This document shows, piece by piece, positions 1-64,000 of a DNA stretch of 64,000 nt. The notes under the pieces were generated by a model. That model did not search any database. It was given only the letters and a program-made list of their open reading frames with translations, and was not told where the DNA came from. The stretch lies in NCBI GenBank assembly GCA_904501735.1, contig CAJGBY010000005.1, forward strand, positions 27,660 through 91,659, read 5' to 3'. The stretch is from an uncultured Muribaculaceae bacterium (lineage in GTDB: Bacteria; Bacteroidota; Bacteroidia; Bacteroidales; Muribaculaceae). The first letter of the stretch is position 1. Each line of letters opens with the position of its first letter. A program made the translations under genes and the position numbers.

Positions 1-969
1 ATCTCGGGCTGTTCATCTACTGATATGATGATCGATGCAGCTTCTGCTTCGGTTGGTGGTATCGCTGGTAAGGTACAAACAAGCTCTAATGTGAGTGCTT
101 GTGCAGTAACTGGTAGCATCGTAGGTGGTGTTGAAGTAGGTGGTATCGCTGGTTATGCTTCTGCTGGTTGTGTGTTTAGAGATTGTCGCGTCGACGCAAC
201 TATCACTGCCGACAACAATGTGGGTGGTATCGTAGGTAACGCTGAACGCGGAGGCATCTTTAATTGCATGGTAGAAGGTAGTCTAGTTGCTAAAAAGGCC
301 GACATGAAGGGCTATGCTCGTCTTGGAGGTGTTGTAGGTACATTGGCTTCAGATTGGTCGGAAGAGGGTGAGGAAATTGATCGCATCATCGTGGGCAATG
401 TGGTGAAGGTTGATTCTCTTGTAGCTCCTAACATGAATGGTGTGCATCGCATTGTGGGTTATTCTCGTTTCGAAGATGATACTGAAGCTAAGAAGGATGA
501 TCCAAAACTTGTTCCTGTTAAGGAAGCTGGTCTTGACAAAAACTATGCAATGGGTATTAATGCTGTGGATAGCACAGTTGAAGCCGATGGTACAAGTACC
601 GAAGGTGCCGACTTGGCCGACGCTGACTTTAATCAAGCATTCTTGGAAAGCATTGGCTTCAAGTTTGGCGATAACAAGGAAAATCCTTGGGTGTTCGTAT
701 CGGATGCAATGCCTTGCTTGTACTTCGAAAAGGCTAATTCATCGGCTGTAGAATCGGTTGTTGCCGATAAGGTTAAAATCGCATTCGATGGTCAAAAACT
801 TACAGTTTCGGGTGCTGCGACAGTGGAATTGTACAGCATTGCAGGTGTGAGAGTGGCTAAGAGCAATAGCGATGAGCTATCGGTAAATGGCGTGGCAACA
901 GGTGTATATGTTGTAGTTGCTACCGATGCTAATGGCGCTAAGACAGCTGCTAAGATTGTGGTGAAATAA
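1..969 (+). CDS. GLUG-repeat cell-surface protein, C-terminal part, with T9SS (Por) C-terminal sorting domain; 5' end lies outside the window
   Basis: Frame 1 is open from base 1 (ISGCSSTD precedes the listed Met at 25). Repeated VGGIAG / VGGIVG ...C.V.G.. motifs match GLUG-type repeats. The last ~73 aa (748-966: ...VELYSIAGVRVAKS...GVYVVVATDANGAKTAAKIVVK) have the pattern of T9SS CTDs. Confidence 0.7.
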   Translation: MSGCSSTDMMIDAASASVGGIAGKVQTSSNVSACAVTGSIVGGVEVGGIAGYASAGCVFRDCRVDATITADNNVGGIVGNAERGGIFNCMVEGSLVAKKADMKGYARLGGVVGTLASDWSEEGEEIDRIIVGNVVKVDSLVAPNMNGVHRIVGYSRFEDDTEAKKDDPKLVPVKEAGLDKNYAMGINAVDSTVEADGTSTEGADLADADFNQAFLESIGFKFGDNKENPWVFVSDAMPCLYFEKANSSAVESVVADKVKIAFDGQKLTVSGAATVELYSIAGVRVAKSNSDELSVNGVATGVYVVVATDANGAKTAAKIVVK

Positions 970-994
970 GCAAATAATTGCGATTATATACGAC

Positions 995-1037
995 GAACGG
1001 ACTGCTTCATGGTGAGGCGGTCCGTTCTGTTTTTATT
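995..1037. terminator. Rho-independent terminator between convergent genes
   Basis: GAACGGAC (995-1002) pairs with GTCCGTTC (1020-1027), followed by TGTTTTTATT. It sits between the stop at 969 (+) and the stop at 1046 (-). Confidence 0.6.
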
Positions 1038-1045
1038 AAGTAGAG

Positions 1046-1408
1046 CTAAGAGATATAGTCTTGTCGAGGCATGTTTTGCACGATACGGTGCACCGTAGGT
1101 TTGATTGTGCTGCGTTTTGCGCCCGATAGAGCGCTTATCTCGTCAATGGAGTACCCTTTTATGTATAGAGTGAATATCACGCGTCTATGGGGCTGCATTG
1201 CGTTGTAGGACTTGTGCAGATGATCCAGTTTGACTATTGAATTGCGTCGAGGAGTTGCTACAATTGCTAAACGATTTTTTAATTGAGCAACTTTGGAGGC
1301 GATACAAGAAATTGCGCTGTGGCAATGCCCAACAAAAGATTCTATGCACTCGCTAAACTTTGCGACTACATTGTTCCGATTCAAGGAATGGTGTGTAAAA
1401 CTTTCCAT
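1046..1408 (-). CDS. Small sigma-70 region-4-like HTH protein (no recognisable region 2)
   Basis: The C-terminal 50 aa (PHRRVIFTLYIKGYSIDEISALSGAKRSTIKPTVHRIVQNM) match the ECF sigma region 4 / LuxR-like HTH pattern (R.vf.L....G.S..EIA..lg.s..TvK..l.R). The N-terminal 70 aa show no region-2 motifs, and 120 aa is too short for a full ECF sigma. Confidence 0.4.
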   Translation of the reverse strand: MESFTHHSLNRNNVVAKFSECIESFVGHCHSAISCIASKVAQLKNRLAIVATPRRNSIVKLDHLHKSYNAMQPHRRVIFTLYIKGYSIDEISALSGAKRSTIKPTVHRIVQNMPRQDYIS

Positions 1409-1528
1409 TGTGTAGTGTTTTATGGATATACTCTAATCGTAATACATATAACACAAAACACACCAAAAGTTTCGCTATGAAGTCAAATAAATTTCAAAAT
1501 TTCGATTTCTTAACCCAAGAAAGGCTCA

Positions 1529-2623
1529 TTACCAGCTAAAACATATTCCCGATCGAGGTAAAATAGATTCTTTAGCCTTGAAACAGAAATAATTTATACC
1601 TGATTCCAATTGGTATTTATCCTTTGCGATAGGTAGGAAGGTCATGGTCTTTACTTGGCTTGGATTAATTCCTGTTGAGCCGTCAATAGTAATTCTAAAT
1701 AGTTCAGTATTGGTATCGGATGTAACTAATGTTGGATTTGCAAAAACACAGTAGAATGTATCTGATTCAGGATAGTTATAAGTGCATTTAATTTTACCTT
1801 TGTAACCAGTATATTTCTCCATATGTTCAGCTGATTTAATATCTTCTTTTGGAACTATAGCCGATAAAGTAAAATATTTATAATCAACAGGATATTTTAA
1901 AGTAATATTTTGAACTGATATTGATTTGTTGTTAATAAATAACTCGAATTTAAAAGAAGCTTTAATATTGTTTAATATTTCATTCTTTTTTTGTGTATCA
2001 TCAAGGTTTGTATTCTTTAAGATGTTTAAAATTGTATCTCTTAATGTCGTATCTTTTAATTCTTCTCTAAAAAAGAAAGAATTGTTATTTAGTTGTTTAT
2101 CTAATTCATTTTCTGATAATATAAAGCAACATGTCATCTCAATAGGTTGGGTTGATTGATCCTTAAGGAATAGGCGATGATAGGAGAGTTCTTGAGTTAT
2201 CTGTTTTTGGAAAATAGTTACATTATAGTTGAAATCTTTTTGAATTACATCAAAACAGTTATGTATAAAGTTAGAACAAGTGTCGGCTAATGCAGTATTA
2301 TACCATTTAAGACAATTTCTAAAAACTTGGTCAATAGCCTCTTTCTTGTAGAAGTTCTGAATAAGTCCAACATCTTCAACTTTTAAAACATTTAGCGAGT
2401 TTTCAAGTATTTTTTCATTAATTATTTCATCAACATCCTTCTGTAATGATAAATAATTAGCGATTCGTATTCCGAGATAAGTAAGAAGAGCCAATATAAT
2501 TGTCTCAAGAAGACCTTGAATGAGGTTGTTTTCTACATTTATTAAGCTAATAGCTATTGCAAATAGGCATACAGATATAAGAATCCAATTTTTTTTGAGT
2601 TGTGTTATGGTATTTGTTATCAT
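1529..2623 (-). CDS. Uncharacterised membrane protein: N-terminal 2-TM hairpin plus ~290-aa soluble domain
   Basis: The listed ORF starts at a TTG (2653). The first ATG is at 2623 (MITNTITQLKKNW...), 19 nt after the stop of the upstream dipeptidase gene. There are two hydrophobic helices (ILISVCLFAIAISLINV; LLETIILALLTYLGIRIA). No family is recognised. The gene is very AT-rich. Confidence 0.6.
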   Translation of the reverse strand: MITNTITQLKKNWILISVCLFAIAISLINVENNLIQGLLETIILALLTYLGIRIANYLSLQKDVDEIINEKILENSLNVLKVEDVGLIQNFYKKEAIDQVFRNCLKWYNTALADTCSNFIHNCFDVIQKDFNYNVTIFQKQITQELSYHRLFLKDQSTQPIEMTCCFILSENELDKQLNNNSFFFREELKDTTLRDTILNILKNTNLDDTQKKNEILNNIKASFKFELFINNKSISVQNITLKYPVDYKYFTLSAIVPKEDIKSAEHMEKYTGYKGKIKCTYNYPESDTFYCVFANPTLVTSDTNTELFRITIDGSTGINPSQVKTMTFLPIAKDKYQLESGINYFCFKAKESILPRSGICFSW

Positions 2624-2642
2624 AATTAATGTATATCTAAAG

Positions 2643-3260
2643 TTAGTAATCAAGTAATTTGAATTTGAGTTTGTCTTCTTCCTTTTGGTGATATTGGTAG
2701 TGCCACCATTCGTAAGGATAAGGAAATAAATTATGATTTTTCATTAACTGATAAAGGAATAATCTGTTAGAATACTCCTCTTGAGTTAATAGACCTTTCT
2801 CTAAGAGCTGTTCTTCGTTGCCTACATGAGCGGTATCCTCGAAAGAGTCGTAATCAGTACCCATAGGAAGAAGTTCTCCTTTTGAGTTTACTATTGATAA
2901 ATCAACTGCCATACCATAATTGTGAAATCCTCCTGCATATTCGCCATAAGGATTAGCAACATAACATTCCTTGTTAGTGCCTTTTACAATATCATACATC
3001 TTTTTTTGAATGCTGATAGGGCGTGCAGCATCAAAAATAACTAATGAATAATCGGGATGCAGTTGCTTAAGCTCTAATTGAGCGTCGGATAAAGCATAAG
3101 CTAATTCAGGAACGCAAAAAGCCCCATTGCAATCCTCATAAAGGATTTCACCAGTAAAATTATTTGTAGTTGCGTAGCGAATATCTAATTTAATAGACGG
3201 GCAAATATCTAAGATATTAACCAGTCCCATATCATGATAGAATTCTTCAATTTTTCTCAT
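2643..3260 (-). CDS. D-alanyl-D-alanine dipeptidase, VanX/DdpX family (MEROPS M15D), cytoplasmic
   Basis: Family signatures are present: IDIRYATTNNFTG, FDAARP, GGFHNYGMAVD (HxxGxAxD zinc site) and EWWHY (ExxH). There is no signal peptide. The gene is AT-rich like its neighbours. Confidence 0.8.
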   Translation of the reverse strand: MRKIEEFYHDMGLVNILDICPSIKLDIRYATTNNFTGEILYEDCNGAFCVPELAYALSDAQLELKQLHPDYSLVIFDAARPISIQKKMYDIVKGTNKECYVANPYGEYAGGFHNYGMAVDLSIVNSKGELLPMGTDYDSFEDTAHVGNEEQLLEKGLLTQEEYSNRLFLYQLMKNHNLFPYPYEWWHYQYHQKEEDKLKFKLLDY

Positions 3261-4333
3261 AACAAATATAGAGTTTAGGCAAATCAGATTTTTCTATAAG
3301 CTTTGTTACAAATGTTTCACTAAGTTCTATTTTTTCGTTTTCTTTGGAATGAACAAATGCGTATAAGAACCCCAATTCGCTGTTGGTTAACATTGATTCT
3401 ATTATTCTAATGAAATTGTCTTCTTGGATAAATTTATCTGAGATTTTTTTGTTTTGTTCAATGAAAATTGCAATATTTCGTAGCGATTTAATAATAGGTA
3501 TGTAATAAAATCTAACACCATAAAAACCAATGGATAGTTTTACCCTCTAAAACATATCTTGCGTAGTTTGTGAATAATGTATATGTTTGGGCAAGATAAT
3601 TTAATTCTCGTACTTTAGCAGGTTCTCTAGTGGAATTGACTGAAGAAAGATCCTCTCTGTAATGGATTATTTGTTCTTTCATGTAATTATAATCTACGAT
3701 TGACAAGATATCTTTATAGTGATTATAAATCATATCATTTTCAGAACCGTCATTATCGGAAGTAATACCATTAATCACAAATGACATGGCGATAGATGAA
3801 ATATCAGAAGGGCTCATAGGTGAAGATGTGTTCATATTTATAAATCCCTTGCGAGAGAATAATTCGAAAAGCATTTTGTATTCATAAAACAAGAAATTAA
3901 ACACCTTACTGCCTTTTCCGATATTAGGAATTTCAAAAAGTTGAACACGAGATTCATATCGATTTAATAAAATATTGAATCGATTTTCAAGTCGTTCAGT
4001 TTTAATATCATTTCCTTGTTTAGAATTTATGAGAGCCTGAATAGCAAAAATCAAAATAGTGAAAAGACAACTTGCCATAGCTATCCACATACTCCACCAG
4101 GCTATCTTTATGCTTTTGAAATCAGCAAAATTTCCTATGTTGTTTGTGCTACTATTAGATAAATCTATACGCTCATCAATGATTCTCTCTAATGTACCAA
4201 TCTGATCAAGGAAGGGAAGTTGAGAGATAGAAATGCTGTCGGTGTTTGGCGTATTTTCGGTAGCTAAAATATCTTGACTGAAACAAGCTGATGCTATGGT
4301 AATAAGGAAAATAATAATAATTCGGAGTTTCAT
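3247..4333 (-). pseudogene. putAbiC-like (putative phage abortive infection) 2-TM protein, split by a frameshift at an A5/T5 run
   Basis: The main ORF 4333->3512 (273 aa) has a signal/TM segment, a second TM (IAWWSMWIAMASCLFTILIFAIQALI), then ERLENRFNILLNRYESRVQLFEI...VFNFLFYEY. A second frame stays open from ~3540 to the TGA at 3247-3249. It encodes ...FYYIPIIKSLRNIAIFIEQNKKISDKFIQEDNFIRIIESMLTNSELGFLYAFVHSKENEKIELSETFVTKLIEKSDL, which looks like the family's C-terminus. Deleting one T from the T5 run (forward A5 at 3522-3526) fuses the two frames into a ~356-aa protein. Confidence 0.45.
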
Positions 4334-4336
4334 GAT

Positions 4337-4389
4337 TTTGCCTAAATAATAGTTTAGGCAAATGTACTAAAACTTTCTATTGTATCAAA
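4337..4389 (-). promoter_or_regulatory. Bacteroidetes-type promoter overlapped by a 10-bp inverted repeat (operator-like)
   Basis: On the minus strand: TTTG (4389-4386), 19 nt, TACATTTG (4366-4359). The palindrome TTTGCCTAAA-N6-TTTAGGCAAA (4337-4346 / 4353-4362) overlaps the -7 box and ends 3 nt before the ATG at 4333. Confidence 0.45.
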
Positions 4390-4411
4390 AAAGATTGTAA
4401 TTAATTCTTGG

Positions 4412-5317
4412 TTAGATATGTAGAAACTCAAGTTTTGCTTCGTGGGGGGTGATGTTGAGGGTGGCGGTGGCGCCTTCGATGACAGGGAGGTTGCCGTCGA
4501 TGTGTCCTATTGGGAAATCGAAGCACACTGGGTAGTCATAGGGTTCAATCATGCGGCGTATCATTCCGTACATAGTGTCGCCGTTGGCATCAGGTTCGCG
4601 ATAGTCGGTGAATTGCCCCACAATGAGCCCTTTAAGTCGTTGTAGCACCCCACTAAGTCGCAGATTATAGAGTATGCGCTCCACTTTGTAGATAGGTTCG
4701 GCGATGTCCTCTATAAACAGGATTTTATCGGGAAGAAGTAGGTCGTATTCAGTGCCGATAAGTCCACTCAGAACAGCAAGGTTACCACCAACAATTTCGC
4801 CAGTTACTGAGCCCATGCGGTTAAATGGGTGTGAAGGAGTGGTGTAAGATGGTAGTTGGCCTGTGAGAATGTTGCGCAATGCTTTGTTGCAATGATTATC
4901 GGTGCCGAATAGTGCAAGTTGCTTAGCCATAGAGCTATGGATGCTTGCAATGCCTGCGCGGTGGCACATAGCATGCAGTGCAGAGATATCGCTGAAGCCG
5001 ATAATCCACTTTGGGTGGGTTTTAATTTCGTTGGGAGAGATGAAATCGGTGAGGTGGATGGTTCCGTAACCACCTCTACCACAAAGGATTGCTTTTATCT
5101 CGGGGTCGAAAATTGCTTGTCGGAGGTCGTTGAGGCGTTCTTCGACCGTTCCGCTGTAATATCCCACGCTATTGCGACAATGCTCACTTGGCACTGGCGT
5201 AAACCCCCATTGTTCAAGCACATAGCCAGCCCCGTCGATAAATTCGGGCTTGACGGCGCTGGCTGGCGATACAATCGCTACCTTGTCGCCGGGTTGTAAA
5301 AATGGAGGGGTAAACAT
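4412..5317 (-). CDS. ldcA: LD-carboxypeptidase (muramoyltetrapeptide carboxypeptidase, peptidase S66)
   Basis: LQPGDKVAIVSPAS near the N-terminus, GFSDISALH (nucleophile Ser) and a C-terminal GHxxxNxPxxxG-type motif (PIGHIDGNLPVIEG). Confidence 0.85.
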   Translation of the reverse strand: MFTPPFLQPGDKVAIVSPASAVKPEFIDGAGYVLEQWGFTPVPSEHCRNSVGYYSGTVEERLNDLRQAIFDPEIKAILCGRGGYGTIHLTDFISPNEIKTHPKWIIGFSDISALHAMCHRAGIASIHSSMAKQLALFGTDNHCNKALRNILTGQLPSYTTPSHPFNRMGSVTGEIVGGNLAVLSGLIGTEYDLLLPDKILFIEDIAEPIYKVERILYNLRLSGVLQRLKGLIVGQFTDYREPDANGDTMYGMIRRMIEPYDYPVCFDFPIGHIDGNLPVIEGATATLNITPHEAKLEFLHI

Positions 5318-5342
5318 GGGGTCAAAAATTAAAAAGCGACAA

Positions 5343-6119
5343 TCAACTTACAACAACTTTGATGCCTGCAGCCTCGATGCGTTTTCCGATAGCTTCGAGT
5401 TCGTCCTTTTCCACTTTAGTGAGAGTTTCGACAGGTGTTTTGCGGTCGATAGAATAAATCATCACTTCTTGAGGAGCGATTTCCTTGTAGGCAGCAATAA
5501 GAGCATTGATTTCGGCATCGGTAGTGTTGTCGATTTTCACGCCATTGTGTTCGCCACGCAAGAACATAGTTTGCACGATACACTTGCCATTGAATTGCTT
5601 CAAGTGAGCAATAATACCTTCAGGAATCACATCTTTCGATGTAGGTTGATTGATAGCTCTAAGAGTTGGCGAGAAAGCCGAGTCAAGTTTGAGAATGTTA
5701 TTATCCACTTTTTTGAGTGCTTCCACCACAGAGTCTTTCTTTAGCATAGTGCTATTGCTCAATACGCTCACTTTCGCATTAGGGAAGAAGCGGTCGCGCA
5801 GTTTCATTACATCGAGCACGATGTCTTTGAATTGAGGATGCAGAGTAGGCTCACCATTGCCTGAGAAAGTGATTACATCGAGCGATTCGCCTGCTTCGGT
5901 CATAGCCTTAAGCTTGCGATTGAGGGCTTTTTTCACTGTTTCGCGCGAAGGAATACCACTTTTGCCAGCGCCTTGAGCGTTGAGACCAGCTTCGCAGTAC
6001 ACGCAGTCGAAAGAGCATATTTTGCCATCGTTAGGCATAAGGTTTACGCCGAGCGACACACCAAGTCGGCGGCTATGAATAGGTCCAAATATCGTTTCGT
6101 GAAATAAAACAGTCTGCAT
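5343..6119 (-). CDS. Radical SAM protein
   Basis: GPIHSRRLGVSLGVNLMP...CSFDCVYCE contains the CxxxCxxC cluster motif, and FSGNGEPTLHP is a SAM-binding-like motif. Confidence 0.8.
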   Translation of the reverse strand: MQTVLFHETIFGPIHSRRLGVSLGVNLMPNDGKICSFDCVYCEAGLNAQGAGKSGIPSRETVKKALNRKLKAMTEAGESLDVITFSGNGEPTLHPQFKDIVLDVMKLRDRFFPNAKVSVLSNSTMLKKDSVVEALKKVDNNILKLDSAFSPTLRAINQPTSKDVIPEGIIAHLKQFNGKCIVQTMFLRGEHNGVKIDNTTDAEINALIAAYKEIAPQEVMIYSIDRKTPVETLTKVEKDELEAIGKRIEAAGIKVVVS

Positions 6120-6133
6120 AATGATTGAGATAG

Positions 6134-7375
6134 TTATTTAGCTAATAATTTTTCAAACAAAGATAAGTATTTTTCTACGACGGTGGTTGGAGAGAAGCGT
6201 TTTTGCATCTCGTCGTGTAGGAATTGACGGTCGAGTTTGGCATTTATAGCCCATTCGATACCGTAGGCGAGGTCCTCGTGGCTTTTATACATCGCGATGT
6301 AGCCAGTACGCTTGTGGTCCACGATGTCGCCCTGTCCACCGTTGCCAAATGTTACTGGAGTGCAACCCGCAGCCATTCCCTCGATGAGTGTACCACCAAA
6401 CGATTCGTAAAGCGACGAAGAAATGACAATATCGGCGTGCGCCAACACATCTTTCACACGGTTAGCATCGATTCGACCTAAGAAAGTGTAAGGAATGTCG
6501 ATTTCTTGTAGCAGAGAAATGTCGCGTAATCCTCCGAAAAGAATCAAGTGTATTTTAGACGCTGTTTCGGGCTTGTGAGCCTTGAGCCACTTGAGCGAGC
6601 TGAGCAAGATAGGGAAACCTTTCACTGGGTCATCAAGGCGTGCTGCACCTATTGCTATCACCTTTTTGTCGGCCGATATGCCATAGTTGCTATTAGGCAA
6701 ACGAGAGCAAGAGTATTGCTCGACATTTGTTGTATTAGGGATAACAGTGATGTGCTTATCGCCGAGCAATGAGCTTTCCTTGCACTTTTTCGCAAGCCAA
6801 TTGCTTACCGACACGAAGTGAAGATTAGGAGCCGAAAATATGCTCTTTTTCTTCTTCCACACGCGATGTGAGAGGTCGTTCTCATTGTTTGACGATAGAT
6901 ATTGACACTTTCCACACTCATGCTTGTAGCGAGAGCATTCGTAGGCATGGTGGCATATACCAGTGCATTCCCACATGTCGTGCATGTTCCAGATGATAGG
7001 TTTGCCAGTGTCGCATAGCTTCTCTACACAATCGAGCGATAGTGCTCCTTGGTTGATCCAGTTGAGAATAATCACATCGGCATCTTTCACTGCAGGGTGG
7101 TTGGCGATGTCGCGTCCCCAGTCGGCAGTGTCCACTTTGAACAGATTTTCGCGCGAAAAGCCATTTTGCAAAAATATTTGCAATCGTTCGGCGAGAAAAT
7201 GATACTTATCGGCAATTGTGTCGGCATAGGACACCACATTTTCGTCGTTACCTAATTGTTCGGTAACGAGCATTGATGCATCCACCCCTGCATTGCGAAA
7301 AGCATTCATAAGGCGATAGGTAAATACTGCCGCCCCTCCATTCAAATCGCTTCTGTTGATTATTGCTATTTTCAT
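6134..7375 (-). CDS. Glycosyltransferase family 4-like (GT-B fold)
   Basis: The start is taken at ATG 7375 (MKIAIINRSDLNGGAAVFTYRL), not the listed 7537. The C-terminal half has ESFGGTLIEGMAAGCTPV, the E(x7)E-type motif of GT4 enzymes. A GTTG-N20-TACTTTTG promoter lies just upstream. Confidence 0.8.
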   Translation of the reverse strand: MKIAIINRSDLNGGAAVFTYRLMNAFRNAGVDASMLVTEQLGNDENVVSYADTIADKYHFLAERLQIFLQNGFSRENLFKVDTADWGRDIANHPAVKDADVIILNWINQGALSLDCVEKLCDTGKPIIWNMHDMWECTGICHHAYECSRYKHECGKCQYLSSNNENDLSHRVWKKKKSIFSAPNLHFVSVSNWLAKKCKESSLLGDKHITVIPNTTNVEQYSCSRLPNSNYGISADKKVIAIGAARLDDPVKGFPILLSSLKWLKAHKPETASKIHLILFGGLRDISLLQEIDIPYTFLGRIDANRVKDVLAHADIVISSSLYESFGGTLIEGMAAGCTPVTFGNGGQGDIVDHKRTGYIAMYKSHEDLAYGIEWAINAKLDRQFLHDEMQKRFSPTTVVEKYLSLFEKLLAK

Positions 7376-7391
7376 AATCGTTTTATTACGA

Positions 7392-7423
7392 CAAAAGTAC
7401 ATAATTTTTGGAAATTGGACAAC
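7392..7423 (-). promoter_or_regulatory. Bacteroidetes-type promoter for the GT4 gene
   Basis: On the minus strand: GTTG (7423-7420), 20 nt, TACTTTTG (7399-7392). The -7 box ends about 16 nt upstream of ATG 7375. Confidence 0.4.
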
Positions 7424-7688
7424 CTTTGGCGCGATAGAGGGGTGGTTATAGCTCCAAGCTTTTAGACTGAAGTGCATAAGAACAAAAATAGATGCAGATG
7501 GCGTACCGAAAACTGAAAGCCCAGCATAACAGCTCAATGTAATGCAACCTCGTCGAGGTTGTACCTATACCGGAATAACCTTTCCCTAAGATTCGCTACG
7601 CTCATCATAGGGCTTATATTGACAAACACCCTTCGGGCGTTTAATTCAGTGAGGAGTTAGGAGTTGATGAGTGGTGAATTATTGGGTA

Positions 7689-9065
7689 CTATTTTTCGTT
7701 CCATAATTTTATGGACTTTACCCCCGATCGCACTTCGAGGTATTCGGTGAGTTTTGTTTGTTCGGTGCTGTTCATCGTTCCATTAAGTTTCACGAAAGCA
7801 ATGTTTACGGTGTCGATGTGTCCGCTATTCACCTCGCAAAACACATTACGGCTCAGTGCAATATCCTTCACCTTGGGGAAAAGGATGCGAATTTCGGGAG
7901 CCAGTTGAGGCGAAAGTCGTTCAAATTCCGATTCGCGCGCCAATACCATCTTGAGTGAGTCGATTTGCTCGGCTTGGTTAGCAATTCGTTTTTGGTTGTC
8001 GGCGTAAATCTCGTTAAACATCGACGATGTGATAGCTTTTGAGTCGAGCACATTATTAGCATCGATCGACACGCCCTGTTGAATGGTTAACGAAGCACCA
8101 CGAAGCCATCGATTTTCGTCCATACGCTGAGTCATAGCTATGCGTAACGAATCCACATTGATACGCTCACCGATGAGCGTAACCTTGATGAATTTTTTGC
8201 CGTGTCGCACTCCTGCGTCCTTACTTAGCACTTGAGCGTTGGGAAAAACAAATTGCGTGTTGATAAAACTATTTGCGCTACTGATAAAGTAGCTGTCGCG
8301 CACCATTGTGAAAGTGAGCCACACACTCGGCAATAAAGTTGCAACAATAATAGCAGCAACATAATGTTTCACCTTGTTCTTTATTGCTTCGTTCACGAAA
8401 GTGCGTTGCTTGAAGTGTAAAAATTTCACTCCCACAGTGGTGGCATAGCCTATAAAGATGGAATTTATGAGGAAAAGGTAGAATGCGCCAAAGAAATATT
8501 GCAATTGCCATGTAGCTAATCCGTATCCCGCAGTACACAGTGGAGGCATAAGAGCCGTTGCTATGGCCACGCCAGGTATTACATTGCCCTTTTTCTTGCA
8601 TGCCAGAGCCACGATACCAGCCAATCCACCGAAGAAGCCTATCATCACATCGTAGATGGTGGGCGATGTGCGCGCCAATAGTTCGGAACGCCCTTCGCTC
8701 ACTGGCGAAATGAGGAAAAACAATGTAGAAGCAAGCACACTGAAAGTTGCAGCAATGGCAAGGTTGCGAAACGAGCGCTTGATGAGGTCGAAATCATACA
8801 CACCCAGTCCAAATCCCATGCCAAGAATAGGACCCATGAGAGGCGAAATGAGCATTGCGCCTATGATTACCGCTGCCGAGTTGGTGTTAAGCCCAAGGGA
8901 GGCGATAAAAATGGCAATAATTAGGATTATAATATTAGACCCTTTGAACGACACTCCGTCCATCACAGCTTGCACAGCCGTTTGCTCGTCGTCGAGTTCG
9001 TCGTGAAGGTCAAAATACCCCTTTATGAAGTCTTTTGCCCTATGAAATAAGTTGTCGTTGTTCAT
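7689..9065 (-). CDS. DUF389-family integral membrane protein
   Basis: Multiple TM helices carry the typical DUF389 strings MLISPLMGPI, GFFGGLAGIVA and ALMPPLCTAGYGLA, followed by a C-terminal soluble extension. Confidence 0.75.
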   Translation of the reverse strand: MNNDNLFHRAKDFIKGYFDLHDELDDEQTAVQAVMDGVSFKGSNIIILIIAIFIASLGLNTNSAAVIIGAMLISPLMGPILGMGFGLGVYDFDLIKRSFRNLAIAATFSVLASTLFFLISPVSEGRSELLARTSPTIYDVMIGFFGGLAGIVALACKKKGNVIPGVAIATALMPPLCTAGYGLATWQLQYFFGAFYLFLINSIFIGYATTVGVKFLHFKQRTFVNEAIKNKVKHYVAAIIVATLLPSVWLTFTMVRDSYFISSANSFINTQFVFPNAQVLSKDAGVRHGKKFIKVTLIGERINVDSLRIAMTQRMDENRWLRGASLTIQQGVSIDANNVLDSKAITSSMFNEIYADNQKRIANQAEQIDSLKMVLARESEFERLSPQLAPEIRILFPKVKDIALSRNVFCEVNSGHIDTVNIAFVKLNGTMNSTEQTKLTEYLEVRSGVKSIKLWNEK

Positions 9066-9316
9066 ATTTTTGTAGCATTAACTGTTGTATAAACACCCAA
9101 GAGTCATAAAAATATCTCTTTGAGCAAAAAAATAGTTGGCAAAGGCTTAAGTGGCTATCTCACATTGTTAAGCAATTGAAAATTGGGGTAATTAATTGTC
9201 GGTTTTTTTGCTTATTTGGGAAAGTCTTGCCAATTTTGCAGAAAATATTGGATATTTAATGATTAAAAGCTGCGAGGGCGCGTCCTAATGGGTGTGTCTT
9301 GTGTGGCATATTTGCT

Positions 9317-10114
9317 ATGAATAAGACTTATAAAGGATTTTGGTTGATACTGTTGGTGTCGTTTGTGTTGTTCTTTACACTTTCGGCATTTGACTCATTC
9401 AAAATAGGAGGCATGGAGCTTAAAACATCGGGAATGATAGATCGCTTGACGCGAGTGCCCGAAGGTGTGGAAGCAGAAATTGAGACAGAGCAGGTGAGTG
9501 CCAGTGTGGTGGAAGAAAAGAAGCCACGCGTGATAGACGAAACACCTCAAACAATACTTTTCGTGGGCGACTCGATGCTCGAAGGATTATATCCTCGATT
9601 GGCTGCCTATGCTGCCGAGAATGGCCACACATTGTACTCGGTGATATGGTATAGCTCAACATCGGAAGTGTGGGGTAATTCGACCAAACTTGCCGAATAT
9701 ATCGAGAAGTGCAAGCCAACATATATTTTTGTGTCGCTTGGTGCAAATGAGCTATTTGTGAAGAATATAGCCGAAAAGCGCGATAAATATGTGAAAAATA
9801 TCTTGTCGCAGATAGGTAACATACCATTTGTGTGGATAGGTCCTCCAAACTGGAAACCCGACACAGGTATAAACGACCTTGTGGCGAAGAATGTGAAGCG
9901 TTGCGAAAATGGTTCGTTCTTCGTGTCGAATGGAATGCACTTTGATCGTGCAAAAGATGGAGCGCATCCTACTCGCAAGTCGGCTCGCGCATGGATGGAT
10001 AGTGTGGCACGCTGGATGCCAGCCAATGCAGCTCATCCTATCAAGATGAATCTGCCTAAGGTGGAAACAGCTAAGGCGAAGCGCGTGTTTATGCATCAAC
10101 CTAATGAAAAATAG
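9317..10114 (+). CDS. SGNH/GDSL-type hydrolase or acyl-esterase partner of the MBOAT protein
   Basis: The listed ORF starts at TTG 9299; the first ATG is 9317 (MNKTYKGFWLILLVSFVLFF = signal anchor). ILFVGDSMLEG is the GDS block and SLGANE is the block III-like motif. The MBOAT gene follows 19 nt downstream. Confidence 0.65.
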   Translation: MNKTYKGFWLILLVSFVLFFTLSAFDSFKIGGMELKTSGMIDRLTRVPEGVEAEIETEQVSASVVEEKKPRVIDETPQTILFVGDSMLEGLYPRLAAYAAENGHTLYSVIWYSSTSEVWGNSTKLAEYIEKCKPTYIFVSLGANELFVKNIAEKRDKYVKNILSQIGNIPFVWIGPPNWKPDTGINDLVAKNVKRCENGSFFVSNGMHFDRAKDGAHPTRKSARAWMDSVARWMPANAAHPIKMNLPKVETAKAKRVFMHQPNEK

Positions 10115-10133
10115 TGTGAGGGAGGCTTAAGAA

Positions 10134-11600
10134 ATGGAGTATTTGTGGCATAATATATGTGAACTGTTCTCGTATCAGAAAGATGCACCAATGATTTTCT
10201 CGTCGGGAATCTTTTGGGTGATTTTTTTGATGTTTTTGCCAATATATGCAGCATTGAAGGATAAGCGCAAGCAGATGCTTGTGTTTGTGGTAGCATTCAG
10301 TTTGTACTTTTATTACAAATCGAGTGGATTGTTCTTCTTGCTGTTGGTATGTACCTCGTTGCTCGACTGGACATTGTCGCGCGTGTTGGTGAAACTGCGC
10401 TCAAAAGCGGCACAAAAGCTATGTGTGGCTGTGTCGGTTGTAACATCGTTGAGCATATTAGGTTATTTTAAGTATGCTAATTTCTTCCTATGGAACTGGA
10501 ATGAGATGGTGGGAGGCAATTTTCAGCCGCTCGACATCATATTGCCTGTGGGAATTTCGTTCTACACATTCCAGTCGATAAGCTATATCGTAGATGTGTA
10601 TAAGGGTAGAGTTCAACCCACTTCGTCATGGCTTGAATATGCATTTTTCCTATCGTTCTTCCCTGCGCTGGTGGCAGGTCCTATAGTGCGTGCCGATTAT
10701 TTCATTCCACAAATCAAGGAAAATCGTAGTGCGACACGCGATGAGGTGTATTTCGGCTTTTGGCTCATTATACTCGGTATCATAAAGAAGTCGCTTATTG
10801 CCGACTACATTTCGCAATATAACGACTTGATATTCTCGTCGCCAACAGGTTACACAGGCTTCGAGAGCCTTATGGGTGTGATAGGTTACACAATGCAAAT
10901 CTATTGCGACTTCTCGGGTTATTCTGATATGGCAATAGGTATAGCGTTGATTATGGGCTTCAAGCTAAGTGCAAACTTCGATTTTCCATATAAATCGACC
11001 AACCTCACTGAATTTTGGCGTAGATGGCACATCTCGCTATCGTCGTGGTTGCGCGATTATGTGTATATCCCACTTGGCGGTAACCGTAAAGGCACAGCTC
11101 GCACTTATATCAACAATTTCTTGACGATGCTTATAGGTGGATTGTGGCATGGTGCAGCATGGAAATTTGTGTTTTGGGGTGCAATGCATGGCGCAGGCTT
11201 GGCAGTGCATAAAGCATCGAAACCATGGCTCGACAGATTGCCTAATAATTGGCTTGTGCGATCGGTGTCGTGGATTGTAACAATGGTGTTTGTGTCGTTC
11301 TTGTGGGTATTCTTCCGTGCCGATTCGTGGACCGATTCGTGGTTGATTGTAAAAAATATTGTTACTAATTTCAATTTCGCCTACATACCAGTGTTTATGC
11401 AAGTGCGCTATGTGTGGTGCATAATGATGGCTGTGATAATGGTGGCTCATGCAGTGCCATCGCGTTGGTGGACATCGTTGGGCAATATTTTTGTGCGTTC
11501 ACATTGGGTAGTGAAACTGGTTGTGTTTGTGGTGGTAGTGCAATTAGTGATACAATTCATGAGTGAAGAAGTGTCGCCATTCATATACTTCCAATTTTAG
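10134..11600 (+). CDS. MBOAT-family membrane-bound O-acyltransferase (AlgI/DltB/PatA-like)
   Basis: About 10 TM helices. Family motifs are present: FWRRWHISLSSWLRDYVYIPLGGNR and GGLWHGAAW (catalytic His region). Confidence 0.9.
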   Translation: MEYLWHNICELFSYQKDAPMIFSSGIFWVIFLMFLPIYAALKDKRKQMLVFVVAFSLYFYYKSSGLFFLLLVCTSLLDWTLSRVLVKLRSKAAQKLCVAVSVVTSLSILGYFKYANFFLWNWNEMVGGNFQPLDIILPVGISFYTFQSISYIVDVYKGRVQPTSSWLEYAFFLSFFPALVAGPIVRADYFIPQIKENRSATRDEVYFGFWLIILGIIKKSLIADYISQYNDLIFSSPTGYTGFESLMGVIGYTMQIYCDFSGYSDMAIGIALIMGFKLSANFDFPYKSTNLTEFWRRWHISLSSWLRDYVYIPLGGNRKGTARTYINNFLTMLIGGLWHGAAWKFVFWGAMHGAGLAVHKASKPWLDRLPNNWLVRSVSWIVTMVFVSFLWVFFRADSWTDSWLIVKNIVTNFNFAYIPVFMQVRYVWCIMMAVIMVAHAVPSRWWTSLGNIFVRSHWVVKLVVFVVVVQLVIQFMSEEVSPFIYFQF

Positions 11601-11656
11601 GCAAATGTTAGTTGAAGAAGTGTAAAAATCGGTGAAAAGACGAAAACAATAGAATT

Positions 11657-11746
11657 ATGGACAAACATAGATTTGATAAGATATATATTGCGCTCACAGT
11701 CATCATAGTGTTGGCAGTGGCGATACTTATTTGGAATAATAAGTGA
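11657..11746 (+). CDS. Possible 29-aa single-TM micropeptide downstream of the MBOAT gene
   Basis: ATG 11657 ... TGA 11744-11746 encodes MDKHRFDKIYIALTVIIVLAVAILIWNNK, with one clean hydrophobic helix. It is too short for the ORF track and has no other support. Confidence 0.25.
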   Translation: MDKHRFDKIYIALTVIIVLAVAILIWNNK

Positions 11747-11830
11747 AATTGTGTATTTTTGTGCAAAAATATAGGCAAAAGGGCGTTGATTTAAGGTTTT
11801 TCGCCCGATTGTCGGCTAAAGAGATATTAT

Positions 11831-12967
11831 ATGGCAATTGTAATCAAACAAATTTCAACTACTAACAGCGAACTTGAAAAGTTTGTTGATTTTGGTATCA
11901 ACCTTTATAAAGGCAATCCTTACTATGTTCCAGCGCTTGTGATGGACGAAATAGGCACACTATCGCCAAAGAAAAATCCAGCATTCGATTTCTGTGAATC
12001 AGCTTATTTCATGGCATACGATGAAGCTACAGGCAAGCCAGTGGGACGCATCGCAGGTATTATCAATAATGTTACCAACAAAAAATATAACGAACGCCAT
12101 GTGCGCTTCGGATTTGTTGATTTTATCGACGATAAAGAGGTGAGTAAGGCGCTTATCGGTGCTGTAGAAAACTGGGGTAAGTCAAAAGGTATGGACACTA
12201 TTGTAGGTCCTCTTGGCTTCACTGATATGGATCCAGAAGGTATGCTTATCGAAGGTTTCGACCAAGTGGGTACAATGGCAACTATCTATAACTATCCTTA
12301 TTATCCTCAACATCTTGAGGCTCTTGGCTTCGAACAAGAAATCGACTGGATGGAATTCAAGATTATGATTCCTAATTCTATCCCTGAAAAGATGGCTCGC
12401 ATTGCCGACATCGTTCGTAAGAAGTACAAACTATCAACTCCAAAATATACAAGCGCAAAGAAGCTTATTGCCGACTATGGTGAAGCAATCTTTACACTTA
12501 TCAACGAGGCTTACGACCCTCTATATGGCTATTCACCACTTACACAAAAGCAAATCGACCACTACATCAAGATGTATGTGCCAATTTTGCGTCTTGAAAA
12601 TGTGTGTTTGATCACTGAAGAAAGTGGCGAATTGATCGGTGTGGGTATCACATTGCCTTCAATGTCGAAAGCTTTGCAAAAGTCGGGCGGACGCCTATTC
12701 CCATTCGGATGGTGGCACATGCTTAAGGCTTTGCGTGGCAAGAACGAGATTGTGGACTTGATGCTTGTGGCTGTTAAGCCTGAATATCAAAGCAAGGGTG
12801 TGAATGCATTGCTATTCACTGAACTTATCCCTGCATTCAATGGCAATGGTTATGTGTATGCCGAAAGTAACCCAGAGCTTGAATTGAACCAAAAGGTACA
12901 ATCACAATGGCAATACTTTGACACTACTCAACACAAACGCCGCCGCGCTTTCAAGAAGAAAATCTAA
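11831..12967 (+). CDS. GNAT-fold acyltransferase-like protein (function unknown)
   Basis: 378 aa. RIAGIINN...HVRFGFVDFIDD, PLGFTDMDPEGMLIEGFD and LVAVKPEYQSKGVNALL (Q/RxxGxG/A-like acyl-CoA loop) resemble a conserved Bacteroidota family usually annotated as GNAT N-acetyltransferase. Confidence 0.5.
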   Translation: MAIVIKQISTTNSELEKFVDFGINLYKGNPYYVPALVMDEIGTLSPKKNPAFDFCESAYFMAYDEATGKPVGRIAGIINNVTNKKYNERHVRFGFVDFIDDKEVSKALIGAVENWGKSKGMDTIVGPLGFTDMDPEGMLIEGFDQVGTMATIYNYPYYPQHLEALGFEQEIDWMEFKIMIPNSIPEKMARIADIVRKKYKLSTPKYTSAKKLIADYGEAIFTLINEAYDPLYGYSPLTQKQIDHYIKMYVPILRLENVCLITEESGELIGVGITLPSMSKALQKSGGRLFPFGWWHMLKALRGKNEIVDLMLVAVKPEYQSKGVNALLFTELIPAFNGNGYVYAESNPELELNQKVQSQWQYFDTTQHKRRRAFKKKI

Positions 12968-12995
12968 TAGTACACGCGGAGCGTGGTGACATAAT

Positions 12996-13033
12996 AAAAA
13001 GGCAATCATTCATTGAATGGTTGCCTTTTTCGG
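12996..13033. terminator. Bidirectional rho-independent terminator
   Basis: AAGGCAATCATTC (12999-13011) pairs with GAATGGTTGCCTT (13015-27), flanked by an A-run and a T-run. It lies between convergent genes ending at 12967 and 13052. Confidence 0.8.
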
Positions 13034-13051
13034 TTTTATACTTGTGAGTAT

Positions 13052-13522
13052 TTAGAATTCTTCGAAGCTGAGAGGTAGGAGGCTGCGAATGCCTTGTAGC
13101 TTGTACACTTTGTTGCGTCCTGCAAGAAGGATTTCGATAGGTTGACCTCCGAGTTTTTCGTATTCAAGGATTGCTTGGCGGCAAGCTCCACATGGTGAGA
13201 TAGGTTCTTCGATGAACTCGCCATCGGTGAATGCTGCGATAGCTAATTTGCAAAATCTTACGCCTGGGAAGCGTGCGCTTGCATAGAAGATAGTGGTGCG
13301 TTCGGCACAAGTACCGCTTGGGAAAGCAGCATTTTCTTGGTTAGAGCCTGAGATAGTTTCGCCATTTTCGAGCAGAACAGCAGCGCCCACATTGAACTTG
13401 CTATAAGGAGCATAAGATGTTTCGGTAGCTTTTTTAGCTTGTTCCACCAAGTTGCGATCGGTTTCGTTCAATTCGTCGTATGAATAAACCTCTATTTTAG
13501 TTGTAACGATTTTATTTTCCAT
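13052..13522 (-). CDS. cdd: Cytidine deaminase
   Basis: CAERTTIF (zinc ligand HAE/CAE motif) and PCGACRQ motifs are present, and 156 aa is the typical size. Confidence 0.9.
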   Translation of the reverse strand: MENKIVTTKIEVYSYDELNETDRNLVEQAKKATETSYAPYSKFNVGAAVLLENGETISGSNQENAAFPSGTCAERTTIFYASARFPGVRFCKLAIAAFTDGEFIEEPISPCGACRQAILEYEKLGGQPIEILLAGRNKVYKLQGIRSLLPLSFEEF

Positions 13523-13719
13523 ATAATCAAAAGAGTTTTCGCAAATTTATTGATATTTTTTCAAAAAACAATCGCTGAGGCGCTTTTTTGTGCGTTTACA
13601 GCCGTTTTAAACGATTTGGCGAAGGTTTTCTTGGTTGAGGAGTCGAATGCCCGTAAAGATGCGCAAAATGAGCCACAGGAGGCGTTTGTCTATTCTTGAG
13701 AGAAAAGGAGAGGTAGATA

Positions 13720-13761
13720 CAAAAAAGAAGATGCGAATAGAATCACTTCTGTCGCATCTTC
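13720..13761 (-). terminator. Terminator of the OMP gene
   Basis: GAAGATGCGA (13727-36) pairs with TCGCATCTTC (13752-61). On the minus strand the hairpin is followed by TTTTTTGT. Confidence 0.65.
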
Positions 13762-13816
13762 AACATAAAACCAAAAAAATTATGAGTGTATTAATCTTTG
13801 TTGTAAGTTATAGTTA

Positions 13817-16753
13817 TTATCGTCTACCACCTCGTCCGCCAGGACCAAATCCACCGTAGTTGCGAGCGCCAGCAGGAAGGTCGCTGTTAGAACCGAATGT
13901 ATTGAAACGGTAGGCAAAAGTGAACATTGCATAGCGAGTGAGCGTGTTGTATTCGCTATCTTGGATGTAGTTGGCAGTTACACTGCGTGAGATGTTCTTC
14001 TTTTGTCCCAAGATGTCGTAGATGCGTGCTGTGATAGACGCTTGACGACCCTTTAGGAATTCGTAAGACACAGCAGCGTTCCATAGCCATTGTTCAGTGT
14101 CGTAACCATCTGAATAACCCTTAGATGCGCTGAAGTTGAGGTCGGTGTTGACTGATAGACCGAAAGGTAGAGTCAAGTTACCATTCACCATACCGCCATA
14201 TCGATGCACTGTAAGGTCGTTTTGAGTCTTCACAGTGTTGTGAGTGGTTTGAATGTTGTAGTTAGGACGAAGTTGGATTTCCAACAAGTCGGAACGGAAA
14301 GTCAAACCAGGCGATACATTCACCGATAGCGAACCACTGCGGTTGTATTCTTGGTTGTTGTAACCCACAGTGCTTGAGTAGCGAGTGTTGAGGTGAGAAG
14401 AGAAATAGAACTTCTTGTTAGGCAATGGAACACTAATCATACCCATTGCAAACGCATTCCATACACCATTCACATTACCGTAAGTAGTGATTTGTCCCCC
14501 TGTTTCGCGATTATAGTCGGTCATAGAGATGATGCTGTTAAGAGTGTATTGAGCATTAGCCATCAACATGATACTGCGTTGCGCTTGTTGGTTGAAGTCG
14601 TTGAAACGCACATTGAAGCGTTGAGTGAACGAAGGCTTCAAGTTAGGGTTACCTTGAACGATGCGCAAAGGATTCGACATGTCGGCAACTGGTTGAAGTT
14701 GGTTGATCGAAGGTTGGCTTGTGTTTGCGCGATAGTTAAGTTGCAAAGAGCGTGACTTTGACATCTTGAAGCGAACGCGAGCATAAGGCGCCACATTCCA
14801 CACCCAACGAGTAGGGATACTCTTGTCGGCATTGGTCAAGTTCCTGCTGCTCGACATTGAAGGGTTCAAAGACAAACCAGCCGAAGCATTAAGGTCCTTA
14901 GTAACCTTGCGCACACCTACTTCCAAAGTTTGAGAGAAGAAGTTGTTGCGGAATTGGTTGCTATCGTCTTGATTTAGCACTGGGTTGCCCATTGCCAATT
15001 CGTCGTCGAGTAATTGTTGAAGCAATACAGGGTTGGTGAGTGCAAATGATGTGTAGTTTTCCTTGATGTAGTTGATAACATCGGCACTACCAAGTAGATA
15101 GTTGTATCGTTGAATCTTGCGAGCTTCGTCGCTTAGTTGAGTGTTGCCATTGTAAGGCACATCATAAACGAGCTTGTCGGCGTTGTTGAAACGATAGTTA
15201 GCACGATAAGACACATCGAGGAATAGAGCCTTCTTGATGTCGCCAAGAGGTTCGGTCCAAGTCAGACGACCTTGGATATTGTTGTTCCAACGGTGGTTAT
15301 CGTCGATTTGGCTGATGATTTGAAGAGAGTCATCATATAGGTAGTAGCGGTTTTCAGTAAGCGTGTTGCCATCTTCTTGTGTATCGCTGAAGTTGTAGCG
15401 TGCTTGCATACTGAAACTGCGACCAGGGTGCGATTTCACTTTGTGGTTGTACACGATTTGACCACCGAAGTTGTAGCTCTTACCTTCAGAGTTGTCGCGC
15501 TTGTAGCTGTAGTTCACATCGCGCATGTGTCCGTCGAAAGTGCGAGTAGAATCGATCTTGTTTGATTCGTTGAAGTTCAAAGAGAAGTTAGGACGGAATT
15601 CAAGAGTGTTGAATGAGTCCACTTCCCACTTCAAACGGAAATTACCGTTGAAGTTGTGGCTATTGTCTCGGCTGATGTTGCGAGAGTTACTATAAGAAGT
15701 AGAGTCAACAAATAGATATTGCTTGTCGTTGCGGTTGCGAGAGTCTTGGTCGCTGTGAGAATACATCAAGTGACCACCAGCGCGGAATTTTTCGCTGTCT
15801 TTGCTACCTACATTGAAGTTGAAACCAATGTTTTGGTTGGTGTTGATACCTCTATTACCACCGAAACGAGCAAATTGAGAAGCTGCGCCGTTGGTGAATC
15901 CCATATTGTTGGTGTTGTTGGCACCACCAAGGATTGTGAATTGGTCGCCATCGCTGAAACGGTTCACCATGAAGTTGGCTTCGTAGCGATCGTTTGTACC
16001 ATAACCAGCCGATACATTGCCAAACCAACCGTTGTTCATGCCCTTCTTAACCGAAAGGTTGATAACTGTTTCGTCTTCACCATCGTCAACACCAGTGAGT
16101 CGAGCAAGGTCTGATTTGCGGTCAACCACTTGCACTTTGTCGACAATGTTGACAGGAAGGTTTTTAGTACCCACCTTAGTGTCGTCGGCAAAAAATTCCT
16201 TACCATCGACAAGGATCTTAGTAACTTCCTTACCGTTGGCAGTGATCTTACCGTCGCTATCCACTTCTACACCAGGCAAACGCTTCAAAAGGTCTTCCAC
16301 AACGGCATTAGGTTGTGTCTTGTAAGAGTCGGCGTTATATTCTACGGTGTCTTCTTTTACCACGATTTCAGTTTTTACGCCAGTTACCACAGCTTCCTTA
16401 AGCATGATAGAGCTTGGTTCGAGCGCAAGATCTCCAAGTTTCATGTTGCGGCTATCTTTAGCCACAGTAACATTTTTGTTTACATTCTTGTAACCGATAT
16501 AAGAAATAGACACAATGTAGCGACCTTGTCCCACGCCAGTGAGCCAGAAGTTACCATCTTCGTCGGTACTTACACCTTTTACAAGAGAACTATCTCTGTT
16601 GGCCTTAAGCAACTTCACAGTAGCGCCAGCCAAACCCGATTTGTCGTTAGAATCAACAGCGCGTCCACTAATATTGATTGCCGACGCAGTTGAGAGTAGA
16701 AATGCCATTACGGCACAGACAAAAACACTTAAATTTCTATAATTTGTAGTCAT
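13817..16753 (-). CDS. Large outer-membrane beta-barrel protein with N-terminal carboxypeptidase-regulatory-like domain (TonB-dependent-receptor-like)
   Basis: The start is taken at ATG 16753 (MTTNYRNLSVFVCAVMAFLLSTASA = signal peptide). INISGRAVDSNDKSGLAGATVKLL...GNFWLTGVGQGRYIVSISYIGY is a CarboxypepD_reg-like domain, followed by a plug-like region (VVTGVK...) and a long alternating beta-strand region. There is an unusual G/R-rich tail. Confidence 0.8.
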   Translation of the reverse strand: MTTNYRNLSVFVCAVMAFLLSTASAINISGRAVDSNDKSGLAGATVKLLKANRDSSLVKGVSTDEDGNFWLTGVGQGRYIVSISYIGYKNVNKNVTVAKDSRNMKLGDLALEPSSIMLKEAVVTGVKTEIVVKEDTVEYNADSYKTQPNAVVEDLLKRLPGVEVDSDGKITANGKEVTKILVDGKEFFADDTKVGTKNLPVNIVDKVQVVDRKSDLARLTGVDDGEDETVINLSVKKGMNNGWFGNVSAGYGTNDRYEANFMVNRFSDGDQFTILGGANNTNNMGFTNGAASQFARFGGNRGINTNQNIGFNFNVGSKDSEKFRAGGHLMYSHSDQDSRNRNDKQYLFVDSTSYSNSRNISRDNSHNFNGNFRLKWEVDSFNTLEFRPNFSLNFNESNKIDSTRTFDGHMRDVNYSYKRDNSEGKSYNFGGQIVYNHKVKSHPGRSFSMQARYNFSDTQEDGNTLTENRYYLYDDSLQIISQIDDNHRWNNNIQGRLTWTEPLGDIKKALFLDVSYRANYRFNNADKLVYDVPYNGNTQLSDEARKIQRYNYLLGSADVINYIKENYTSFALTNPVLLQQLLDDELAMGNPVLNQDDSNQFRNNFFSQTLEVGVRKVTKDLNASAGLSLNPSMSSSRNLTNADKSIPTRWVWNVAPYARVRFKMSKSRSLQLNYRANTSQPSINQLQPVADMSNPLRIVQGNPNLKPSFTQRFNVRFNDFNQQAQRSIMLMANAQYTLNSIISMTDYNRETGGQITTYGNVNGVWNAFAMGMISVPLPNKKFYFSSHLNTRYSSTVGYNNQEYNRSGSLSVNVSPGLTFRSDLLEIQLRPNYNIQTTHNTVKTQNDLTVHRYGGMVNGNLTLPFGLSVNTDLNFSASKGYSDGYDTEQWLWNAAVSYEFLKGRQASITARIYDILGQKKNISRSVTANYIQDSEYNTLTRYAMFTFAYRFNTFGSNSDLPAGARNYGGFGPGGRGGRR

Positions 16754-16858
16754 TTTTATGATAAATTTCTTAGTCAATGTACTTTTTTCGATGCAAAGTA
16801 AGCTATAAAGTTTAAAAGTTTTATCTTTGTAGCCGAATTTTTTTTGCATATATCGATA

Positions 16859-18685
16859 ATGAAGGAGTTTTTTAAGATACTTACGAGGTTTATACCACCT
16901 TATAAGAAATTTTTAGCACTTAATATATTATTCAACTTACTTACAGCATTCCTCACGCTGTTCTCGTTTGCTCTCATCATTCCAATCCTACAAATGCTCT
17001 TCAAAATCAATGAGGCGAGCTATGTGTTTATGGAATGGGGCAGTGGCTCAATCAAAGATGTGGCTGTAAACAATTTCTATTACTATGTTCAATACATTAT
17101 CGAAACTTGGGGTCAATCGGCAGCCTTAGCATCGTTGGGTATTGCATTGGTAGTGATGACAGGATTGAAGGTAGGTGCTGCTTATCTGAGCTCTTATTTC
17201 TTGATACCTATTCGTTCGGGCGTTGTACGCGACATACGCAATATGATTTACGACAAGATAGTGAATTTGCCGATAGGATTTTTCACTACCGAGCGTAAAG
17301 GCGATGTGATGGCACGAATGAGTGGAGATGTTACCGAGGTGGAAAATTCGGTGATGTCGTCGCTCGATATGATGTTCAAGAATCCTGTGATGATTGTAGC
17401 ATGTTTGAGCATGATGATTGCTGTGAGTTGGGAGCTTACAGTGTTTGTGCTTGTGCTTCTACCAGTGGCAGGATATGTGATGGGTAAAGTGGGTAAATCG
17501 CTCAAGCGCGTATCGCTCGAAGGACAAATCCAATGGGGCGTTATGCTATCGACTATTGAAGAAACACTCGGTGGCTTGCGCATCATCAAGGCTTTCAATG
17601 CCGAACAAAAGCTTAAAAAGCGTTTCCACAACGAAAATGAAGTGTTCTTTGAATTGTCCAACAAGCGCAATCGTCGTTACGACCTGGCTCACCCTATGAG
17701 TGAATTCCTCGGCACAGCAACAATTGCTATTGTGTTGTGGTTTGGTGGTACATTGATTTTGTCGGGACATTCATCTATTACAGCAGCATCTTTCATCTAT
17801 TATATGGTGATATTCTATAGCATTATCAATCCTGCTAAGGACTTGTCGAAGGCCGCTTATTCTATTCAGAAAGGTGTGGCATCGATGGAACGCATCGATG
17901 TGATTCTAAATGCTGACAATCCTATCAAGAACCCGGCTAACCCTGTTACAATAGTGGGCAAGAATGCAAATATCTCATATAAGAATGTGCGTTTCCGCTA
18001 TCAAAACGATTGGGTGATTGACGATGTAAATCTCGATATTGAATATGGTAAAACCGTAGCACTTGTGGGACAATCGGGTTCAGGAAAATCGACACTTGCC
18101 GACCTACTTCCTCGCTTCTACGATGTAAATGAAGGTAGCATCACAATCGATGGCGTAGATATTCGTGATGTGAATGTGGCCGATTTGCGTGGACTTATGG
18201 GCAATGTGAATCAAGAAGCTATTCTATTCAACGATACATTCTACAACAACATCACATTTGGTGTAGAAAATGCCACAATGGAACAAGTGATTGATGCTGC
18301 CAAGGTGGCGAATGCCTACGATTTCATTATGGCGTCGGAAAATGGCTTTGAGACCAATATTGGCGACCGTGGTTGCAAGCTATCGGGTGGACAACGCCAA
18401 CGATTGAGCATCGCTCGAGCAATCTTGAAGAATCCACCTATCCTTATTCTTGATGAAGCTACATCGGCGCTCGACACCGAAAGCGAACGCTTGGTGCAAG
18501 AAGCTCTCGATCACTTGATGAAGAATCGCACAACCATAGTGATAGCACACCGTCTATCTACTATTCGCAATGCCGATATGATATGTGTGATGCACGAGGG
18601 TAAGATTGTGGAACGAGGAACACACGACGAGCTCATTGCTCTCAACCACTACTACAAACGCCTCGTAGATATGCAAACATTCTAA
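16859..18685 (+). CDS. ABC transporter permease/ATPase fusion, MsbA-like lipid exporter
   Basis: First ATG at 16859 (MKEFFKILTRF). Six-TM domain, then Walker A GQSGSGKST, signature LSGGQRQR and Walker B ILILDEATSALD. Confidence 0.9.
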   Translation: MKEFFKILTRFIPPYKKFLALNILFNLLTAFLTLFSFALIIPILQMLFKINEASYVFMEWGSGSIKDVAVNNFYYYVQYIIETWGQSAALASLGIALVVMTGLKVGAAYLSSYFLIPIRSGVVRDIRNMIYDKIVNLPIGFFTTERKGDVMARMSGDVTEVENSVMSSLDMMFKNPVMIVACLSMMIAVSWELTVFVLVLLPVAGYVMGKVGKSLKRVSLEGQIQWGVMLSTIEETLGGLRIIKAFNAEQKLKKRFHNENEVFFELSNKRNRRYDLAHPMSEFLGTATIAIVLWFGGTLILSGHSSITAASFIYYMVIFYSIINPAKDLSKAAYSIQKGVASMERIDVILNADNPIKNPANPVTIVGKNANISYKNVRFRYQNDWVIDDVNLDIEYGKTVALVGQSGSGKSTLADLLPRFYDVNEGSITIDGVDIRDVNVADLRGLMGNVNQEAILFNDTFYNNITFGVENATMEQVIDAAKVANAYDFIMASENGFETNIGDRGCKLSGGQRQRLSIARAILKNPPILILDEATSALDTESERLVQEALDHLMKNRTTIVIAHRLSTIRNADMICVMHEGKIVERGTHDELIALNHYYKRLVDMQTF

Positions 18686-18706
18686 TGATATAACAACAAA
18701 AAGAAA

Positions 18707-18748
18707 AATGACGGGATTAGCATTGCTATTCTCGTCATTCTGTTTTTT
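18707..18748 (+). terminator. Terminator after the ABC transporter gene
   Basis: AATGACG (18707-13) pairs with CGTCATT (18733-39), then CTGTTTTTT. Confidence 0.55.
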
Positions 18749-19760
18749 ATAACCAACCTGCTTTGCGGTACCATTCGATTGATTCGCGTACGCCAGCTTT
18801 AAGGTCATATTTTGGAGAGAAATTGAAGTCGCGTTCGCCGTCGCTCACATCGCATAGCCAGTTGCGCTGCTTGATAATCTTGAATTTGTCGCTGTTGAGC
18901 GTGCTTGGCTTCATTCGCATTAGTCCAATTTGTTCAGAAACCCAACAGATGATGCGTGTGAGCCATAGTGGAGCGCAAATAGGAAGTACATGCTTCTTAC
19001 CAAGAACGCGAGCCACGATTTCACGGAATTCTTTTTGTGTGTATCCGCGTTTTTCGGCTATTAGATATGTTTTACGCATAGCTGCAGGAGCTTCGAGCGC
19101 GTCCATCATGGCTTCGGCAAGGTCTTTCACATAGATGAAAGTGAGCATTTGTTTCTTGAAGCCAACACTGAAGTCGAATCCTTGATCGATGCTCTTCATC
19201 ATCAAGAAATAATCCTTTTCGTGAGGGCCATAAACGCCCGTTGCACGGAAGATAACATACGGGAAATCAGGTAGATACTTAATAGCTTGCTCTCCCATGA
19301 GTTTGGATACGCCGTATTGAGTGTTTGGATGAGTTAAGTCGGTGTTTTTGAACGGAGTATAGTTGTCGTCGTCGCCTTGACCCATCACGCTGAGGCTACT
19401 CATAAGAAGGAATTTTTCAGGAACTCCACCCACTTCGATGAGAAGGTTGGCGAAAGTTTTGAGATAGTCGCAGTTGATGCGATTGAAATCACGGAAGTTG
19501 TTACACTTAGTAGCTCCGAGATTGTGAATTATATAATCCCACTTACCATTTTCGGCGATAAACAATGATAGTTGTTCGCGCAAGGTGTCTTTATTGGAAA
19601 AATCGAGTTCGATGATATTGATGCGAGGGTCGGTGAGATATTCGAGCGAAGTAGTGGCGCGCACAGCAGCCCAAGTTTCGTACCCACGATTGAGAGCAGC
19701 TTCGACAATAAAGCCGCCTACAAATCCTCCAGCACCAGTGATAAGTATTTTCTTTGCCAT
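18747..19760 (-). CDS. NAD-dependent epimerase/dehydratase family protein (extended SDR)
   Basis: KILITGAGGFVGGFIV is a Rossmann GxxGxxG motif, and YGVSK is a YxxxK catalytic motif. Confidence 0.8.
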   Translation of the reverse strand: MAKKILITGAGGFVGGFIVEAALNRGYETWAAVRATTSLEYLTDPRINIIELDFSNKDTLREQLSLFIAENGKWDYIIHNLGATKCNNFRDFNRINCDYLKTFANLLIEVGGVPEKFLLMSSLSVMGQGDDDNYTPFKNTDLTHPNTQYGVSKLMGEQAIKYLPDFPYVIFRATGVYGPHEKDYFLMMKSIDQGFDFSVGFKKQMLTFIYVKDLAEAMMDALEAPAAMRKTYLIAEKRGYTQKEFREIVARVLGKKHVLPICAPLWLTRIICWVSEQIGLMRMKPSTLNSDKFKIIKQRNWLCDVSDGERDFNFSPKYDLKAGVRESIEWYRKAGWL

Positions 19761-19789
19761 AGTATAGTAGCTGAAATAGTGTTAGATGG

Positions 19790-20386
19790 TTAAAAAAGAG
19801 TGAGTTGAGGGTTAAGTAATTGGAACGACATGCGGTGATGAGGAGTAGCCCCATGCAGTTCGATAGCTGCTCGGTGAGCAGGAGTAGGATACCCTTTATT
19901 TTTGTCCCACGCATATTGCGGAAAATCCTGTGCTATGCGTTGCATATATTCGTCGCGGTGAGTTTTAGCCAGTACCGATGCTGCAGCAATGCTCATCATC
20001 TTGCCGTCGCCTTTCACGATGCAAGTGTGAGGTATGTCTTGATACTTGATGAAACGATTGCCATCGATAAGCAGCGCTTCGGGGCGCGTAGTGAGTTGGT
20101 CGATAGCTCGGTGCATAGCAGTGAATGAAGCTCGCAGAATGTTGATTTCATCTATTTCCTGGGGCGAAACAAAAGCCACTGCCCACGCAATAGCTTCGCG
20201 CTCGATGATGGGGCGAAGAAGCTCTCGTTGTCGCTCGGTGAGCTGCTTTGAGTCGTTAAGTAGTTCGTTGTGGAAGTCTTCGGGCAGAATCACTGCAGCC
20301 GCCGTTACAGGTCCAGCCAAGCAGCCTCGTCCAGCTTCGTCACAACCAGCCTCGATGCGTCCTTTTATGAGATACGGTTCGAGCAT
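19790..20386 (-). CDS. rnhB: Ribonuclease HII
   Basis: [14 protein letters not shown] catalytic motif, DSKQL and GDG...[10 protein letters not shown] are present, and 198 aa is the typical size. Confidence 0.9.
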
Positions 20387-20401
20387 AGAGAAAAAGATTT
20401 A

Positions 20402-21376
20402 TTATTTATTGCGAGCTATGATGTAATTGAATAGCGTCTTGAAGTCGTCGATAACTGGGCGTTCGCGATAAGAGTCGAGAATAGCGAATGCTTCGTTGCG
20501 AAGTCGTTCCATAGTAGCGTAAGCATATTCAATACCACCTTCATTCTTAGCAAATTCAATAAGAGTAGCAATTTCCTCGTTAGAAAGTTCGTTTTTCTTA
20601 GCAAGAGCTACCATTTCGTCGTGTTGAGGAGCGTCCTTCTTAGAAAGAGCATAGATGAGAGGAAGAGTAACCTTACCTTCGCGCAAGTCGTTGCCAGTAG
20701 GTTTGCCGATAGCTTTGTCTTCGAAGTAATCGAAGATGTCGTCCTTGATTTGGAAGCAAAGACCGAGGATTTCGGTGAATTGCATAAGGTCGGCAAGTTC
20801 CTTTTCGTTAGCATTGTTTACATGTCCACTCACTTCGACGCAACATTTGAATAGCGAAGCAGTTTTGTGTTTGATGATGTTGAAATAAGACTCTTCGTCG
20901 ATGCTGTGTTGACGAGCATTGTCGATTTGATCCATTTCGCCAAGAGATAGTTCTCGTCCCAAACGAGAAAGAACAGCAGTGATGCGGTGGTTTTCGGTTT
21001 GTACAGCACAATGTAGCGCAGCACTCACGAAGAAGTCGCCCACAAGCACCGAAATGTGGTTGTCCCAAATGCGGTTGATAGTAGGTTTGCCGCGTCGTTC
21101 CTTCGATTCGTCGATTACATCATCGTGAATAAGAGAAGCGTTGTGCAATAGTTCAATAGCAGCACCAGCGTTGAGCACTTTATTGTTGACACCTCCAAAG
21201 AAACGACCACTAAGAATCACGAGGATAGGTCGAATCTGCTTTCCTTTGCTTTCCAAAAATTTAGAAACGATTTGGTGCATGAGAGCCGAGTTGCTCTCAA
21301 GCGCTTTCTTGATGATGTCGTTAAGTGATGACAAGTCATCAGCAATATTTTCTTGAATTTTCTTTACTTCTCCCAT
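20402..21376 (-). CDS. Polyprenyl diphosphate synthase (IspB/octaprenyl-type)
   Basis: First DDxxD motif LIHDDVIDES, second motif FQIKDDIFDY, and GKPTGNDLREGK. Confidence 0.9.
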   Translation of the reverse strand: MGEVKKIQENIADDLSSLNDIIKKALESNSALMHQIVSKFLESKGKQIRPILVILSGRFFGGVNNKVLNAGAAIELLHNASLIHDDVIDESKERRGKPTINRIWDNHISVLVGDFFVSAALHCAVQTENHRITAVLSRLGRELSLGEMDQIDNARQHSIDEESYFNIIKHKTASLFKCCVEVSGHVNNANEKELADLMQFTEILGLCFQIKDDIFDYFEDKAIGKPTGNDLREGKVTLPLIYALSKKDAPQHDEMVALAKKNELSNEEIATLIEFAKNEGGIEYAYATMERLRNEAFAILDSYRERPVIDDFKTLFNYIIARNK

Positions 21377-21483
21377 TTATGTTGGCGATTAAAGTGCAAA
21401 AATAGCAATAAATCTGCGTTTTTGGGTACTGTTTTGAGAAAATAATCGTAAATTCGCAAATAAGAAACGAAAAAATAACGAAT

Positions 21484-24285
21484 ATGAATCGAAACCGTCT
21501 TTTTTTGCTTGATGCATACGCGTTGATATATAGAGCATATTATGCACTCATAAATGCTCCACGAATGTCGTCGAAGGGATTCAACACCTCGGCGATATAT
21601 GGATTTGTCAATACACTTCAAGATGTGTTGAAGCGTGAGAATCCCACTCACATGGCTGTGTGTTTCGATCCTCCAGGTCCTACATTCCGTCACGAAGCAT
21701 TCGAAGGGTATAAGGCAGAACGCCCACCAACACCCGAAGATATCCGTTTGGCAATACCTTACATCAAGCGCATTCTTGAAGCCTATCGCATACCAGTGAT
21801 AGAGAAAATGGGATATGAAGCCGATGATGTGATAGGAACACTTGCCAAGCAAGCGCAAAGTAAAGGTTTCGATGCATATATGATGACCCCCGATAAGGAC
21901 TTCGGGCAAGTGGTCGACGAGCATATATTTCAGTATAAGCCAGGCAAGCAAGGTGGTGACTTTGAAGTGCTTGGCGTGAAAGAGATATGCGATAGCTATG
22001 AATTTGAAACTCCATTGCAGGTGATTGATTATCTTGCACTTATGGGCGATAAGGTGGATAATATTCCTGGTTGTCCTGGCGTGGGTAAGGTAACTGCTAT
22101 CAAACTTATAAAGCAATTTGGCTCGATAGAGTCGATGCTTGAACGCACCGATGAGCTAAAAGGCGCGATGCGTACCAAGGTGGAAGAAAATGCCGAGCAG
22201 ATAAGATTTTCAAAGTTTCTCGCAACCATAAAGATAGATGTACCTATCGACCTTGATGAAGAAGCATTGAAGGTGGAAACACCCGATTATGCTGCGCTAT
22301 ATGAAGTGTTCAACGAATTGGAATTCCGTACACTCATCACTCGCATCATTGGCGACAAGGTGAAAGCTGCTGCCACTCCAACTCCAGCACCAAAGGTGGA
22401 ATCGATGCAATGTAGCCTATTTGATGCTGAAGAAGAAAATAGCGAGGAAGAAGTGGTGGAAGTGAAAATAGCCAACATTAACACCGAGGCACATCGTTAC
22501 GATATAATTGACAACCCGGCCACAGTGAGCAAACTTGCCGAAAAACTATCGTCGGTGAAAGAATATGGCGTACACATCGTAACATCGGGCGAAAGTAGCA
22601 TCGAACGACGCATTGTGGGTGTGGCTATTTCGGCAATGAAATCGGTTGCAGCCTATATTCCTATGCCAAGTGATGAGGAGGCGCGCCGTGCGCTAATATC
22701 GTCGATGAAACCGATGTTTGTCAACAATTTGTCAACCCTTGTGAGTGCCGATGTAAAGGCCGATATCCTTGCTCTTGCCAACGAAGGCGTGCAGTTGTCG
22801 GTAGAATACTTTGATGTGGCTGTGGCGCACTATCTTGTGCAACCCGAAATGAGCCACGACGTAGCTCGCTTGGCATCGACAATGCTCGGTTATGATACTA
22901 TTGCTTGGGAAAGCCTTATCAAATCTGAAGGAACGAGCAGAACAAAGCGTACTATAAACGAAATTCCGGTGGAACAGCTTTGCGACTATGCCTGCGAACA
23001 AGCCGACATGGCTTTGCGTCTCAAACCATTACTTCTTGAGCGTATTCAAGAATTCGGCATGAGCGAATTGTTGCGTGATGTGGAATTCCCACTTATCGAG
23101 GTGCTTGCCGATATGGAAATGACAGGTGTTCGCCTCAACGAAGCCGTTCTCAACGACTATAAATCGGTGCTTGAAGCACGAGTGCAAGCTCTTGAAAAAG
23201 AAATATATGAAATAGCTGGAACACAATTCAATATATCTTCGCCAGCTCAAGTGGGTGAAATCCTTTTTGACCGATTGAAGATAGATGATAAGGTGAAAAA
23301 GACTAAGAGTGGCAAATATTCCACTTCGGAAGATGTGCTACAAAGTCTAAAAGCTAAAAATCCTATTGTGAATAAAATTCTCGATGTGCGCGGACTACGA
23401 AAATTGCTCTCAACTTATGTGGAGGCGCTCCCACAACTAGTAAATCCACGCACGGGTCGCATTCACACTACTTATAACCAGACTGTTACAGCTACTGGAC
23501 GCTTGTCGTCGACCAATCCTAACATGCAGAATATACCTGTGCGTAGTGATGAAGGTCGCGAAATCAGAAGAGCATTCATCCCAGCCGAAGGAAATGTATT
23601 CTTCTCGGCCGACTATTCACAAATCGAGTTACGCCTTGTGGCCGATTTGAGTGGCGATGAAACAATGGTGAACGCATTCAACGAAGGGGCAGATATTCAC
23701 ACACTCACAGCTGCTCGCATCTATCATAAACAGCTCGATGAGGTGTTGCCAATAGAGCGTAGTAAGGCGAAGACTGCCAATTTCGGTATTTTGTATGGAA
23801 TTTCGGCATTTGGATTGTCGCAACGCCTTGAGATAACTCGTGCCGAAGCAAAGATGCTTATCGATGGATATTTTGAGATGTTCCCTAAGGTGCGTGAATA
23901 TATGGACTTAGCTATCGCAAAGGGTAAGGAACAAGAATATGTGACTACACAATTTGGCCGTCGCCGTATGCTTCCCGATATCAACTCACGCAATGCAATA
24001 GTGCGAGGATTCTCGGAACGCAATGCCATCAATGCACCAATACAAGGCACAGCTGCCGATATTATCAAGATAGCTATGGTGCACATTTTCCGTCGATTCA
24101 AGGAAGAAAATCTGCGCTCAAAAATGATTATGCAGGTACACGACGAATTGAACTTTGATGTGCTGCCCGAAGAACTTGATCGTGTGAGTGGAATAGTGCT
24201 TACCGAAATGCGAAGAGCTTACAGTGGACGAGTGGAGATGATACCATCGTCGGGAGTGGCTCAAAATTGGCTCGAAGCACATTAA
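21484..24285 (+). CDS. polA: DNA polymerase I
   Basis: 5'-nuclease N-terminus (LFLLDAYALIYRAYYA), a 3'-5' exo-like middle region, and pol motifs A (FFSADYSQIELRLVA), B (RSKAKTANFGILYG) and C (MQVHDEL). Confidence 0.97.
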   Translation: MNRNRLFLLDAYALIYRAYYALINAPRMSSKGFNTSAIYGFVNTLQDVLKRENPTHMAVCFDPPGPTFRHEAFEGYKAERPPTPEDIRLAIPYIKRILEAYRIPVIEKMGYEADDVIGTLAKQAQSKGFDAYMMTPDKDFGQVVDEHIFQYKPGKQGGDFEVLGVKEICDSYEFETPLQVIDYLALMGDKVDNIPGCPGVGKVTAIKLIKQFGSIESMLERTDELKGAMRTKVEENAEQIRFSKFLATIKIDVPIDLDEEALKVETPDYAALYEVFNELEFRTLITRIIGDKVKAAATPTPAPKVESMQCSLFDAEEENSEEEVVEVKIANINTEAHRYDIIDNPATVSKLAEKLSSVKEYGVHIVTSGESSIERRIVGVAISAMKSVAAYIPMPSDEEARRALISSMKPMFVNNLSTLVSADVKADILALANEGVQLSVEYFDVAVAHYLVQPEMSHDVARLASTMLGYDTIAWESLIKSEGTSRTKRTINEIPVEQLCDYACEQADMALRLKPLLLERIQEFGMSELLRDVEFPLIEVLADMEMTGVRLNEAVLNDYKSVLEARVQALEKEIYEIAGTQFNISSPAQVGEILFDRLKIDDKVKKTKSGKYSTSEDVLQSLKAKNPIVNKILDVRGLRKLLSTYVEALPQLVNPRTGRIHTTYNQTVTATGRLSSTNPNMQNIPVRSDEGREIRRAFIPAEGNVFFSADYSQIELRLVADLSGDETMVNAFNEGADIHTLTAARIYHKQLDEVLPIERSKAKTANFGILYGISAFGLSQRLEITRAEAKMLIDGYFEMFPKVREYMDLAIAKGKEQEYVTTQFGRRRMLPDINSRNAIVRGFSERNAINAPIQGTAADIIKIAMVHIFRRFKEENLRSKMIMQVHDELNFDVLPEELDRVSGIVLTEMRRAYSGRVEMIPSSGVAQNWLEAH

Positions 24286-24290
24286 ACGGG

Positions 24291-24440
24291 CTACTTTTCG
24301 TTGGCTTTTAGTTTTTCTTGAGCAAGTTTCTCTTTGTAGGCTTGCAAACGCTTACGCCAGGCAATACGCTTGGCGTTTTCTTTGGCTGCTTTTTGTTTTA
24401 GATATTCTTCGTATTGATTTTCGAGAAAGTTATCTGCCAT
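24291..24440 (-). CDS. Possible 49-aa K/E-rich small protein
   Basis: ATG 24440 ... TAG 24291-93 encodes MADNFLENQYEEYLKQKAAKENAKRIAWRKRLQAYKEKLAQEKLKANEK. It is below the ORF-track cutoff. The MADN(F/Y)LE.. N-terminus recalls small conserved Bacteroidales proteins, from memory only. Confidence 0.35.
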   Translation of the reverse strand: MADNFLENQYEEYLKQKAAKENAKRIAWRKRLQAYKEKLAQEKLKANEK

Positions 24441-24515
24441 AAGAGGTGAGTTTTGGTAAAAATATCGTTTTTATGGGTGGATTTAGGTGAATAAGTGTCG
24501 TTTTTACAAATATGG

Positions 24516-24546
24516 TTTGATTTTTGCAAAAAAATAGTTATATTTG
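24516..24546 (+). promoter_or_regulatory. Bacteroidetes-type promoter for the nfeD-SPFH operon
   Basis: TTTG (24516-19), 19 nt, TATATTTG (24539-46), about 108 nt upstream of ATG 24654. Confidence 0.4.
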
Positions 24547-24653
24547 TAGTAGAAGAAATAACACATATTAGCAACCACCCGATGAAAGTGTTGGCGAAAG
24601 TACAAAACTATTTTCTATCGGGCAAATAGAAAACTAAAAAGAAAGGAATTATT

Positions 24654-25094
24654 ATGGAAAACTGGCTCATTTGGCTCATCGTAGCAGCTCTGCTCATCAT
24701 TGTTGAACTATTTACATCGCTTGTGGCTACATTCTGCTTGGCAGTGGGATGCTTATTCGCAATGGTAGTTTCGTTATTGGATATGGGTTTGGAAGCGCAA
24801 CTCATTTCGTTGATCGTGGGCACTATAATAGCATTTGTGGCATTTGCACCGATTGTTCGTCGTTGGCAAAAACGCCACGAAGGATGCGACAGCACTGGTC
24901 TAAGCAATATGGATGCGCTCAAAGGTCGTGTGGTGGAAGTAATCGAAGCTATTCCTGAGCATGGTACAGGTAGAGTGCGAGTGGATGGTGATCGTTGGCA
25001 AGCTCGATGTGTAGATGATAGCGAAGTGGCAGTGGGAACTCGCGTGCGCATCGTGGGCTACGACAGCATTATTCTTGAGGTAGAAAAATTGTAA
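24654..25094 (+). CDS. NfeD-family membrane protein
   Basis: Two to three N-terminal TM helices plus a C-terminal OB-fold segment (GRVVEVIEAIPEHGTGRVRVDGDRWQARC...GTRVRIVGYD). It lies immediately upstream of an SPFH gene, the classic pairing. Confidence 0.8.
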   Translation: MENWLIWLIVAALLIIVELFTSLVATFCLAVGCLFAMVVSLLDMGLEAQLISLIVGTIIAFVAFAPIVRRWQKRHEGCDSTGLSNMDALKGRVVEVIEAIPEHGTGRVRVDGDRWQARCVDDSEVAVGTRVRIVGYDSIILEVEKL

Positions 25095-25117
25095 AACTAA
25101 CAAAAATAGATTGAAAA

Positions 25118-26095
25118 ATGGACACATTAGTATTGTTGGCAATCATTGTGTTTATCGTGATTGTCCTTGTATTGGCGGGTGTTAAAGTCGTTCCGCAGTC
25201 AGAAACCAGAGTAATCGAGCGTCTTGGTCGATTCCACAGCGTTCTTCCTCCAGGATTGAACATCATCTGGCCATTTATTGATAAATCAAAGATGATTTAT
25301 ACTCGTAGAGTAGATAATTTGGGTGGTCGTAGAGCAATAGCAAGTATCGTATCAACTTCTTGCATCGACTTGCGCGAACAAGTGTATGACTTCCCATCAC
25401 AACAAGTGATTACTAAGGATAATGTAACTACCGAAATCAATGCGTTGTTATATTTCCAAATCGTTGACCCAAAGAAATCGGTTTATGAAATCGACAACTT
25501 GCCAAATGCGATAGAAAAACTTACACAAACATCGTTGCGTAATGTGATAGGTGAGCTTGAACTTGATGAAACATTGACATCTCGTGATACTATCAACTCA
25601 AAGCTACAATCAATTCTTGACGAAGCAACCAATAAGTGGGGTGTGAAGGTGAATCGTGTGGAACTACAAGATATTACACCTCCTGAAAGTGTGCGTGAAG
25701 CAATGGAAAAGCAAATGCAAGCAGAGCGTAATCGTCGTGCTGAAATCTTGAATGCCGAAGGTGAAAAGAAATCTCTTATCCTTCGCTCAGAAGGTGAAAA
25801 GCAATCGCAAATCAACCAAGCCGAAGCCGAAAAGCAATCACAAATTCTTAAGGCCGAAGGTGAATCGCGTGCTAAAGTGCTACAGGCTGAAGCTGAAGCC
25901 GAAGCTATTCGCCGAGTAACCGAAGCTATCAAGGAATCGAAGACCGACCCAGCAACTTATATGCTTGCAATGAAGTACATCGAAACTCTTAACGAAATGA
26001 CTTCGGGTAAGGATGGTAAGACTGTTTATATCCCTTATGAAGCAACAGGCGTTCTTAGCTCAATAGGCTCGATCAAAGAAATGTTCAATAAGTAA
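25118..26095 (+). CDS. SPFH/band-7 (stomatin/QmcA-like) protein
   Basis: N-terminal TM anchor, then VVPQSETRVIERLGRF, TKDNVTTEINALLYFQIVDP, and a coiled-coil A/E/K-rich C-terminal region. Confidence 0.9.
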   Translation: MDTLVLLAIIVFIVIVLVLAGVKVVPQSETRVIERLGRFHSVLPPGLNIIWPFIDKSKMIYTRRVDNLGGRRAIASIVSTSCIDLREQVYDFPSQQVITKDNVTTEINALLYFQIVDPKKSVYEIDNLPNAIEKLTQTSLRNVIGELELDETLTSRDTINSKLQSILDEATNKWGVKVNRVELQDITPPESVREAMEKQMQAERNRRAEILNAEGEKKSLILRSEGEKQSQINQAEAEKQSQILKAEGESRAKVLQAEAEAEAIRRVTEAIKESKTDPATYMLAMKYIETLNEMTSGKDGKTVYIPYEATGVLSSIGSIKEMFNK

Positions 26096-26120
26096 TAAAT
26101 CGAGGTTTTAATAAAGTAAA

Positions 26121-26163
26121 GGGGGTGTGTCAACCATTATGACACACCCCCTAATATTTTTTT
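26121..26163. terminator. Strong bidirectional terminator
   Basis: GGGGGTGTGTCA (26121-32) pairs with TGACACACCCCC (26140-51), followed by TAATATTTTTTT. It lies between convergent genes. Confidence 0.85.
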
Positions 26164-26173
26164 AAGAGTGAGA

Positions 26174-27043
26174 TTAACGAGGTCTTATTCCCTTTGTTAA
26201 AGTGATAGTGCCATCGGGAGCTTGGTAATAACCACCTATGTCAGATCTATTTCTTGATCGAAGATCGTTTCGATAGAGGATATTATTGCTTTGATAATTG
26301 TTGCGATAGAATTGGCGGTTACGATAGCGTTCTCTTTCCCAGTAATTATTGCGAGTCATATTAACTGACTTTTCTGGCTTGTATATTGACTCAGCAACAC
26401 CTTTTCGGTGTGCAAGAGGGACCATTTCCTCCAATTCCATGTTCGCGTTGAATTTCTCGGCAGCTAAAAAGTCGCCATAGATGTTGGAAATGATAGATAC
26501 ATATTTGGTTGTTGTATCGTTGGAAATGGTGAAATTAGACGAAACGGTGCGATAATAGAAACCATCTTGTCGAACAATATTCAAGAATGATTGAAATTCC
26601 ACGCCATTCACAACGGACTTAAAAGGAATCATTAGTGATGCATGGTTTGGGCTTGGAGCTTCAAAGAATGCTTCATCCCAATAAGCAGTGGCATATATCT
26701 TTTCAGCTTGATCTTGTCCTAATAGGGTGTTTACTTCTTCGGGTAGAGTGATTTTGTTCTCGATTTTATCCAGTAGCCTTAGAGTGTAGGACAAAGTACT
26801 ATCTTGCAAAGTGCGAAAAATCGAATCTTCCGACATAGTGCTTTGCGTGATGATATATGCTCGCGAATTGGTGCTAAATTTTTTCAAGTCTTCTTGAAAT
26901 TGCTCTTGTGTTCGTGTTCGTTGAGCTAATTGTGCAGCAACCACACTATCGCGTTCTTCAAGTGTAGCATAAATATCATCATCGCCCCATGCCACAAATG
27001 TGCCACAAGCTAATAATAGCGAAAATAAAATCAGAGTTCTCAT
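26174..27043 (-). CDS. Secreted hypothetical protein with R/N/Y-rich C-terminal tail
   Basis: The start is taken at ATG 27043 (MRTLILFSLLLACGTFVAWG = signal peptide). No family is recognised. The tail reads NNYWERERYRNRQFYRNNYQSNNILYRNDLRSRNRSD. Confidence 0.6.
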   Translation of the reverse strand: MRTLILFSLLLACGTFVAWGDDDIYATLEERDSVVAAQLAQRTRTQEQFQEDLKKFSTNSRAYIITQSTMSEDSIFRTLQDSTLSYTLRLLDKIENKITLPEEVNTLLGQDQAEKIYATAYWDEAFFEAPSPNHASLMIPFKSVVNGVEFQSFLNIVRQDGFYYRTVSSNFTISNDTTTKYVSIISNIYGDFLAAEKFNANMELEEMVPLAHRKGVAESIYKPEKSVNMTRNNYWERERYRNRQFYRNNYQSNNILYRNDLRSRNRSDIGGYYQAPDGTITLTKGIRPR

Positions 27044-27171
27044 AAGTTTCGTTTTTTTGTTTGATTGTGATGCAAAAATACATTGCACATATTGCAAACG
27101 CCAAGAAAAACAGTACGCAAATAGTACGCAAATGCGTTTTATCCCATTTAATCGAAGAATTTGGGTGTGTT

Positions 27172-27636
27172 TTAATCGAGGTTACGACCTTCGAAAGCCG
27201 ATAGTTTTTGCTTCCAGTCGTCGGAAATAGGAGCCGACACACCAACTTTCACATCAAAACCTACCATAATCACCACGCATTGGCATTTCACTTCGCCAGT
27301 AGATGTGTTGACAAGTTGTTGAAGAAGTTTCACGCTACGGTCGTGAACATATTCGGCTTGAGTTTGCACCTCGATAGGTTCGTGGAAGTAGATAGGAGCG
27401 AGGTAGTTGCAATTCACATTGGCAACCACCACATTGGCAGTGCGCCAATCCACTGGACCACCATTCACATCGGTGAAATAGGTAGCTTTGCCGAGGTCGA
27501 AGAACTCCATGTAGATGGCGTTGTTGACATGACCAAGAGCATCGATGTCGTTGAAACGAATTTGCACGCCCAAGCGGTGCTTGAATTCAGCCTTAGGCTG
27601 TATATAAAAAGGATTTTTGTTAGCTTTATTTTCCAT
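27172..27636 (-). CDS. Acyl-CoA thioesterase, 4HBT/YbgC-like hotdog fold
   Basis: The start is taken at ATG 27636 (MENKANKNPF...). RFNDIDALGHVNNAIYMEFFD matches the D.D..GHVnN..Y motif. Confidence 0.75.
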   Translation of the reverse strand: MENKANKNPFYIQPKAEFKHRLGVQIRFNDIDALGHVNNAIYMEFFDLGKATYFTDVNGGPVDWRTANVVVANVNCNYLAPIYFHEPIEVQTQAEYVHDRSVKLLQQLVNTSTGEVKCQCVVIMVGFDVKVGVSAPISDDWKQKLSAFEGRNLD

Positions 27637-27652
27637 AAGTTGTAAATGATTT

Positions 27653-27943
27653 CTATCTAAAAACGATGTCGGATATAACTTCGCTACCCACAGCATCGTT
27701 GAGTCGTTTTACGAGAGTTGAGCGTCCCATCATCAATTCGTTGCGCAACACAGCCGACGACAATCGCACATATAGAACGCCGCCTTTCACATATCGGTTC
27801 ACGGTGTAACGATTTACGCCAGGACCCACTACTTCAGCCCACAATTCAGCAGCTCGTAGCTCGTTCATCTTGCCGTCGAGGTGCTCAGTTTCAAGAAGTT
27901 TCTTGATGATGTCGCCAATAGGTTCGGCTTCGGTGCGTTTCAT
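27653..27943 (-). CDS. DUF721 (DciA-like) protein
   Basis: 96 aa. ...LRAAELWAEVVGPGVNRYTVNRYVKGGVLYVRLSSAVLRNEL is the typical DUF721 core. Its start overlaps the recF stop (ATGA), the usual Bacteroidota arrangement. Confidence 0.75.
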   Translation of the reverse strand: MKRTEAEPIGDIIKKLLETEHLDGKMNELRAAELWAEVVGPGVNRYTVNRYVKGGVLYVRLSSAVLRNELMMGRSTLVKRLNDAVGSEVISDIVFR

Positions 27944-29061
27944 AGGCCGTCCTCCTTGTCTTCATTAGGGAGCGACTGTACTACACCACTATTGACCATG
28001 AAAATGCGATAATCGCTTCCCACATATTTCACTATTTCGTCGAGGTGGGTGCGATTGGTATCGGTGATGAATATTTGTCCAAAGTTGTCGCTGTTGCTCA
28101 CCATCGAAATGATGTTTTCAACGCGAGAAGCATCGAGTTTGTCGAAAATATCGTCGAGAAGCAAAATAGGAGTGATTCCACTCACGCGCTTCAAGAAGTC
28201 GTATTGAGCCAATCGCAATGCGATGGTGTAGGTTTTGCATTGTCCTTGCGAGCCAGTTTTGCGCATAGAATGTTGCCCAAGAAGTAGCTCGATGTCGTCG
28301 CGGTGTACGCCGCGCGAAGTGTAACCGATAATCGTATCTCGGTCGCGACATTCGGCAAGCAATTGTGCCATTGGTTTGTCGTTGAGGTGGCTCTTGTATT
28401 CAAGGCTCACAGTCTCGGCGCTGCCCGAAATGGCTTGGTAATAATTCATGAATATAGGCGAGAAATCCTCTACCCAAGCTTTGCGACATTCGTGAATGTA
28501 TTGCCCAGCTGCACACATTTGCTCTTCGACAGTTTCGAAAAGGATAGGGTCGCGATAGCCTTGCTTGATGAGGGCGTTGCGATTTTCGATAGCTTTTCCG
28601 TAACGGATGAGAGCTGCAAGGTATTCGGCATTGCTTTGAGATATAATCATATCCATGAGTCGGCGTCGTTCGTCGCCAGCTCCACGAATAAGTTCCCAAT
28701 CCATAGGCGACACCATCACAGCAGGTAGCAACCCGATGTGTTCGCTCAGTTTCTTGTATTCCTTGCCGTTGCGTTTCATGGTTTTGCGCTTGCCTCGTTG
28801 TAGCGAAAGCGCAATTTCGAGCGGTTCGGCACGACGAGTGTAATCGCCTTTGAGCATCAAGAAGTCGGCATCGTGATGAATAACCATGCTGTCGCCTTGA
28901 TTGATGTAGCTCTTGCTGAAGCTCAAATAATAGATAGCATCGAGAATATTGGTCTTTCCCATGCCATTGTTGCCTATGAAGCAATTCACTTTGGGAGAGA
29001 ACTGCAAAGCAGCTTCCTCGATGTTTTTGAAATTTAAAATTGAAACGCAGTTAAGTATCAT
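27940..29061 (-). CDS. recF: DNA replication and repair protein RecF
   Basis: FKN...FSPKVNCFIGNNGMGKTNILDAIYYLS (Walker A), the signature region GSQGQCKT and Walker B LLLDDIFDKLD. Confidence 0.95.
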   Translation of the reverse strand: MILNCVSILNFKNIEEAALQFSPKVNCFIGNNGMGKTNILDAIYYLSFSKSYINQGDSMVIHHDADFLMLKGDYTRRAEPLEIALSLQRGKRKTMKRNGKEYKKLSEHIGLLPAVMVSPMDWELIRGAGDERRRLMDMIISQSNAEYLAALIRYGKAIENRNALIKQGYRDPILFETVEEQMCAAGQYIHECRKAWVEDFSPIFMNYYQAISGSAETVSLEYKSHLNDKPMAQLLAECRDRDTIIGYTSRGVHRDDIELLLGQHSMRKTGSQGQCKTYTIALRLAQYDFLKRVSGITPILLLDDIFDKLDASRVENIISMVSNSDNFGQIFITDTNRTHLDEIVKYVGSDYRIFMVNSGVVQSLPNEDKEDGL

Positions 29062-29113
29062 AAGTGCAAAGATAGTGTTTATAGCGGGAAATATTTGAAA
29101 AATGAGTCGAAAA

Positions 29114-29145
29114 TTTGCGTTGTGTGGGGTGTTGTACTATCTTTG
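29114..29145 (+). promoter_or_regulatory. Bacteroidetes-type promoter
   Basis: TTTG (29114-17), 20 nt, TATCTTTG (29138-45), upstream of ATG 29212. Confidence 0.45.
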
Positions 29146-29211
29146 TGGATATAAATACCGTAAAAGTAAAAAATACAAAAATATAAATTTATCATTAAAA
29201 CATTTATTTCT

Positions 29212-29919
29212 ATGAGAAAGCAGGTTTTTATATTGATTATGGGGTTGTTGCTGAGCGTGGTAACAGTTAATGCTCAAAATATTCAACTTCATTATGATTT
29301 CGGTAATAATGTTTATGACGAATTAAGCGATCGTGCCAAGATTACCACTACAGTGGAAATGTTCCGTCCTGATAAGTGGGGTAGCACATTCTTCTTTGTA
29401 GATATGGACTATGCTGACAATGCAGTAGCATCGGCTTACTGGGAAATCGCACGCGAATTGAAGTTCTGGGAAGCTCCTGTATCGGCTCATTTGGAATATA
29501 ATGGTGGTCTAAATTATATCAAGAACAGCTATTTGGCTGGTGCAACTTATTCTTATAACAACAAAGATTTTTCAAAGGGATTCACAGTGAGCGCGTTGTA
29601 TAAGTATATCTGTGGCAACGAATCGAAGAACAATTTCCAACTTACTGGTACTTGGTATGTTAATTTTGGTAAGGGTAAGTTCTCGTTCTCAGGATTTGCT
29701 GATTTCTGGCGTGAAAAGCATACCGACAGAGACGGTAACAAGCACGAGTTCACATTTATCACCGAACCTCAATTGTGGTTCAACCTTAATGCACTTGAAT
29801 GTGTTGACAATGATTTCAACCTAAGCGTGGGTACAGAATGGGAAATTTCATCAAACTTTGCATTGAACAAGGGGTGGTACTGGAATCCTACTGTAGCGCT
29901 TAAGTGGACTTTTAAATAA
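29212..29919 (+). CDS. DUF5020-like outer-membrane beta-barrel protein (Tsx-like fold)
   Basis: Signal peptide, then the mature N-terminus QNIQLHYDFGN..., followed by alternating aromatic beta-strands ending ...VALKWTF(K). Confidence 0.65.
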   Translation: MRKQVFILIMGLLLSVVTVNAQNIQLHYDFGNNVYDELSDRAKITTTVEMFRPDKWGSTFFFVDMDYADNAVASAYWEIARELKFWEAPVSAHLEYNGGLNYIKNSYLAGATYSYNNKDFSKGFTVSALYKYICGNESKNNFQLTGTWYVNFGKGKFSFSGFADFWREKHTDRDGNKHEFTFITEPQLWFNLNALECVDNDFNLSVGTEWEISSNFALNKGWYWNPTVALKWTFK

Positions 29920-29940
29920 AAAATAAACAAAGCAAATAGA

Positions 29941-30894
29941 ATGAAAACATTTGTAAATGTAGAAGATATAGGCGACTTGAAGGCCGCAGTGAAAGAGGCT
30001 CTTGAAGTGAAAGCTAATCGCTTTGGCTACAAGTCACTTGGTGAGAACAAAACATTGTTGATGGTGTTTTTTAACTCGTCGTTGCGCACTCGCTTGAGTA
30101 CACAAAAAGCAGCTATGAACCTCGGTATGAATGTGATAGTGCTCGATGTTAATCAAGGTGCATGGAAACTTGAAACCGAACGCGGTGTGATCATGGATAG
30201 CGATAAGAGCGAACACTTGCTCGAAGCTATTCCAGTGATGGGAAGCTATTGCGATGTGATAGGCGTGCGTTCGTTTGCTCGTTTTGAGAACAAGAAAGAT
30301 GATTACGAAGAAAAGATTCTTCAACAATTCATTCAATATTCAGGAAAGCCAGTGTTTGCAATGGAAACTGCCACAGTTCACCCACTACAAGCATTTGCCG
30401 ACCTCATTACAATCGAAGAATTCAAGAAGGTGGAACGCCCTAAGGTGGTGCTTACTTGGGCTCCTCACCCAAAAGCACTTCCACAAGCAGTGCCAAATTC
30501 ATTTGCACAATGGATGGATGCTACCGACTACGATTTTGTGATAACTCACCCAAAGGGTTACGAACTTGATCCTAAGTTTGCAGGCAATGCTCGCATCGAG
30601 TACGATCAAGATAAGGCTCTCGAAGGTGCCGATTTCGTGTATGCAAAGAACTGGAGTGCCTATACCGATCCTAACTACGGACAAATACTCTGCAAGGACA
30701 TGTCGTGGACAGTAACTACTGAGAAGATGGCGCTCACCAACAATGCTTTCTTTATGCATTGCTTACCTGTGCGTCGCAATATGATAGTGAGCGATGATGT
30801 AATCGAAAGTGCACAATCAATTGTGATTCCAGAGGCTGCCAATCGTGAGATTTCGGCTCAAGTGGTGTTGAAACGCATTTTGGAACAACTATAA
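29941..30894 (+). CDS. argF': N-succinyl-L-ornithine carbamoyltransferase (Bacteroidetes argF' type)
   Basis: FFNSSLRTRLS (carbamoyl-phosphate site), HPLQAFADL and FMHCLPVRRN motifs are present. Overall it is near-collinear with the Bacteroides fragilis ArgF' sequence as I remember it (VIVLD.NQGAWKLETERGVIMD, PEAANREISA.VVLKR.LE). Confidence 0.9.
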   Translation: MKTFVNVEDIGDLKAAVKEALEVKANRFGYKSLGENKTLLMVFFNSSLRTRLSTQKAAMNLGMNVIVLDVNQGAWKLETERGVIMDSDKSEHLLEAIPVMGSYCDVIGVRSFARFENKKDDYEEKILQQFIQYSGKPVFAMETATVHPLQAFADLITIEEFKKVERPKVVLTWAPHPKALPQAVPNSFAQWMDATDYDFVITHPKGYELDPKFAGNARIEYDQDKALEGADFVYAKNWSAYTDPNYGQILCKDMSWTVTTEKMALTNNAFFMHCLPVRRNMIVSDDVIESAQSIVIPEAANREISAQVVLKRILEQL

Positions 30895-30905
30895 GAGGCG
30901 TCGCT

Positions 30906-32108
30906 ATGGTGCGTGTAGGTTGGATTGTCGCAATGATGCTTGTTGTGGCATCGTCGGCAATGGCTCAGGTGGCTGACTTTAAGAAATGGAGTGAAGGCAT
31001 GCTTTCGTGGGACGATTTCAGAGGTTCTAAAGTGGAAGAAAATGCCTCATCGTCACACTTGGCAGCAGCGCTCACTACTGTGTCGAAAGAAGAGGTCAAA
31101 AATGGCAATGTATTACACTATCGCATCACAGCCGAAGCATCGATGAGTAGAAGTGAGTCGTATGCCGATAGTGATGTGAGAAGTGAACGCAAGTTGCGAT
31201 ATTACCAATTGATGTTTGACCAATTGGAGATATATCGTCGTCGCTTGCAGAACGAACTCAACACAGGAATAAATGGATTGGAAGCCGATCGCCGATTGGC
31301 TCACTATCGTTCGCAATACAAAGACCAAGTGCGAACTATCGAGCGCGAAACAGCCCATGGTTCCAATGATAAGAAACTTCAAGAGTGGGAATATTTCACC
31401 CGAAAGGATCTTGAGGAAATGGGATTGCCTGGTGTGCCCGAATTTGTGCCAGGTGATTGGAGTTATGGCTTGTATTTGGGGCTTGGAGGCTCGTTTGTTA
31501 CTAAATATATCAACAACTATTTCGGTAATTGCGCCACATTTACAGCCGGTATAACAGCCAGCTATAAGAGAGTGGCGTTGAAAGCCGATGTAGCGTATGG
31601 TCAGCCAAGTTTTAAGAATCGCAATGTGTTTGGCGCCAAAGTAACCACAGCCGATGGTGTGGTGCGTGATGCACAAGGCCCAATGAACAATTGCGCATCA
31701 CTATTGTCGGTAGGAGCAGCAGTGGGATTCACTGTTGTTGATAGCGAACGCATAGCTATCACACCTTATGCAGGAGTGTACTGGAGTGGCTACTCATGGA
31801 ATATGGCTAATCTTGACTGGGTGTATAATGACGAAAAGCGAGAATATGTGAGCAAGGTGAAAAACACGGTGAGCGCACAAATTAATAATGTTGGCTGGCA
31901 AGCCGGAGTCGATTTCGACATAAAATTACATCGATATGTGTCGTCGACCCCATTGCTATTTAGCGGACAGCGCGAACAATACACCTCATCGTTGCGTATC
32001 ACACCTTTTGTGATGTATGCCGATTATAAGAAAATTGCTACTAAGGGCTATCATCTTGGCGTTGCTGTGACCTACTCGGGTATAGCACGAGCGCTAAAGA
32101 TGGAGTAA
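30906..32108 (+). CDS. Hypothetical exported protein: DUF922-like N-domain plus predicted beta-barrel C-domain
   Basis: Signal peptide MVRVGWIVAMMLVVASSAMAQ. LSWDDFRG resembles the start of DUF922. The C-terminal 200 aa have alternating hydrophobic/aromatic strands. Confidence 0.55.
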   Translation: MVRVGWIVAMMLVVASSAMAQVADFKKWSEGMLSWDDFRGSKVEENASSSHLAAALTTVSKEEVKNGNVLHYRITAEASMSRSESYADSDVRSERKLRYYQLMFDQLEIYRRRLQNELNTGINGLEADRRLAHYRSQYKDQVRTIERETAHGSNDKKLQEWEYFTRKDLEEMGLPGVPEFVPGDWSYGLYLGLGGSFVTKYINNYFGNCATFTAGITASYKRVALKADVAYGQPSFKNRNVFGAKVTTADGVVRDAQGPMNNCASLLSVGAAVGFTVVDSERIAITPYAGVYWSGYSWNMANLDWVYNDEKREYVSKVKNTVSAQINNVGWQAGVDFDIKLHRYVSSTPLLFSGQREQYTSSLRITPFVMYADYKKIATKGYHLGVAVTYSGIARALKME

Positions 32109-32116
32109 TTAGTATT

Positions 32117-32148
32117 TTTGTGTGAACGGCGGTTTTTTCGTAAATTTG
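32117..32148 (+). promoter_or_regulatory. Bacteroidetes-type promoter
   Basis: TTTG (32117-20), 20 nt, TAAATTTG (32141-48), upstream of ATG 32210. Confidence 0.45.
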
Positions 32149-32209
32149 CACCGATTTTGTAAATTGCCCCTAAATATGTGGGCTTAAAAGACTTAAAATA
32201 TAGATAAAA

Positions 32210-33043
32210 ATGGAAGAATCACCAATTAAACCGAATGTACTCGACTATGATGATATAAGAAAAATGGTGCCTTTCTTTGAAGGTAAGCCAAAACTTGTCA
32301 ATTTCTTATTTAAGCTACTTAAAGTAGACAAAATCAACGGGTTACATTCGAACAATTATAAGACACCAGGTGCGCCTTTTACTAAGGGCGTGTTAAAAGA
32401 CCTTGATATTACTCTTGAGGTGGAAGGCAAGGAAGTGCTTGATTCACTGCCAGAAGGAGCATTTATCACAGTGTCAAATCACCCATTTGGAGCCCTTGAC
32501 GGTATTATCTTGATCAGTGAGCTTGCTTCACGCCGCCAAGACTACAAGGTGATGGTGAACCTTATATTGAACTATATCACAGCTATGCGTCAAAACTTCA
32601 TCGCAGTCGACCCTGTGGCAAGTAGCGATCCTGCCAAGAAGGCTGTGAGCATGAAGGGTATTCGTGAAGCTATGCTACATGTGAAGAAGGGACATCCAAT
32701 AGGATTCTTCCCTGCAGGTTCGGTAGCTAAGATCAATGGTAAGTTTGAAGTAGACGACCGTGATTGGCAACCTACTATTATTCGCCTTATCCAACAGCTT
32801 AAAGTGCCTGTTGTACCTATCTATTTCCAAGGTTACAACTCAATGTTGAGCTATGTGATGGGTCGTATATGTTGGCCTTTGCGCTCGTTGATGCTTCCAA
32901 GCGAAGTGTTCCGTAAGAAGGGTGCGCACATGAAGATGAGTGTGGGTAAGCCTATCAGCGTGGAAGAACAAGCTAAATATAAGAGCGTAGAAGAACTTAC
33001 AAAATTCTTAAAAGATTCTACATTTGCGTTAAAAGATAAGTAA
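32210..33043 (+). CDS. Lysophospholipid/1-acyl-glycerol-3-phosphate acyltransferase family protein (PlsC-like)
   Basis: VSNHPFGALDG contains the HX4D acyltransferase motif, and GFFPAG resembles motif III. Its stop overlaps the next start (TAATG). Confidence 0.8.
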   Translation: MEESPIKPNVLDYDDIRKMVPFFEGKPKLVNFLFKLLKVDKINGLHSNNYKTPGAPFTKGVLKDLDITLEVEGKEVLDSLPEGAFITVSNHPFGALDGIILISELASRRQDYKVMVNLILNYITAMRQNFIAVDPVASSDPAKKAVSMKGIREAMLHVKKGHPIGFFPAGSVAKINGKFEVDDRDWQPTIIRLIQQLKVPVVPIYFQGYNSMLSYVMGRICWPLRSLMLPSEVFRKKGAHMKMSVGKPISVEEQAKYKSVEELTKFLKDSTFALKDK

Positions 33044-34302
33044 TGGGCGATTTGTCACAGGACATATTAAGAGCAAAACAGCGATTTTCGATTATCGGTA
33101 CGGCAAAAGCCCTCGATAATGCGTTGGGGCGTGCCATTCAGGTGGCACCTATCGACTTGTCGGTGCTTGTGTTGGGCGAAAGTGGTTCGGGAAAAGAGTT
33201 TTTCCCAAAGGTAATTCACGAGTTCAGCAAGCGCAAGCATAGTCGTTACATTGCGGTGAACTGTGGTGCATTGCCTGAAGGCACAATCGACTCTGAGTTG
33301 TTTGGGCATGTAAAAGGATCGTTTACATCGGCAACATCCGATCGTAAGGGCTACTTTGAAGAAGCCGACGGCGGAACAATCTTCCTTGATGAAGTGGGCG
33401 AATTGCCACTCACTACGCAAGCTCGATTGCTGAGAGTGCTTGAAAGTGGCGAATTTTTGCGCGTTGGTTCGTCGGAAGTGCGCAAGACCAATGTGCGCAT
33501 AGTGGCTGCAACAAACAAAGACTTGATAAAAGCCGTAGCAAAGCGCGAATTCCGTGAGGACTTGTATTATCGTTTGTCGACAATCATAATCTCGGTTCCA
33601 CCATTGCGTGAACGAGGCAACGACATTCTGCTACTTACTCGAAAATTTGCGGGCGATTTTGCCGAAAAGAATCGTATGCCTAATGTAACGCTTCTCGATG
33701 GTGCAAAGAATGTGCTATTGAGTTATCGCTGGCCAGGAAATGTGCGTCAATTGAAGAATGTTATCGAACAATTGTCGCTTTTTGAGGCTGGTAAGAATGT
33801 GGACGAACAACAACTGAAGATTTATTTGCCTAATTATAATAGCAACGATTCGAAGCCAGTGGTGGCATCGCAAACATCGTTCAACTACAGTCAAGAACGC
33901 GAAATGCTATTCAAGATGCTGTTCAAGATGCAACACGAGATAGATGAGTTGCGAGCAAAGTTGGACGAAGAACAAAGTGGCACTCCATCGCGCCACCTCG
34001 AAACGCCATCGGTTAATGAAGGCAATGTGAAGCATCCATCGTTCATTCGCAACTACCCTACGCAAGCAGCGCATAACACCAATGAGGTGGAATATAGCGA
34101 GGTGCTTGCCGACGACATCGAAACGGTAGATGTGGAGCGTGTGGAAGAGGCAAAACCTTCAATGACACTTGAAGATACTGAGCGTGAAACAATAAAGCGT
34201 TCGCTCGAACGCAATGGCGGTAAGCGTCGCAAGGCTGCCGAAGAATTGCAAATCTCGGAGCGCACTCTTTATCGCAAAATAAAGGAATATGGACTTGAAT
34301 AA
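33043..34302 (+). CDS. Sigma-54-dependent transcriptional activator (AAA+ plus Fis-type HTH) without N-terminal sensor/receiver domain
   Basis: Walker A GESGSGKE, DSELFGHVKGSFTSA (GAFTGA-loop variant), Walker B GGTIFLDEVGEL, R-finger region RVIAATN-like (RIVAATNKDL), and a C-terminal HTH RKAAEELQISERTLYRKIKEYGL. The AAA+ domain begins within ~15 aa of the start. Confidence 0.9.
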   Translation: MGDLSQDILRAKQRFSIIGTAKALDNALGRAIQVAPIDLSVLVLGESGSGKEFFPKVIHEFSKRKHSRYIAVNCGALPEGTIDSELFGHVKGSFTSATSDRKGYFEEADGGTIFLDEVGELPLTTQARLLRVLESGEFLRVGSSEVRKTNVRIVAATNKDLIKAVAKREFREDLYYRLSTIIISVPPLRERGNDILLLTRKFAGDFAEKNRMPNVTLLDGAKNVLLSYRWPGNVRQLKNVIEQLSLFEAGKNVDEQQLKIYLPNYNSNDSKPVVASQTSFNYSQEREMLFKMLFKMQHEIDELRAKLDEEQSGTPSRHLETPSVNEGNVKHPSFIRNYPTQAAHNTNEVEYSEVLADDIETVDVERVEEAKPSMTLEDTERETIKRSLERNGGKRRKAAEELQISERTLYRKIKEYGLE

Positions 34303-34345
34303 GTGCCATAAGACGACCAGAAACAATAAAAAACGATAGCGAACA

Positions 34346-34855
34346 ATGATAAAGCGTCTATTTACTCTCATATCATTAATTGTGATTATGCAGGCTTGTA
34401 GCATTAGCTATAAGTTTAATGGTGCTGCGCTCGATTATACGATATATAAGACTATCTCGATATCGCAATTCCCAATTCGCGCTGCATTGGTGTACCCTCC
34501 TTTGCAACAAACTTTTGAGAATCAACTTACCGAGATGATTGAACGCCAAACTCGTTTGCGCGTGATGGATTCGGGCAACACCGATCTACGCATTGAGGGC
34601 GAAATCACTGGATATTCGTTGAGCCCACAAGCAGTAAATGAGAACGCTTATGCTTCGCAAACTCGTCTCACAATCACTGTGAGAGTGAAATATATCGACA
34701 ACAAGAATGATGGTCAAGAAATCGACCAAACATTCTCGGCTTATCGCGACTTCTCAAGCAATGAAATGCTTACCGATGTGCAAGATGAGCTATGTACGCA
34801 GATAAGTAAGGAACTTGCCGACCTTATCTTCAATGCTACGATAGGTAACTGGTAA
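34346..34855 (+). CDS. LptE-like lipoprotein
   Basis: Lipobox LIVIMQAC followed by SISYKFNG. The size and the ...RIEGEITGYSL...RLTITVRVKY pattern resemble Bacteroidota LptE-family proteins. Confidence 0.5.
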   Translation: MIKRLFTLISLIVIMQACSISYKFNGAALDYTIYKTISISQFPIRAALVYPPLQQTFENQLTEMIERQTRLRVMDSGNTDLRIEGEITGYSLSPQAVNENAYASQTRLTITVRVKYIDNKNDGQEIDQTFSAYRDFSSNEMLTDVQDELCTQISKELADLIFNATIGNW

Positions 34856-34870
34856 AAAGAACGGGACACT

Positions 34871-35617
34871 ATGAGTATTGCCGACGACATAAAAGATATG
34901 CTTGCCAATCAGGATCGTAAAATCGATCGAGAATGGTTGCAGAAAGCGCAAGAGGAATATCCTTATTTCACCTTGCCCGTGTTGATGTATCTGCAACGCA
35001 ACATGGATGCTGAAGGGCTCGATGAGGAACTTCTTGGAAAGTTGGCAATCGCTACACCCGATCGCAAAGCACTTTATGCAATACTTGGCGACGATGCGGC
35101 AAAGTTTGCGTCATTCTATCCAGCTGAGCCAGAGCCCGTGCAACTCGACACCGATTCAACACTCGACACATTTCTTGCTACCTATGGCAATAGTGATGAA
35201 AAGGAAATAGAGTTGCTCAACAAGATGATTTTCAATCCAGTGCCCGACTATGCACAAATGCTTGCAGCCGAGGAAGAGCGTAGTGCTCCTAAGGTGGATG
35301 CAGCGCAAAGCGAGGAAGATGCACTTATCAATAGTTTCATCTTGAAAACTAAAGAGCGACCAGGCTATTTTCCAACCGAAAAAACTGCTGAAAGTGAGCC
35401 TGTAAGTGCCGAAACCGAATCAGAGCCAATTGATATGCCTGTGGTGATAGATGACTCGATGTTGAGCGAAAGCCTTGCCAAAATTTACATAAAACAAGGC
35501 AAATATGCCAAGGCACTTGAAATTATAACGACTATAAGTTTGAAATTTCCAGAAAAAAGTATTTACTTTGCAGACCAAATTCGTTTTTTGCGAAAATTAG
35601 TAAAATTGAAACAATAA
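34871..35617 (+). CDS. Hypothetical protein (acidic, TPR-like C-terminus)
   Basis: The ORF has coding-like composition. The C-terminus LAKIYIKQGKYAKALEIITTISLKFPEKSIYFADQIRFL is TPR-like. No family is recognised. Confidence 0.55.
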   Translation: MSIADDIKDMLANQDRKIDREWLQKAQEEYPYFTLPVLMYLQRNMDAEGLDEELLGKLAIATPDRKALYAILGDDAAKFASFYPAEPEPVQLDTDSTLDTFLATYGNSDEKEIELLNKMIFNPVPDYAQMLAAEEERSAPKVDAAQSEEDALINSFILKTKERPGYFPTEKTAESEPVSAETESEPIDMPVVIDDSMLSESLAKIYIKQGKYAKALEIITTISLKFPEKSIYFADQIRFLRKLVKLKQ

Positions 35618-35633
35618 AAACAACAAATAAGTT

Positions 35634-35960
35634 ATGTACATTTTTTTAAGTATTCTTATTCTTCTTGCCGCACTATTGATGATCGGCGCAGTACTAATTC
35701 AAAAGTCAAAGGGTGGAGGTCTTGCTTCTAACTTCTCTGGCGCAAATCAAGTAATGGGTGTTCGCAAGTCGACTGATTTCATCGAAAAGGCAACTTGGAC
35801 ACTTGCAATTTTCATCGTGGTGTGCAGCATTATTTCTTCTTTCTTCATCAATGACACATTGGTGCAAGGTAGTAGAATAGTTCAACAGCCAGTTCAACAA
35901 GAACAAAGCACTCCATTTGCTACAGAACAAGCTCCTGTAGCTGCTGATTCAGTTAAGTAA
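35634..35960 (+). CDS. secG: Preprotein translocase subunit SecG
   Basis: MYIFLSILILLAALLMIGAVLIQKSKGGGLASNFSG is the typical SecG N-terminus. There is a second TM (TWTLAIFIVVCSIISSFF). Confidence 0.85.
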   Translation: MYIFLSILILLAALLMIGAVLIQKSKGGGLASNFSGANQVMGVRKSTDFIEKATWTLAIFIVVCSIISSFFINDTLVQGSRIVQQPVQQEQSTPFATEQAPVAADSVK

Positions 35961-35988
35961 GAAAGCGAGCGCTTTTAGTTGACATATA

Positions 35989-36040
35989 TAGCGACGGTAC
36001 ACACGATTATTCAGTTGTGCGGTCGCTTTTGTCGTATACA
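35989..36040 (+). terminator. Probable terminator after secG
   Basis: Imperfect long hairpin AGCGACGGTACAC...TTGTGCGGTCGCT followed by TTTTGT. Confidence 0.45.
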
Positions 36041-36071
36041 TATATAGGAAATTAACACTTAAGATATTACT

Positions 36072-37277
36072 ATGGAATCGATAAGCGAAATATTCAGAAT
36101 AGGAACCGGTCCTTCAAGTAGTCACACTATGGGACCTCGTAAAGCAGTGCAACAATTTATAGCAGAATATCCGTCGGCAGTGAACTTCGAAGTATACCTT
36201 TACGGTTCGCTAGCAGCAACGGGTAAAGGCCACTTGACCGACAAGGCTATTGAAGATGTGTTGTCGCCTGTGGGTGAGCTTGTTATCAACTGGTGTCCTG
36301 ACTTTGTACCCCAATATCACACCAATGGAATGCGCATCGTAGGTCGCGATGTGTGTGGAATTGTGTTAGGTGATCGCACTGTATATTCGGTGGGCGGTGG
36401 TAAAATCGTGTGGGATACCGAAGTGTCGGGAGAAAGCGATAGCAAAAAGAGCGTGTATCCTATGCGTCGCATATCGGACATTCTTGAGTGGTGTGAACGC
36501 ACAGGCAAGAGCTATTGGGAATATGTGGACGAATGCGAGGGCGAATATATATGGGACTATCTACACGAAGTGTGGGAAGTGATGAAAGCTTCGGTGAAAC
36601 GCGGACTTGAAGGCGAAGGCGTGTTGCCAGGTGGACTTGGTGTGCGTCGCAAGGCTGTGAGCTATTATATGAAGGCGAGTGGTTATTCAAGTAGCCTAAA
36701 AAGTCGTGGGCTGGTGTATTCTTATGCACTTGCAGTGAGCGAAGAGAATGCATCGGGTGGAATGATTGTTACTGCCCCTACATGTGGCTCATGTGGCGTA
36801 CTTCCTGCGGTGTTGTATCATTTGTATCTATCTCGTGAATTTTCTGAAAAGCGTATATTGCGTGCTCTTGCAACAGCAGGCATATTTGGTAATGTGGTGA
36901 AGACCAATGCATCTATTTCGGGTGCCGAAGTGGGTTGCCAAGGCGAAGTGGGTGTGGCGTGTGCTATGGCAGCAGCTGCAGCAAGCCAACTCTTTGGTGG
37001 TTCGCCAGCGCAGATAGAGTATGCTGCTGAGATGGGACTTGAGCACCACTTAGGGCTTACATGCGACCCTGTGTGCGGACTTGTGCAGATTCCATGCATC
37101 GAAAGAAACGCTTATGCGGCAGCGCGTGCGCTCGATTCGAACCTATATGCGTCGTTTAGTGATGGTGTTCACAGTGTTAGCTTTGACCGAGTGGTAGAAG
37201 TGATGAAACAAACAGGCCACGATTTGCCAAGTGTGTATAAAGAAACGTCGAAAGGTGGTCTTGCAGCTATAGGATGA
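36072..37277 (+). CDS. sdaA: L-serine ammonia-lyase (iron-sulfur dependent, single chain)
   Basis: GTGPSSSHTMGP motif at the N-terminus, CGSCGV and GAEVGCQGEVGVACAMAA cluster-binding regions. Confidence 0.93.
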   Translation: MESISEIFRIGTGPSSSHTMGPRKAVQQFIAEYPSAVNFEVYLYGSLAATGKGHLTDKAIEDVLSPVGELVINWCPDFVPQYHTNGMRIVGRDVCGIVLGDRTVYSVGGGKIVWDTEVSGESDSKKSVYPMRRISDILEWCERTGKSYWEYVDECEGEYIWDYLHEVWEVMKASVKRGLEGEGVLPGGLGVRRKAVSYYMKASGYSSSLKSRGLVYSYALAVSEENASGGMIVTAPTCGSCGVLPAVLYHLYLSREFSEKRILRALATAGIFGNVVKTNASISGAEVGCQGEVGVACAMAAAAASQLFGGSPAQIEYAAEMGLEHHLGLTCDPVCGLVQIPCIERNAYAAARALDSNLYASFSDGVHSVSFDRVVEVMKQTGHDLPSVYKETSKGGLAAIG

Positions 37278-37409
37278 GGAGATAAAAGTAGTAAAAATGG
37301 ATAAAAATTCGTAACTTTGTGGTTGGAAAGGTGAGATATGCGTATGTCGCAAAGAAAACCTTCGAGAACTGAATAGATAACGATTTAACACTAATATATT
37401 TAGAAGCGA

Positions 37410-38384
37410 ATGAAACCATTGTCGCTTGAAATGGCATTTCCTGAATTGCGAAACGATATTACGCAATGGAAGGATCAAATAAACGAATCGGGACAACTCC
37501 CTGCTGAGCTTATGAGCGAGGAGGAAGGGCTTGATGTGCGCCGTTGGTATGTGCTGTATCTTGCTAATAATGGTTTGGTGGACGAAGCTATCCAAGAACT
37601 AAGTGCTATAAATCGTGATTTGTATGCGGGAACGCTTGGTGGAGCATGGTTGTATCTTGCCGAAATGGCGTTGCAGATAGAGCGAAACGAGTTTAACTAT
37701 GCACTTGAGGCAGGTGAACAGTCGTTGCGCGTGTTGGCATCGATGGATACCGATCGCACACATATCGATTATCTGGCGCTTGCGGCAGGTGTGGTGTATT
37801 GCTTGGCTGTGTTGCATCACAAGGTGGGCGAGAATGTGCGCGCTGAAAAAGAGCTTGTGAAGGCTCAAAAACTGCTTGAAAAGCTTGCTAAAAAGGATAA
37901 AATGCGTTTTGGTGCATCGATAGTGAACGCTATCGAAGCCTCAACAACAATATTCAATTCGCGCTTGAAGCAAATGAACATCTTGGCGCACTATCAGATT
38001 ACCACCGATTTGTATCTCGATAAGGCTCATAAGGGTGTAACCCAAGCTATTTATGACCTTGTGGAATCGCTACAAAACGAGGGCGACTTGCATCTAAAGA
38101 TTGGTAACTATCGTGATGCTGTGAAGTATTATACCAAGGCGTTGCGCTACCAAAAGAAGGTAACACCTAAGATGGGCGAGCGTGAATTGCGCATTTCGAT
38201 CAATATGGGGCGTGCATTGCTTCACATTACAGCTCGTCAAAGTACTGGCGAACAGCTGTTGCGTTCGCTTATTCCACTTGCCGAACGACTTGATGCTATC
38301 AACGAGAAAAATGAGATTCAAGCTATTCTCGACCATAAAGGTAAGGCATTTGACTTTATGTCGTTCATAAAAAAGATTTTCTAA
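37410..38384 (+). CDS. Hypothetical helical-repeat (TPR-like) protein
   Basis: 324-aa ORF with TPR-like segments (IGNYRDAVKYYTKALRYQKK). No family is recognised. Confidence 0.55.
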   Translation: MKPLSLEMAFPELRNDITQWKDQINESGQLPAELMSEEEGLDVRRWYVLYLANNGLVDEAIQELSAINRDLYAGTLGGAWLYLAEMALQIERNEFNYALEAGEQSLRVLASMDTDRTHIDYLALAAGVVYCLAVLHHKVGENVRAEKELVKAQKLLEKLAKKDKMRFGASIVNAIEASTTIFNSRLKQMNILAHYQITTDLYLDKAHKGVTQAIYDLVESLQNEGDLHLKIGNYRDAVKYYTKALRYQKKVTPKMGERELRISINMGRALLHITARQSTGEQLLRSLIPLAERLDAINEKNEIQAILDHKGKAFDFMSFIKKIF

Positions 38385-38438
38385 GGTAGTGGTAATCAGT
38401 TGATTGATTGTATACTGCTATAAAATCCTCTAAAATAA

Positions 38439-38470
38439 TTTGTGATTTACGAAAAATATTCGTACCTTTG
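38439..38470 (+). promoter_or_regulatory. Bacteroidetes-type promoter of the tRNA-Tyr/tRNA-Gly unit
   Basis: TTTG (38439-42), 20 nt, TACCTTTG (38463-70); the tRNA starts 17 nt downstream. The same TACCTTTGCA core occurs upstream of the yceD-rpmF operon. Confidence 0.55.
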
Positions 38471-38486
38471 CATCGCATTTATGCAA

Positions 38487-38569
38487 GGGTAGGTAGGTAA
38501 GTGGTTAAAACGGGCAGACTGTAAATCTGTTGGCTTGCGCCTTCGGCGGTTCGAATCCGTCCCTGCCCA
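38487..38569 (+). tRNA. tRNA-Tyr (anticodon GTA)
   Basis: Acceptor GGGTAGG / CCTGCCC (one G-U pair) with discriminator A. Anticodon arm GCAGA-CTGTAAA-TCTGT. Long variable arm and T arm GGCGG-TTCGAAT-CCGTC. The D stem pairs weakly in my hand fold (G10-G25). CCA is not encoded. Confidence 0.85.
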
Positions 38570-38579
38570 CTTAATTTTC

Positions 38580-38652
38580 GCGGAAGTAGCTCAGTTGATA
38601 GAGCATCAGCCTTCCAAGCTGAGGGTCGCGAGTTTGAGCCTCGTCTTCCGCT
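38580..38652 (+). tRNA. tRNA-Gly (anticodon TCC)
   Basis: Acceptor GCGGAAG / CTTCCGC with discriminator T. D arm GCTC-AGTTGATA-GAGC, anticodon arm TCAGC-CTTCCAA-GCTGA, T arm GCGAG-TTTGAGC-CTCGT. Confidence 0.9.
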
Positions 38653-38668
38653 CAAACAACAAGACAAA

Positions 38669-38703
38669 AACGATGTGCAAGATTTGCACATCGTTTTTTT
38701 TAT
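38669..38703 (+). terminator. Terminator of the tRNA unit
   Basis: AACGATGTGCAA (38669-80) pairs with TTGCACATCGTT (38684-95), followed by a T8 run. Confidence 0.85.
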
Positions 38704-38740
38704 TTTACTATCTTTGTAACTGATAAAATCAGTAATCGAT

Positions 38741-39475
38741 ATGCGAAGAGTATTTGTAACAGGTGCTGGGCATGGAATAGGTCGTGCGATAGTGGAAGCA
38801 TTTGCGAGCAGAGGCGACAAAGTGGCGTTCTGCGATAAAGATGTGGAGCGCGGCGAGGAAGTGGCGAAGGCTACGGGAGCGCGATTTTTTGCTCTCGATG
38901 TGTGCGACAAAGCTGCCTTAGAGGGCGCAGTGCTTACATTGATTGACGAATGGGGTGATATTGATATCATCGTGAACAATGTGGGTGTGGGTGGTTTTGA
39001 GTCGATAATTTCGACCACTGTAGAGCATTTTGAGGAGATACTGAACACCAATTTGCGTAGCGCATTCATCACAGCCCGATTGCTTGCCGTGCATCGTTCG
39101 CAACAAGAGGAAAAGAACCCTTATGGACGCATTGTGAACATGTGTTCGACACGCTATTTGCAAAGCGAGGCCGGAAGCGAAGGGTATGCTGCGTCGAAGG
39201 GCGGAATATGGTCGTTGACACACGCATTGGCAGTGTCGTTGGCTCCTTATCACATCACAGTGAATTGCATTGCTCCAGGTTGGATAAGCGTAGACGAAAA
39301 TGAAGTGTTGCGACCAGAGGATCATGAGTTTCACCTATCGGGCAGAGTAGGCCGAGCCGAAGACATAGCACGCACATGCTTGTTCCTATGCGATGAAAAC
39401 AGCGATTTCATTAATGGTCAGTGTATCACCGTTGATGGCGGAGTAACAAAAAAGATGATTTATCCAGAGGAGTAA
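38741..39475 (+). CDS. Short-chain dehydrogenase/reductase (FabG-like)
   Basis: VFVTGAGHGIGRA (TGxxxGxG), NNVG and YAASKGG (YxxxK) motifs. Confidence 0.85.
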   Translation: MRRVFVTGAGHGIGRAIVEAFASRGDKVAFCDKDVERGEEVAKATGARFFALDVCDKAALEGAVLTLIDEWGDIDIIVNNVGVGGFESIISTTVEHFEEILNTNLRSAFITARLLAVHRSQQEEKNPYGRIVNMCSTRYLQSEAGSEGYAASKGGIWSLTHALAVSLAPYHITVNCIAPGWISVDENEVLRPEDHEFHLSGRVGRAEDIARTCLFLCDENSDFINGQCITVDGGVTKKMIYPEE

Positions 39476-39482
39476 TATAATT

Positions 39483-40502
39483 ATGAGAAGTGAGAGAAAC
39501 TATTGGGGTTATAGAATCTGTACAGATCATATTGATTTTTTTGCTAAAAAGTTAAATCTTGAAATATTGCATCAAGGTTGGGGCTATCACGAAGGGCAAA
39601 ATTTGCTCAATATGACATACGATGGAGGTGCTTCAAAAAACCTTAGGATGTTAGAGGTTAAAAAAGGAGATTACCTATTAGTACCAAGACTGCCAGAATG
39701 GGATTATGTAGCCATAGTTGAAGCTACTATGGACTGGAAAGCCGGCTACAAATTCGAAATAGATGAAGAGTTGGAAGATTTTGGACACATCTTTCCTGCT
39801 AAAATTATTTGTGTGTTCAATCGCCATAGTGAGGTTGTTTCGGGTGATATTCGTTCAACATTGAAAAACCCTGGTCGTTTTTGGAATATAAATTATCTTG
39901 CTGACGATATTGATAAGATTGTAGAGTCGAAAGGCAATGAAAACGCATTAAAGAACTATCATAGTGTGGATAATCGTTTAGTAGGAACAATAGAAAATTG
40001 TTACAAACAGAGTTTTGACAAATCTAAATTTGCTAATGAATTATTCCAAAATATTCACAAACAGTTCCAAGCATCAGAGTGGGAAGATGCGTTAGTGTGC
40101 GGATTGAAAGAGTTGTTCCCAGAGCCAATATTTACGGTTGAAAGGACAGGTGGCATCACCGAGGTGGAACACGGAACGGATGTTGTTATCAAATTTTCAA
40201 ACCCACTTTCGCAAATCAATTATATAATTGCAATTCAAATAAAGGATTATAAAGATATAGTCTGGAATATAGAAGACATTATTAATCAAACCAATAAAGC
40301 CTCTTATTGGGATAAAGATGGTGATAAACTCATTGAGAAGATATTAATTGTAACACAAGCAGATAAAGAACAAAACACAGATTTGGTTACATCTTGCAAA
40401 GAAAATAATATCACACTTATTATGGGCGAGGAATTAAAAGATATTTTGGTTCAAATAGGACTCAAGCGAATTGCTCGCAATTTCCCATATGGTGAGCAAT
40501 AA
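39483..40502 (+). CDS. Mrr-like (PD-(D/E)xK, D...QxK) restriction endonuclease with N-terminal PUA/EVE-like beta-barrel domain; type IV restriction candidate
   Basis: The C-terminal half has EWEDALVCGLKELFP...EVEHGTDVVIKF (D233, nt 40179-81) ...YIIAIQIKDY (Q252/K254, nt 40236-44), matching the Mrr_cat pattern DgGiD....QxKry. The N-terminal 140 aa (YWGYRI...QGWGY...KKGDYLLVPRLPEWDYVAIVEATMDWKAGYKFE...FGHIFPAKII) look like a small beta-barrel reader domain. The gene is about 30-35% GC by eye, against ~50% in the SDR gene 7 nt upstream. Confidence 0.6.
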   Translation: MRSERNYWGYRICTDHIDFFAKKLNLEILHQGWGYHEGQNLLNMTYDGGASKNLRMLEVKKGDYLLVPRLPEWDYVAIVEATMDWKAGYKFEIDEELEDFGHIFPAKIICVFNRHSEVVSGDIRSTLKNPGRFWNINYLADDIDKIVESKGNENALKNYHSVDNRLVGTIENCYKQSFDKSKFANELFQNIHKQFQASEWEDALVCGLKELFPEPIFTVERTGGITEVEHGTDVVIKFSNPLSQINYIIAIQIKDYKDIVWNIEDIINQTNKASYWDKDGDKLIEKILIVTQADKEQNTDLVTSCKENNITLIMGEELKDILVQIGLKRIARNFPYGEQ

Positions 40503-40530
40503 TCAATGATTATCTTGACTATAAAATAGC

Positions 40531-40565
40531 AAAAGCGCAAGCCAGTGTGGGTTGCGCTTTTGTTG
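40531..40565. terminator. Bidirectional terminator
   Basis: AAAGCGCAA (40532-40) pairs with TTGCGCTTT (40552-60), then TGTTG. It lies between convergent genes. Confidence 0.7.
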
Positions 40566-40581
40566 TATATTATGATTGGTT

Positions 40582-41055
40582 TTATTTAGCTTCTTCTTCT
40601 GAATCTTCTTTGTTGTCGATGAATTCTTCAGGTACGAAAGTGAATATACCACCTTGTCCGTTGTTTAGGCGAAGGCTTGTGCCTGTAACCACATAGAAAG
40701 TTGACATTTCATATTTGCTACCTTCCATTGTGATGCTAAGCATGTGCATTGAATTTGCACCAAGATTGTAAGATTTCCATGTGAATTGGTTTCTTGTTAT
40801 TTCAGTATCGTTTTCAGTCTTTTCTTCGCTGTAACCTGTGTTGTCGAGGTTGAAAACATAAGAAGAGTATTCTACATTTTCGCCACCCATAACACTTTGT
40901 AGCACCCATTTAGTTCCGCAAAGACCAGTTGTAGCAGGATCGTCTAAAGGATAGTCGAATTCGCTGCCACCAGTAGCGCATGAGTTAAAAGCTATAGCAA
41001 CAAATAGCATTGAAAATGCTAAGATTACACTCTTTAGGTTTAATATCTTTTTCAT
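40582..41055 (-). CDS. Hypothetical lipoprotein
   Basis: The signal peptide has lipobox AFNSC (MKKILNLKSVILAFSMLFVAIAFNSCATGG). The protein is small and beta-rich with an acidic C-terminal tail. No family is recognised. Confidence 0.6.
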   Translation of the reverse strand: MKKILNLKSVILAFSMLFVAIAFNSCATGGSEFDYPLDDPATTGLCGTKWVLQSVMGGENVEYSSYVFNLDNTGYSEEKTENDTEITRNQFTWKSYNLGANSMHMLSITMEGSKYEMSTFYVVTGTSLRLNNGQGGIFTFVPEEFIDNKEDSEEEAK

Positions 41056-41149
41056 AATGTTATTTAATTAGTGTTCAGTTATAGTTCAAGCACAAAGATA
41101 GGAAAAAAATGCAGTCGAAAGCATTAAGGGGGGTAATTAATACCTCTTT

Positions 41150-42082
41150 TTAGCTTTTTTTGGGTTTTAGTAATTGTGCATTGCGTTGCAAACCTTCGAG
41201 TTTGGCTCGTTTTACGGCACTTTTCCCGAAAATAGCCTTAAATGTTTCGGGAGTCATAGAGACGATGTCGTCGAGCGAAAGGTTCAAGAACTCAGATGAA
41301 GGACGGAACTCCTCGATGGTGGTAGGAGTGGCGTGTGAGTTGTGAGGACAACAGAATTGGCACGAATCGCAGCCATAGATTCGATTTCCCGCCACTTCGG
41401 CTATCCAATGAGGTAAATCCCCACGACGCTCGATAAGTTGGCACGAAAGGCATCGTCGTGCGTCGAGACTGCGTTCGTCGTGCAAAGCATTAGCAGGGCA
41501 AGCCTCAACACATCGGTTGCAGTTGCCACACGACAACGAACAAGGTTCATCGGGTGTGAGTTCTAAAGGTGTGATGAGTTCGCCAAGGAAGAAAAAAGAG
41601 CCTTTGCCGGGAATTATGAGCAGATTGTTGCGTCCTATGAATCCAATACCTGCTTCACGAGCCCAATATTTCTCCATTATGGGAGCAGTGTCGACACAAA
41701 TACGAGATTGAACACCCCAATTATCCGAGATAAACTGGTTGAGGAGTGATAGTCGTTGTCGAATGACATCGTGATAGTCTTTTCCGTAGGCATAGCGAGA
41801 GAATTGAGGCGCATCGTGATGTTGTGATACTGCAGGATAGTAGTTCATCGCCACGCAGATTACAGTTTTTGCGCCAGGAAAGAGCGTGCAAGGATTGTTG
41901 CGTAGGTCTTGGTAGCGTTCGGCATAGTCCATGATATCGTTTTTGCCGTCGGCAATCCATTCAGAATATTGCGAAATAGCTTTGTCGCTCACTTGTTGGG
42001 CACGCGCAAATCCACACACATCAAAACCAAGTTCGAGGGCCTTGGCTCTTATGCTTTCGGTTATCTTTTTAGGAGAATCCAT
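41150..42082 (-). CDS. queG: tRNA epoxyqueuosine(34) reductase
   Basis: Two ferredoxin-type cluster motifs (CGNCNRCVEACP; CDSCQFCCP), a B12-binding-domain-like N-terminal half, and the typical ...FGKSAVKRAKLEGLQRNA HEAT-like C-terminus. Confidence 0.9.
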   Translation of the reverse strand: MDSPKKITESIRAKALELGFDVCGFARAQQVSDKAISQYSEWIADGKNDIMDYAERYQDLRNNPCTLFPGAKTVICVAMNYYPAVSQHHDAPQFSRYAYGKDYHDVIRQRLSLLNQFISDNWGVQSRICVDTAPIMEKYWAREAGIGFIGRNNLLIIPGKGSFFFLGELITPLELTPDEPCSLSCGNCNRCVEACPANALHDERSLDARRCLSCQLIERRGDLPHWIAEVAGNRIYGCDSCQFCCPHNSHATPTTIEEFRPSSEFLNLSLDDIVSMTPETFKAIFGKSAVKRAKLEGLQRNAQLLKPKKS

Positions 42083-42094
42083 GTTGCGCAGATG

Positions 42095-42715
42095 CTATTC
42101 TTGAGCTTTGATAAGTTCAAAGGTGTATCCTTTGCTCTTGAGCCATTCGATAGCTCGAGGCAGAGCATATTTGAGGTTCTTTTCGGCCTTGAGTGAGTCG
42201 TGGAACACGATGATAGAGCCCTTGCGCGCATATCGCTTCACATTGTTGAGCACATCTTCGCCCGATAGCTTGTTGCTATAGTCGCGTGTTACGAGGTCAT
42301 ACATCACGATGGTGAATTGCTCGCGCAAAATACTTGCTTGCGCCCAACGCAAAAGTCCATGAGGAGGGCGGAATAGAGGCGAATTGATGTAGCGATGAGC
42401 TTCGAGCACATTGCGAAGGTATCGTTGCGAAGTAACCTTGATGCCTTGCAGGTGATTCATAGTGTGATTGCCCACATTGTGCCCTCTGCGCTTGATTTCC
42501 TCGAATAGTTCGGGGTTGCGACGCACATTGTCGCCCACGCAGAAGAATGTAGCTTTCACGCCATATTGGTCGAGCGTATCGAGTACCCAAGGAGTAACTT
42601 CGGGTATAGGTCCATCGTCGAATGTGAGATATACGCATTTGCGCTTGCGATGTAGACGCCACACACATTCGGGAAAAAGTATTCGATAAAAAAGAGGAGG
42701 TTGCTCGATAAACAT
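42095..42715 (-). CDS. Polysaccharide deacetylase (NodB homology domain, CE4)
   Basis: YLTFDDGP (motif 1), NHTMNH (motif 2, His-His) and RPPHG (motif 3). There is a 12-nt gap to queG. Confidence 0.85.
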   Translation of the reverse strand: MFIEQPPLFYRILFPECVWRLHRKRKCVYLTFDDGPIPEVTPWVLDTLDQYGVKATFFCVGDNVRRNPELFEEIKRRGHNVGNHTMNHLQGIKVTSQRYLRNVLEAHRYINSPLFRPPHGLLRWAQASILREQFTIVMYDLVTRDYSNKLSGEDVLNNVKRYARKGSIIVFHDSLKAEKNLKYALPRAIEWLKSKGYTFELIKAQE

Positions 42716-42782
42716 AGGCTCAATATTGAGTGATTAAAAATAAGGCGATGTATCATAGTTGAACATCGCCTTATTGGAAAGA

Positions 42783-45700
42783 TTATGCATCCTTGCCTGA
42801 AAGATTGATGCGGTCGAGGTTAACGCCCAATGCTTCAATCTTCATAAGCATAGCAGTCATAGTTTCGTCGTCAACGATTTGTGCATACGATTGCAAACAG
42901 CTTGCGAAGATGTTGCGGTCGATATACATGTCGTATCTTGAGATGAGGTTGTACTTACTTGGTTCGAGAGATTGGAAGAAACGCACATATTCGGCATATT
43001 TCAATACTTCGCGTTCAAGAATAGCTTCGGCCTTCTTCAAGTCTTCTTCGTTGCCAGTTTCTTCGCCAAGAGTCATGTAGAGACTTGCGATGTCCATACC
43101 CATAGAAAGTGAGTAAGAGCAAGCCTTTTCAGGCAACTTAGCAATCATCAAGTCGAGGATTTCGCGACACTTGTTTTCGCTATCGTTAGCCCACTTCATT
43201 TTTTCGGCATATTGAGCCGATGTAGTGTCCATTTCGCTTGCTTCAACCTTGAACATATAAGATTCTTGAGCAAGAGCAGTAGCGAGGTCAAGCATAGTAG
43301 AACGAGTGGTAGAAACCATGCGACGAACAGACTCGTCGAGATATAGGCTACCAGGTTCGGCAGTGTCGAGACCACCCCAAGTGAACTTCTTAGTTACATT
43401 TTCGTACATCTTTTCGGTGTTCACACCTGCATCACCCGAGGCATTGTAAGCCACAGGAGTAACTTGGTAGGCCATACCAGTGTTAAGCATGTAAGGAGTG
43501 AGACCAAGATAATACTTATCGGGCACAGTCATAGCGAAGTAGACTGGTCGTTTCCAGCCTTCAGCAATAGCCGACGCAACGATGTCGATACTCATCACCT
43601 TACTTGTGTTCATAGCACCATCGGCACGAGTGTTAGGCTCATTGAGCATATCGAGAGAAATATAAGGGTTGATATATTCCTTATATCTTTCAGAAACTAC
43701 ATTTTGAGCCACAGCAGCATCAGCATCCACAGGGATATACATGCGAGGGTACTTGAATTCGTACAAGTTGTACTTCGCATTCTTGCTATCGCCGTAGAAA
43801 TGCTCAACAGCCTTTAGAGCAGGAGTAAGAGTTGAGTCTGGGCTAATTAGGTAGCCATATTGTCGTTGATCGTAGGCAAAAGTTTCAGCATCGGCAATCA
43901 TTGGCACAGGTTCCGATTCGTAGGCAGGGCGACGCATTTGGTTGATGTACCAGTCGGTAGCCAAATAGCTCAAGTTGATAACGCGCACATCGGTGCGATA
44001 GTCTTCCACTTCTTGAGCATACCATAGAGGGAATGTGTCGTTATCACCATTGGTGAAGATGATACCATTTTGGTCGACACTTGCAAGGTAGTTTTTACCG
44101 AAATCGCGAGCGCAATAGCGTCCAGAGCGATCGTGGTCGTCCCAAGTTTGGCTCACCATTTGTAGTGGAACCAAAAGACCAACTACAGCAGCTACCCAAG
44201 CAGCAGCGCGAGCTTGCTTGTCCTTCTTCATCACATATTGGCGTAGGATGTACCACAAACCAGCAACACCCATACCCACCCAGATGGTGAATGCGTAGAA
44301 CGAACCAGCAAATGCATAGTCGCGTTCGCGAGGTTGGTTAGGATATTGGTTGAGGTAAACAACGATAGCCACACCAGTCATCAAGAACAAGAAAGTAACC
44401 ACCCAGAATTGTTCGATACCACGCTTGCTTACGAAAGCTTGCCATAGCAAACCGATGATACCAAGCAAAAGAGGTAGCATGAAGAACACATTGTGTCCCT
44501 TGTTGTCGGTAGTGAGGTCGGCAGGCATTAGGCTTTGGTCGCCAAGACGCCAGTTGTCGATGAAAGGAATACCACTGATCCAGTTACCTTGAGTGATTTC
44601 GCCATTACCTTGAATGTCGTTTTGGCGTCCTGCGAAGTTCCACATGAAGTAACGCCAATACATGTGATTCATCTGATAAGAGATGAAGAATTGTAGGTTT
44701 TCGAGGAATGTAGGCTTGAGTTTAGGCTCGTTGGCAAGAGTGTTGCCATTGCCGTCCACATAAGTGGTAGCATTCACCATTGTACCCTTCATTCCAGTCC
44801 ATTCCTTGTATTGTTGGATGTGCGAACCACTATACATACGAGGGAAAAGCATATTCAACTCAGGAGTCATCTTGTACTTCTTAGTGCGACCAGTAACGAT
44901 GTATTCGTCGGCTTCGTCAGGATTGCTCTTTACCTTCTTAGCATATAGTTTCTTGCCTTCGGTAACGATAGCCTTAGGAATACCAGAGCTATTTACTTCG
45001 TAAACGATACCCGATTGGAAAGTTTCGCCGTAAAGAAGAGGGCGGTCGCCATATTGTTCACGGTTGAGGTAGCTTGCAAGGGCAAACACATTGTCAGGAG
45101 AGTTTTGGTCCATTGGAGTTTGCGCATTAGAGCGAATAAGGATTACTGCGTAAGAAGAGTATCCCACGAAAATCACAAAAATGCTCATAGCCACGATAGT
45201 GAACCAACGCACAGGAATGTTCTTGCAGAACTTCCATAGATACACAACAAGTGCTGCAGTGAGAGCCAAAGGAAGCATCACACCATCACCGATGAGTAGA
45301 GTACCCGAGAAGAATACTGTGCAAAAGAATGCAATCTTGATGCGAGTAGCGCTGCGTTGCTTGTAAAGTTCGAACACGCACCACACAAAAATCGCAAGAA
45401 CTGCAATAGCGTAGAATAGAGTACCACTATTGAATCCGAATCCTAATGTGTTGACAAAGAAAAGTTCAAAATATTGAGCCATTTCCACGAATCCAGGAAC
45501 AAGACCGTAAAGGATAGCTGCAATGATAATAAACGACAAAAGCAATGCGATGAGCGAGCCCTTAGCCGATGTGTTTTTGAACTTCTTATAGTAGTACACA
45601 AGTACGATAGCAGGAATACAAAGCAAGTTAAGCAAGTGAACAGCTACCGATACCCCAATGACATAGGCAATAAGAATCAAGTAGCGGTCGCTATGTTCTT

Positions 45701-46217
45701 CGTCGGCGTGGTCTTCCCATTTGAGGATGAGCCAGAACACCAAAGCAGTACAGAACGAAGAGAACGCATACACTTCGGCTTCGACAGCTGAGAACCAGAA
45801 AGTGTCGCTCCAAGTGTAGGCAAGAGCACCACAGATACCACTACCAAAGATAACAATCATTTGGGTGAGAGACATAGCATCTTCCTCGCCATCTTTCACG
45901 GTGAGACGGCGCACGAGGTGTGTTATAGTCCAGAATAGCAGCAATATAGTGCCGGCACTGAGCAAAGCACTCATTGCGTTCACCGCCAATGCGATGTGGG
46001 CTGTGTCGCCACCAACAAAGTTGATGAAGAAGCGAGCAGCAAGAATGAATATAGGGTTGCCTGGTGGGTGACCTACTTCAAGTTTGTAACCTTGTGCGAT
46101 GAACTCACCGCAGTCCCAGAAGCTTGCAGTTGGCTCAAGAGTGAGCATATAGGTTATGGTTGCTATAGCAAACATAAGCCAACCGAGCGATGTGTTAATT
46201 AAGTTGTATTTTCTCAT
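42783..46217 (-). CDS. DUF2723-family giant membrane protein (GT-C-like, TMEM260/protein O-mannosyltransferase-like)
   Basis: The N-terminus has ASFWDCGEFIA and GHPPGNPIF motifs typical of DUF2723, followed by >12 TM helices, a large soluble domain, and a helical-repeat C-terminus. Confidence 0.8.
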   Translation of the reverse strand: MRKYNLINTSLGWLMFAIATITYMLTLEPTASFWDCGEFIAQGYKLEVGHPPGNPIFILAARFFINFVGGDTAHIALAVNAMSALLSAGTILLLFWTITHLVRRLTVKDGEEDAMSLTQMIVIFGSGICGALAYTWSDTFWFSAVEAEVYAFSSFCTALVFWLILKWEDHADEEHSDRYLILIAYVIGVSVAVHLLNLLCIPAIVLVYYYKKFKNTSAKGSLIALLLSFIIIAAILYGLVPGFVEMAQYFELFFVNTLGFGFNSGTLFYAIAVLAIFVWCVFELYKQRSATRIKIAFFCTVFFSGTLLIGDGVMLPLALTAALVVYLWKFCKNIPVRWFTIVAMSIFVIFVGYSSYAVILIRSNAQTPMDQNSPDNVFALASYLNREQYGDRPLLYGETFQSGIVYEVNSSGIPKAIVTEGKKLYAKKVKSNPDEADEYIVTGRTKKYKMTPELNMLFPRMYSGSHIQQYKEWTGMKGTMVNATTYVDGNGNTLANEPKLKPTFLENLQFFISYQMNHMYWRYFMWNFAGRQNDIQGNGEITQGNWISGIPFIDNWRLGDQSLMPADLTTDNKGHNVFFMLPLLLGIIGLLWQAFVSKRGIEQFWVVTFLFLMTGVAIVVYLNQYPNQPRERDYAFAGSFYAFTIWVGMGVAGLWYILRQYVMKKDKQARAAAWVAAVVGLLVPLQMVSQTWDDHDRSGRYCARDFGKNYLASVDQNGIIFTNGDNDTFPLWYAQEVEDYRTDVRVINLSYLATDWYINQMRRPAYESEPVPMIADAETFAYDQRQYGYLISPDSTLTPALKAVEHFYGDSKNAKYNLYEFKYPRMYIPVDADAAVAQNVVSERYKEYINPYISLDMLNEPNTRADGAMNTSKVMSIDIVASAIAEGWKRPVYFAMTVPDKYYLGLTPYMLNTGMAYQVTPVAYNASGDAGVNTEKMYENVTKKFTWGGLDTAEPGSLYLDESVRRMVSTTRSTMLDLATALAQESYMFKVEASEMDTTSAQYAEKMKWANDSENKCREILDLMIAKLPEKACSYSLSMGMDIASLYMTLGEETGNEEDLKKAEAILEREVLKYAEYVRFFQSLEPSKYNLISRYDMYIDRNIFASCLQSYAQIVDDETMTAMLMKIEALGVNLDRINLSGKDA

Positions 46218-46308
46218 TTTTACCGATGAGGATATAATGTTAGAAGTTTATAAATTCACAATTTAACAAGCAAAGATAATATAACGGGATTAATAATCGA
46301 GTAATTTT

Positions 46309-46340
46309 TTTGAAAAATAACACAATGTTATGTATTTTTG
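46309..46340 (+). promoter_or_regulatory. Bacteroidetes-type promoter of the histidine kinase gene
   Basis: TTTG (46309-12), 20 nt, TATTTTTG (46333-40), then ATG 46372. Confidence 0.45.
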
Positions 46341-46371
46341 TGAGTTATATATAGAAAAAGAATATTGAAAG

Positions 46372-47580
46372 ATGGCTTTTAATGATATATACAGTTCGCG
46401 AAGAGTCCTAAAATGGGGGCTTGTAATCGTGTCGGCTCTGCTTGTGGGATATTTCCTTTACTTCTCAAACAATCTGGTGAAGGACTTGTCGGAACAAGAA
46501 CGAGATCGCATGCAAATATGGGCCGATGCCACCAAGGAGCTTGTGTCGATGAGTGTTGCAACCGAATCGTCGCCAGCCAATGTGAACTTTCTGTTGAGTA
46601 TCATCGAAGCCAACGATAATATCCCCGTTCTTCTTGTTGACGAGAACGATAATATCCTCGACCATCGCAATTTTCAGTTGCCCGACGCCAATGATAGTGT
46701 GAGCTATTATGGAATGCTATCGGAGGTGAATAAGGCGTTTCTTGATGATAAGTTGAGGGGGTTGAAACACTCGTCCAATCGCATTGATATTCAGATAGAT
46801 GAAGATATAACTCACAATCTGTATTACGAAGATTCTACGCTGTTGCGTCGCTTGCAATTCTATCCTTATGTGCTGCTTGGCGTGCTTGTGGTGTTTGTGC
46901 TTGTGGTGTATTTTGCGCTAATGAGTATCAAGAAAGCCGAGCAAAACAAGGTGTGGGTGGGATTGTCGAAAGAAACAGCCCATCAGTTGGGCACACCAAT
47001 ATCGTCGCTTATGGCGTGGATGCAGATGCTCGAAACCACCGATTTGGACTCGTCGATAGTGGAGGATATGAACAAAGATGTGAATCGCTTGTCGATTATT
47101 GCCGATAGATTCTCAAAGATTGGTTCGAAGCCCGAAATGGAACTTGCATTTGTGAATGAGTCGGTGGTGAAAAGTTTGGAATATATGCGCACACGCATAT
47201 CACAACGCGTGAAACTCAATATTCACACAGGCGATGATGAATGCGGTGTGTTGTTGTGTATGTCGCTATTTGAATGGGTGATGGAAAACCTTACTAAGAA
47301 CGCAGTGGATGCGATGCAAGGTGAGGGTAAGATAGATATCACAGTGTCGAGCAATGCGAACACTGTTCTGATCGATGTGGCCGATACGGGTAAAGGTATC
47401 GCTCGCAAGAACTTTGGCAATGTGTTCAATCCTGGCTATACGACCAAAAAACGAGGTTGGGGGCTTGGTCTTACATTGGTGAAGCGCATCATCGAAGAAT
47501 ACCACGGAGGACGCATCTATGTGAAGGAGTCGGAACTGGGCAAAGGTACCACTTTCCGCATCGAATTGCCTCGCGCGTAG
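46372..47580 (+). CDS. Sensor histidine kinase (2 TM, periplasmic loop, HisKA plus HATPase_c), no adjacent response regulator
   Basis: H-box ETAHQLGTPISSL, N-box NLTKNAVDA, G1 DTGKGI and G2 GWGLGL. TM helices are at residues ~15-32 and ~163-185. Confidence 0.85.
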   Translation: MAFNDIYSSRRVLKWGLVIVSALLVGYFLYFSNNLVKDLSEQERDRMQIWADATKELVSMSVATESSPANVNFLLSIIEANDNIPVLLVDENDNILDHRNFQLPDANDSVSYYGMLSEVNKAFLDDKLRGLKHSSNRIDIQIDEDITHNLYYEDSTLLRRLQFYPYVLLGVLVVFVLVVYFALMSIKKAEQNKVWVGLSKETAHQLGTPISSLMAWMQMLETTDLDSSIVEDMNKDVNRLSIIADRFSKIGSKPEMELAFVNESVVKSLEYMRTRISQRVKLNIHTGDDECGVLLCMSLFEWVMENLTKNAVDAMQGEGKIDITVSSNANTVLIDVADTGKGIARKNFGNVFNPGYTTKKRGWGLGLTLVKRIIEEYHGGRIYVKESELGKGTTFRIELPRA

Positions 47581-47649
47581 GCGAAAAATCCCTTTTTGAA
47601 TACAATTTTTATACAAATACGGCTATAAAATGCAGCATTTGGTCTATTT

Positions 47650-47683
47650 TTTGCTAATAATTGGTTGATTTGTAGTAAATTTG
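47650..47683 (+). promoter_or_regulatory. Possible promoter of the giant subtilase gene
   Basis: TTTG (47650-53), 22 nt, TAAATTTG (47676-83). The spacing is slightly long. Confidence 0.35.
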
Positions 47684-47763
47684 CAGACTATTTCCGACTT
47701 TTTATCTTTAAGATAAAAAAGGGTTAGAAAACAACTTTTTATTAACTAATAAATTCATCTATT

Positions 47764-50700
47764 ATGCAAAAAATGGCATTAAGATTGTTATTGTTGCTTA
47801 CAATATTTGTAGGTGGCAATATTTTTGCGTATGCTGGTGAAGCCGTAGCAAAGAAGGGCGTTATTCGCGTGAAGTTGCAACCAGAGGTAGCACTTCAATT
47901 GGGAAAAACACCTCGCATGCAAACTGCAGGCGTGTTGAAGACCGGAATTACCCCTCTCGACGCATCGGCAAAAGCTATTAAGGCTTACAGTATTCGCAGA
48001 GTTTTCCCTTATGCGCCAAAGTTTGAGGCACAAAGGGCAAAATACGGTCTTGATCGTTGGTATGAAATTACCTTCGATGAAGGAGTAACTAATGCAAAAG
48101 CTTTGAGCGTGTTGAAGCAAACAGCAGGCGTACAAGATGCACACTGCATTGTTCCAATGGAGCTAAAGGAAAGTACAACATTCCGTAAAGCAACAGCGGC
48201 ACCAAAGGCAGCGAGCTCAGCAATGCCTTTCAACGACCCTCGTTTGCCATCACAATGGCACTATTTCAACGATGGTAGCTTGGCACAAAGCAAGGCTGGA
48301 GCCGACATCAACTTGTTTGAAGCGTGGAAGATTACCACAGGTAGCAACAAGGTGACAGTGGCAATTATCGACGGTGGTATCGACATGTCACACGAAGACC
48401 TTGCAGCCAATGTAGCAAAGAACGAAGCTGAGTTGAATGGTAAGGCAGGTGTCGACGATGACGGTAACGGATATATCGACGATATTTATGGCTGGAACTT
48501 CTGTACTAATTCAGCTGAAATCTATCCACACGACCACGGTACACACGTGGCTGGTACAGTTGCTGCTGTGAACAACAACGGTATCGGTGTAGCAGGTGTA
48601 GCAGGTGGTGATGGTACTCCAGGTTCGGGTATTAAAATGATCTCTGTTCAAGTGTTCGACTCTCGTTCAGGTTCGGGTGATGCCGACTTCGCAGCAGCAT
48701 TGGTATATGCTGCAGAACGCGGAGCAACAATCGCTCAATGTTCATGGGGTTGGGGTTCAGCCGACTACAAAGAACAATCGGTACTTGATGCAATCGACTA
48801 TTTCACCGATGCAGCTCGTAGCGAAAACATGAATGGTGGTCTATGTATCTTCGCAGCAGGTAACGATGGTGCAACAGGTAACTGGTATCCTGGTTGCTAT
48901 GAACCAGTAGTTGCAGTAGCAGCGATGGGCGACGACTTGACTCCAACAACTTATTCAAACTATGGCGAATGGGTAGATGTAGTAGCACCTGGTGGTCTTT
49001 TGGACTACGGTGATGCACATGGTATTTTGAGTACACTTCCTGACAACTCTTATGGTTTCAGCGAAGGTACATCAATGGCAACTCCTCATGTGTCGGGTAT
49101 TGCAGCACTATTCTTGTCAAAGCATGGTAAGGCAGAGTTGATCAACGAAACACTTCGTCAACAACTTATCACTTCGGTTAACGATTTCTACACACTAAAT
49201 CCAGCAGCCGAAGGATTGTTCGGTAGTGGATATGTTGATGCAGCTAAGGCTCTTGCAATGGGCGACGGAACAGCTCCATCGGCAGTGTCATCGTTCAGCG
49301 TATATCCAGGACAAGACAATGTAACACTTGGTTGGATTATTCCAGCATCAAGCGACAACAATGTAAACAATCACATTTTGTATTACAGCAAAACCGCATT
49401 TGACGCAAATAGCGACTTGAGCGCAGTGTCAACAAAGGTTATCGATACAAAATTCCTATCATCGGGTGACTCAATCACATACGAATTGACAGGTCTTGAA
49501 TCGCTTACAACTTACTACTTTGCGATGAAGGCTGTGAATCGTTGGGGTAATGCATCAGAATTGTCTCCAGTAGTGAGCGCAACAACAAATGCAGGTCCAA
49601 AGATGACAATCGACAAGAGCTCAATTTCATTGACAGTGAAGGCTGGTGTTGCATCAGCAGTAACATTCAATGTGGGCAACCAAGACGAAGGTTTGTTGAA
49701 GTGGAATGGTCTTGCACGCACTACACAACAAACTATCAGCACTCGCGCACTTAACAATCGTCCTCTTGTACCATCGGTTAAGCCATTCAACGGCAAGCTA
49801 AGCTCAGAAAAGGCTACTACTTATGCAGTAGTGAGAGGCGAAGGTTTCCATCAAGATGAATATCCAGTAGAAATGGCATATTTCGATGCATACTATGCAA
49901 GCATCGGTGAAACAGATACATCATTGCCTAACTCGGCTGCACAATGGTTCTATGTTGATCCTAATGAATATCCAGAAGGTTTCAACTTGACAGCAGTGAA
50001 GAAGACTTCTTTCTATGGTGAATCGGCAGTGGTTCAAATCTACAAGGGAAGTAACTTGACACAAGCTAATTTGGCTCAAGAAATCACTCCAACATCATTC
50101 TATTCTGATATGGTAGTGAGACTTAATGAGCAAATGTACTTTGCACCAGGTGAATCATTCTGGGTAGTATATCATTTCCCTGCACAAGAAGCTGCTTACC
50201 CACTTGGCTTGGCTACAGCAAAAGACGAAGCTTATGCTGGCTATAGCTACATGAGTAACGACATGGGTAAGACATGGGTGAAGGTTGTAGATGTATTGAA
50301 GGGTAGCGCTTACGAAGCACTTGGCAACAATGTATCTTGGGCTATTACAGCAATGAGCCAAAACCCTGACTGGAGCGAAGTTCTTGTTCTTAATCCAAAT
50401 GAAGGTTCTGTTAAGTATAACGAAAAGCAAGAAGTATCAGTAACTACAAACGGCGAACCTCTAATCAATGGTACTTATAAGTTCAACATTCGATTCAACA
50501 CTAACGAATCGGCAGCTAATCAGTTGAAGATCCCAGTAACATTGACAGTTTCGGGTAATACAGCTAAAATGAAGGGCCCAAAGATTGTTGATTTCGGCAA
50601 TCTACTTGTAGGTCAAGAAAAGACTCTTACAGTTGAGGTTTACAACGAAGGTTATGGCATATTTGGTTACTATGGCTCATTGAGTGGTAATAGAATCACT

Positions 50701-53700
50701 TGCTCATCGGCAAACTTCAAGGCACCAAGTTATATCTCTGGTGGTTTCCCAGCTCGTGCAACATCAACATTTGAAGTTACATTTGCACCACAAGAAGCAG
50801 GAAGCTTGACAGGCGTTCTTACATTCAAGAATGGCGACAACACTACTTACAGCATTACTCTACAAGGTGTGGCAACTGAGCCAGCTAAGATTGTAGTAGA
50901 TCCAGCTGAAGTGAAGGTAGGTGATCTTGCTGTGGGTGGCGAAGAAGTGAAGGCTACATTCAATATCAAGAACGAAGGTAAGTACCCACTTGAATATGTA
51001 TTCCCTAAGTTCAGCAATGAAACTATCGAAGGTAGCACATCAAAGGCTCATAAGTTTGGTTACACAGCCCTTACTAACTTGAATGGCGATACAACATTCG
51101 CTTATGATGGCAATTCAGAACTTATCGGCGCTACTGATATCACATCGGTATTCAGCGATGATAACTATTTCTCTAAGCCTATTTCATTAGGATTTGCATT
51201 CCCATTCTATGGTAAGACTTACGAAAATATCTACATAAACAGTTTCGGTGGTTTGCAATTTGCTATTGGCGAATACACATTGCGCGCACCAGTGAGCGAA
51301 AGCTCTTATGGTACTGAAAATGTAGGTTACATCTCAGCTTATGGTTATCAATTGCAATTTGGTCCTGATTCAAAGATTGAGTATGCAAAACAAGATGGTA
51401 AGTTTGTGGTTAAGTACAGCAATGTATTAGCACTTGTATACGATCAAGAATATACTCCAGTATCATTCCGCATTGCATTGTCATCAAATGGTGATATCGA
51501 AGTGTTCTACGATAGCTACGATCCAATGTCAATGAACTTGTTCCAAGAAGGTTCAACATTGTATTGCGGTATCCTTGACCCAGCTTGTGCTGATGCGTTG
51601 ACAATGACTTCGGCTGATATCGCTGACTATTGGGGACAAAATGATGATCTTGCAGGCGACATGTATGTGAATTTCACTAACCAATCATCAGTGAAGTTCG
51701 TTGCACCAAAGCCAAACATGGTAACAGCACTTAGCTCAACATCGGGCGTTGTAAACCCAGGCGAAACAGCTATTATTGAAGCAACTCTTAAGGCAGACGA
51801 AACAATGAATGCTGGCGAAAACTTCAATAATATCGTAATCTTAAGCAATGACCCAGTAAATGGAACAGCATTTGTTAAGTTTACAGCTAATATCGTAGGC
51901 GATGAGTTGCTTCCAGTGGTAGCACTTGAATCAAACGATATCAACTTTGGTAAGGTGTTCCGTACATCGGATACAAAGGTGGTAGTTACTGTGAAGAATA
52001 CTGGTAAGAAGGTGATGGAAGTAACTGAAGTGAAGGCTGAAAACAATGTGGTAACATTTGAAGCTACAGTTCCATTCGCAATCGAACCAGGTATGTCAAA
52101 GGACATCGTGGTAACTATCCCAACAGAAAATGAAGGTGCAGTAGCCGACGCTATCACAGTGGTTACAAATGCTGGCGAAGTGAAGGCAAATATCGCTGGT
52201 GAAGTGATTGGTGTACCAACATTGGATTTGAGCTACAATGAAATCAAGAGCACACTTAACAGTGGTGATGAATTGAAGGCTCCTCTTACTATTACAAATA
52301 ATGGTAATGAAACTCTATTGTACTCTATCACACCAAATCCTGAATATATCTCATTCAGCGAAGAATTTAGTGCTGATTCAAAGGTGTCGTATGCATATAC
52401 AGCATCAATTGATGGCGCAGGCGCTAAATATGATTGGGTAGACATCGAAACAACAGGTCTTGGTGAACAAAACAACTTCACATACTATAACTCTCACGAC
52501 TTCGTGGCAGTAGAACTTCCATTCGAATTCCCATTCTATGGTAAGAAGTATAGCAAGATGTATGTTTACAACACTGGTTTCGTATCATTCACTGAACGCA
52601 ATGACGATAAGGTGTGGCCAGAACCACCAGCAGCATTCCCAGGTGGAACAGTTTATACAAACTTGATCGCACCATATTGGGGCTTGCATACAATGGACCA
52701 AACTAAGTCAGCAGGTACTTATCACTATGTAACCGAAAACGAAGCTATTATTTCGTGGATGGAATATGGTAACACAATGAACATGGGCGTATGTTATCAA
52801 TTGATTATGCGCAAAGATGGTTCATTCAAGTTCCAATACAAGGGCTTAGGTGATTATGCAGTTATCTATAGCGCATTCGGTCTTGCTGGTTTGTCAAACG
52901 AAGATGGCTCAAACGGTGTTAAGATTCCAGAACGCTATATCCAATTCGGAAATGCAGTAGAATTCACACCAGTAGTAGAAGTAGCAGTAGCTGCTGGCGA
53001 AAATCGCGTTGTTGACATCGAAGTTCTTACTGATAAGTTGGCAGGTGTTTACAATAGCGCAATCAAGTTGAATTCAAATGTACCAGGTAAGGAAAAGGTA
53101 GAATTGCCTATCGAACTAACTATTAATGGTGTTGCTAAGCCAGTGTTCCCAACAGATACTATCGTAGTAGAACGCATCATCGGTTCTTATGATGGTTATC
53201 GTGAAGACCTACCAGTAGGTGGTGTAACAGGTATGGGCGCAATGTATGAAGCAGGATTCAAGATTGAAAACCAAGGAACAGCTGCATTCACTATTACAAA
53301 TGTAGTGAACGGTGGTCCTTCAATCTATGATGATTGGTTCGATATGTATACTCCAATCTTCAGCACTTACTATTATGCTCCAGAACTTGATTGGATAACA
53401 GGTGAACCAACAGGTAACTATGCTTGGACTCAATATTACGATTATTTACCAGTAACTGTTGACAATAATGGAGTATATTTCACTATTCCAATGATTGACT
53501 ATACAACAGCTTACACTCCTGGTGTATATGACATTCCATTGACATTCCACTACAACGAAAGTGATGTGGCAGTGGTGAATGTGAGATTTATCGTAACTCC
53601 AGCTCCAGTAGCATCTCTTGATAAGAGTGAAATTCGTGTAGAAAACGCTACCGACTCACACAAGAGCGTTGAAACAGTGACATTGAGCAATGTGGGTCAA

Positions 53701-55611
53701 TATAAGATGACTTACGAACTTCGTATGGACCCAACAGGTGTTGGCGAAGTGCTTGATGAAAACGACGGTGGTGGTATCGCTCCAATGGAAGCTAAATCGG
53801 CAGTGAAGATGTTGTCGGTTGCAGTTGATTCTCCTCTACGCGCTAATATTAATACTAATATTGTGCCAATGGCTAAGAGTACTAATGTAATGGAAGCTCC
53901 ACAAGACTTCGAACACAATAGCGCTCTATTCTATCCTGTAATGCCAGGTAACAACACTACTTACCAATATGGTGCAGGTAACACTTATAGCCAATATAAG
54001 ACAGCTACAGCATTCGTAGCTCCTGAAGAAGGTTTCAATATCTCACACATCTATACAGCGACTTATGTGGGTAATCTTACTAATGTAGACTTGGTGGTAG
54101 AAGTGGTGAGAGGCGCTCAATCAGGCGATCCAACAACTGGTACAGTGGTTGGTAAGGGTACATTCCACATCGATTCAATGGATGGCGCTAACTTCATTGT
54201 AATGGCTCTTGATAAGGCTGTTTACATGAACCCTAACGAAGAATTCCATGTAATTATCACTTATCCTGTGGGTGTTGAATACCCAGGTTACTTGTGCTAC
54301 AAAGAAGAAGCAGTAGTATCTAACCGTTACATGGCTTATGTAGAAGGTTACGGATGGTTTGACTTGGCTACAATGTTCAAGGAAGACTATGGTTCATTGG
54401 GTCACTTGGTAACTTGTCTTGAAACAGTGGCAGGTGATGCATGGGTTAAGCTATTGAACGAACCTAAGAGCGGCGTGCTTGAAGCTCCAGCTGAAGGTGG
54501 CAATGGCGGTAGCACAGGTGGCGATGACTTCGGTGGTGGCGCAGTGGCTCCATTGAATGTATCGGCTGATGGCTCTGCAGTTGAATTGCAAATCCAAATC
54601 GATGCTTCGGCAGCTCCTCTTGTGAAGGGTAATAAGGCTGTGCTTGTGATCAAGACAAGCGATCCTACACAACCAGTTATCAACTTCCCAATCTATCTTG
54701 ATAAGAATGGCGCTCCAGTGATTACAGCTCCTACAGGAACTGTATATGCTAAGGAAGCTGAAAAGACTACTGTAAATGTAGTGGTAGCCGACGAAGATGG
54801 CGACGACTTTACATTGGCATTTAGCTCACCAGCACAATTGGCAAGCATTAAGAGCGTAACAGCTGTGAATAATGCTGAATTGACATTCGCTGCAGCCGAA
54901 GATGGTACTTACGCAGTAAGCGGTGCATCACAAGGCGTGAATGTTGAAATAGAAATCGCTCCTAACTATGGCGATGCAGGTAAGTATGCATTTACATTGA
55001 CTGCTGTAGATGCTCATGCTAACGAAGCTCAAGCTATCGTGAACTACGAAGTAGAGCATGTGAACCGCGCTCCTGAAGCTGTGGCTGTTGAAGACATTGA
55101 ATTGGCTCTTGATGCAGCTTCTCCAGTGATTTCATATGAAACTATGTTCATCGAACCAGATGAAGACAAGATGACTTACACAATGACACTATCAAATAAC
55201 GGTGTGGTAACAGCGTTTACAACTGAAAGTGGTGTAATCTTCGTGGGTACAGCCGAAGGTGAAGTGGAAGTAACTGTTGTGGCTACCGATGTATATGGTG
55301 CTTCTACAAGCAACACATTCAAGGTGATTGTATCACGCACAACTGGTATCGACGAAAATAGTCTAAATGCTAAGGTTGAGGTATATCCTAACCCAGTAGC
55401 TGAAACATTGTATGTAACTTGTGGCTTCTCGGCTAACGAAACAGCTTACACAATCTATGCAGCTAATGGTGCTAAGGTTTACAGCTCAGTAGAGGCATCG
55501 GCTCAAGGTGAAGCGAAAGCAATCAATGTGGCTGAACTAGCTGAAGGTGTATATATCTTGCAGGTAGCAACTGCTGAAGGTACAGCTACCTTCCATGTTG
55601 TTAAGAAGTAA
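47764..55611 (+). CDS. Giant (2615 aa) subtilisin-family (S8) serine protease with multiple Ig/NIDO-like modules and T9SS C-terminal sorting domain
   Basis: Signal peptide and an I9-like propeptide (IRVKLQ...YSIRRVFP...WYEITFDE). Catalytic residues are D203 (VAIIDGGID, nt 48370-72), H258 (HGTHVAG, 48535-37) and S437 (GTSMATPHVSG, 49072-74). The T9SS CTD is at 55375-55608 (VEVYPNPVAETLYV...GVYILQVATAEGTATFHVVKK). Confidence 0.9.
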   Translation: MQKMALRLLLLLTIFVGGNIFAYAGEAVAKKGVIRVKLQPEVALQLGKTPRMQTAGVLKTGITPLDASAKAIKAYSIRRVFPYAPKFEAQRAKYGLDRWYEITFDEGVTNAKALSVLKQTAGVQDAHCIVPMELKESTTFRKATAAPKAASSAMPFNDPRLPSQWHYFNDGSLAQSKAGADINLFEAWKITTGSNKVTVAIIDGGIDMSHEDLAANVAKNEAELNGKAGVDDDGNGYIDDIYGWNFCTNSAEIYPHDHGTHVAGTVAAVNNNGIGVAGVAGGDGTPGSGIKMISVQVFDSRSGSGDADFAAALVYAAERGATIAQCSWGWGSADYKEQSVLDAIDYFTDAARSENMNGGLCIFAAGNDGATGNWYPGCYEPVVAVAAMGDDLTPTTYSNYGEWVDVVAPGGLLDYGDAHGILSTLPDNSYGFSEGTSMATPHVSGIAALFLSKHGKAELINETLRQQLITSVNDFYTLNPAAEGLFGSGYVDAAKALAMGDGTAPSAVSSFSVYPGQDNVTLGWIIPASSDNNVNNHILYYSKTAFDANSDLSAVSTKVIDTKFLSSGDSITYELTGLESLTTYYFAMKAVNRWGNASELSPVVSATTNAGPKMTIDKSSISLTVKAGVASAVTFNVGNQDEGLLKWNGLARTTQQTISTRALNNRPLVPSVKPFNGKLSSEKATTYAVVRGEGFHQDEYPVEMAYFDAYYASIGETDTSLPNSAAQWFYVDPNEYPEGFNLTAVKKTSFYGESAVVQIYKGSNLTQANLAQEITPTSFYSDMVVRLNEQMYFAPGESFWVVYHFPAQEAAYPLGLATAKDEAYAGYSYMSNDMGKTWVKVVDVLKGSAYEALGNNVSWAITAMSQNPDWSEVLVLNPNEGSVKYNEKQEVSVTTNGEPLINGTYKFNIRFNTNESAANQLKIPVTLTVSGNTAKMKGPKIVDFGNLLVGQEKTLTVEVYNEGYGIFGYYGSLSGNRITCSSANFKAPSYISGGFPARATSTFEVTFAPQEAGSLTGVLTFKNGDNTTYSITLQGVATEPAKIVVDPAEVKVGDLAVGGEEVKATFNIKNEGKYPLEYVFPKFSNETIEGSTSKAHKFGYTALTNLNGDTTFAYDGNSELIGATDITSVFSDDNYFSKPISLGFAFPFYGKTYENIYINSFGGLQFAIGEYTLRAPVSESSYGTENVGYISAYGYQLQFGPDSKIEYAKQDGKFVVKYSNVLALVYDQEYTPVSFRIALSSNGDIEVFYDSYDPMSMNLFQEGSTLYCGILDPACADALTMTSADIADYWGQNDDLAGDMYVNFTNQSSVKFVAPKPNMVTALSSTSGVVNPGETAIIEATLKADETMNAGENFNNIVILSNDPVNGTAFVKFTANIVGDELLPVVALESNDINFGKVFRTSDTKVVVTVKNTGKKVMEVTEVKAENNVVTFEATVPFAIEPGMSKDIVVTIPTENEGAVADAITVVTNAGEVKANIAGEVIGVPTLDLSYNEIKSTLNSGDELKAPLTITNNGNETLLYSITPNPEYISFSEEFSADSKVSYAYTASIDGAGAKYDWVDIETTGLGEQNNFTYYNSHDFVAVELPFEFPFYGKKYSKMYVYNTGFVSFTERNDDKVWPEPPAAFPGGTVYTNLIAPYWGLHTMDQTKSAGTYHYVTENEAIISWMEYGNTMNMGVCYQLIMRKDGSFKFQYKGLGDYAVIYSAFGLAGLSNEDGSNGVKIPERYIQFGNAVEFTPVVEVAVAAGENRVVDIEVLTDKLAGVYNSAIKLNSNVPGKEKVELPIELTINGVAKPVFPTDTIVVERIIGSYDGYREDLPVGGVTGMGAMYEAGFKIENQGTAAFTITNVVNGGPSIYDDWFDMYTPIFSTYYYAPELDWITGEPTGNYAWTQYYDYLPVTVDNNGVYFTIPMIDYTTAYTPGVYDIPLTFHYNESDVAVVNVRFIVTPAPVASLDKSEIRVENATDSHKSVETVTLSNVGQYKMTYELRMDPTGVGEVLDENDGGGIAPMEAKSAVKMLSVAVDSPLRANINTNIVPMAKSTNVMEAPQDFEHNSALFYPVMPGNNTTYQYGAGNTYSQYKTATAFVAPEEGFNISHIYTATYVGNLTNVDLVVEVVRGAQSGDPTTGTVVGKGTFHIDSMDGANFIVMALDKAVYMNPNEEFHVIITYPVGVEYPGYLCYKEEAVVSNRYMAYVEGYGWFDLATMFKEDYGSLGHLVTCLETVAGDAWVKLLNEPKSGVLEAPAEGGNGGSTGGDDFGGGAVAPLNVSADGSAVELQIQIDASAAPLVKGNKAVLVIKTSDPTQPVINFPIYLDKNGAPVITAPTGTVYAKEAEKTTVNVVVADEDGDDFTLAFSSPAQLASIKSVTAVNNAELTFAAAEDGTYAVSGASQGVNVEIEIAPNYGDAGKYAFTLTAVDAHANEAQAIVNYEVEHVNRAPEAVAVEDIELALDAASPVISYETMFIEPDEDKMTYTMTLSNNGVVTAFTTESGVIFVGTAEGEVEVTVVATDVYGASTSNTFKVIVSRTTGIDENSLNAKVEVYPNPVAETLYVTCGFSANETAYTIYAANGAKVYSSVEASAQGEAKAINVAELAEGVYILQVATAEGTATFHVVKK

Positions 55612-55661
55612 TATGACTGAAATTTAGCGAGCTGATTGAGTTCGGCTCGCTCTTGAATAGG

Positions 55662-55700
55662 TGAGGGCTTGCACTTAGTGGTGCGAGCCCTCATTGTTTC
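55662..55700 (+). terminator. Terminator after the subtilase gene
   Basis: TGAGGGCT (55662-69) pairs with AGCCCTCA (55686-93), followed by TTGTTTCG. It is preceded by a second hairpin, AGCGAGC/GCTCGCT (55626-51). Confidence 0.65.
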
Positions 55701-55842
55701 GATATATGTGTGCTTGGTTATGGGCATAAAAAAAGGGACCGCTCTTCACAGATGGGTCACCTTTCCATAACCAAAATTCAAGTATATTATTGTTTGTTGT
55801 TTATATTACAAAGATAACCTATCGTTTATAATTGTGCAAGTT

Positions 55843-55888
55843 TTAAAAAGAGAAATCGCCTTAGCCTCGGAAGGATAAAGCGATTTTC
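55843..55888 (-). terminator. Terminator after der
   Basis: On the minus strand, GAAAATCGC...GCGATTTC is followed by TCTTTTT. Confidence 0.55.
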
Positions 55889-55893
55889 TTTTA

Positions 55894-57210
55894 TTATTTT
55901 TCTCTCATATACACATTGATAGGAGTACCAGAGAATTCCCAATTTTCGCGAATCTTGTTTTCAAGATAGCGGCGATATGGATCTTTCACCCATTGAGGCA
56001 AGTTGCAGAAGAAGATGAAAGTAGGTACTGGAGCACCCTTAAGCATTGTGATATATTTGATCTTCACATATTTGCCCTTAGTTGCTGGAGGTGGGTAAGC
56101 AGCGATAGCTTCTTGCATAACCTCGTTAAGCTTAGATGTAGGCACTGTGCGTTGACGATTTTCGTACACCTTAACAGCTTCTTCAAGCACGCGGTGAATG
56201 CGTTGCTTAGTAAGCGCTGAACCGAAGATGATAGGGAAGTCGGTGAATGGAGCAAGGCGCTTGCGAATAGTGTCCTCGAAGTGCTTGATAGCTACTTGGC
56301 TCTTGTCTTCCACAAGGTCCCACTTGTTCACAACCACCACAAGACCCTTCTTGTTGCGATTTACAAGCGAGAAGATGTTGACATCTTGGCTTTCGATGCC
56401 TCGAGTGGCGTCGATCATAAGGATACATACATCACTATTTTCGATGGCACGGATACTGCGAATAACTGAGTAGTACTCGATATCTTCGTTTACCTTGCCT
56501 TTCTTGCGAATACCTGCTGTGTCGACAAGATAGAAGTCGAAACCAAACTTATTGTAGTGAGTGTAGATACTATCGCGAGTTGTACCAGCAATTTCGGTAA
56601 CGATGTTGCGTTCTTCGCCAATGAAAGAGTTGATGATAGACGATTTACCAGCGTTAGGACGACCTACGATGGCAAAACGAGGAAGTTTTTCGAGCGCTTC
56701 GTCGTTTTTGATGTCCTCAGGCATGCGCTTAACGATTTCGTCGAGCAAGTCGCCAGTACCGCTACCAGTCATAGCCGAAATAGAGAATGGGTCGCCAAGT
56801 CCGAGAGAATAGAATTCAGCTTCGGCATAGATAGAGTCGCCCTTTTCGGCCTTATTAGTAACAAGAATTACGGGTTTCTTGGCACGGCGCAAGATAGCAG
56901 CCACATGGTCGTCGAGGTCGGTAACACCATTGGTGATGTCGACCATAAATAGAATGATGTCGGCTTCTTCGATAGCGATAGCTACTTGCTTGTTGATTTC
57001 TTCTTCGAAAATATCTTCCGAATTGACAACCCAACCACCAGTGTCGACCACTGAGAATTCGCGTCCACACCAATCGAACTTTCCGTATTGGCGGTCGCGT
57101 GTAGTACCCGAAGTATCATCAACGATGGCACTACGAGTTTGAGTCAATCGGTTGAAAAGAGTGGATTTGCCCACATTAGGGCGTCCCACGATTGCTACTA
57201 AGTTTCCCAT
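55894..57210 (-). CDS. der: Ribosome-associated GTPase Der (EngA), double GTPase domain plus KH-like domain
   Basis: Two G1 motifs (GRPNVGKST; GRPNAGKSS), two DTGG/DTAG motifs and two NKxD motifs (NKAE variant and NKWD). Confidence 0.95.
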
Positions 57211-57259
57211 AATATCTATGTATCGTTATAATCTATTTAATGTTGCAAATATACGGAGT

Positions 57260-58141
57260 TTATTCGATGTAACCGAACGAACGCAGTATGTTTTCTCTAT
57301 TTCGCCAGTCTTTTTCTACTTTTACGAACATTTCCAAGTAAACTCGTTTTTGGAAGAATGCTTCGATGTCCTTGCGCGCTTCGATACCCACTCGCTTGAG
57401 TTTGGTACCACCTTTACCGATAAGAATCGCCTTTTGGCTGTCGCGTTCGGCATAAATTACTGCCATGATGTGGATAGAATCTTCGGTTTCGTCAAATTTT
57501 TCCACGATGGCTTGCACTGCGTAAGGAATTTCTTGGTCGTAGTCGAGCAAGATTTTCTCACGAATGATTTCGGTGACGAAAAAGCGTGCTGGCTTGTCGG
57601 TGAGCGCGTCCTTACCAAAGAATGGAGGAGAGTCAGGAAGTAGACTCACGATGCGCTTCATGAGTGTGTCGACATTGAAGTGTTCCTTAGCCGATGTTGG
57701 ATAGATTTCGGCATTAGGAATGAGTTTCTTCCATTGATCAACCTTGGCTACGAGTTCGTCTTGACCTTTTAGAAGGTCGATTTTGTTGATAACAAGCAGT
57801 GTAGGTACATTGCACTTGACTACCGATTCCACGAATTCGAGGTTTTTCTCAGGCGATTCGATGACATCGGTAACATACACGATGATGTCGGCATCGGTGA
57901 GCGCGCCTTTCGAAAATTCAAGCATACTTTCTTGTAGCTTGTATTTTGGTTTCAACACGCCTGGGGTGTCGGAGAACACAATCTGGTAGTCGTCGGTGTT
58001 TACGATACCCATAATACGGTGTCGTGTGGTTTGCGCTTTTGATGTAATGATGGAGATGCGTTCGCCCACGAGCTCATTCATGATTGTAGATTTTCCTACG
58101 TTGGGATTGCCTACAATGTTTACGAAACCTGCCTTGTGCAT
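57260..58141 (-). CDS. era: GTPase Era
   Basis: GNPNVGKST, DTPG and NKID motifs plus a C-terminal KH domain (ILIGKGGTKLKRVG). Confidence 0.95.
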   Translation of the reverse strand: MHKAGFVNIVGNPNVGKSTIMNELVGERISIITSKAQTTRHRIMGIVNTDDYQIVFSDTPGVLKPKYKLQESMLEFSKGALTDADIIVYVTDVIESPEKNLEFVESVVKCNVPTLLVINKIDLLKGQDELVAKVDQWKKLIPNAEIYPTSAKEHFNVDTLMKRIVSLLPDSPPFFGKDALTDKPARFFVTEIIREKILLDYDQEIPYAVQAIVEKFDETEDSIHIMAVIYAERDSQKAILIGKGGTKLKRVGIEARKDIEAFFQKRVYLEMFVKVEKDWRNRENILRSFGYIE

Positions 58142-58211
58142 AGTCCTATAATGGTTGTTTTTGTGGTGTAATGTGCAGATTTACTGCACGATATCATTAT
58201 TTCAAGTAAAC

Positions 58212-58243
58212 AAAAAAAGCATCAGTATAATGATGCATTTTTT
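58212..58243. terminator. Bidirectional terminator between era and fabH
   Basis: GCATCA (58219-24) pairs with TGATGC (58231-36), flanked by an A7 run and a T6 run. Confidence 0.6.
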
Positions 58244-58293
58244 GTGCGACAGCCCACAATTATCCCTTGTCGGCTATCGTAGGAATGTGGGGA

Positions 58294-59277
58294 TTAACAC
58301 CCCCACACGATATACATAGCGCCCCAAGTGAATCCTGCACCGAATGCGGTGAGAACCAACTTGTCGCCCTTCTTCAACTTGTCTTTGTACTCGTCGAGAC
58401 ACAATGGAATAGAAGCAGCACTTGTGTTGCCATAGTGTTCGATGTTTACAAGCACCTTGTTAGGATCGATACCAAGGCGTCCGCCTACGGCTTCGATGAT
58501 GCGAAGGTTAGCTTGATGAGGAATGAACCAGTCAACATCTTCTACTGTGATACCATTGCGAGCCATTACTTCTTGTGAAGATTCTACCATGTCGGTAACG
58601 GCGTGCTTGTAGACATTGCGTCCTTCTTGATATACATAATGGTGGCGTGCATCGACAGTTTCGTGAGTAGCAGGAGAAGCCGAACCACCAGCTTTCATAA
58701 GCAAGTGTTGAAGGCCTTCGCCGTTTACGCTGTAAACGCCATCGATGATACCGATATTTTCTTCGGTTGGCTCAAGAATAACTGCTGCAGCAGCGTCACC
58801 AAATAGAGGGCAAGTATTGCGATCTTGATAGTCGGTCATACTTGACATCTTTTCGGCAGCAACTACGATAACTTTCTTGTAAAGTCCCGATTTGATATAT
58901 GCATTACCAGATTGTAGAGCTACGATGAAACCAGCACAAGCAGCTTGAATGTCGTAGGCATAGCATTTGCTACAACCACAGCCGTGAGCAATAATAGATG
59001 CTGTGCTTGGGAAACGGTAGTCGGGATTAGATGTTGCGCAGATAATAAGGTCGATATCTTCGGCTTTAGTACCTGTTTCGGCAAGAAGTTTGCTTACAGC
59101 CTTGATACCCATATATGAAGAGCCTGCATTAGGTTCTTTCAATATGCGGCGTTCCTTGATTCCGACGCGTGTTGTAATCCATTCGTCATTAGTGTCCACC
59201 ATCTTCGACAAGTCGTCGTTGGTGAGCTTGAATTCGGGTGCGAATGAAGCAATTCCTGTTATTTTAGCATTAATCAT
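58294..59277 (-). CDS. fabH: 3-oxoacyl-ACP synthase III
   Basis: Active-site Cys context AACAGF, HQAN (His) and GNTSAASIP (Asn) motifs. 327 aa. Confidence 0.93.
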   Translation of the reverse strand: MINAKITGIASFAPEFKLTNDDLSKMVDTNDEWITTRVGIKERRILKEPNAGSSYMGIKAVSKLLAETGTKAEDIDLIICATSNPDYRFPSTASIIAHGCGCSKCYAYDIQAACAGFIVALQSGNAYIKSGLYKKVIVVAAEKMSSMTDYQDRNTCPLFGDAAAAVILEPTEENIGIIDGVYSVNGEGLQHLLMKAGGSASPATHETVDARHHYVYQEGRNVYKHAVTDMVESSQEVMARNGITVEDVDWFIPHQANLRIIEAVGGRLGIDPNKVLVNIEHYGNTSAASIPLCLDEYKDKLKKGDKLVLTAFGAGFTWGAMYIVWGC

Positions 59278-59387
59278 AAATATCTTCAGATGTGCGAATA
59301 TGAAAAATTTATCCTAAATAATCAGTTGTTATTTAGGATAATATCACATTCTTTGTTTGGGGAATCGAGTTAATCAAAAATGAGTGA

Positions 59388-59573
59388 TTAAACAGCTGCC
59401 GATTTCTCGATAGCGATTCTTCCACGATAGTAGCCACATTCAGGGCATACTGTGTGGCAAACGTGCCAAGCGCCACAGTTTGAACAAAGTGACAAAGTTG
59501 GAGCTACAGCCTTATCGTGAGTTCTTCTCTTAGCTGTACGAGTCTTAGATTGTTTTCTTTTAGGATGTGCCAT
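59388..59573 (-). CDS. rpmF: 50S ribosomal protein L32
   Basis: MAHPKRKQSKTRTAKRRTH... with zinc-ribbon cysteines (CSNCG...CPECG). 61 aa. Confidence 0.93.
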   Translation of the reverse strand: MAHPKRKQSKTRTAKRRTHDKAVAPTLSLCSNCGAWHVCHTVCPECGYYRGRIAIEKSAAV

Positions 59574-59589
59574 CTTTTCTTATTTGTTT

Positions 59590-60156
59590 TTAATTATTTT
59601 CGGTTAATTTTTTCAAGGCTTCCCAACGAGGGTCGACTTGATTGCTATTTTCTATCTCGTCGTTGTCGAAAGCCTCGTCGTCGTCAAAGCCGTCTTCGTA
59701 GCCTTCTACAGCGTTATTTTTCAAATATTTTGCCATTCCCTTATTGCATTTCCCTGCTGGGTGAACATGCTTCAATGGAATGGTAAGTGCAACCGTGTCG
59801 TATAGCATGTAAGCTACATTTAGGCTGACCTCAGTTTCGGGAATGATGAGCAGTTCATCGTTTTCGTCGTTGAATTCCTCGCCGTATTTCACACACAAGT
59901 GATAGTCGGTGTCGACAATGTGTTCCATTTCGTCGAGACAACGGTCACAAGGGATGAAAATAGAACCTTTCAAAGTGAAATCAAGCTCGTAATAATCGCT
60001 TTTGCAATTCACTGTAAGATGAGTTTTTACATTACCCTTGATGATATCCTCGCTTTCCATATTTCTGAAAAACTCGGTATCCAGCGTGTACTCAAATTCT
60101 TGAGTGCCGCAAGTCATTCCTCGGAGCGGCAATTTAAAAGCTACAAACTTTCCCAA
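59590..60156 (-). CDS. DUF177 (YceD-like) protein
   Basis: It lies directly upstream of rpmF, as yceD does. It has the CDRC motif and an acidic C-terminus. The listed start is a TTG at 60156 and no in-frame ATG lies upstream; the next ATG is codon 14. Confidence 0.8.
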   Translation of the reverse strand: MGKFVAFKLPLRGMTCGTQEFEYTLDTEFFRNMESEDIIKGNVKTHLTVNCKSDYYELDFTLKGSIFIPCDRCLDEMEHIVDTDYHLCVKYGEEFNDENDELLIIPETEVSLNVAYMLYDTVALTIPLKHVHPAGKCNKGMAKYLKNNAVEGYEDGFDDDEAFDNDEIENSNQVDPRWEALKKLTENN

Positions 60157-60179
60157 AATATTTTTTTCGTTAATCGGTG

Positions 60180-60211
60180 CAAAGGTATAAACAATTTAAA
60201 TAATAATCAAC
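60180..60211 (-). promoter_or_regulatory. Bacteroidetes-type promoter of the yceD-rpmF-fabH unit
   Basis: On the minus strand: GTTG (60211-08), 20 nt, TACCTTTG (60187-80). Confidence 0.45.
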
Positions 60212-60393
60212 TTATTAACACTAAAAAACGACTTTTTAGGTAAAAAACTGTTGAAAAAGGGCGTTTCTATCCGTTTGAACCGTGGTTTTACATGATGTTT
60301 TTTGGATTTAGGAACAAAATTGGGAGTGTTTTGTTCGCCGATGAGTGGATTTTTGTATTTTTGTGTTCGAAACGAGAAAAAGTGTTTAAAACG

Positions 60394-61227
60394 ATGAAAA
60401 AAACATTATATGTGAGCGACCTTGATGGTACATTGCTCGACCGAAATTCGCAGTTGAGTGATGAGAGTGTGGCGATACTAAATAGGGTGATCGAGGAGCA
60501 TGGTGTGAACTTCACCATAGCTACTGCTCGCACGCCTGCCACTGTGGAGCATATAATGCGTCGTGTGCGCACGCGCTTGCCTTATATAGTGATGAATGGT
60601 GCAGCGATGTGGTGCAACGAAAATCGCCAGTTCTTGAGTAAGAATGTGATTTCGCCAGCCGATGTGAAGCGTGTGTGCGGCATTTATGAGTCGTATGGAC
60701 TATGTCCGATGGTGTATCGTGTGAATGGCGATAAACTGGAGGTGAGAAGCTGTGGCAGTCTGTCATCGGCCGAGGTGGAGTTTGTGGAACAACGACGCAG
60801 CTTGGAGCTAAAGAGGTTCTTCCTAGAGGATTGTTGCTATAAGGAAAATGAATGTGATGCCTTGCTCATTTTTGCAATGAACGATTACGAAACACTTCGC
60901 CCTATACACAACGAGATAGTGGCAACTACTGAATGCTCGTCGGTGTTCTATCACGATATTTTCGATGCCTCGGCGGGATTGGCCGAGACTTATGCGAGTG
61001 GTGTGTCGAAAGCCGATGCTGTGGGTCGTCTTGCGCGCGAAATGGGAGCAGAACGATTGGTGGTGTTTGGGGACAATCGCAACGACATACCAATGATGCA
61101 AATTGCCGACCTGTCGGTGGCTCCTGAAAATGCTGTTGACGAGGTGAAAGCTATTGCCGATATGGTGATAGAACCGAATTATATGAACTCAGTCGCTAAG
61201 TTTATTTTAAGTGAAATAGAAGGGTGA
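60394..61227 (+). CDS. Cof-type HAD-IIB phosphatase
   Basis: The start is taken at ATG 60394 (MKKTLYVSDLDGTLL = DxDGT motif I). TARTP is motif II-like and GDNRNDIPM is motif IV (GDxxND). Confidence 0.85.
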   Translation: MKKTLYVSDLDGTLLDRNSQLSDESVAILNRVIEEHGVNFTIATARTPATVEHIMRRVRTRLPYIVMNGAAMWCNENRQFLSKNVISPADVKRVCGIYESYGLCPMVYRVNGDKLEVRSCGSLSSAEVEFVEQRRSLELKRFFLEDCCYKENECDALLIFAMNDYETLRPIHNEIVATTECSSVFYHDIFDASAGLAETYASGVSKADAVGRLAREMGAERLVVFGDNRNDIPMMQIADLSVAPENAVDEVKAIADMVIEPNYMNSVAKFILSEIEG

Positions 61228-61493
61228 AAAATTAGAGGAATTAAGGTTTGGATGGGTATAAAACAAAAAAAAATTGGTTATCTCACGACAACCAATCTTA
61301 ATTAACCTTAAATCTAATACCATGAAAAACACATTGCAAATATACTAAGGATTTTTGACATGGCAATACAAATTTTAGGGAAAATATCAGTGATTAATAT
61401 TCTTTAACTAAAATTCAAAAAGTGAAACATTTCGCTCTTTTTTCGTTGCTCTTTATGGGGTGAGAATTATATGTTTTAGATGTGAAAAAAATA

Positions 61494-61525
61494 ACAGAGC
61501 TTGGCACGCATGCGCCAAGCTCTGT
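61494..61525. terminator. Bidirectional terminator
   Basis: ACAGAGCTTGG (61494-504) pairs with CCAAGCTCTGT (61515-25), flanked by A-rich and TTTTG sequence. It lies 28 nt beyond the M16 peptidase stop. Confidence 0.75.
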
Positions 61526-61552
61526 TTTGTGAAATATAGTGTTAAGCAACTA

Positions 61553-64000
61553 TTATTCAGCAGGAGGAAGCATTACGAATTGAATGCGGTTGCCTGCAGC
61601 AAGAATCTTCTTAGTGAAGTCTTGAATCTTAGCAGGAGTAAGACCCTTCACGATGTCGCGATAGCCAGCGTTGCGGTCAACACCTGTGTTCAAGTAAGCG
61701 TACATTGCATTCAACCAGTAGCGGTTTTCGTGTTCGTTTTGGTCGATAGCCTTAAGCATGTATTCCTTGATCTTGTTCAATTCTTCTTCCTTTACATTAG
61801 TAGAAAGGTCAGTAAGAGCCTTAGTAGTAAGTTCGCACACGCGATCTTTCTTCTTAGGATCGATACCGAAAGATGCTTGAACTACAAGTTCTGGTTCGAA
61901 GCTCATGTCAAGAGAAGCCGAAGCGTGAGGGCTGTAAGCAGCACCTTCGTCTTCGCGTACACTGTTAGTAAGGTTAGTGCTCATCAATTGACCTACGATG
62001 CTTGCCATAACGCTGTTTTCGGCAGTGTAAGCAATCTTGTTAGTGTGCCAGATACCAGCATACTTAGCTTGATTGTTTTCGGTAGCATAAACAAATTCGC
62101 CATATACATCACCCTTCTTGATAGCAAGTTTGTCGTCGATAGCAACTTCCTTCTTGCCCTTCTTAGCAGGAAGAGAAGCGATGTATTGAGCAACATATTG
62201 CTTCAATTGAGCTTCGTCGAAGTTACCGATGATGATATAGTTAAATTCAGCAGCATTGCCAAAGCGTTCCTTGTGGATTTCAAGCATACGGCTGTAGTTA
62301 GCCTTTTCAAGAAGTTCAGGACCTACGATTTGAGCCTTAGGATTGTTGCTGTGGATGAAGTTGGTCAATGTATCACCATAGAGATAGTCAGGCGAATTTA
62401 CTTGGTTCTTAAGAGCTGAAGCTACCATGTTTCTCACTACATTGAAGCTTGCTTCGTCGTTGCGAGGAGTAACGATGCTTGCATATAGCAATTGCATCAT
62501 TGTTTCAAGATCCTTAGGAGTAGAGTTTCCTGAGATAGTTTCTTTGTGGCTGCTGATATTGAACGATACAGAAGCTTGCTTACCACTCATAAACTTGTTA
62601 AGGTCGTTGTAAGACAATTCGTTAACACCATTCATGCTCCACAATTGGTTGTAGATAGAGATGTTAGCGTGGTCTTCAGCGCTGTAAAGAGCTTCACCAC
62701 CCCAGCTTGTAGCTGATAGGCGTACTTCGTCGTTCTTGAAATCGGTCTTCTTGTAGTAAACCTTTGCGCCATTAGAAAGAGTTAGCTCAGTGAAACCGAA
62801 CTTTGCAGGAGCTTCCTTCTTGATCTTACCAGCCTTAGGCATAGCGCTCAATAGAGATAGGTTGCTTGCTTCTTCAGCAGGTTTTTCAGTTGGAGTAGCT
62901 TGAACTTCCTTAGCCACAGCAAGCATTTCTTCTTCGCTCATGACAGTAGTACCTTCCTTGATAGGACCAAGGTTAAGAACAACAAGGTTCTTGCCGTTAA
63001 GGTCGATCATTTGAGCCATAGATTGGTTGATTGCTTCAACTGGCAACATAGGAGCCATCGCCTTAATCTTTTCGTATTCGTAAGCAATGCCACTCATAGG
63101 AGTGTTGTCAAGGAAGTGAGCGATATAAGTTTGAGCATAGTTGTCATGCTTTTGCTTGTCGCGGTTAGTGTAAGCCTTTTCAAGACGGCTTAGGTATTCA
63201 TTGCGTGCGCGATCATATTCGGCAGCAGTGAAACCGTGTTCAGCAATGCGCTTGATTTCAGTAAGCACAGCCTTAAGTGCAGCCTTGCCACCCTTGCTGT
63301 TTACAGAAGCTTGTACAGAAAGAGCGCCCTTGTAGGTAGAAAGAAGGAATTCTCCAAATCCACCACCAGCATTACCGAATGGAGCGTCGGCCTTCAAAGA
63401 AAGTTCGTTCAAGCGTTCGCTAAGCATGATGTCGGCTACGCTGAATAGGTAGTCAGTGATGTATTGAGCGTCAGAGTTACGAATTTCGCGAGGAAGGATG
63501 TCGTACTTAACGAAAGCCCACACAAGTTCAGCAGGCATTTCCTTGTCGGTGTGGCTCACGAAGATAGGTTGCTCATTGTCAGGCACTGGGTAGTATTCAA
63601 GTGGAGCAGCATTAGCTGGCATCTTGATAGGACCGAAAAGGTTCTTGATTTTTTGTTCCATTTGGTCAACATCGATGTCACCCACAATTACGATACCTTG
63701 AAGGTCAGGACGATACCACTTAGTGTAGTAGTCGCGAAGTTCGCTATACTTGAAGTTGTCGATAACTTCTATAGTACCGATAGGAAGTCGTTCGCCATAC
63801 TTGCTACCTGGATAGATCTTAGCACCATGCTTTTCGATCATGCGAGTGATAGCATTGCCAAGACGCCATTCTTCGTGGATAACGCCGCGTTCCTTGTCGA
63901 TTTCGGCATCTTCAAGAAGAAGTGCGCTTGCCCAATCGTGAAGGATAAGCATACATGAGTCTACAACAGCTTCGTTGGCAGTAGGTACGCTTGTGATGCG
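61553..64000 (-). CDS. M16-family (insulinase/PqqL-like) zinc peptidase; N-terminus lies outside the window
   Basis: The reading frame stays open upstream of the listed Met to base 64000. GVIHEEWRL, ERLPIGTIEVIDNF...LRDYYTKWYRPDLQGIVIVGDID is the typical end of the first M16 domain, followed by further inactive M16-like domains. Confidence 0.85.
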   Translation of the reverse strand, partial: RITSVPTANEAVVDSCMLILHDWASALLLEDAEIDKERGVIHEEWRLGNAITRMIEKHGAKIYPGSKYGERLPIGTIEVIDNFKYSELRDYYTKWYRPDLQGIVIVGDIDVDQMEQKIKNLFGPIKMPANAAPLEYYPVPDNEQPIFVSHTDKEMPAELVWAFVKYDILPREIRNSDAQYITDYLFSVADIMLSERLNELSLKADAPFGNAGGGFGEFLLSTYKGALSVQASVNSKGGKAALKAVLTEIKRIAEHGFTAAEYDRARNEYLSRLEKAYTNRDKQKHDNYAQTYIAHFLDNTPMSGIAYEYEKIKAMAPMLPVEAINQSMAQMIDLNGKNLVVLNLGPIKEGTTVMSEEEMLAVAKEVQATPTEKPAEEASNLSLLSAMPKAGKIKKEAPAKFGFTELTLSNGAKVYYKKTDFKNDEVRLSATSWGGEALYSAEDHANISIYNQLWSMNGVNELSYNDLNKFMSGKQASVSFNISSHKETISGNSTPKDLETMMQLLYASIVTPRNDEASFNVVRNMVASALKNQVNSPDYLYGDTLTNFIHSNNPKAQIVGPELLEKANYSRMLEIHKERFGNAAEFNYIIIGNFDEAQLKQYVAQYIASLPAKKGKKEVAIDDKLAIKKGDVYGEFVYATENNQAKYAGIWHTNKIAYTAENSVMASIVGQLMSTNLTNSVREDEGAAYSPHASASLDMSFEPELVVQASFGIDPKKKDRVCELTTKALTDLSTNVKEEELNKIKEYMLKAIDQNEHENRYWLNAMYAYLNTGVDRNAGYRDIVKGLTPAKIQDFTKKILAAGNRIQFVMLPPAE

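Follow-up and report, generated by a model that had tools for sequence, protein, structure and literature searches.

A putative D-Ala-D-Ala dipeptidase coupled to a membrane-anchored partner protein in Bacteroidales, beside a separately inserted, weakly AbiC-like gene

Introduction

MurF requires D-Ala-D-Ala to complete the peptidoglycan precursor, and the VanX-type dipeptidases are known from three settings, namely glycopeptide resistance, producer immunity and starvation scavenging. VanX itself, encoded in the vanA and vanB operons of Enterococcus, is a cytoplasmic, single-domain zinc D-Ala-D-Ala dipeptidase of about 200 aa. The E. coli DdpX, a product of the ddp operon, is also cytoplasmic, but it scavenges D-Ala-D-Ala in stationary phase and is linked to an ABC dipeptide transporter. 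Stand-alone M15 dipeptidases of Bacteroides and Prevotella are secreted, as is the M15 dipeptidase PcgL of Salmonella.

Here we describe a locus in a stretch of 64,000 nucleotides from an uncultured Muribaculaceae bacterium (the window) in which a gene for a putative dipeptidase of this type (g2) is followed by that of a membrane protein (g3) and preceded by a third gene (g1). The arrangement of g2 and g3 would add a fourth architecture to these. In it, a membrane-anchored protein of a new family invariably accompanies the cytoplasmic D-Ala-D-Ala dipeptidase, in some cases within the same polypeptide, and the two spread together as a bare cassette of two genes among Bacteroidales of gut and rumen.

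Layout and composition of the locus

All three genes lie on the minus strand, with an overlap of 14 nt between g1 and g2 (3247-3260) and a gap of 19 nt between g2 and g3 (2624-2642). The features of the locus are as follows.

1409..4411, no strand: AT-rich island, 30.4% GC compared with 43.0% in the whole window and 44-50% in the flanks
1529..2623, minus strand: g3, partner protein, 364 aa from ATG, with a two-transmembrane (2-TM) hairpin, helical stalk and beta-sandwich
2643..3260, minus strand: g2, M15D (VanX/DdpX-type) zinc D-Ala-D-Ala dipeptidase, predicted cytoplasmic, 205 aa, matching PF01427
3247..4333, minus strand: g1, weakly putAbiC-like membrane protein, in two frames, a pseudogene here
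3272..3284, minus strand: 13-bp direct repeat, downstream copy, in the 3' end of g1, shortly ahead of where g2 starts
4338..4361, minus strand: 9-bp inverted repeat TTGCCTAAA / TTTAGGCAA with a 6-nt loop, between promoter and g1 start
4351..4363, minus strand: 13-bp direct repeat ATTTGCCTAAACT, upstream copy, an exact repeat at a spacing of 1079 that overlaps the -7 box
4359..4389, minus strand: motif of a Bacteroidetes-type promoter, TTTG-N19-TACATTTG, preceding g1-g2-g3 here

The island is the lowest-GC 3-kb stretch within the 64-kb window. GC is 30.5% in g1, 34.8% in g2 and 28.5% in g3, with GC3 of 23-29%, as compared with 49.8% in ldcA and 45.9% in the T9SS cargo gene on the flanks. An initial annotation of this DNA, made from the sequence, had described the three genes with their overlap and gap, the promoter, and a strikingly AT-rich block taken to be horizontally acquired accessory DNA; all of these elements were found, and the computed GC marks the block as compositionally foreign. 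As the same annotation had noted, the block has no integrase or transposase, none being present within 12 kb. The window has 9 copies of the TTTG-N17-21-TAnnTTTG motif, where 1.8 would be expected, and TTTG-N19-TACATTTG lies directly upstream of g2 at three loci that lack g1 (L001, L011 and L013). The promoter at 4359..4389 probably drives g1-g2-g3 here, and g2-g3 directly in strains without g1.

A dipeptidase of the VanX/DdpX type

The g2 product, named in NCBI as an M15 family metallopeptidase of a Muribaculaceae bacterium, matches the Pfam model Peptidase_M15 (PF01427) with 77.7 bits against a cut-off of 27, over profile positions 3-188 of 199. VanX is its best match in the PDB, both by sequence (1r44, E 1.4e-11) and by fold (E 2.6e-11, TM 0.68 on target). 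In the alignment to 1r44, the motifs DAARP, HNYGMAVD and EWWH are all in place, and the zinc ligands (His-x6-Asp and a distal His), the catalytic Glu (E-x-x-H) and the substrate Arg (of DAARP) are present. No signal peptide is found. The full VanX signature and cytoplasmic form read by the initial annotation are thereby confirmed, and g2 can be regarded as a putative D-Ala-D-Ala dipeptidase, the catalytic half of the module. The best NCBIfam model is DdpX (PRK10178, E 6.9e-26), with 91 bits against an equivalog cut-off of 176, while the VanX model gives 63 bits against 320; since g2 falls below both equivalog cut-offs, it would belong to a distinct subfamily and be an orthologue of neither.

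With VanX, g2 shares its size, its single cytoplasmic domain and the conserved Arg, His-x6-Asp and Glu-x-x-His, but its host is a Gram-negative Bacteroidales bacterium, its locus is without vanH, vanA, vanR and vanS, and it is always coupled to a 2-TM partner, of which VanX has none. DdpX is similar in being a cytoplasmic enzyme of a Gram-negative bacterium with a role that is not antibiotic resistance; g2, however, is linked to a 2-TM beta-sandwich protein, and no transporter adjoins the g2-g3 pair in any locus examined. The secreted M15 dipeptidases of Bacteroides and Prevotella are of comparable similarity to g2 (phmmer E 6e-59 and 5e-52), but these stand-alone paralogues carry signal peptides and have no g3 neighbour, whereas a signal peptide is missing in every one of the g3-linked M15s.

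A membrane-anchored beta-sandwich partner

Structurally, g3 is made up of a 2-TM hairpin at about residues 12-55, a helical stalk and a beta-sandwich at 126-363, in keeping with the initial reading of two transmembrane helices followed by about 290 aa. Conserved motifs include FFREE, FYCVFxNPT and a C-terminal PRSGIxFxW. Across the family, counts of K+R are 176 in the N-terminal flank of the hairpin, 51 in the loop and 108 in the C-terminal flank, and by the positive-inside rule the predicted topology is therefore N-in/C-in, with a cytoplasmic beta-sandwich. The family comprises about 70 clusters at 50% identity among 1.84 billion representatives, and none of 48 members searched has a Pfam match. 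It appears that g3 founds a new protein family without a Pfam model.

The fold prediction and search that the initial annotation had called for gave an AF2 model with a pLDDT of 90.2 and a pTM of 0.79, whose soluble domain resembles, at the level of predicted structure, the N-domain of M1 aminopeptidases. This match has a Foldseek E of ~1e-5 and probability of 1.0 over ~270 aligned columns, with a TM of only ~0.3, an rmsd of 5-7 Å and a sequence identity of 6-10%; no sequence-level relationship of g3 to the M1 N-domain was found. Other fold matches are OST1/ribophorin, the ITIH VIT domain and BDI_1141; the nearest folds are N-terminal beta-sandwich domains that are accessory to peptidases (M1 aminopeptidases and BDI_1141). 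In the M1 enzymes this domain is a non-catalytic accessory that packs against a peptidase, paralleling the g3-M15 fusions described below, but there the catalytic partner has the thermolysin-like M1 fold, while that of g3 is M15.

Linkage, fusion and mobility of the pair

Counting only loci at which neighbouring DNA is present, all 10 of the 10 informative lineages have a g2-type M15 gene beside g3, and either gene can come first. Adjacency is seen in the window species and at L011, L013, L014, L016, L020, L025, L027 and L029, the two genes overlap at some loci, and two natural fusions, P0039 (609 aa) and P0042 (581 aa), join the halves in the order 2TM - beta-sandwich - M15, with a pTM of 0.70 for the fusion structure model. 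The motifs DAARP, HNYGxAxD and EWWH are invariant in all ten of the g3-paired or fused M15s. Co-conservation of the dipeptidase and 2-TM pair, a check put forward by the initial annotation, is thus borne out, which supports g2 and g3 as a real functional unit; from the linkage and the fusions only, we infer a physical g2-g3 complex. Truncated variants of both g3 and g2 occur in some strains.

The pair moves horizontally among Bacteroidales as a bare AT-rich unit of ~1.8 kb with its own promoter. Its GC is below that of the rest of the locus at 9 of 11 loci, and at one locus it lies between sufB and sufC, with 39.5% GC compared with 61.7%. The pair also appears to recombine between species: when the window is compared with L011, pS is 0.73-0.88 for the flanking genes and 0.38 for g2, and g3 is mosaic. 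Two related species carry the dipeptidase at this same locus and equally AT-rich, a finding that the initial annotation had named as counting against its own model of a defence or suicide module.

Possible roles of the pair

A link to the cell wall is suggested at L027, where the genes PBP1a-hydrolase-murF-ddl-g3-M15-prmC follow one another at gaps of 4-8 nt and the pair is host-like in composition. To judge from this arrangement, the pair is probably co-transcribed with murF and ddl. The ligase gives 333 bits to the Ddl subfamily model and lies below every Van ligase cut-off, scoring as an ordinary Ddl. Elsewhere, the pair adjoins ldcA in the window, and at L029 its neighbours are a lipid A deacylase and an M48 protease; in all, cell-wall neighbours are found at 2 to 4 of 11 loci. 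In the close relative L011, ldcA is deleted and the adjacency to it is lost. What the initial annotation had offered as a mundane alternative, an acquired peptidoglycan-recycling gene, gains support from the company of murF and ddl at L027.

Our leading reading, held at about even confidence, is of a composite locus in which the g2-g3 module serves as a partner-controlled D-Ala-D-Ala sink and g1 is an independent insertion. A cytoplasmic dipeptidase that is always active would form a futile cycle with Ddl, and the model therefore needs a regulatory step, putatively supplied by g3. It may be that g3 both holds the dipeptidase at the inner face of the membrane and gates its activity, in which case the g2-g3 complex would work as a D-Ala-D-Ala sink that can be switched. 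Alternatively, the target may be the D-Ala-D-Ala end of membrane-bound precursors. Our slight preference is for an accessory function by which cell-wall precursors are controlled or salvaged, for instance by braking their supply under stress or starvation, and we rank a role in phage defence second; how g3 regulates g2, what g2 acts on and what the pair does for the cell are all what we infer. If precursor control is correct, the pair would be a new regulatory point at the Ddl-MurF step in abundant gut bacteria, the Muribaculaceae. Under either role, a concrete functional link that can be put to the test is now available for the g3 family, whose fold is confident and for which Pfam has no model.

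The second-ranked role, which we think unlikely on balance, is that the pair or fusion, without g1, is a new abortive-infection or anti-phage system. Here g3 would detect infection, for example as a perturbation of the membrane or through a phage protein, and release the dipeptidase; destruction of D-Ala-D-Ala would halt lipid II synthesis and lead to growth arrest or premature lysis. Known immune strategies of metabolite depletion act on NAD+, dNTP and ATP, and a system of this kind would join them as the first to act by depleting the peptidoglycan precursor. The behaviour of the pair is suggestive, as it is an AT-rich mobile module at unrelated sites (including the inside of the suf operon), its distribution is rare and patchy, some strains have truncated alleles, and the conserved g2 beside a fast-diverging, mosaic g3 is a sensor-like pattern. 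At L017 and L018 the fusion gene has a BrxR/CapW-like HTH-WYL-WCX regulator beside it in divergent orientation. Within this genus, the locus has also gathered a putAbiC-like gene, an Eco47II restriction-modification system and a Phd antitoxin. Conflict genes would fit the mobility, the rarity, the mosaic g3, the truncated alleles and the WYL/HTH regulator as well as, or better than, a metabolic helper would. Moreover, overexpressed E. coli ddpX conferred resistance to phage N4 in a Dub-seq screen (PMC7553319).

Against this stands the genomic setting. A defence-type gene lies within 10 kb at only ~3 of 11 independent loci (g1 here, restriction-modification and Phd at L011, the WYL regulator at L017), which in this small sample is roughly the background rate, and the other neighbours are housekeeping genes. 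The L027 pair, host-like and apparently in one transcript with murF and ddl, also speaks against defence, as does the fact that the pair was not found on phage records, on plasmid records or in viral contigs. Killing by precursor depletion would be slow. PADLOC-DB v2 gave no match for g2, g3, the g3 and M15 of L020 or the fusion P0039, and our literature searches returned no report of a defence system with this gene content, in agreement with the initial annotation, which knew of none.

Two further readings of the pair are improbable. The first is an addiction (toxin-antitoxin-like) module, with the dipeptidase as toxin and the membrane protein as its inhibitor. Such a role would account for the persistence and spread of the pair without mobility genes, and it suits a compact two-gene unit that has its own promoter, sometimes overlapping genes, a potentially lethal enzyme and insertions that look selfish. 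However, known antitoxins are unlike g3 with its 364 aa and two transmembrane helices, the two halves occur as stable fusions, strains with truncated g3 alleles apparently survive, and no similarity to toxin-antitoxin families was found.

The second, acquired resistance or proof-reading, is equally improbable. In it, the pair would cleave D-Ala-D-X dipeptides that are aberrant or mimic an antibiotic, or would alter the ends of stem peptides in the manner of VanX, VanXY or DdcY, and so change susceptibility to cell-wall-active compounds. The VanX family is known for a resistance role of this kind, the pair is horizontally mobile, and it adjoins ddl and murF at L027. That ligase is an ordinary Ddl by score, however, and parts of a van cluster (a D-Ala-D-Lac or D-Ala-D-Ser ligase, a VanH-type dehydrogenase or racemase, or a VanRS two-component regulator) were found neither in the window nor with the pair at any related locus.

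The inserted gene g1

The gene g1 is an independent accessory element that inserted later, in a minority of strains, at a site between promoter and g2. It forms a 1079-bp insertion in the 5'UTR of g2, bounded by the 13-bp direct repeat, and at loci without g1 the junction falls exactly at this repeat. Such loci include five conspecific contigs (L001, L002, L004, L005 and L009) and two related species (L011 and L013), and g1 is missing from all g2-g3 loci outside the window species; by contig counts g2 and g3 are about ten times as common as g1. In the window its reading frame runs from 4333 to 3512 (273 aa) and continues in a second frame down to 3247. The T-run at 3522-3526 has five T here and four in the intact copy of L006, which encodes 361 aa, and g1 is a pseudogene in the window because of this +1 T frameshift. 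The sole homologue of g1, P0078, is solitary, with no dipeptidase nearby. Given the bounded insertion, the many loci without it, its rarity, the frameshift and the solitary homologue, the single co-evolved defence or suicide cassette of three genes proposed by the initial annotation is highly improbable, even though strains with g1 have one common promoter and the 14-nt overlap of g1 with g2. A neighbouring Abi-like gene can in this way disguise two unrelated accessory elements as one operon.

The likeness of g1 to AbiC, noted by the initial annotation, is marginal. Against the putAbiC model (PF16872, gathering cut-off 22 bits), the second-frame fragment in the window scores 22.6 bits, but intact g1 (18.2) and P0078 (15.8) fall below the cut-off. 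No PADLOC Abi model matches g1 at E <= 0.1-1. Among described families, putAbiC with lactococcal AbiC is the closest to g1: both g1 and its homologue align to positions 11-61 of the 80 in the putAbiC model, with the aligned part near the C-terminus of a membrane protein; the linkage of g1 to the dipeptidase pair, by contrast, is confined to some strains of this species. The 9-bp inverted repeat between promoter and g1, missing at the g1-less junctions of L001, L011 and L013, is seen only where g1 is inserted.

The AT-rich block

Window positions 1529-4389 contain three tandem genes on the minus strand, with a 14-nt overlap between g1 and g2 and a 19-nt gap between g2 and g3. They are preceded by a promoter whose motif class was counted 9 times in the 64-kb window against 1.8 expected.

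4359-4389, minus: Bacteroidetes-type promoter, TTTG-N19-TACATTTG, upstream of g1-g2-g3
4333->3512 (273 aa), other frame to 3247, minus: g1, a weakly putAbiC-like membrane protein, frameshifted
3260->2643, minus: g2, an M15 dipeptidase, 205 aa
2623->1529, minus: g3, a 2-TM protein, 364 aa

The initial annotation had the coordinates, strands, overlap, gap and promoter right, and its contrast in composition also holds. Positions 1409-4411 are 30.4% GC (GC3 23-29%), against ~50% for ldcA, 46% for the T9SS cargo gene and 43% for the whole window, and make up the 3-kb stretch with the lowest GC in the 64 kb. As had been noted, the gene content of the window includes no integrase or transposase near the block, and scans of the AT-rich island for sigma-70 promoters and intrinsic terminators returned only chance-level signals. 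Near-identical copies of g2 and g3 in a Muribaculaceae bacterium MAG are labelled by NCBI as 'M15 family metallopeptidase' (MBQ4917987.1) and 'hypothetical protein' (MBQ4917988.1). The promoter type, together with a FopS sRNA, assigns the window to Bacteroidota. Every sequence detail of the earlier description is thus retained, while its interpretation survives only in part: the pair of g2 and g3 is conserved, and g1 is unrelated to it. The actual finding is narrower and different, namely a two-gene module with an unrelated, decayed Abi-like insertion.

The first gene as a later insertion

Contigs bearing an identical g2 protein were sorted by the state of g1. It is absent in L001, L002, L004, L005 and L009, where 72 nt separate ldcA from g2, intact at 361 aa in L006 and L010, and frameshifted as in the window in L003 and L007. 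The insertion is bounded by a direct repeat.

4351-4363 and 3272-3284: exact 13-bp direct repeat ATTTGCCTAAACT, spacing 1079 bp

In contigs without g1, window position 4363 is joined to 3284 across this repeat. The same junction is found at the syntenic locus in two related species (L011 and L013), and therefore the absence of g1 is the ancestral state. Because the upstream copy of the repeat overlaps the -7 box, the insertion placed g1 downstream of the promoter and ahead of g2; in strains that carry g1, one promoter is common to all three genes. The frameshift is a single extra T in the T-run at 3522-3526 (T5 vs T4). From these alignments, g1 is a separate, later insertion that is dead in the window.

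Homologues of g1 form one cluster only among 5.8 billion proteins, represented by P0078 (65% identity), which stands alone as an island of 29% GC, flanked on either side by an acyltransferase gene and lacking a nearby dipeptidase. Variants of g2 and g3 occur on hundreds of contigs, and each g1 variant on at most 7. A conserved three-gene unit is ruled out by the strain and species comparison and by the solitary P0078. The single three-gene cassette that had been read from the head-to-tail layout is now scarcely credible, given that g1 is missing from many conspecifics and from L011 and L013 and that its one homologue stands without a dipeptidase. The AbiC likeness proposed for g1 is marginal, reaching the putAbiC cut-off of 22 in the second-frame fragment only (22.6 bits); the intact allele (18.2 bits) and P0078 (15.8 bits) fall below it, and a PADLOC search with g1 gave no match. 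The JGI annotation of intact g1, 'NADH:ubiquinone oxidoreductase subunit 3', looks spurious. It was also considered whether g1 and g3 are paralogues, which was rejected as they share no significant similarity outside the transmembrane segment.

The insertion junction created an inverted repeat, which might serve as an operator, form a hairpin in the 5'UTR or act as a site of recombination.

4338-4361, minus: perfect 9-bp inverted repeat, TTGCCTAAA, 6 nt, TTTAGGCAA, between the -7 box and the g1 start codon

Shortened variants on long contigs (g3 of 321, 157, 97 and 75 aa; g2 of 118 and 73 aa; g1 of 189-280 aa) suggest that the three genes decay in some strains.

The dipeptidase and its membrane partner

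The g2 protein matches Pfam Peptidase_M15 (PF01427) with 77.7 bits against a cut-off of 27, and its full-length alignment to VanX (1r44) has DAARP, HNYGMAVD and EWWH all in place. No signal peptide was found in it, and the VanX/DdpX signature recognized initially is borne out. It reaches only 63 bits against the NCBIfam equivalog cut-off of 320 for VanX, and 91 against 176 for DdpX; as it falls under both, it represents a distinct M15D subfamily. The catalytic motifs are invariant in 10/10 paired or fused M15 sequences, and the dipeptidase of the pair is predicted to be catalytically intact and cytoplasmic. In contrast, the M15 genes that stand alone in Bacteroides finegoldii and Prevotella sp. 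encode signal peptides and have no adjoining g3.

The initial annotation described g3 as a 2-TM hairpin with a domain that could not be placed, and it has no match in Pfam, NCBIfam, PHROGs, PADLOC or PDB sequences. The 48 family members share no Pfam domain, a profile search of PDB sequences with the family gave nothing, and the PADLOC, PHROGs and NCBIfam profile libraries gave nothing useful for g1 or g3. An AlphaFold2 model from the 48-sequence alignment (pLDDT 90.2, pTM 0.79) consists of two transmembrane helices, the second running into a long stalk, followed by a small helical bundle and a large β-sandwich at residues 126-363. Exactly two transmembrane segments were found by hydropathy scan in 43/48 members. 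Family-wide K+R counts are 176 in the N-flank, 51 in the 11-aa loop and 108 in the C-flank, a distribution that places the sandwich, and the M15 domain in fusions, in the cytoplasm. The motifs FFREE, FYCVFxNPT and a C-terminal PRSGIxFxW are kept throughout the family.

The fold search proposed earlier returned, through Foldseek, the N-terminal β-sandwich of M1 aminopeptidases, OST1/ribophorin, the ITIH VIT domain and BDI_1141, at E ~1e-5 with TM only ~0.3; as modelled, the likeness to the M1-type N-domain appears to be one of fold only. The M1 sandwich is non-catalytic and, in the peptidase matches, packs as an accessory on the catalytic domain. Since this arrangement parallels the g3-M15 fusions, we infer by analogy that the g3 sandwich may gate the M15 domain or shape its substrate.

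Pairing and fusion of g2 and g3

Four g3 clusters were found by word-indexed search and 70 by a profile search covering 1.84 billion representatives, 53 of them with E < 1e-10. At every locus with flanking DNA available, an M15 gene directly adjoins the g3 homologue. These include L011, L013 and L014 (56%, 45% and 27% identity to g3) as well as L016 (Porphyromonadaceae MAG), L020-L024, L025, L027 and L029. The order is g2-g3 in seven lineages and g3-g2 in two. Natural fusions, P0039 (609 aa) and P0042 (581 aa), carry an M15 domain at the C-terminal end of the g3 architecture; the best PDB fold match of this domain, in a model built with a shallow M15 alignment, is VanX. A GTDB genome search with a g3-family alignment recovered a single genome, that of L016, and a narrower alignment one metagenome locus. 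An exact-match look-up of LdcA covered near-identical contigs only and is uninformative on strains without the pair.

By gene adjacency, g2 and g3 form an obligate pair. The co-conservation that had been envisaged holds for the dipeptidase and its 2-TM partner, adjacent or fused across lineages, and fails for the trio including g1. What is new here is a protein family, that of g3, which is the obligate membrane partner of these M15D dipeptidases.

Mobility and recombination

In 9/11 loci the module has a clearly lower GC content than the remainder of the locus, and its composition is host-like only in L020 and L027.

GC content of the g2-g3 module and of the rest of the locus
Locus, module, rest of locus
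L011, 0.296, 0.387
L013, 0.289, 0.380
L014, 0.374, 0.481
L016, 0.395, 0.617
L017, 0.385, 0.563
L025, 0.366, 0.490
L026, 0.308, 0.394
L029, 0.293, 0.397
L039, 0.418, 0.477

At L016 7845-11898 (CAMWNB010000029.1, uncultured Porphyromonadaceae MAG), the pair is inserted between sufB and sufC; it is 39.5% GC, against ~62% for the genome. When the window species is compared with L011, the proteins of flanking genes share 73-85% identity and synonymous differences approach saturation (pS 0.73-0.88), whereas g2 is 94% identical with pS of 0.38. Within g3, pS is 0.45 over the first 100 residues and 0.70 over the remainder, where dN is 0.43; the mosaic in the g3 region is reversed between L011 and L013. 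AT-rich codon bias may lower pS somewhat, though not by the margin observed between these segments and the flanks. The low pS of g2 and the 5' part of g3 indicates that the segment from the promoter through 5' g3 was exchanged between species later than the flanks diverged, with g3 carrying swapped alleles. The pair is thus horizontally mobile and recombining.

Genomic neighbourhoods and possible role

Neighbours of the pair
Window, probably also L013: ldcA
L011: ldcA deleted (remnant of about 15 nt); Eco47II restriction-modification and Phd antitoxin a few kb off
L016: sufB, sufC
L014: GH97
L020: tight operon, acyltransferase - unknown - patatin - g3 - M15
L029: lipid A deacylase - M48 protease - M15 - g3
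L017, L018: divergent HTH-WYL-WCX regulator
L039: sugar and alcohol metabolism genes
L027: PBP1a - hydrolase - murF - ddl - g3 - M15 - prmC; gaps 4-8 nt, host-like GC

A conserved, sometimes fused, horizontally mobile pair joins a VanX-type dipeptidase to a membrane-anchored cytoplasmic β-sandwich protein. The two products may associate in a complex on the cytoplasmic side of the membrane, in which g3 would anchor the enzyme and gate it. By removing D-Ala-D-Ala, or conceivably the terminal D-Ala-D-Ala of membrane-bound precursors, the enzyme would throttle the MurF step. Because ddl is co-transcribed with the pair in L027, the dipeptidase activity would have to be conditional. A peptidoglycan-precursor or recycling enzyme immediately adjoins the pair at 2/11 loci and an envelope-related gene at 4/11, and these cell-wall and envelope neighbours were judged to exceed chance. 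The reading we favour, at slightly under an even chance, is accessory control or salvage of the precursor pool.

That the pair is an abortive-infection or defence system is unlikely, though still a live reading. Overexpression of ddpX in E. coli protects against phage N4 (PMC7553319), the one relevant report found in the literature on dipeptidase-based defence, on VanX/Peptidase_M15 in anti-phage defence and on putAbiC; no defence system with such genes is described there, in agreement with the initial annotation. Weighing somewhat against this reading, though from a small sample, defence-type neighbours occur at about 3/11 loci, near background. No pair was found on a plasmid, phage or viral contig, and when plasmids and phages were searched by tblastn with the fusion, its M15 half alone matched, the hits being unremarkable ddpX or vanX genes and M15s secreted by Bacteroidales, all without g3. 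An addiction module seems very doubtful, and a resistance or proof-reading function is just as improbable. The pair is of moderate-to-good interest because its function is directly testable and because the defence reading, if true, would be a new immune mechanism.

Several neighbourhoods carry further features.

L020 3887-9018 (also L021-L024): overlapping five-gene operon of host-matched composition, encoding an acyltransferase with a zinc ribbon, a 361-aa protein, a patatin-like phospholipase, a g3-like protein and an M15 protein
L017 5090-5998 and L018 1276-2184, minus: HTH_11-WYL-WCX regulator, divergent from the fusion gene P0039
L011 2044-4034: Eco47II-type restriction enzyme and DNA methylase
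L011 6977-7231: PhdYeFM-type antitoxin fragment

The 361-aa protein of the L020 operon has no family match. The regulator has the BrxR/CapW architecture. Both L011 features are inserted among the same housekeeping genes, and this syntenic neighbourhood looks like an accessory-gene hotspot.

Other features of the window

An ORF just downstream of g3 was rejected as a part of the module, as it falls beyond the AT-rich block, at 43.5% GC, and is missing from other g2-g3 loci. It shares 28-32% identity with its positional counterparts in L011 and L013, which are 81% identical to each other, compared with 73-85% for flanking genes, and gene callers skipped it in conspecific L008 and L009 despite 99% identical DNA. 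A hairpin directly after the T9SS cargo gene is likely an intrinsic terminator between that gene and the convergent ORF.

1046-1408, minus: 120-aa ORF, sigma-70 region-4 HTH only (PF08281, 27.4 bits)
995-1027, plus: GC-rich hairpin, 15 pairs, then a T-tract
9000-9450 and 11550-12000: short low-GC patches (33-37% GC), intergenic or gene-end
38487-38653, plus: adjoining tRNA-Tyr(GTA) and tRNA-Gly(TCC)
61264-61332, minus: Bacteroidetes FopS family sRNA (RF04319), 79.3 bits against a gathering score of 56
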